From a virus (lineage: Duplodnaviria > Heunggongvirae > Uroviricota > Caudoviricetes): a stretch of 9,497 bases of DNA. Location of the stretch: the IMG/VR virus record IMGVR_UViG_2671180636_000009, one strand, 5' to 3'. The position numbers and the translations under genes were made by a program. How positions within the stretch are numbered: position 1 is the first letter of the stretch; each line of letters starts with the position of its first letter. Below the pieces are notes generated by a model. It had not been told where the DNA came from and did not search any database. It saw nothing but the letters and a program-made list of their open reading frames with translations. Positions 1 through 9,497 of the stretch are shown piece by piece.

Positions 1-31
1 TACACTAAATCAGTAAGTTGGCAGCATCACC
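1..31 (-). mobile_element. IS1 insertion sequence, terminal inverted-repeat end only (element body lies beyond the window start)
   Basis: Bases 1-31 (TACACTAAATCAGTAAGTTGGCAGCATCACC) match, from memory, the reverse complement of the IS1 terminus GGTGATGCTGCCAACTTACTGATTTAGTGTA that lies just upstream of insA. Composition changes abruptly at base 32. Recalled, not searched; orientation inferred from that recollection. Confidence 0.7.
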
Positions 32-350
32 AGCCTTCTTGAGGCTACCACCTGTTTTCAGGTGTCATTCAGACGTGATTTGCCCCAGATTGGGAAAGCA
101 CGCTTTTTTCTCAGCTATCGTCCTCTTATTTTGCCGTTACATTTCTTTTTGCATTCTAATGATTAATTTACAATAATAATATCGGTAATTATTGAGTAAT
201 AATAAATTAATTATTGCAAATGTAATTTAATTCCATCTTCGCGTTATATTCCAATCTTTAATCTCCGCATGGAACAAGTTGCATGCGTGACTATATTAAG
301 ACGACTTATAACCACCAAAACATTTGCTTTGCAAGCAAAAACAGTGACCA

Positions 351-379
351 TTGACTCTAAGAAAATTCCGATCTATTGT
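351..379 (+). promoter_or_regulatory. Candidate sigma70-like promoter (-35 TTGACT at 351-356, 17-bp spacer, -10 TATTGT at 374-379) upstream of the small ORF
   Basis: Hexamers read directly from the sequence. The region is AT-rich, so chance promoter-like matches are common; no experimental support. Confidence 0.2.
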
Positions 380-413
380 TAGGGTCATCAAAGTTACTTA
401 ACAGTATTCCGAA

Positions 414-515
414 ATGAAAATACAAAGCAAGCTAATTGTCTTATTAAACATTATTATTGCATTTATATTATTTGAGCTTTTAGCTCAAAAATTTGGTTTG
501 AGTACATTATTTTAA
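414..515 (+). CDS. Candidate small hydrophobic membrane peptide, 33 aa (MKIQSKLIVLLNIIIAFILFELLAQKFGLSTLF), possible moron or type I toxin-like gene
   Basis: ATG at 414, TAA at 513-515. About 16 consecutive hydrophobic residues are consistent with one transmembrane helix. A promoter-like element lies upstream and an intrinsic terminator about 150 bp downstream. No clear Shine-Dalgarno sequence precedes the ATG, and I do not recognise the peptide. Confidence 0.25.
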   Translation: MKIQSKLIVLLNIIIAFILFELLAQKFGLSTLF

Positions 516-663
516 AGCAAGATAAACAATATCGGGCACTCTAGTTTTTATAATTAACAATTAAACGTCCATAAAATGTTATTTACTTTTCTTCGCTATT
601 GTCATATCTTAATATAGTGGCTTACGCCACTCTACTTTCATCACATTTTGTACGTTTATGTAC

Positions 664-694
664 TCGCCATGAAGCTCTTTCATGGCGATTTTTT
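664..694 (+). terminator. Rho-independent terminator-like hairpin (10-bp stem 664-673 / 679-688, loop GCTCT) followed by a six-T run at 689-694
   Basis: Perfect inverted repeat TCGCCATGAA / TTCATGGCGA followed by TTTTTT, read directly. The T-run is on the plus strand, so it would stop transcripts coming from the small-ORF side before they run antisense into tfa. Confidence 0.45.
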
Positions 695-780
695 ATTCTT
701 AATCCAAGAACATACTCCCTACCTATAGCAAAATCACTTTTTTAACAAAAGAATAACGTATTTAGGTAATCATTACGAAT

Positions 781-1169
781 TTACCCTATAGGTGCTACTG
801 GCCATTCAATATCCGGTGCAGTTGATGTATCAACACGGTTCAGCAACACCCGATACTTTTTCCAAGCTTCCAGCAACAAGGTTTCTTTCTCCGTTGCGAT
901 CTCCAGATCCACAGCATCCTGAAGCGGCGCTATATGCTCACTGGCTACCTGCATCAGGCTGTTTTTTGTTTCTTCCGCCTCCCGGATCCGGAACAGTTTT
1001 TCTGCTTCCGTATCCTTCACCCAGGCTGTGCCGTTCCACTTCTGAAACTCCCCTTCCGGGGATAACCAGGTGACATTTTCCGGTAATGAGCCGAGTTCAG
1101 AAATAAATAACGCGTCGCCGGAAGCCACGTCATAAACCGTTTTACCCCGATGATCTTCAACGAGATGCC
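781..1169 (-). CDS. tfa: Tail fibre assembly protein Tfa (lambda Tfa / TfaR-TfaQ family); C-terminal ~128 aa visible, N-terminus hidden in N-run 1170-1675
   Basis: The minus-strand translation ends ...[72 protein letters not shown], with the stop codon at 781-783. This closely resembles the Tfa C-terminus of lambdoid phages (recalled). If the gene is about 190 aa, the start lies near 1350-1370 inside the N-run. Confidence 0.85.
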
Positions 1170-1675
1170 NNNNNNNNNNNNNNNNNNNNNNNNNNNNNNN
1201 NNNNNNNNNNNNNNNNNNNNNNNNNNNNNNNNNNNNNNNNNNNNNNNNNNNNNNNNNNNNNNNNNNNNNNNNNNNNNNNNNNNNNNNNNNNNNNNNNNNN
1301 NNNNNNNNNNNNNNNNNNNNNNNNNNNNNNNNNNNNNNNNNNNNNNNNNNNNNNNNNNNNNNNNNNNNNNNNNNNNNNNNNNNNNNNNNNNNNNNNNNNN
1401 NNNNNNNNNNNNNNNNNNNNNNNNNNNNNNNNNNNNNNNNNNNNNNNNNNNNNNNNNNNNNNNNNNNNNNNNNNNNNNNNNNNNNNNNNNNNNNNNNNNN
1501 NNNNNNNNNNNNNNNNNNNNNNNNNNNNNNNNNNNNNNNNNNNNNNNNNNNNNNNNNNNNNNNNNNNNNNNNNNNNNNNNNNNNNNNNNNNNNNNNNNNN
1601 NNNNNNNNNNNNNNNNNNNNNNNNNNNNNNNNNNNNNNNNNNNNNNNNNNNNNNNNNNNNNNNNNNNNNNNNNNN

Positions 1676-2181
1676 GCCACTGGTTAATGAGCCACTGATA
1701 CCAACCTGATTAGTCCCGCTAACTTGAGTACTCCCTGCCGGAAACATTCCAGTAGGTTGACTCCCGCTATTCGTTCTGGGCCCAGTCTGACTATGTTGGT
1801 GGGCCCCAGCTGAACTTGTAGAGCCGCTCAGACTGTGCGTATGCGCCCCGGTGTTATTCGTGGATTTAGTGCCGTAATCAAACGACGATGTGGTTTTCGT
1901 CCCCAAATCCGTACTGGATGCGCTGGCGCTGTGGGTGTGCGATTTAATGCCATCCTGTTCCTGAGACAATACGGCACGACCACTGGCGGGCTTGCCCTTA
2001 ATCGTCCAGCCACGCATATCAGGGATCACGCCTGACGGATAAGCGGCTGCAAGTTTCGGGTAAGCAGATTTGTCAAAAGTCTGCCCCTGCATCAGGGCAT
2101 AACCAGACGGAACGGTATCTGATGGCCACGGGATTGGTGCACCGACTGGATAAAACTCTGCAGGAGGATGAGCCGAGGTGT
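1676..2181 (-). CDS. stf: Side tail fibre distal segment (lambda Stf C-terminal-like, with HxH motifs); both ends run into N-runs
   Basis: The translation ([78 protein letters not shown]...[14 protein letters not shown]...) is nearly collinear with the recalled lambda Stf distal region. Its frame differs from that of the stf segment at 2295-4544, so it is either the continuation of one long stf or a separate orf314-like gene starting inside N-run 2182-2294. Confidence 0.8.
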
Positions 2182-2294
2182 NNNNNNNNNNNNNNNNNNN
2201 NNNNNNNNNNNNNNNNNNNNNNNNNNNNNNNNNNNNNNNNNNNNNNNNNNNNNNNNNNNNNNNNNNNNNNNNNNNNNNNNNNNNNNNNNNNNNN

Positions 2295-4544
2295 CCAGCC
2301 GATGAGTAACTCACCTTCGCCAACGGCTGTCATCCCTTTNNNNNNNNNNNNNNNNNNNNNNNNNNNNNNNNNNNNNNNNNNNNNNNNNNNNNNNNNNNNN
2401 NNNNNNNNNNNNNNNNNNNNNNNNNNNNNNNNNNNNNNNNNNNNNNNNNNNNNNNNNNNNNNNNNNNNNNNNNNNNNNNNNNNNNNNNNNNNNNNNNNNN
2501 NNNNNNNNNNNNNNNNNNNNNNNNNNNNNNNNNNGCCAGGTGAATAATCTGTTCCGTGATTAATATAGGTAAACTGGGCGTTGGTTGTTCCGCCACCGCT
2601 GGATGTGGTCGGAGTGGTAATGCGGATCGTCATCGCTGACTTTATCCCCATTACTTCAATGACAGCTCCGGCGAGATGAATATTACCGCAGCCAGTATCA
2701 GTAATGATTTTATTATTGCCATAAGACCAGGAACCCTTGCACATCCAGTATGGATGGTTAAATGCTCCCTGAGAATCCAGCCACTCGATAAACTGTGCAG
2801 TCGTCCAGTTTCCTGTTGTTGTGCTTACTGACCCACCGAAGGCACGGCAGGCACCAATATTTTTCGTAAAGGTGTCTTTGCCAGGGATATCCGCACCGTT
2901 CTGATCTTTCTGCAGACGTTTCTCAGCATTGTCATTGGCTGCTTTTACTGCCTTTGGCGTTGCCGCCAGCGTTTCAGACGTGCTGTTGGTCGCGCTGCTT
3001 AGCTGGATTATCCCTTTCTGTGCTGTCGTTGCATCCTGTGCGGTGTATTTCCCGTTAGCCAGGTCATACGCGGCCTTAACGGCTTTTGGTGTTGCCGCCA
3101 GTGACTCGGAAGTGCTGTTAGTCGCACTACTGAGCTGTACTATCCCCTTTTTCGTCGTGCTCGCATCCTCAAGCGCCACGGCGGATGCAATATCCTCTGC
3201 CCGTTTTGCCGCTGTCTCAGCGCGCGTTGCTGCAGATTCCGCCGTACTTTTGCTCTGAGCTGCTGCCGTCGCACTACCAGCAGCCTCTGTCGCCTTCGTG
3301 GATGCCGTCGTGGCGCTGCCCTTCGCTGCTGACGCCTGTCTGGTCGCCTCATCTTTTGAAGCAGACGCCGATGATGCCGATGACGCCGCCGAACTGGCGG
3401 ACGATGCGGCAGCCGTTTTTGAGGATTCTGCACGGGTTTCCGACGCTTTCGCGTTCGTTTCGGATGTCTTCGCTGCGGAAGCTGACCTCGCTGCTGCCGT
3501 GGCCTGCTCAGTGGCTTCGCCAGCCTTCGTTGTGGCTGTTGAAGCGGATGATGCGGCGCTTTCTGCCGATTTTCCGGCGGCGGTGGCACTGGCTGAGGCC
3601 TGCCCGGCACTTGTTGACGCGGCGCTGGCAGACGACGCAGCCGCTGTTTTTGAGCCTGCCGCAGCTGAGGCACTCTGTCCCGCTGCCGTTTCAGAAGACC
3701 TGGCGTTCGTCTCGGACGTTTTGGCCGCCTTCGCAGAATTTGCAGCCGCCGTCGCCGAGGAAGCTGCGCTACTGGCGCTTGATGATGCGTTCGTTTCTGA
3801 TGATTTTGCCGCCTCTTTTGAAGCCGACGCATCCCGGGCTGAGGTGGCAGCTTCTGACGCTTTCGTGGTCGCGGTGGATGCAGAAGTGGCTGCTGATTGT
3901 TGTGACGCTGCCGCATTCGTTTCTAACGTTTTCGCCGCACCGGCACTGGTAGCCGCCGCGCTTTTTGAGGACTCTGCAGCGGCAGCACTTTTTGAGGCTT
4001 CAGTGGCCTTTGTTGATGCCGTTCCTGCGCTGGAAGACGCTGACTGAGCCGACGAAGCGGCCTGTCCGGCTGACGTGCTGGCTGCACGTGCTGAATCTGC
4101 AGCATCAGTCGCATGGGTTGCCGCCTCACGGGCTGATGTGCTGGCATCGCTGGCTGATTTCTTCGCGGCTGCCGTGTTCTGTGCCACCGCGGACGCGTTA
4201 CGCGCCACCTCTTCCACCATCAGCTCAAAACGGCGCAGTGCCTCCGGACGGGCATCATCCTCCGTCATGGCACCGAGAAAATCATTCAGCGTACCGGGTC
4301 GGGAATCTTCATACACGGTGATGGTCCCGGCATGTGACGGCGGGAATCCTTCCACCAACAGAATAACGCTGTACTGACCGTACTCAACGTCCATGCTGTA
4401 ACGCCCGGCTTCATCCGGATTTTCTGAGGCCAGCGTGTTCACCACCACCGTGGTGCTGTTACGTTTTGCTTTCAGCTGGATTGTGCAGTTCTGTACCGGT
4501 TTTCCTGTGCCGTCTTTCAGTACACCTGAAATCTTTACTGCCAT
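2295..4544 (-). CDS. stf: Side tail fibre protein Stf, N-terminal and central part (lambda Stf / StfR family); 3' end unresolved because of N-runs 2182-2294 and 2340-2534
   Basis: ATG at 4542-4544 gives MAVKISGVLKDGTGKPVQNCTIQLKA..., the conserved lambda-type Stf N-terminus (an in-frame GTG lies at 4548-4550). An Ala/Ser/Thr-rich central region and two tandem 44-aa KGIxQLSSATNSTSExLAATPKAVK repeats follow. The short visible piece 2295-2339 is open only in this same frame. Confidence 0.88.
2929..3150 (-). repeat. Two tandem in-frame coding repeats (~132 bp / 44 aa) inside stf encoding the phage tail-fibre repeat motif
   Basis: Units at about 2929-3013 and 3061-3145 are near-identical in DNA and encode GIVQLSSATNSTSESLAATPKAVKAA and GIIQLSSATNSTSETLAATPKAVKAA. 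Confidence 0.6.
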
Positions 4545-4555
4545 ATTCACCCCAC

Positions 4556-4581
4556 AAAAAAGCCCGCCTGAACCGGCGGGC
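4556..4581 (-). terminator. Rho-independent terminator-like hairpin between lom and stf (minus-strand sense: GCCCGCC-GGTTCA-GGCGGGC followed by TTTTTT)
   Basis: Perfect 7-bp GC-rich stem at plus 4562-4568 / 4575-4581, with the A-run 4556-4561 on the plus strand (a T-run on the minus strand). It sits 45 bp downstream of the lom stop and about 12 bp upstream of the stf ATG. Confidence 0.45.
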
Positions 4582-4608
4582 TGTCATAACACTGTGTTAC
4601 CTGGCTAA

Positions 4609-5208
4609 TCAGAATTTATAACCGACACCCACGATGAAACCGTCAGTGCGCCAGTCACCACTGCCGGAACCTTCATAAGCAAGGTCAATGGCCACGGATT
4701 CGGTCGGGTTAAACTGCACGCCAGCCCCCCACGCCAGAGACGTGTTGCTGTGGCGACCGCCATCACTTCCGGTCAGCACATCGTGCGTTTTCCCCTTATT
4801 GTCAGTTACGCGGATATAATCCCCGGAAAAAGTCGACACACGGCTGTAAGCCACACCCGCCATCGCATACGCGCTGAACCATTCATTCACGCGCACAGAC
4901 GGCCCCGCCATCACGCTGAACCAGCGGTTACGCACGGAATCCTCATGCCAGCGGGTATCGCTGTAATGCGTTTTTTGCTCATCTTCAGCGTTGGCATAAC
5001 TGAATGACGTAATCAGCCCCAGCGTGTCCGTAAACTCATAACGGTATTTCACGTTAATGCCCTTCAGGTCATCACTGCCGGGAACGTTGGTCCGGGCATG
5101 AAGATACCCCGCGCTCAGCGTGGACTGATGTTCAGACGCCCATGCAGGCGCACCGGATACGGCCAGGCAAATGGCTGCGGACAAAATGGCTGCACAAACT
5201 TTACGCAT
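4609..5208 (-). CDS. lom: Lom outer-membrane protein (Ail/Lom/OmpX family beta-barrel), 199 aa, with N-terminal signal peptide
   Basis: ATG at 5206-5208 preceded by GAGAGG; stop TGA at 4609-4611. The translation (MRKVCAAILSAAICLAVSGAPAWASEHQSTLSAGYLHARTNVPGSDDLKGINVKYRYEF...GFIVGVGYKF) is essentially the phage lambda Lom sequence as I recall it, and the terminal aromatic residue is typical of outer-membrane beta-barrels. Confidence 0.95.
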   Translation of the reverse strand: MRKVCAAILSAAICLAVSGAPAWASEHQSTLSAGYLHARTNVPGSDDLKGINVKYRYEFTDTLGLITSFSYANAEDEQKTHYSDTRWHEDSVRNRWFSVMAGPSVRVNEWFSAYAMAGVAYSRVSTFSGDYIRVTDNKGKTHDVLTGSDGGRHSNTSLAWGAGVQFNPTESVAIDLAYEGSGSGDWRTDGFIVGVGYKF

Positions 5209-5405
5209 AATTACCTCTCGCTTTTCTGCAATAAAAAAGNNNNNNNNNNNNNNNNNNNNNNNNNNNNNNNNNNNNNNNNNNNNNNNNNNNNNNNNNNNNN
5301 NNNNNNNNNNNNNNNNNNNNNNNNNNNNNNNNNNNNNNNNNNNNNNNNNNNNNNNNNNNNNNNNNNNNNNNNNNNNNNNNNNNNNNNNNNNNNNNNNNNN
5401 NNNNN

Positions 5406-8400
5406 CCTGCCCCCTGATTGCCTTTCTGGAAAATCTTAAACTCCAGAGTGACGCTACCACCACCACTAGGCATATCAATAACANNNNNNNNNNNNNNNNN
5501 NNNNNNNNNNNNNNNNNNNNNNNNNNNNNNNNNNNNNNNNNNNNNNNNNNNNNNNNNNNNNNNNNNNNNNNNNNNNNNNNNNNNNNNNNNNNNNNNNNNN
5601 NNNNNNNNNNNNNNNNNNNNNNNNNNNNNNNNNNNNNNNNNNNNNNNNNNNNNNNNNNNNNNNNNNNNNNNNNNNNNNNNNNNNNNNNNNNNNNNNNNNN
5701 NNNNNNNNNNNNNNNNNNNNNNNNNNNNNNNNNNNTCCCGTGGGAAAGGTTTGCCCACTGTTTTAACGAGATCGCCTTCAATCTGGTTCGCGGACAATTT
5801 TCCCAGAACNNNNNNNNNNNNNNNNNNNNNNNNNNNNNNNNNNNNNNNNNNNNNNNNNNNNNNNNNNNNNNNNNNNNNNNNNNNNNNNNNNNNNNNNNNN
5901 NNNNNNNNNNNNNNNNNNNNNNNNNNNNNNNNNNNNNNNNNNNNNNNNNNNNNNNNNNNNNNNNNNNNNNNNNNNNNNNNNNNNNNNNNNNNNNNNNNNN
6001 NNNNNNNNNNNNNNNNNNNNNNNNNNNNNNNNNNNNNNNNNNNNNNNNNNNNNNNNNNNATAATGGGCGGAATAATAATCTGGCGGTCAAAGTTATGATC
6101 ATCGCTTATGGTGACTGTAACCGTCCCGTTTGGTGTTTCCGTGTTACCCCACGTACCAGCCTGTTTCGGAAATGATTTGGATACAGCTTTAACGNNNNNN
6201 NNNNNNNNNNNNNNNNNNNNNNNNNNNNNNNNNNNNNNNNNNNNNNNNNNNNNNNNNNNNNNNNNNNNNNNNNNNNNNNNNNNNNNNNNNNNNNNNNNNN
6301 NNNNNNNNNNNNNNNNNNNNCTGTTTCGGAAATGATTTGGATACAGCTTTAACGAAGTCACCTCTGACCTGAGTCGCCTCCAGCATGCCCTTAATCGTAC
6401 AGTTTTCATTTACCGTGACATTGTTGAGCGTCCCGGCGTTCGCATTCACACTGCCACTGATATCCGCATTTTTAGCGGTCAGCTTTCCGTCCGGAGTCAG
6501 GGAAAATGCCGATGGATTTCCACCGCTGGTAATGGTGGGGGCCGTCAGGCGTTTCAGGAACACGTCGTTCATGAATATCTGATCGCCCTGACCAACAAAC
6601 ATCGGTTTTGTGTTGCCATTCGCAGGATTAACCATCGCAATCCTGTCCGCCGCCAGCAGCACCTGACTCTGCATGCCGTCAGGGGTGTTCTCAATACCGG
6701 CACCAATACCCGCGATATAAAGGCGTCCGTCCTGCATCTGCTGCAGCTTCACAGCCCACATGCTGTTCAGGTTATTATTTGTATCAACCTGAACCTTCTG
6801 TATCTGCTGAATTGCCGCACTCTGGTCTTCCAGTTTCTTATTGACGGTCTGCGTGATTTCATTGCTGACATCCGTAATGGACGTCCTGATTTCAGCCAGG
6901 TCAGGCGCAAGCTGACCGTTATCAATCTGCGTCCACAGCTCCTGAGCCAGATGGGTTTTCCCTATCTCGCCTTTGAAAAAATCCAGATAACCGGATGCAT
7001 CATCACTCGGCTGACCAACAGCCTCCACGAATGCCGATTTGCCAACGGTGTTCACACTGCGGATATAAAAGTAATAATCATGGCCCGGTTTGATATTGAT
7101 ACTGGCGGCTATCCAGTACAGCGCCGTGCCAAGATAGCGTGCTGTGGTTTCAACCTGCCTGATATCCGCAATCCGCTTTTCCGAGAACCAGAACTCAAAC
7201 TGTACCGTCGGATCATAAACCGCAAGATGCGGCGTGGCGGTTATCTGAAAATAGCCCGGCGTCAGCTCAATCCGCGACAGCGCTGCCGGTGCGGCAATCC
7301 GGAACGATACCGACGCCGGATCGCCCTGCTGCCCCCACGCATTTACTGCCCGGACTGTCAGCCTGTAGTTCCCCAGCGCCAGTTGTGTGAAGCGGTAAGT
7401 GGTTTCCGTCGTCCGNNNNNNNNNNNNNNNNNNNNNNNNCCAGCCGCTCACTGCCGTCATCCGCTGTTACGGTCAGACGGAGCAGGAAGCTCACGCCCTT
7501 CACCACCTTCGGCGTGTCCCAGCGCGCCAGCACCTGATATTCCCCGCTGTCTGCGGTGACTTCGGCGGTCAGATGCTGCACCGCTGGCGGCGTGACACCA
7601 TTCACCGTGCCGCTCTGGTCGCCGTCAAAGTGCGCCCCGTTATCCACGATGGCTTCTTTTTCCGGCACATGCTGCACGGCGGTGATGGCATACGTGCCGT
7701 CGTCGTTCTCACGGATACTCACGCAGCGGAACAGACGCTGGCGCAGCGTCGGCAGCTTCAGCCCCCACACGCTGTATTCTGCAACGCCGTCAGGAACACG
7801 GCTCACTTTTACCTTCACGCCGTCGGTGACGGACTGGACCTCCACGCTGACCGGATTNNNNNNNNNNNNNNNNNNNNNNNNNNNNNNNNNNNNNNNNNNN
7901 NNNNNNNNNNNNNNNNNNNNNNNNNNNNNNNNNNNNNNNNNNNNNNNNNNNNNNNNNNNNNNNNNNNNNNNNNNNNNNNNNNNNNNNNNNNNNNNNNNNN
8001 NNNNNNNNNNNNNNNNNNNNNNNNNNNNNNNNNNNNNNNNNNNNNNNNNNNNNNNNCCGCCAGTACGCGACCACCGGTGCTGATACCGGNNNNNNNNNNN
8101 NNNNNNNNNNNNNNNNNNNNNNNNNNNNNNNNNNNNNNNNNNNNNNNNNNNNNNNNNNNNNNNNNNNNNNNNNNNNNNNNNNNNNNNNNNNNNNNNNNNN
8201 NNNNNNNNNNNNNNNNNNNNNNNNNNNNNNNNNNNNNNNNNNNNNNNNNNNNNNNNNNNNNNNNNNNNNNNNNNNNNNNNNNNNNNNNNNNNNNNNNNNN
8301 NNNNNNNNNNNNNNNNNNNNNNNNNNNNNNNNNNNNNNNNNNNNNNNNNNNNNNNNNNNNNNNNNNNNNNNNNNNNNNNNNNNNNNNNNNNNNNNNNNNN

Positions 8401-9497
8401 NNNNNNNNNNNNNNNNNNNNNNNNNNNNNNNNNNNNNNNNNNNNNNNNNNNNNNNNNNNNNNNNNNNNNNNNNNNNNNNNNNNNNNNNNNNNNNNNNNNN
8501 NNNNNNNNNNNNNNNNNNNNNNNNNNNNNNNNNNNNNNNNNNNNNNNNNNNNNNNNNNNNNNNNNNNNNNNNNNNNNNNNNNNNNNNNNNNNNNNNNNNN
8601 NNNNNNNNNNNNNNNNNNNNNNNNNNNNNNNNNNNNNNNNNNNNNNNNNNNNNNNNNNNGTTCCATACCGGCATACAGCGCATCGCCGAGCAGAAATCAC
8701 TGAGCACATCCCACGCCTTGCGCTGTGTGGTCAGCCAGGCATTACAGGTGATGCGCGGCTCCGTGCTGCCAAAGCCGTCCGGCACCGACTGGTCACAGTA
8801 CTGGCCGATGACATACAGCGCATCGCCGAGCAGAAATCACTGAGAACATCCCACGCCTTACGCTGTGTGGTCAGGTAAGAGTTACAGGTGATGCGCGGCT
8901 CCGTGCCGCCAAATCCGTCCGTCACTGACTGGTCGCAGTACTGGCCGATGACATACAGCGCCCATTTGTCCACATCTGCCGCACCAAGACGTTTCCCCAT
9001 GCCGTAGCGCGGATGAGTGAGCATGTCCCACAGACACCAGGCCATGTTGTTGCTGTATGCTGGCTTAAGCGTTCCGTCCCAGATACCGCTGTATTGCCGC
9101 GTCTGCGGATTATAGTTCGACGGCACCTGCAGAATGCGCCCGCGAAGATGATAATTGCGACTCACCTGCTGGTTACCGAACTGCTCTGAATCCACCTGCA
9201 CGCCGACCAGCGCCGTGTTCGGGTAGCACTGTTTCNNNNNNNNNNNNNNNNNNNNNNNNNNNNNNNNNNNNNNNNNNNNNNNNNNNNNNNNNNNNNNNNN
9301 NNNNNNNNNNNNNNNNNNNNNNNNNNNNNNNNNNNNNNNNNNNNNNNNNNNNNNNNNNNNNNNNNNNNNNNNNNNCACCTGCAGAATGCGCCCGCGAAGA
9401 TGATAATTACGGCTCACCTGCTGGCTGCCGAACTGCTCCGAATCCACCTGTACGCCGACCAGTGCCGTGTTCGGGTAGCACTGTTTCACATCGATGA
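5406..9497 (-). CDS. J: Tail tip / host specificity protein J (lambda gpJ family), partial: 5' end beyond the window, 3' end inside N-run 5240-5405; reading frame not continuous as given (possible pseudogene or assembly artefact)
   Basis: Visible minus-strand segments read [20 protein letters not shown]..., [15 protein letters not shown]...[69 protein letters not shown]..., [30 protein letters not shown]...[21 protein letters not shown]... and [11 protein letters not shown].... All are collinear with recalled lambda J from about residue 210 to the C-terminal region. The segments fall in different frames across the N-runs and across a 140-bp tandem duplication. Confidence 0.85.
6161..6354. repeat. 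Exact 34-bp direct repeat (6161-6194 and 6321-6354) flanking the 126-nt N-run inside J
   Basis: CTGTTTCGGAAATGATTTGGATACAGCTTTAACG occurs identically on both sides of N-run 6195-6320. It encodes [11 protein letters not shown] of J; the 160-bp period is not a multiple of 3. Confidence 0.8.
8673..8952. repeat. Tandem direct duplication, 2 x 140 bp, with about 12 mismatches (~91% identity), inside J
   Basis: 8673-8812 and 8813-8952 align base for base with 12 differences by hand count, with no N between them. Each copy encodes the J segment ...DGFG(S/G)TEPRITCN(AW/SY)[21 protein letters not shown] in its own frame; 140 is not a multiple of 3, so the J frame is broken at the junction. Confidence 0.8.
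9124..9487. repeat. Direct repeat of about 112 bp (9124-9235 and 9376-9487, 7 mismatches) flanking the 140-nt N-run; period 252 bp, in frame
   Basis: Both copies encode the J segment [20 protein letters not shown](N/S)[16 protein letters not shown]. Lambda J has this segment once, as I recall it. Confidence 0.75.

Follow-up and report, generated by a model that had tools for sequence, protein, structure and literature searches.

A mobile cassette beside tfa in lambdoid prophages encodes a predicted YncL-like small membrane protein followed by a conserved small RNA-like 3' end

The AT-rich island between an IS1 element and the tail fibre assembly gene tfa in a tailed-phage genome (IMG/VR record IMGVR_UViG_2671180636_000009; the window analysed here is the whole stretch of 9,497 nucleotides) contains a 33-codon open reading frame, ORF33, which resembles the small membrane protein YncL and is under purifying selection. 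We consider it likely that the segment from about 235 to 700 is a moron, that is, a self-contained and horizontally mobile transcription unit on the strand opposite the phage tail genes, encoding a prophage paralogue of YncL. In the mechanism that we favour, a sigma-70-type promoter would start a transcript of about 310 nt from which the 33-residue prophage-borne paralogue would be made, and a strong intrinsic terminator (664-697) would end this transcript, preventing an antisense run into tfa. The last ~85 nt, which are the best conserved, probably lend the short mRNA stability and may in addition accumulate as a 3'-UTR-derived small RNA. By analogy with YncL, the ORF33 protein would insert as a single transmembrane helix, where it would shift the lysogen to another membrane or stress state, or change how readily other phages infect it. 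This functional reading extends to ORF33 what over-expression has shown for a paralogue with 39% identity. The features of the island are collected in Table 1.

Table 1. Features between the IS1 end and tfa, with positions in the window
Feature	Position	Strand	Basis or remark
IS1 outer end, insA-proximal inverted repeat	1..31	-	runs into annotated IS1A transposase in L001
Right part of 215-bp mosaic spacer block	32..116	.	block recurs at end of Rac-site prophages; no conserved ORF
Very AT-rich spacer	117..234	.	117-202 seen only in attB-lambda lineage
Conserved block 5' of promoter-like site	235..350	+	235-320 82-91% identical in divergent lineages
Sigma-70-type promoter-like site, TTGACT-17 nt-TATTGT	351..379	+	consensus scan
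ORF33, predicted YncL-like single-pass small membrane protein, MKIQSKLIVLLNIIIAFILFELLAQKFGLSTLF	414..515, stop included	+	profile matches, selection
Variable part of 3' UTR	516..613	+	516-580 59-60%, 581-613 79% identity in divergent lineage
Conserved sRNA-like 3' element	614..697	+	fold, terminator scan, conservation
Spacer from plus-strand terminator to tfa stop	698..780	.	swapped in lineages with different tfa
tfa, tail fibre assembly	781..1362	-	colinear with annotated L001 tfa (6781-7362), 98.6% identity over 1-1169

An earlier note on this DNA had described, by eye, a sharp drop to about 30% GC immediately downstream of tfa. Windowed GC content bears this out, with 31.5% GC in bases 32-780 and 55.4% in the rest of the window, which consists of tail genes and was counted without the masked positions (N at 1170-1675). 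The subsegment 117-780 is at 29.4%, and a 200-nt profile stays between 25 and 34% across 101-800 before climbing to ~50% within tfa. The stop codon of tfa lies on the minus strand at 781-783, directly beside the island as claimed, and the plus-strand ORF33 cassette is convergent with it. The note was also right that neither strand of 32-780 holds an ORF of at least 60 aa; the longest ORFs on either strand have 52 aa (18-176) and 48 aa (599-745). Its placement of an IS1 end at base 31 is likewise supported, given that an annotated IS1A copy in L001 ends in the identical terminal inverted repeat (bases 1-31), contiguous there with the transposase. The transposase genes are directed leftwards, away from the island.

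The exact junction 1-90 was found in 79 of 5426 genomes, and in genomes sharing it the IS1 adjoins a 550-bp deletion of spacer. Conserved ORFs are missing from the deleted DNA, which contains just a fossil tRNA-Ser fragment. Phage ev099 has a 55-aa ORF annotated across the point of IS1 insertion; it is closed in the L006 copy and has no family match, and therefore no conserved gene was cut by IS1. The spacer itself is a patchwork: a 215-bp block matches at 95% between L002:2373-2585 and L006:2872-3086, segment identities in 117-234 range from 38 to 79% in other lineages, and the prophage type at the Qin site joins at 203 and that at the sit site at 235 (the matches break at query 172 and 204). 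Positions 32-234 are a mosaic spacer whose left side, in genomes sharing the junction, was trimmed by IS1 and the adjacent 550-bp deletion.

The gene that follows the island in relatives encodes a 247-aa YdeO/GadX-like AraC-family regulator, which is intact on the far side of IS1. IS1 lies 208 bp upstream of this gene and has the same orientation, and read-through from it might activate the regulator. This AT-rich gene lies outside the window, downstream of tfa at the prophage end and on the same strand as tfa, and scores 147 bits against the YdeO profile, below the cut-off of 348. Where IS1 is absent, a fossil tRNA-Ser att fragment divides the island from the AraC gene, marking them as separate modules. 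The possibility, raised in the earlier note, of a larger cargo locus cut short by IS1 thus holds only in part: 550 bp were lost, but they comprised spacer with no conserved ORF, and the regulator is intact. AppY of DLP12 is likewise a prophage-borne AraC-family regulator (PMC10057817) and is comparable to the neighbouring gene; in contrast, the island is a module apart, with the regulator beyond the fossil att fragment and outside the window.

The family resemblance of ORF33 rests on several matches. NCBIfam model NF000537 (YncL) aligns with ORF33 over 1-28 of its 30 positions with E=1.3e-5 and 25.0 bits, below the curated equivalog cut-off of 35, and the identical peptide has a precomputed, weak-flagged match to Pfam PF28073 (YncL); local Pfam, PHROGs and PADLOC gave no match. 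By BLASTP, ORF33 and K-12 YncL are identical at 11 of 28 positions (39%) and similar at 18 of 28, ungapped from Met1 (E=2e-7), although part of this similarity could reflect composition in a hydrophobic peptide of 33 residues. The residues in common are Ser5, Val9-Leu10, Asn12, Ala16, Leu19-Phe20, Leu22 and a basic-Phe-Gly motif at 26-28, of which Asn12 and basic-Phe-Gly are invariant in all four ORF33 alleles, as compared with one YncL sequence rather than a family alignment. ORF33 has the size of the family and its one central hydrophobic stretch: the maximal 19-residue Kyte-Doolittle mean is 2.54 for ORF33 and 2.15 for YncL, in both at residues 7-25. Given the sub-threshold score, we regard ORF33 as a homologue or paralogue of YncL, not as a YncL equivalog. 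The cassette thus adds a new member, carried by prophages and arranged like a moron, to a known family of small proteins, its function being suggested by analogy.

YncL (b4598 in K-12) is a stress-induced small inner-membrane protein of 31 aa, and both genes form short stand-alone transcription units, by prediction in the case of ORF33. However, K-12 yncL sits between patD and ortT, whereas ORF33 follows tfa in prophages integrated at three other sites. The yncL gene ends in a hairpin close to its stop codon, whereas ORF33 is followed by a 180-nt 3' UTR with a conserved sRNA-like end. No Shine-Dalgarno sequence precedes the ATG of ORF33, whereas K-12 yncL has one. Carriage of ORF33 is limited to ~15% of the complete E. 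coli genomes, and none of the genomes that represent species has it. YncL localises to the inner membrane and is induced by stress (PMC12542507 and work cited there), and its overproduction causes partial depolarisation of the inner membrane, nucleoid condensation and lower viability (PMC12542507). It is also cleaved in vivo in an RseP-dependent manner (PMC10470546).

The coding status of ORF33 is corroborated by how it varies. Between three lineages, dN/dS was 0.11, 0.04 and 0.07, and in a permutation test only 0.07% of random mutation sets gave so few amino-acid changes without a stop codon (P=0.0007), the diversity tested being shallow at ~20 substitutions, three lineages and four protein alleles. 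ORF33 is under purifying selection. Directly past its stop codon the divergent copy has a 5-nt indel, and yet the ORF keeps its length of 33 codons. The ORF is intact in all 79 loci that match a conserved-residue pattern, with four protein alleles among them; this pattern demands conserved residues through codon 28 and misses alleles disrupted there, and frameshifted 43-aa alleles (P0003, P0004) do occur in other assemblies.

Lambdoid morons such as HK97 gp15 and lambda lom and bor are autonomous promoter-gene-terminator units. Like them, the ORF33 unit sits beside tail genes, differs in composition from the flanking phage genes, is present in some related phages and absent from others, and is predicted to specify a small envelope protein that would be made from the prophage. 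Unlike them, it is convergent with the late operon, encodes a far smaller product (33 aa) and has no sequence relationship to any of them. By prediction it has its own terminator, with an 11-bp stem on the plus strand. The block 203/235-780 goes with tfa in lambdoid prophages at the lambda att, ydfJ (Qin) and sitABCD sites, and the boundaries of its movement coincide with those of the unit. At least 80% of 235-700 is present in about 820 of the 5426 complete E. coli genomes (~15%). In the variants L008, L009, L032 and L041, identity falls to 65-68% right after the terminator. The earlier note had proposed moron-like accessory cargo acting as a small protein, a small RNA or regulatory DNA, and this takes concrete form in a predicted promoter/ORF33/terminator unit that moves as a block with tfa between integration sites and whose 33-codon ORF has sub-threshold YncL matches and evolves under purifying selection. 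It had also recommended a search in relatives, and an alignment to ordinary conserved intergenic sequence of a known prophage, if untranscribed, or to the untranslated tail of a known gene was to count against cargo. That outcome did not arise: the region does align to unannotated intergenic phage sequence but is neither featureless nor the tail of tfa.

Wider searches returned the same small set of sequences. A full HMMER scan of 1.8 billion representatives recovered only ORF33 itself and the 43-aa frameshifted allele, and a search with the latter as query gave near-identical matches only. Neither the RNA core nor a degenerate ORF33 pattern matched the representative genome of any species, viral and metagenome scans yielded the same three lineages only, and nhmmer and tblastn over all 84 loci revealed no additional paralogue of the peptide or the RNA element. 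Full-text literature searches for the sequences retrieved no paper, and a keyword search nothing on such a cassette.

From the promoter-like site, transcription would start at about 386. Its -35 hexamer is invariant in six of six aligned lineages, and the -10 hexamer changes to the weaker TATCGT in the most divergent copy. The scan is a pattern match in AT-rich DNA, where the 4 sites found compare with 3.3 expected in shuffled sequence. Relative to a lineage of 79% overall identity, the promoter and ORF33 are 79-81% identical, the 3' element 93% and the intervening parts 53-60%; segment 321-350, just upstream of the promoter, is at 53% in the most divergent lineage. Such conservation profiles are complicated by recombination mosaicism in the island. 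Within the variable 3' UTR, TTTACT at 583-588 and TATCTT at 605-610 form a possible internal promoter, read from the sequence and below the scan threshold.

The main product of the locus might be an independent Hfq-type small RNA of ~80 nt (~617-697) that base-pairs with host or phage mRNAs, a reading that we regard as possible, if rather unlikely. Such an RNA may come from the internal promoter or be cut from the ORF33 mRNA, and may well be compatible with a small protein. Its architecture would be typical: a 5' hairpin (616-631, AGUGGC-UUAC-GCCACU), a 32-nt AU-rich linker (632-663), and a GC-rich terminator stem (664-688) with a U-run (689-694), so that the predicted fold of 614-697 includes a rho-independent terminator with U-tail after an AU-rich single strand. 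The fold has a minimum free energy of -27.1 kcal/mol (z=-6.5), and 0 of 200 shuffles were as stable; 660-700 alone folds at -15.2 kcal/mol and the hairpin at -8.9. The terminator scan found 11 pairs, five of them G-C, followed by TTTTTTATT, on the plus strand only. The element is also the best conserved segment of the island (92-93% against 60-68% in its flanks), it is retained exactly, as 614-780, in one deletion variant, and the Salmonella yncL transcript itself was first catalogued as the sRNA STnc1110 (PMC5437024). High conservation could, however, also stem from a role as terminator or stabiliser or from recent recombination. Compensatory substitutions were seen in 0 of 20 pairs, with 96.7% of cells paired and variation too low to weigh the structure. 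The putative internal -10 hexamer shifts its position in the divergent copy, and in all but two of the examined loci the element is accompanied by ORF33. The top Rfam matches are enterobacterial Hfq sRNAs, yet no family reached its threshold: MicC (RF00121) scored 22.8 against 90 bits (E=1.1) and Esr41 (RF02676) 15.6 against 102 bits (E=5.4).

OmpC is bound by the side tail fibres of lambda, and a MicC mimic acting on this receptor was among the candidates rejected: pairing with the ompC leader reached -18.7 kcal/mol, matched by 7.8% of shuffles, whereas real MicC as positive control reached -26.5, equalled by 0 of 500. Nor did RNAduplex find pairing beyond shuffles between the AU-rich linker and the six nearby candidates: the start of ORF33, yncL of the host, the leader of the AraC gene, the 3' end of tfa, and the deleted spacer on each of its strands. 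CpxQ, MicL and SgrS are enterobacterial 3'-UTR-derived or dual-function small RNAs, and the last ~85 nt share with this class the order of hairpin, AU-rich linker, terminator and U-tail; unlike the class, the element has no Rfam family at threshold, no covariation and no ompC pairing of the MicC kind. We think it clearly unlikely that the cassette is a dual-function module, in which the YncL-like peptide would protect the lysogen at the inner membrane and the 3' end would be freed as an Hfq-binding sRNA for host genes. The peptide may in that case, for example, keep the DNA of superinfecting phages out of the cell or adjust the proton-motive force.

TisB, ShoB, Zor and Ibs are short hydrophobic type I toxins with a charged N-terminus, and ORF33 is such a peptide by its sequence, with a long structured 3' UTR and no Shine-Dalgarno sequence. 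It is very unlikely, nevertheless, that the locus is a type I toxin-antitoxin-like system in which ORF33, as a membrane-depolarising toxin restrained by an antisense or nearby RNA, would serve prophage retention or abortive infection. Overproduced YncL does reduce membrane potential and viability (PMC12542507), but YncL is not counted among the type I toxins, PADLOC returned no match, and a pattern scan for a conserved minus-strand promoter-terminator pair found none and no convincing antisense gene. The promoter-like sites on the minus strand (605-576 and 226-199) are chance-level matches, no minus-strand terminator was detected, and the sole hairpin candidate on that strand, identified by eye at ~322-345, falls in the segment with 53% conservation. 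A non-coding island, be it an H-NS-bound spacer, regulatory DNA for the AraC gene or recombination debris with ORF33 present by chance, would fit the GC content (29-32%), the position upstream of the YdeO/GadX-like regulator on the tfa strand, the mosaic look of the left third (32-234) and the fact that, among the records listed, no annotation pipeline called a gene here. We find it most improbable in view of the purifying selection on ORF33, its matches to the YncL family in two independent profile libraries and the frame kept beside the indel; moreover, the block also occurs in Qin- and sit-site prophages without an adjoining AraC gene, and in relatives without IS1 the att fragment parts the two. 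Finally, the island directly adjoins the downstream end of tfa, as read on the minus strand, and is co-inherited with it, as would be expected if the late-operon transcript of tfa had its 3' UTR and terminator here. This is hardly credible: at the one strong terminator a U-run follows the stem on the plus strand, and on the minus strand the stem is followed by GUACAUAAAC, which is no U-run; 701-780, beside the tfa stop, is swapped when tfa changes, and 614-700 is retained; and a selected plus-strand ORF would be left unexplained.

A mobile unit encoding a YncL paralogue, the reading that we prefer, bears on the family as a whole. YncL is an E. coli small membrane protein known by its over-expression phenotypes only, and a diverged paralogue that is mobile beside host-recognition genes suggests a family function of use to phages, for instance in membrane energisation, stress state or phage exclusion. 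Lysogens of mEp332 or PhiR70_1 that have or lack ORF33 offer a natural gain-of-function test system for it. The dual-function reading, if true, would likewise link the YncL family to phage biology.

Two other short ORFs of the island were considered and set aside. The ORF at 269-382 (37 aa, a hypothetical protein in PhiR70_1) has lost its ATG in most relatives, with ACG in the Qin-site and sit-site lineages, and has no family match, and that at 599-745 (48 aa, TTG start) overlaps the terminator and has no family match. The case of ORF33 illustrates how ORFs of fewer than 50 codons in prophage accessory regions slip past annotation pipelines. Among the genome matches listed, every one leaves the cassette without annotation; 4 of 50,697 phage records hold the island, and that of PhiR70_1 annotates the neighbouring non-conserved ORF at 269-382 in place of ORF33.

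The earlier note, a model's reading of the sequence alone, had described an AT-rich, moron-like island with no long ORF between tfa and IS1. The GC content is indeed 31.5% for positions 32-780 versus 55.4% for the non-masked remainder of the window, and the 200-nt profile runs at 25-34% across the island and climbs to about 50% within tfa, bearing out the claimed sharp drop. No ORF of 60 aa or longer was found within the island on either strand, as had been stated. Positions 1-31 are the IS1 terminal repeat, continuous in the closest genome with an annotated IS1A transposase, which confirms the proposed IS1 end at base 31, and the minus-strand stop codon of tfa occupies 781-783. The note's description thus holds in full. 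Eleven N runs (2541 bases in all) mask portions of tfa, stf, lom and J, and within them ORF lists and the composition profile are masking artefacts. A full-length match to Rfam RF02111 ('IS009'; 821-1019, minus strand, 218 bits, E=6e-55) lies wholly within the tfa CDS; what the family models appears to be conserved coding sequence of tfa, not an independent RNA.

On the sequence evidence, we conclude that a 33-codon ORF in the island (ORF33) is likely to be a real gene for a small membrane protein of the YncL family, and that it is a paralogue of YncL, not an equivalog. The match of ORF33 to the NCBIfam model NF000537, 'stress response membrane protein YncL', spans 28 of its 30 positions (E=1.3e-5, 25 bits, under the cut-off of 35), and an identical peptide has a weak precomputed match to Pfam PF28073 (YncL). 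Aligned with K-12 YncL from the initiator Met, it shows 39% identity with no gaps (E=2e-7), and both proteins have a hydrophobic core at residues 7-25. The lineage alignment shows conservation islands on the plus strand of the block that travels with tfa, and dN/dS for ORF33 between lineages is 0.11, 0.04 and 0.07; as few amino acid changes without a stop arise in just 0.07% of equal-sized random mutation sets. The divergent lineage keeps the stop codon and carries a 5-nt indel directly after it. ORF33 is intact, as four protein alleles, in each of the 79 loci retrieved across isolate genomes, IMG/VR and metagenomes, although these were found by a pattern built on its conserved residues, so alleles broken within the first 28 codons would be missed. 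Weaker aspects of the case are that no Shine-Dalgarno sequence precedes ORF33, that the profile scores fall below threshold and that diversity is shallow. Two rare alleles in Logan assemblies (P0003, P0004) are frameshifted after codon 26, which brings the product to 43 aa; the A-run CAAAAATTT there hints at a 1-nt slip, and the alleles could stem from sequencing error or from occasional pseudogenisation.

Coordinates of the features (window positions unless a locus is named; L004 and L008 are fetched loci)
Feature	Position	Strand	Remark
Promoter-like site TTGACT-17-TATTGT	351-379	+	-35 hexamer invariant across aligned lineages
ORF33, 33 codons	414-515	+	YncL-family resemblance, purifying selection
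Hairpin, 6 bp	616-631	+	Predicted fold
AU-rich single strand, 32 nt	between hairpin and terminator	+	Predicted fold
Terminator, 10-11 bp + U-run	664-688 (stem)	+	Predicted fold, terminator scan
tfa remnants	L004 3144-3253, 3896-3994; L008 3863-3962		Left of YncL-like block
N runs	1170-1675, 2182-2294, 2340-2534, 5240-5405, 5484-5735, 5810-6059		Masking
N runs, rest	6195-6320, 7416-7439, 7858-8056, 8090-8659, 9236-9375		Masking

Downstream of ORF33 lie 180 untranslated nt. While their early part (516-580) is only 59-60% conserved, the last 85 nt or so form the best-conserved part of the island (92-93% at 614-700, against 65-68% just past it). This 3' element of hairpin, linker and terminator has a minimum free energy of -27.1 kcal/mol (z=-6.5) and accompanies ORF33 at every locus apart from a single deletion variant and a truncated contig. 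From these predictions we take it to be the stabilising and terminating end of a short mRNA; that it additionally yields a 3'-UTR-derived small RNA is plausible but unproven. In the deletion variant, an O169:H41 strain (L005 3922-4001), a tfa remnant is fused directly to window position 614; ORF33 is gone and the hairpin-terminator element alone is kept.

An independent sRNA gene would be compatible with the data, but it draws no support from covariation (compensatory changes at 0 of 20 pairs in the 3' element), family match (no Rfam family was reached, MicC at E=1.1 and Esr41 at E=5.4 being the best) or target pairing. A type I toxin-antitoxin arrangement is quite improbable, as it would be one without a detectable antisense partner. 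The U-run of the terminator is present on the plus strand only, so the terminator serves a transcript convergent with tfa and not the tail operon; this polarity, together with the module boundaries, contradicts the view that the region is the tfa 3' UTR. Plain spacer or regulatory DNA is likewise contradicted, since ORF33 is under selection and the block also occurs without the AraC gene.

With ORF33 read as a small-protein gene, the layout of the block agrees with that of a phage moron: it has a distinct composition, a promoter-like site and a terminator of its own, and a single small gene, and it is present or absent as a block next to tail genes. Heat and growth in minimal medium induce YncL, and its production leads to partial depolarisation of the inner membrane, a phage-shock response and nucleoid condensation (PMC12542507). 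The protein undergoes RseP-dependent cleavage in vivo (PMC10470546), and Salmonella yncL lies within a sigma-S-dependent transcript originally listed as sRNA STnc1110 (PMC5437024). By analogy, the prophage peptide would insert into the lysogen's inner membrane as a single helix and might modulate its membrane energisation or stress state. Given the gene's location, superinfection exclusion would be a reasonable alternative outcome.

A full-text literature search for the sequences returned no paper containing them, no species-representative genome had the RNA core in exact form or an ORF matching a degenerate ORF33 pattern, and a HMMER scan of 1.8 billion representatives matched solely the ORF33 peptide itself and a frameshifted allele. 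Thus, ORF33 is an unannotated, E. coli-prophage-restricted addition to a known small-protein family, and its genetic arrangement is also of a known kind. Nothing in the cassette is categorically new; ORF33 connects the function-less YncL family with phages and offers a tractable test system.

The island is a mosaic. Positions 32-116 are part of a 215-bp block that recurs at the ends of Rac-site prophages, and 117-202 are confined to the attB-lambda lineage. The stretch from 203 or 235 to 780 is found behind tfa at two other prophage sites, ydfJ (the Qin site) and beside sitABCD, with about 94-96% identity, and in one further lineage with 79%. At least 80% of 235-700 is held by 820 of 5426 complete E. 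coli genomes, with no annotated feature under it among the matches listed. Older tfa genes have left truncated C-terminal remnants along the left side of the block in Qin-site and sit-site/divergent prophages, and such stacking suggests serial phage recombination within tfa that would have accumulated downstream cargo. Between the two remnants in L004 lies an annotated 65-aa hypothetical ORF (3563-3760). In one Rac-site prophage, the 32-116 block at the uspF-side end (L006 3001-3086) has beside it three genes of DUF1076, the NleG-type effector family, and an ORF of 55 aa whose label 'capsid protein' is apparently wrong.

The window represents the tail end of a lambda-like prophage. In the closest genomes, J, lom, stf and tfa are followed by the AT-rich island, IS1 and, encoded on the tfa strand, an AraC-family regulator that resembles YdeO/GadX (E=9e-43, under the equivalog cut-off); past it come IS remnants and the lambda attachment site's ybhB-bioA side. 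The island is also present, 98.5-99.2% identical and lacking IS1, in three sequenced phages (mEp332, PhiR70_1 and ev099), where about 1.5 kb lie between tfa and the regulator. In the closest genome sharing the window's junction (L001), IS1 replaces mEp332 positions 1951-2500, which reads as an insertion plus an adjacent 550-bp deletion. No conserved ORF was found in the lost 550 bp; a 55-aa ORF annotated across the junction in ev099 is closed in a further copy of that sequence block. Of 5426 complete E. coli genomes, 79 share exactly this junction. Beyond IS1 the regulator gene is undamaged (IS1 and regulator at L001 5264-6031 and 4314-5057, to the left of base 1 of the window). Between the two are 208 bp, with IS1 on the upstream side and insAB oriented like the regulator. 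The 550-bp deletion removed part of the regulator's upstream region, and read-through or loss of silencing could alter its expression. Between the island and the AraC-family gene, mEp332 carries 60 nt that duplicate the 3' part of a tRNA-Ser gene, from anticodon loop to CCA (L002 2332-2391), presumably serU, tRNA-Ser(CGA); ARAGORN found no complete tRNA there. The fragment lies within the IS1-associated deletion and is missing from the window lineage. It is probably the fossil attachment site of another element, and mosaic breakpoints (L002:2373) fall inside it.

Follow-up and report, generated by a model that had tools for sequence, protein, structure and literature searches.

A probable phage-borne paralogue of the membrane micro-protein YncL beside the tail fibre assembly gene of lambdoid Escherichia coli prophages

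YncL is a 31-aa inner-membrane protein that is induced by heat shock and by minimal medium (PMC12542507). Its production causes a partial, sublethal loss of membrane potential; the phage-shock response is switched on, the nucleoid becomes condensed, and cells become more sensitive to pore-forming peptides (PMC12542507). YncL is also an RseP substrate that is cleaved in vivo (PMC10470546), and the Salmonella yncL transcript, which was first listed as the small RNA (sRNA) STnc1110, is sigma-S-dependent (PMC5437024). Few bacterial micro-proteins have a validated product; YncL is among them, and its function (sublethal depolarisation and metabolic silencing) is just emerging. The protein of E. coli K-12 has the sequence MNVSSRTVVLINFFAAVGLFTLISMRFGWFI. 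Accessory phage genes that carry their own promoter are known as morons, and lambdoid morons at the end of the tail fibre genes include cor, lom, bor and HK97 gp15.

The window, the whole stretch of DNA that we analysed, comprises 9,497 nucleotides of a Caudoviricetes virus record (IMG/VR IMGVR_UViG_2671180636_000009). An open reading frame (ORF) of 33 codons lies at positions 414–515 on the plus strand, exactly where a first-pass annotation of this DNA had placed it, with an ATG at 414–416, a TAA at 513–515 and the product MKIQSKLIVLLNIIIAFILFELLAQKFGLSTLF (33 aa). We consider it quite probable that this is a genuine gene without annotation, that its 33-residue product crosses the inner membrane once and that the product is a divergent, phage-borne paralogue of YncL, an assignment that draws on homology, intactness of the frame and purifying selection. 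Our functional inference for the peptide is offered at a strength below that of the gene and family assignment. The product is as strongly hydrophobic as had been claimed: its GRAVY value is 1.51, and its top 19-residue Kyte-Doolittle window (residues 7–25) reaches 2.54. The sum over residues 7–23 on the Hessa scale is −2.4 kcal/mol. Hydropathy calculation, in place of a dedicated transmembrane (TM) predictor, puts the top hydrophobic segment at residues 7–23 in both the peptide and YncL, and this segment forms the one predicted TM helix of the peptide.

The sole family match of the peptide is to the NCBIfam model NF000537, ‘stress response membrane protein YncL’ (E 1.3e-5, 25 bits); Pfam, PHROGs and PADLOC returned no match to it at E values up to 10. 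The NF000537 alignment is gap-free and covers residues 1–28 of the 30-position model. NF000537 is an equivalog model with a curated cutoff of 35 bits, and the peptide falls below it. All four natural variants of the peptide match YncL alone and score 22.5–27.1 bits, all under the cutoff, while true YncL orthologues score 53.8–68.6 bits against the same model. Because these variants reach just 22.5–27.1 bits against a 35-bit cutoff, the peptide does not qualify as a YncL equivalog or orthologue.

Composition alone can pair hydrophobic peptides, and several controls with shuffled sequences and natural ORFs were therefore run on the YncL match. Nine shuffled controls (eight full and one of the helix core) gave no NCBIfam match; a natural A24D variant of the peptide still matches YncL. 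We also built our own YncL hidden Markov model (HMM) from 19 distinct orthologue proteins, taken from 36 GTDB species-representative loci in the genera Escherichia, Citrobacter, Salmonella, Pseudescherichia, Enterobacter and Intestinirhabdus. The peptide scores 24.6 bits against this HMM, a value matched by 0 of 20,000 full shuffles. When only the TM core was shuffled and both termini were kept, 1 of 20,000 sequences attained the same score. In a control set of 11,858 natural small ORFs from about 1 Mb of fetched DNA, the YncL orthologues score 69–81 bits and the prophage peptides 23.6–26.3 bits, and the best ORF from outside the family reaches 8.4 bits. Moreover, hhalign pairs the peptide profile with YncL at 94.8% probability (E 5e-8), and BLASTP aligns the two with 11 of 28 residues identical and 18 of 28 similar.

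Examination of the aligned sequences shows which residues the two proteins have in common. These include M1, S5, K/R6, L10, N12, A16, L19, F20, K/R26, F27 and G28; N12 is a polar residue within the helix in both. Among YncL orthologues, M1, N2, V3, S4, S5, T7, V8, V9, L10, N12, A16, L19, W29 and F30 are invariant. The peptide has seven of these 14 (M1, S5, V9, L10, N12, A16 and L19, with V9 replaced by I in L195, a locus of the divergent lineage introduced below). V3 and V8 are conservatively exchanged for I, and N2, S4, T7, W29 and F30 are not retained. The score below the NCBIfam cutoff and the absence of the W29–F30 pair count against reading the ORF as a YncL-like gene, and so does the flanking DNA, which is unlike the yncL locus: similarity was sought between the flanks of the prophage module and that locus, and none was found. 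Nucleotide identity of the coding sequence to yncL reaches its maximum, 20/28, at second codon positions and its minimum, 10/28, at third positions. As far as sequence comparison goes, the resemblance between the peptide and YncL is confined to the protein level. The peptide is not a YncL orthologue, since it falls short of the equivalog cutoff, lacks W29–F30 and shares neither synteny nor a ribosome-binding site with yncL; we class it as a divergent YncL paralogue because the homology is significant and full-length despite this non-orthology. The first-pass annotation had offered a small inner-membrane protein as one of its two readings, and the YncL homology, together with the purifying selection described below, both supports that reading and makes it specific.

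Wider searches recovered few further relatives. Against 1.84 billion representative proteins, phmmer recovered just the peptide and a 43-aa variant that carries a frameshift; YncL is absent from this result because no match to it could attain significance in so large a database. In a collection of 15 billion proteins the exact peptide had been called as a gene product, unnamed, on two metagenome contigs only. Degenerate-codon and profile searches of IMG/VR gave the same near-identical set only, the remaining matches being chance, and tblastn of the peptide against a phage collection returned nothing, for which low-complexity masking is probably to blame. Literature searches turned up neither the peptide nor its DNA strings, nor any report of a prophage-borne relative of YncL.

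The ORF lies in an AT-rich island (28–30% GC) just past the 3′ end of tfa, the tail fibre assembly gene of a lambdoid prophage (781–1362, minus strand), which is convergent with the ORF, partly N-masked in the window and annotated in three homologous loci. At the opposite side, an IS1 has inserted into the AT-rich region, and its terminal inverted repeat occupies 1–31. In intact relatives (phages ev099, mEp332 and PhiR70_1 and the prophage at the lambda attachment site of strain 104) this region extends to an AraC-family regulator gene. In most carriers the segment from about 203 to 780 (about 580 bp), hereafter the module, is at least 94% identical. It is present in 828 of 5426 complete E. 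coli genomes (about 15%), in four cultured lambdoid phages, on about 49 IMG/VR contigs and on 21 metagenome contigs. The module always adjoins tfa, and the integration sites vary (the lambda attachment site, ydfJ, yodB and beside sitABCD); other cargo found with it in relatives is an AraC-family regulator, sitABCD or an MFS efflux gene. Among GTDB species representatives, no copy turned up with a flank-anchored pattern. The peptide was found only in E. coli prophages, and yncL occurs across Escherichia, Citrobacter, Salmonella and Pseudescherichia. In all E. coli RefSeq rows and loci examined, PGAP leaves the ORF without a CDS. A 37-aa ORF at 269–382, annotated in phage PhiR70_1, was considered as a second gene of the island; just 38 of 75 copies have it intact, and it is unlikely to be a gene. 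CFT073, the strain of a recent UPEC Ribo-seq preprint, is not among the sitD-adjacent matches listed.

Conservation of the reading frame across prophages, which the first-pass annotation had proposed as a check, speaks for the ORF both within and beyond its close copies. The frame is intact in 77 of 79 close copies that span the ORF region, and the two exceptions, a frameshift and an ATG-to-ATA change, were each seen once; the frameshifted 43-aa variant in the protein database, also seen once, is a third broken allele. Five control ORFs of the same island are intact in just 33–83% of copies. The polymorphism density of the ORF is 0.088 per nt, the lowest in the island, and that of the flanks is 0.14–0.39. 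Substitutions in the close copies fall at five synonymous and three non-synonymous sites (p 0.01–0.08, according to the transition bias); the selection signal from these copies alone is weak, as they are too similar.

A divergent lineage (loci L195–L197, about 21 genomes, with strains including Sx181-0-1, 2012C-4502 and NIST0056), which was reached by tracing copies beside sitD, carries module DNA that is 78% identical to the window. Its ORF is an intact frame of 33 codons, MKIQSKLIILLNIIFALILFKLLAQKFGLYTLF. It differs from the ORF of the window at 18 of 102 nt, distributed 7/1/10 over codon positions 1/2/3; 11 of these differences are synonymous and seven are non-synonymous (dN/dS 0.09, Fisher p 2e-5). 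The single further difference found in the ORF within the divergent lineage is synonymous. Directly 3′ of the stop codon this lineage has a 5-nt deletion, and the spacer that follows the ORF shows eight gap columns and 66% identity. Together, these comparisons indicate that the ORF is under purifying selection as a protein.

A consensus scan identifies a promoter-like site upstream of the ORF, TTGACT-17-TATTGT at 351–379 on the plus strand (9/12 positions), with a predicted transcription start near 386. A TC precedes its −10 (TCTATTGT), which resembles a sigma-S-type −10. The −35 TTGACT is invariant in the divergent lineage, where the −10 is TATTGT or TATCGT, and no variable site falls in 370–382 among 80 copies. 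We infer that this site acts as a promoter. The first-pass annotation had mentioned a promoter-like element here; the element is indeed present, but the region contains no more such sites than its shuffles do. This chance-level count, and an alteration of the site in one genome, are points against a YncL-like gene.

The predicted 5′ UTR of about 28 nt (386–413, plus strand) is A/U-rich and unstructured and lacks a Shine-Dalgarno (SD) sequence, as judged by anti-SD pairing and folding. Anti-SD pairing amounts to −0.4 kcal/mol for the ORF of the window, which agrees with the earlier remark that no clear SD is visible, to +0.1 kcal/mol for L195 and to −7.2 kcal/mol for K-12 yncL. The centroid fold leaves the start region unpaired, and folding of the 61-nt initiation region yields just −2.3 kcal/mol. 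All yncL orthologues examined have an SD-like purine-rich motif, AAGGTGG in Escherichia and variants (e.g. AAGGA) elsewhere; its absence in both prophage lineages, unlike every one of these orthologues, is a further point against a YncL-like gene. Since neither lineage has an SD, yet dN/dS between them is 0.09, selection on the protein acted while the gene was in its SD-less prophage form.

Two terminator-like structures were found. A terminator scan reports a weak 8-bp hairpin inside the ORF (471–489, plus strand). The A24D allele (C484A) breaks a G–C pair of this hairpin and L195 alters both of its arms, in neither case with a compensating change, so that the hairpin is not a selected RNA structure and is probably incidental. 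The intrinsic terminator noted earlier as lying downstream of the ORF corresponds to a strong one at 664–697, 149 nt 3′ of the stop codon. This terminator closes an sRNA-like element (612–697, plus strand) that lies about 100 nt downstream of the ORF on the same strand and is recognised by its fold (z −6.79), by the terminator scan and by its conservation. The element consists of a 5′ hairpin (617–630), a 19-nt single strand, a small hairpin (650–663) and the terminator (664–688) with its T-run. It is the best conserved part of the module: its identity to the divergent lineage is 92% without gaps, against 80% in the left part (235–339), 72% in the promoter and leader (340–413), 80% in the ORF (414–515, where conservation is at the protein level), 66% in the spacer (516–611) and 68% from there up to the tfa stop codon (698–780). 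Its distribution tracks that of the ORF (827 versus 828 genomes).

The sRNA-like element could represent the 3′ terminus of the ORF transcript, a separate small RNA, or both. A possible internal promoter for it, TTTACT-17-TATCTT (582–611, plus strand), was read from the sequence and goes unreported by the promoter scan; its −35 is conserved, and its −10 retains T, A and the final T in L195. Rfam gave sub-threshold matches only, to MicC and Esr41. The element (taken as 575–702) was also considered as a MicC mimic that targets ompC, the gene for the side-tail-fibre receptor. Its Rfam score is 22.8 against a 90-bit threshold, and it pairs with the ompC leader no better than 48–72% of shuffles; the MicC-mimic candidate was rejected.

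The other reading of the first-pass annotation likened the peptide to type I toxins, and in such a locus a membrane toxin would be repressed by an antisense or neighbouring small RNA, the pair stabilising the prophage. The peptide is indeed short, hydrophobic and single-helix, overproduced YncL depolarises the membrane much like TisB (PMC12542507), and prophages do carry type I systems (PMC12648545). A repressor RNA could be looked for in the strongly conserved sRNA-like element 100 nt away or behind a promoter-like site on the minus strand (605–576). The latter, however, the sole promoter-like site on that strand, does not exceed chance level and coincides with the polymorphic positions 578, 601, 603 and 605, and the same-strand sRNA-like element, rejected as an antitoxin candidate, pairs with the ORF mRNA no better than 16–54% of shuffles. 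Nor does the mRNA itself look like that of a type I toxin: its segment 386–520 folds no more strongly than shuffled versions of it (z −0.37), leaves the start codon free of pairing and offers no SD for sequestration. No toxin family in Pfam, NCBIfam, PHROGs or PADLOC matches at E values up to 10, and no tandem duplication was noticed in the loci examined, by inspection as distinct from a dedicated repeat search. With no toxin family, structured mRNA, conserved antisense promoter or complementary RNA found, the toxin-like reading is unsupported, and we regard a type I toxin–antitoxin locus as very improbable. In functional terms the first-pass annotation nonetheless came close: overproduction of YncL causes sublethal depolarisation (PMC12542507).

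A different reading is that of a captured YncL-like gene that has lost its ribosome-binding site and now decays unexpressed, hitch-hiking beside the sRNA-like element and tfa. The missing SD in both lineages, the failure of annotation pipelines to call the ORF, the three broken alleles and the weak signal from close copies alone would all fit such a relic; the broken alleles and the absence of a PGAP CDS also count against a YncL-like gene as such. A decaying frame is nevertheless hard to reconcile with SD-less lineages that stand 18/102 nt apart at dN/dS 0.09 with one second-position change, next to a spacer that has gained indels and dropped to 66% identity, and we judge it very unlikely. 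An ORF that exists by chance, or conservation that resides in the RNA or DNA (e.g. an ncRNA ending at the 471–489 hairpin, or a regulatory site), is strongly disfavoured and in our estimate exceedingly improbable. The island is expected to hold an ATG ORF of at least 33 codons, as do 76% of 2000 dinucleotide shuffles, AT-rich DNA commonly yields Ile/Leu/Phe-rich frames, and a terminator-like hairpin does lie within the ORF. Against this, only 0.8% of the same shuffles contain an equally hydrophobic ORF, the similarity to YncL depends on residue order, the 7/1/10 distribution over codon positions is typical of protein-coding sequence, and the internal hairpin is broken by A24D and changed in L195, both times uncompensated. 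The homology and selection tests thereby refute the worry, voiced in the first-pass annotation itself, that the frame might be a chance product of AT-rich DNA.

We therefore return to the reading as a YncL-like gene, for which we propose the following mechanism. The gene would be a moron just beyond the end of the tail fibre operon in lambdoid E. coli prophages. The ORF is placed as morons typically are: it converges on the late operon, has a promoter-like site of its own and is followed by a strong terminator, an arrangement which suggests that the prophage expresses it in the lysogen. Transcription would run from the 351–379 site, in the direction opposite to the late genes, and stop at the terminator at 664–697, and the conserved sRNA-like element of the same module may form the 3′ end of the same transcript. 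Translation would start independently of an SD from the unstructured, A/U-rich leader. The peptide would then enter the cytoplasmic membrane and, by analogy with YncL, partly dissipate the membrane potential; depolarisation is suggested here because YncL is known as a mild membrane depolariser, and the role is drawn entirely from a paralogue that is about 39% identical. The lysogen might thus be driven towards a low-activity, stress-tolerant state, and the peptide might also hinder the inner-membrane steps of infection by other phages. Possible gains to the phage, again by analogy, are host stress tolerance, interference with incoming phages or modulation of lysis. We know of no exclusion phenotype for the peptide.

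It is tempting to go further and to see the block of about 580 bp beside tfa as a two-part lysogenic-conversion module, in which a depolarising YncL-like micro-protein and an Hfq-type sRNA jointly reprogramme the lysogen, although we hold this to be unlikely. If it were true, the sRNA would come from the same transcript or from the internal promoter, and both membrane energetics and gene expression would be altered. Dormancy or stress tolerance could be among the outcomes. The module might also exclude superinfecting phages whose DNA entry depends on the membrane potential or on inner-membrane proteins, and the phage copy might work through or against the host YncL. The importance of the module would rise if the peptide and the adjacent small RNA do act jointly in this way.

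Even as a micro-protein gene taken by itself, the ORF bears on several broader points. A divergent copy of YncL would have escaped annotation in about 15% of complete E. coli genomes, excluded by the NCBIfam cutoff. The residues common to the host and phage copies, such as Asn12 and the K/R-F-G motif, point to the functional core of the family, and a prophage gene under selection suggests that phages exploit membrane micro-proteins of the YncL class. Purifying selection on a gene that lacks an SD also makes it useful for studying how small ORFs are translated independently of an SD. Experiments should be straightforward, since K-12 is a host for phage mEp332, which has the module.

Of the systems described to date, the type I toxins (TisB, Hok/Gef, Ldr, Ibs, ShoB, ZorO and DinQ, and, on prophages, Bacillus BsrG, TxpA and YonT) resemble the peptide in being small, hydrophobic, single-helix products borne on mobile elements, and membrane depolarisation is the probable shared end effect (PMC12648545, PMC12542507). 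The peptide differs from them in that no family match, antisense or complementary RNA, structured mRNA or SD sequestration was found for it. YohP and other stress-induced small membrane proteins of E. coli are likewise built as a helix of about 30 aa preceded by a short polar N-terminus, and YohP-like mild depolarisation upon production would be expected of the peptide by analogy only (PMC12542507); YohP is, however, a chromosomal core gene with no sequence relationship detected to the peptide. Like the lambdoid morons named at the outset, the gene would be an independently transcribed accessory gene that has its own terminator and lies beyond the tail genes in AT-rich DNA, although its product is far smaller than theirs and unrelated in sequence. 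YncL itself (E. coli K-12 b4598; Salmonella STM14_1932/STnc1110) has 30–31 aa, compared with 33 aa for the peptide. The two differ at the C-terminus, where the peptide ends in LSTLF in place of the invariant WF, and at position 21, where the peptide has a charged residue (E or K). They also differ in setting, the yncL locus being patD-yncL-ortT with a CTATAC −10 and an AAGGTGG-type SD and the peptide gene lying in a prophage beside tfa. Both are nonetheless stand-alone small genes with a leader of about 25–30 nt (estimated from the −10), and their products align without gaps from Met1 to Gly28 at 39% identity and 64% similarity, with a helix at residues 7–23 in each, an S5-K/R6 N-terminus, Asn12 in the helix, A16, L19-F20 and a K/R-F-G motif after the helix.

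The constant part adjoining the tail-fibre assembly gene tfa across these prophages consists of the YncL-like gene (window 414–515, plus strand) and an sRNA-like element (612–697, plus strand), which together make up a module of ∼580 bp. Beyond the module, on the side away from tfa, the cargo differs between prophages (e.g., 924–1121 in loci L005 and L006, 852–2054 in L196 and L197, and 1–1160 in L004). At the ydfJ site it is a 65-aa hypothetical protein (WP_000348576.1); other prophages carry an MFS efflux gene of the Bcr/CflA family, sitABCD, or an AraC-family regulator. In the window, the AT-rich region is interrupted by an IS1 insertion, the terminal inverted repeat of which occupies positions 1–31; in the related phages ev099, mEp332 and PhiR70_1 this region is uncut and reaches as far as a minus-strand gene for an AraC-family regulator.

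Within the module, conservation is highest in the sRNA-like element, which is unannotated. In it, a 19-nt single strand (UCUACUUUCAUCACAUUUU) separates the 5′ hairpin from a small hairpin, and a strong intrinsic terminator follows. The element retains 92% identity, free of gaps, with a lineage whose module is just 78% identical overall, and its distribution matches that of the YncL-like ORF. Its only Rfam matches, MicC and Esr41, are both sub-threshold, and its predicted pairing is not significant with either the ompC leader or the mRNA of the ORF.

Two further features of the window were considered. A 37-aa ORF (269–382, plus strand), annotated in PhiR70_1 as a hypothetical protein, is probably not a gene, because its frame survives unbroken in just 38 of 75 homologues, 11 distinct translations occur among the copies, and it matches no family in Pfam, NCBIfam, PHROGs, or PADLOC. 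The Rfam family IS009 (RF02111) matches positions 821–1019 on the minus strand with 218 bits, far above the gathering score. Since this match lies entirely within the tail-fibre assembly coding sequence, the RF02111 ‘RNA family’ may simply follow a conserved phage coding sequence. The tail-fibre genes are partly masked by long runs of N (window 1170–1680 and other stretches), and the masked parts are therefore not directly readable.

Comparison of the 60 nt 5′ of the start codon of yncL orthologues (loci L106–L131) highlights two elements common to most of them: a conserved promoter-like pair, TTGCGG ... CTATAC, and an AAGGTGG Shine-Dalgarno sequence. The upstream region differs in Pseudescherichia and Enterobacter, whose copies encode a 30-aa protein with a C-terminal KYNWF.

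Follow-up and report, generated by a model that had tools for sequence, protein, structure and literature searches.

A probable conserved internal domain, shared with the fibres of P2, Mu and P1, in the mosaic side tail fibre of a lambdoid prophage

The side tail fibre gene (stf) of the prophage analysed here contains a segment foreign to lambda, and this segment probably makes up most of a globular domain that is conserved and lies in the interior of the presumably trimeric fibre. The structure of the domain has been solved in the Mu fibre (PDB entry 8JU3); with a second domain (referred to below as the knob) it builds a cassette about 240 aa long. The case is one of ordinary tail-fibre mosaicism and as such already known: sequenced phages and complete genomes with annotation already contain DNA identical to the segment, and the domain structure is solved. 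Published accounts of tail-fibre mosaicism across lambdoid, P2, Mu, P1 and T-even phages go back to 1989-1994. The present analysis gives, for a common E. coli Stf type, the precise position of the module joints, after NGADIP (2884) and before 2152, and it locates the hypervariable element in the insert at the tip, between the HxH repeats, which helps the prediction of prophage host range and the engineering of chimeric side fibres.

The stf gene and the layout of its product

The window, i.e., the whole stretch of 9,497 nt that was analysed, carries the tail genes J, lom, stf and tfa of a lambdoid prophage on its minus strand, as judged from the open reading frames and annotated relatives, and this order is also that annotated in loci that are 97-99% identical. 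The phage_tail_N domain, the gene order J-lom-stf-tfa and the C-terminal collar with HxH needle identify a Stf and Tfa pair of the lambda type. The stf gene is broken by N-runs at 2182-2294 and 2340-2534, the lengths of which differ from the real sequence, and its 3' end and stop codon are masked by a further run at 1170-1675; readable are the pieces 2535-4544, 2295-2339 and 1676-2181. The stretch 2535-5239 is unmasked and contiguous, and its 2705 nt are 96.6-97.2% identical in DNA to the complete genomes L001 and L004, in which stf is annotated. The best full-length proxy for the gene product is the 983-aa protein WP_338933567.1 of the complete genome L011, 98.7% identical across all visible pieces, and Stf proteins of the StfQ type are about 983-1007 aa long in the proxies. 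The features of the region are the following.

1676..4544, minus strand: stf, visible part, with its ATG at 4544 (MAVKISG...), from the open reading frame list and the sequence
4143..4544, minus strand: N-terminal tail-attachment domain, aa 1-134 (Pfam PF08400, phage_tail_N, E 1.4e-71)
3153..4142, minus strand: Ala/Ser/Thr-rich repetitive shaft of the lambda/Rac type, aa 135-464 (DNA identity 95.3% to stfR, 87.2% to lambda)
2901..3152, minus strand: two Phage_fiber_2 repeats (KKGIVQLSSATNSTSE.LAATPKAVK), aa 465-548 (PF03406, E 3.1e-37, in two stretches)
2850..2900, minus strand: joint or linker NGADIPGKDTFTKNIGA, aa 549-565; the NGADIP codons are the last to be shared with stfR, the homology to which ends at 2884
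2535..2849, minus strand: unmasked portion (aa 566-670) of the Cys domain, a domain of the kind present in P2 gpH, Mu S' and P1 S'
2153..2534, minus strand: knob, the second non-lambda domain, about aa 686-792 in the proxies, mostly masked
1824..2152, minus strand: collar and ascending HxH needle strands (Pfam Collar, PF07484, and Phage_fiber, PF03335)
1676..1823, minus strand: start of the hypervariable tip insert between HxH repeats, matched only by L003 and L011 and not by L001, L002 or L004
781..1169, minus strand: tfa (tail fibre assembly), visible 3' part, from its translation; the 5' end is masked

The N-terminal domain matches residues 1-94 of PDB entry 9e7m, a 'Tail fiber protein', with an E value of 1.3e-51, while the Ala/Ser/Thr-rich shaft (aa 135-464) is without any Pfam family. 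The second Phage_fiber_2 repeat terminates in the linker NDNAEKRLQKDQ. At the other end of the fibre, the collar and HxH strands (1824..2152), which are common to lambda Stf, StfR, StfQ and T4 gp37, match residues 28-148 of 2XGF_A (E 3.6e-60) and show DNA identities of 95.2% to stfR and 80.7% to lambda. The T4 gp37 structure 2XGF was matched with an E value of 2.8e-87 by the full proxy and of 1.4e-60 by the window's own distal piece, 1676-2181, the alignment of the window ending after residue 148, where the head of T4 gp37 starts. Annotated tfa/tfaQ genes and the tfa of lambda match the visible tfa piece at 93-99.7% DNA identity.

Boundaries and relatives of the non-lambda cassette

Positions 2535-2900 translate, on the minus strand, exactly into the peptide quoted in the sequence-only reading, a stretch of 122 aa that, with the ATG at 4544 as the first codon, covers Stf residues 549-670, and the view that this stretch is foreign to lambda was upheld by BLASTP, in which neither lambda orf-401/orf-314 nor K-12 StfR showed a counterpart. 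Several Trp residues had been noted, and 4 are present; four Cys had been counted, of which we find 3 (aa 566, 602 and 619). The size of about 120 aa given to the foreign part turned out to describe its visible half only, as the whole non-lambda block in unmasked relatives comprises about 240 aa, from 2883 to 2153. Likewise, the segment does lie upstream of the lambda-like HxH part (1676-2181), but it does not abut it, since a knob of about 105 aa intervenes. The block is made up of two domains, the Cys domain at about aa 566-685 (limits set by alignment) and the knob at about aa 686-792. The last approximately 15 aa of the Cys domain (WRRDYNSRNKP...) are masked by the N-run 2340-2534, and the letters of the knob can be read only at 2295-2339 (KGMTAVGEGELLIGW) and 2153-2181 (TSAHPPAEF); for the knob and the masked end of the Cys domain, the description given here follows relatives that are 97-99% identical, the knob region of L004 and L011 reading GRVTALTDNTQGATGLELYEVYNNGYP...ANWSPWAQLYTS.

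The description of the block as a swapped or inserted module of a mosaic gene agrees with its sharp boundaries against both lambda Stf and StfR: the DNA homology to stfR (95.3% upstream) stops at 2884 and restarts at 2152, and that to lambda stops at 2944 and restarts at 2143. Lambda Stf and StfR are like the window's fibre in their N-terminal attachment part, Ala/Ser-rich shaft, Phage_fiber_2 repeat, collar, HxH needle and Tfa partner, whereas their central cassettes differ: lambda has a helical piece of the DALNTLNELAAALGNDP type, StfR has, between the same two flanks, a cassette of 393 aa with a Gp34_trimer match, and in the window the place is taken by the Cys domain plus the knob. By alignment, the position of the cassette is thus occupied in lambda Stf and in Rac StfR by other cassettes, between two conserved joints, of which the upstream one reads ...KDQNGADIP. 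The possibility raised at the outset, that the segment is a routine part of Stf homologues such as StfR, holds by half: it is absent from StfR, and a boundary exists, yet it is routine in fibres of the StfQ type.

Residues 178-334 of the Mu fibre protein S' (8JU3_A) align to the segment with an E value of 3.6e-70 (phmmer, PDB), and the segment has the same fold as the domain of P2 gpH, Mu S' and P1 S' represented by 8JU3; the predicted structure is that of a monomer of a fibre inferred from its family to be trimeric, and its first 40 residues are of low confidence. In tblastn searches of phage genomes, the first approximately 140 aa of the block were 79-86% identical to gpH of P2 and P2-like phages and 70-72% identical to S' of Mu, D108 and SfMu; P1 Sv' was 73% identical over the whole 252-aa block at 95% coverage, and the last approximately 125 aa were found in P1 Sv/Sv', in Fels-1 and Goslar and in many fibres of Vibrio phages. 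No functional experiment or paper on the Cys domain was found in the literature searched, in which 8JU3 was cited by one paper, in a figure legend.

The three best-characterised relatives each resemble the window's fibre in part. In P2 gpH, the Phage_fiber_2 repeats, the linker NAEKRLQKDQNGADIP and the Cys domain are collinear with those of the window, 674 nt being 77.6% identical in DNA; unlike the window's fibre, gpH has a different N-terminal part for attachment to the baseplate, and after WRRDYN it diverges into a knob and tip of the Mu S' type, whereas the window's fibre continues into a P1-type knob and a gp37-type needle. In phage Mu, S' (gp52, the G(-) fibre, 8JU3) belongs to a myovirus fibre and its domain forms the first part of the invertible segment; the knob that comes next and the small C-terminal tip, which requires U', both differ from the P1-type knob and gp37-type tip of the window. 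The window, moreover, encodes a siphovirus side fibre and, unlike Mu, is without invertase, gix-like site or inverted repeats. P1 S' (Sv', of the C segment) has both domains, the knob at aa 47-153 (64% identical) and the Cys domain at aa 168-358 (66%), but in reversed order, knob first and Cys domain second, with TATKL.TAR.INGV.FDGS repeats between them; both lie inside the invertible segment, and the tip differs from that of the window. The C-terminal ends of P2 gpH, Mu S' and P1 S' are also related, so that these three alone are no proof of independence of the domain from the tip.

The Cys domain is without a Pfam model, the sub-threshold match to Gp34_trimer touching only the end of the domain. 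Membership in that family (PF21446) was rejected, as the domain end plus linker scored 15.2-24.3 bits in six proteins, below the gathering threshold of 27 bits; the different cassette of StfR does pass, at 95.7 bits (full match E 3.4e-27). With all curated thresholds missed, the likeness to the C-terminal region of T4 gp34 (4UXG/5NXH; PF21446) would amount at most to a distant relationship of fibre-shaft elements.

At least 15 PHROG tail-fibre families, some of them annotated as long-fibre distal and proximal subunits, contain the Cys domain at internal positions, and the PHROG hits of the knob also fall at internal tail-fibre positions. Among 32 aligned homologues, the neighbours of the Cys domain differ widely, both upstream and downstream; as the homologue search gave almost solely short partial proteins, this rests on the 32-sequence alignment and is no census of full-length architectures. 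Cys619, in the motif TGCG, is near-invariant (31 of 32 homologues), Cys602 is present in 24 of the 32, an alternative Cys two positions on in 9 and Cys566 in 6. In Photorhabdus, the Cys domain is duplicated in tandem.

The receptor-binding question

The role proposed for the segment in the sequence-only reading, that of a receptor-binding or specificity module, was not borne out: the segment belongs to a conserved internal domain, common to P2 gpH, Mu S' and P1 S', which is under purifying selection, and it is the tip that varies instead. The Cys domain is 98-100% identical among four Stf alleles; in the same four alleles and the StfQ remnant of K-12, the knob and collar are 97-100% identical and the tip insert between the HxH repeats 31-63%. 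Against P2, P1 and Mu, the Cys domain gave pS values of 0.74-0.79, at which synonymous sites are saturated, and pN values of 0.08-0.16, and its dN/dS was 0.03-0.12, or 0.05-0.12 within E. coli. Judged from these sequence comparisons, the Cys domain is under strong purifying selection and its divergence is old. The listing of its spread suggests that most of the approximately 700 records with the Cys block are without the window's tip.

In T4 gp37 and lambda Stf, it is the head, folded with Tfa, that contacts the receptor. An assignment of the segment to such a distal tip of the T4 gp37 / lambda Stf kind was rejected, as it gave no alignment to 2XGF and the gp37-like part begins about 125 aa downstream. 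By analogy, the tip insert starting at 1676..1823 is the likely receptor-contact 'head' of the window's fibre. The fibre could accordingly be imagined to work as follows: (i) the N-terminal domain, as homology shows, anchors it to the tail tip; (ii) the Ala/Ser-rich shaft and the Phage_fiber_2 repeats, as homology again shows, lengthen it; (iii) the Cys domain and the knob may act as rigid shaft nodes that keep the trimer in register and carry any recombined distal module; and (iv) the gp37-like collar, HxH needle and hypervariable head, folded with Tfa, would contact the receptor, as T4 gp37 and lambda Stf lead one to expect.

It is unlikely, in our estimation, that the Cys/Trp domain is itself a swapped receptor-binding module (binding, e.g., a glycan) that sets or adds host specificity, since its constancy among fibres with four different tips (98-100% identity), the strong purifying selection on it, its always internal position in the PHROG fibre families and the complete T4-gp37-type tip downstream of it all speak against such a role, even if several observations lend it some appeal: (i) the segment is located in that part of stf which differs between lambda, StfR and the window's fibre; (ii) in Mu and P1, the domain lies within the invertible segment that switches the host range, the match in Mu beginning about 30 nt past the border repeat of the G segment; and (iii) some side tail fibres do bind core sugars of LPS, as found for Stf of Gifsy-1 (PMC12312913).

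More doubtful still is the idea that the Cys domain is a second, low-affinity, mid-fibre site for glycan binding, with a pocket or a disulfide shaped by the near-invariant Cys of TGCG. If true, fibres of the StfQ type and those of P2, Mu G(-) and P1 C(-) would share a tip-independent affinity for a common element of the enterobacterial LPS core. The TGCG Cys is always accompanied by a Cys in the W[MI][CA][KR][GC][SA]W strand. As a separate and equally doubtful possibility, the flanking linkers may be relics of invertase crossover sites that drove the shuffling of whole domains, with which the reversed domain order of P1 S' is consistent.

Joints, origin and spread of the cassette

P2 gpH also has the joint NGADIPGKDTFTKNIGA, and so does the start of Sv' in Mu and P1. 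A homologous peptide, NGADIPNKPLFIQNLGL, closes Mu Sc and leads into the G-segment border repeat. At its other end, the Cys domain terminates in a similar linker, NKPTASEIGALP, which in Photorhabdus leads directly into the second copy of the domain. The linker peptides IP.K....N[IL]GA (upstream) and NKPT...[IV]GA (downstream) are likely, from their sequence and position, to be the sites of the homologous exchange that generated the mosaic. According to PMC3945230, which cites Haggard-Ljungquist 1992 and Sandmeier 1992/1994, the trading of tail-fibre segments between unrelated phages is of ancient date and was probably aided by fibre-associated invertases, and the pattern of flanking linkers fits this published view. 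For the window itself, a cassette switched by an invertase, of the Mu G, P1 C or e14 P type, was ruled out, as no crossover site, inverted repeats or invertase was found: there was no match to the gix/cix/hix-type site TTATCNNAAACCNNGGTTTNNGATAA in the window with up to three mismatches, no long inverted repeat in positions 1-4700 and no invertase among the open reading frames of the window. Some related loci have a pin-type recombinase downstream of tfa.

The 366-nt segment was detected in 720 of 5426 complete E. coli genomes (13%), and 697 of the 723 matching E. coli records were 95-100% identical to it. It is also present, at 97-100%, in 7 sequenced phages, including PhiR29_1 (100%) and mEp460_ev081 (97% DNA identity); those of the 7 with checked annotation are all lambdoid. 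A search of the literature for papers on the fibre receptors of PhiR29, PhiR68 and mEp460 gave none that was relevant. The stfQ remnant of the K-12 prophage Qin starts within the knob (LYEVYNNGYP...) and is 98-100% identical to the window type through the collar; everything before LYEVYNNGYP, the Cys domain included, is missing from it, and the tips are 31-63% identical. Because of this identity from knob through collar, the window's fibre is, on this comparison, an intact Stf of the StfQ type, and K-12 StfQ is a truncated remnant of the window's fibre type. Genes beside StfQ-type stf in the relatives are annotated as tfaQ.

This distribution also bears on the age of the cassette. A recent capture from a P2-, Mu- or P1-like myovirus, i.e., a fresh swap of host range, would agree with P2, Mu and P1 being the closest characterised homologues of the Cys domain, but the DNA identity to these three is just 72-78% with saturated synonymous sites, and the segment is nearly uniform in the E. 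coli records and the 7 phages, which makes such a capture highly improbable. The low identity to P2, P1 and Mu, together with the wide spread in E. coli, points to an old transfer and an established Stf type.

Least credible of all is that the mosaic is a scaffolding chimera, in which pieces of several prophage stf genes were joined over N-runs, because, although N-run lengths are untrue (353 nt in the window vs 343 nt in L003 and L004, and the 506-nt run 1170-1675 is by estimate longer than the stf end plus tfa start of L011 and L004) and several runs are flanked by diverged direct copies (e.g., 6161-6194 = 6321-6354 and 9124-9235 approximately equal to 9376-9490), the upstream junction at 2884 lies within the uninterrupted 2705 nt, the downstream junction at 2152/2153 lies within the uninterrupted piece 1676-2181, and in the complete genome L011 the order of the three visible pieces is the same, at 98.7% identity. 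A chimera is ruled out for both junctions by these unmasked flanks and the complete genomes L001, L004 and L011, and the mosaic is real, its junction being in a contiguous stretch that is matched by complete genomes. The StfR-type cassette was present in 1842 of the 5426 E. coli genomes.

The Cys domain and knob in other fibres

Both domains of the window Stf's non-lambda cassette, the Cys domain and the knob, recur in other fibres. In a partial protein from Photorhabdus temperata (P0003), two copies of the Cys domain stand in tandem, joined directly by the NKPT..DVGA linker, which shows the Cys domain to be an autonomous unit able to repeat. The phage P1 protein Sv' shares both domains with the window cassette, although in P1 their order is reversed (the knob precedes the Cys domain) and TATKL.TAR.INGV.FDGS repeats separate the two.

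L008 (phage P1 locus) 3865-5422, Sv'; knob aa 47-153, Cys domain aa 168-358

The K-12 StfQ remnant and the fibre tip

L010 (E. coli K-12 Qin prophage locus) 2444-3355, stfQ remnant; 5' start within the knob domain
Window 1676-1823 (-), tip insert between HxH repeats (gp37-like head); equivalents in L001, L002, L004, L010 and L011

Since the knob and collar of K-12 StfQ are 98-100% identical to those of the window type, and since it begins inside the knob domain (LYEVYNNGYP...), K-12 StfQ is a copy of this fibre type that has been truncated at the 5' end; in its tip insert it carries yet another variant, with 44% identity to the window type. Across the window and the five loci carrying equivalents, this gp37-like head is hypervariable: the insert shows 31-63% identity between fibres that are elsewhere 97-100% identical, and its length ranges from 51 to 71 aa. 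Among the loci examined, the window's own variant was observed only in L003 and in L011, the best full-length proxy for the window stf.

Masked stretches of the window

Window 1170-1675, 2182-2294, 2340-2534, 6195-6320 and 9236-9375, N-runs

The lengths of the N-runs are not true to the real sequence (where L003 and L004 have 343 nt, the window has 353 nt), and several are flanked on both sides by direct copies, some of them diverged (6161-6194 is the same as 6321-6354; 9124-9235 is similar to 9376-9490). Part of J is also duplicated (window ~8660-8982). Reading frames therefore shift across the masks. The pattern looks like that of a prophage region rich in repeats that has been scaffolded or masked.

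The stf-tfa interval and the stretch downstream

L001 (E. coli ST2350) 6380-8543, macro-domain-containing gene between stf and tfa

Usually, stf and tfa are adjacent or overlap; in L001, whose prophage is otherwise near-identical to that of the window, they are parted by the macro-domain-containing gene, an inserted accessory gene that is itself interrupted by an IS3 element. The window from ~203-235 to 1169 is common to L003 and L004 (95-96% identity). An Rfam IS009 (RF02111) match at 821-1019 (-), scoring 218 bits against a gathering score of 117, falls wholly within the 3' part of tfa. Downstream of tfa, an AT-rich stretch holds a 33-codon ORF at 414-515 (+), encoding the hydrophobic peptide MKIQSKLIVLLNIIIAFILFELLAQKFGLSTLF; farther along, at 664-688 (+), comes a strong hairpin that has a T-run and resembles a terminator.
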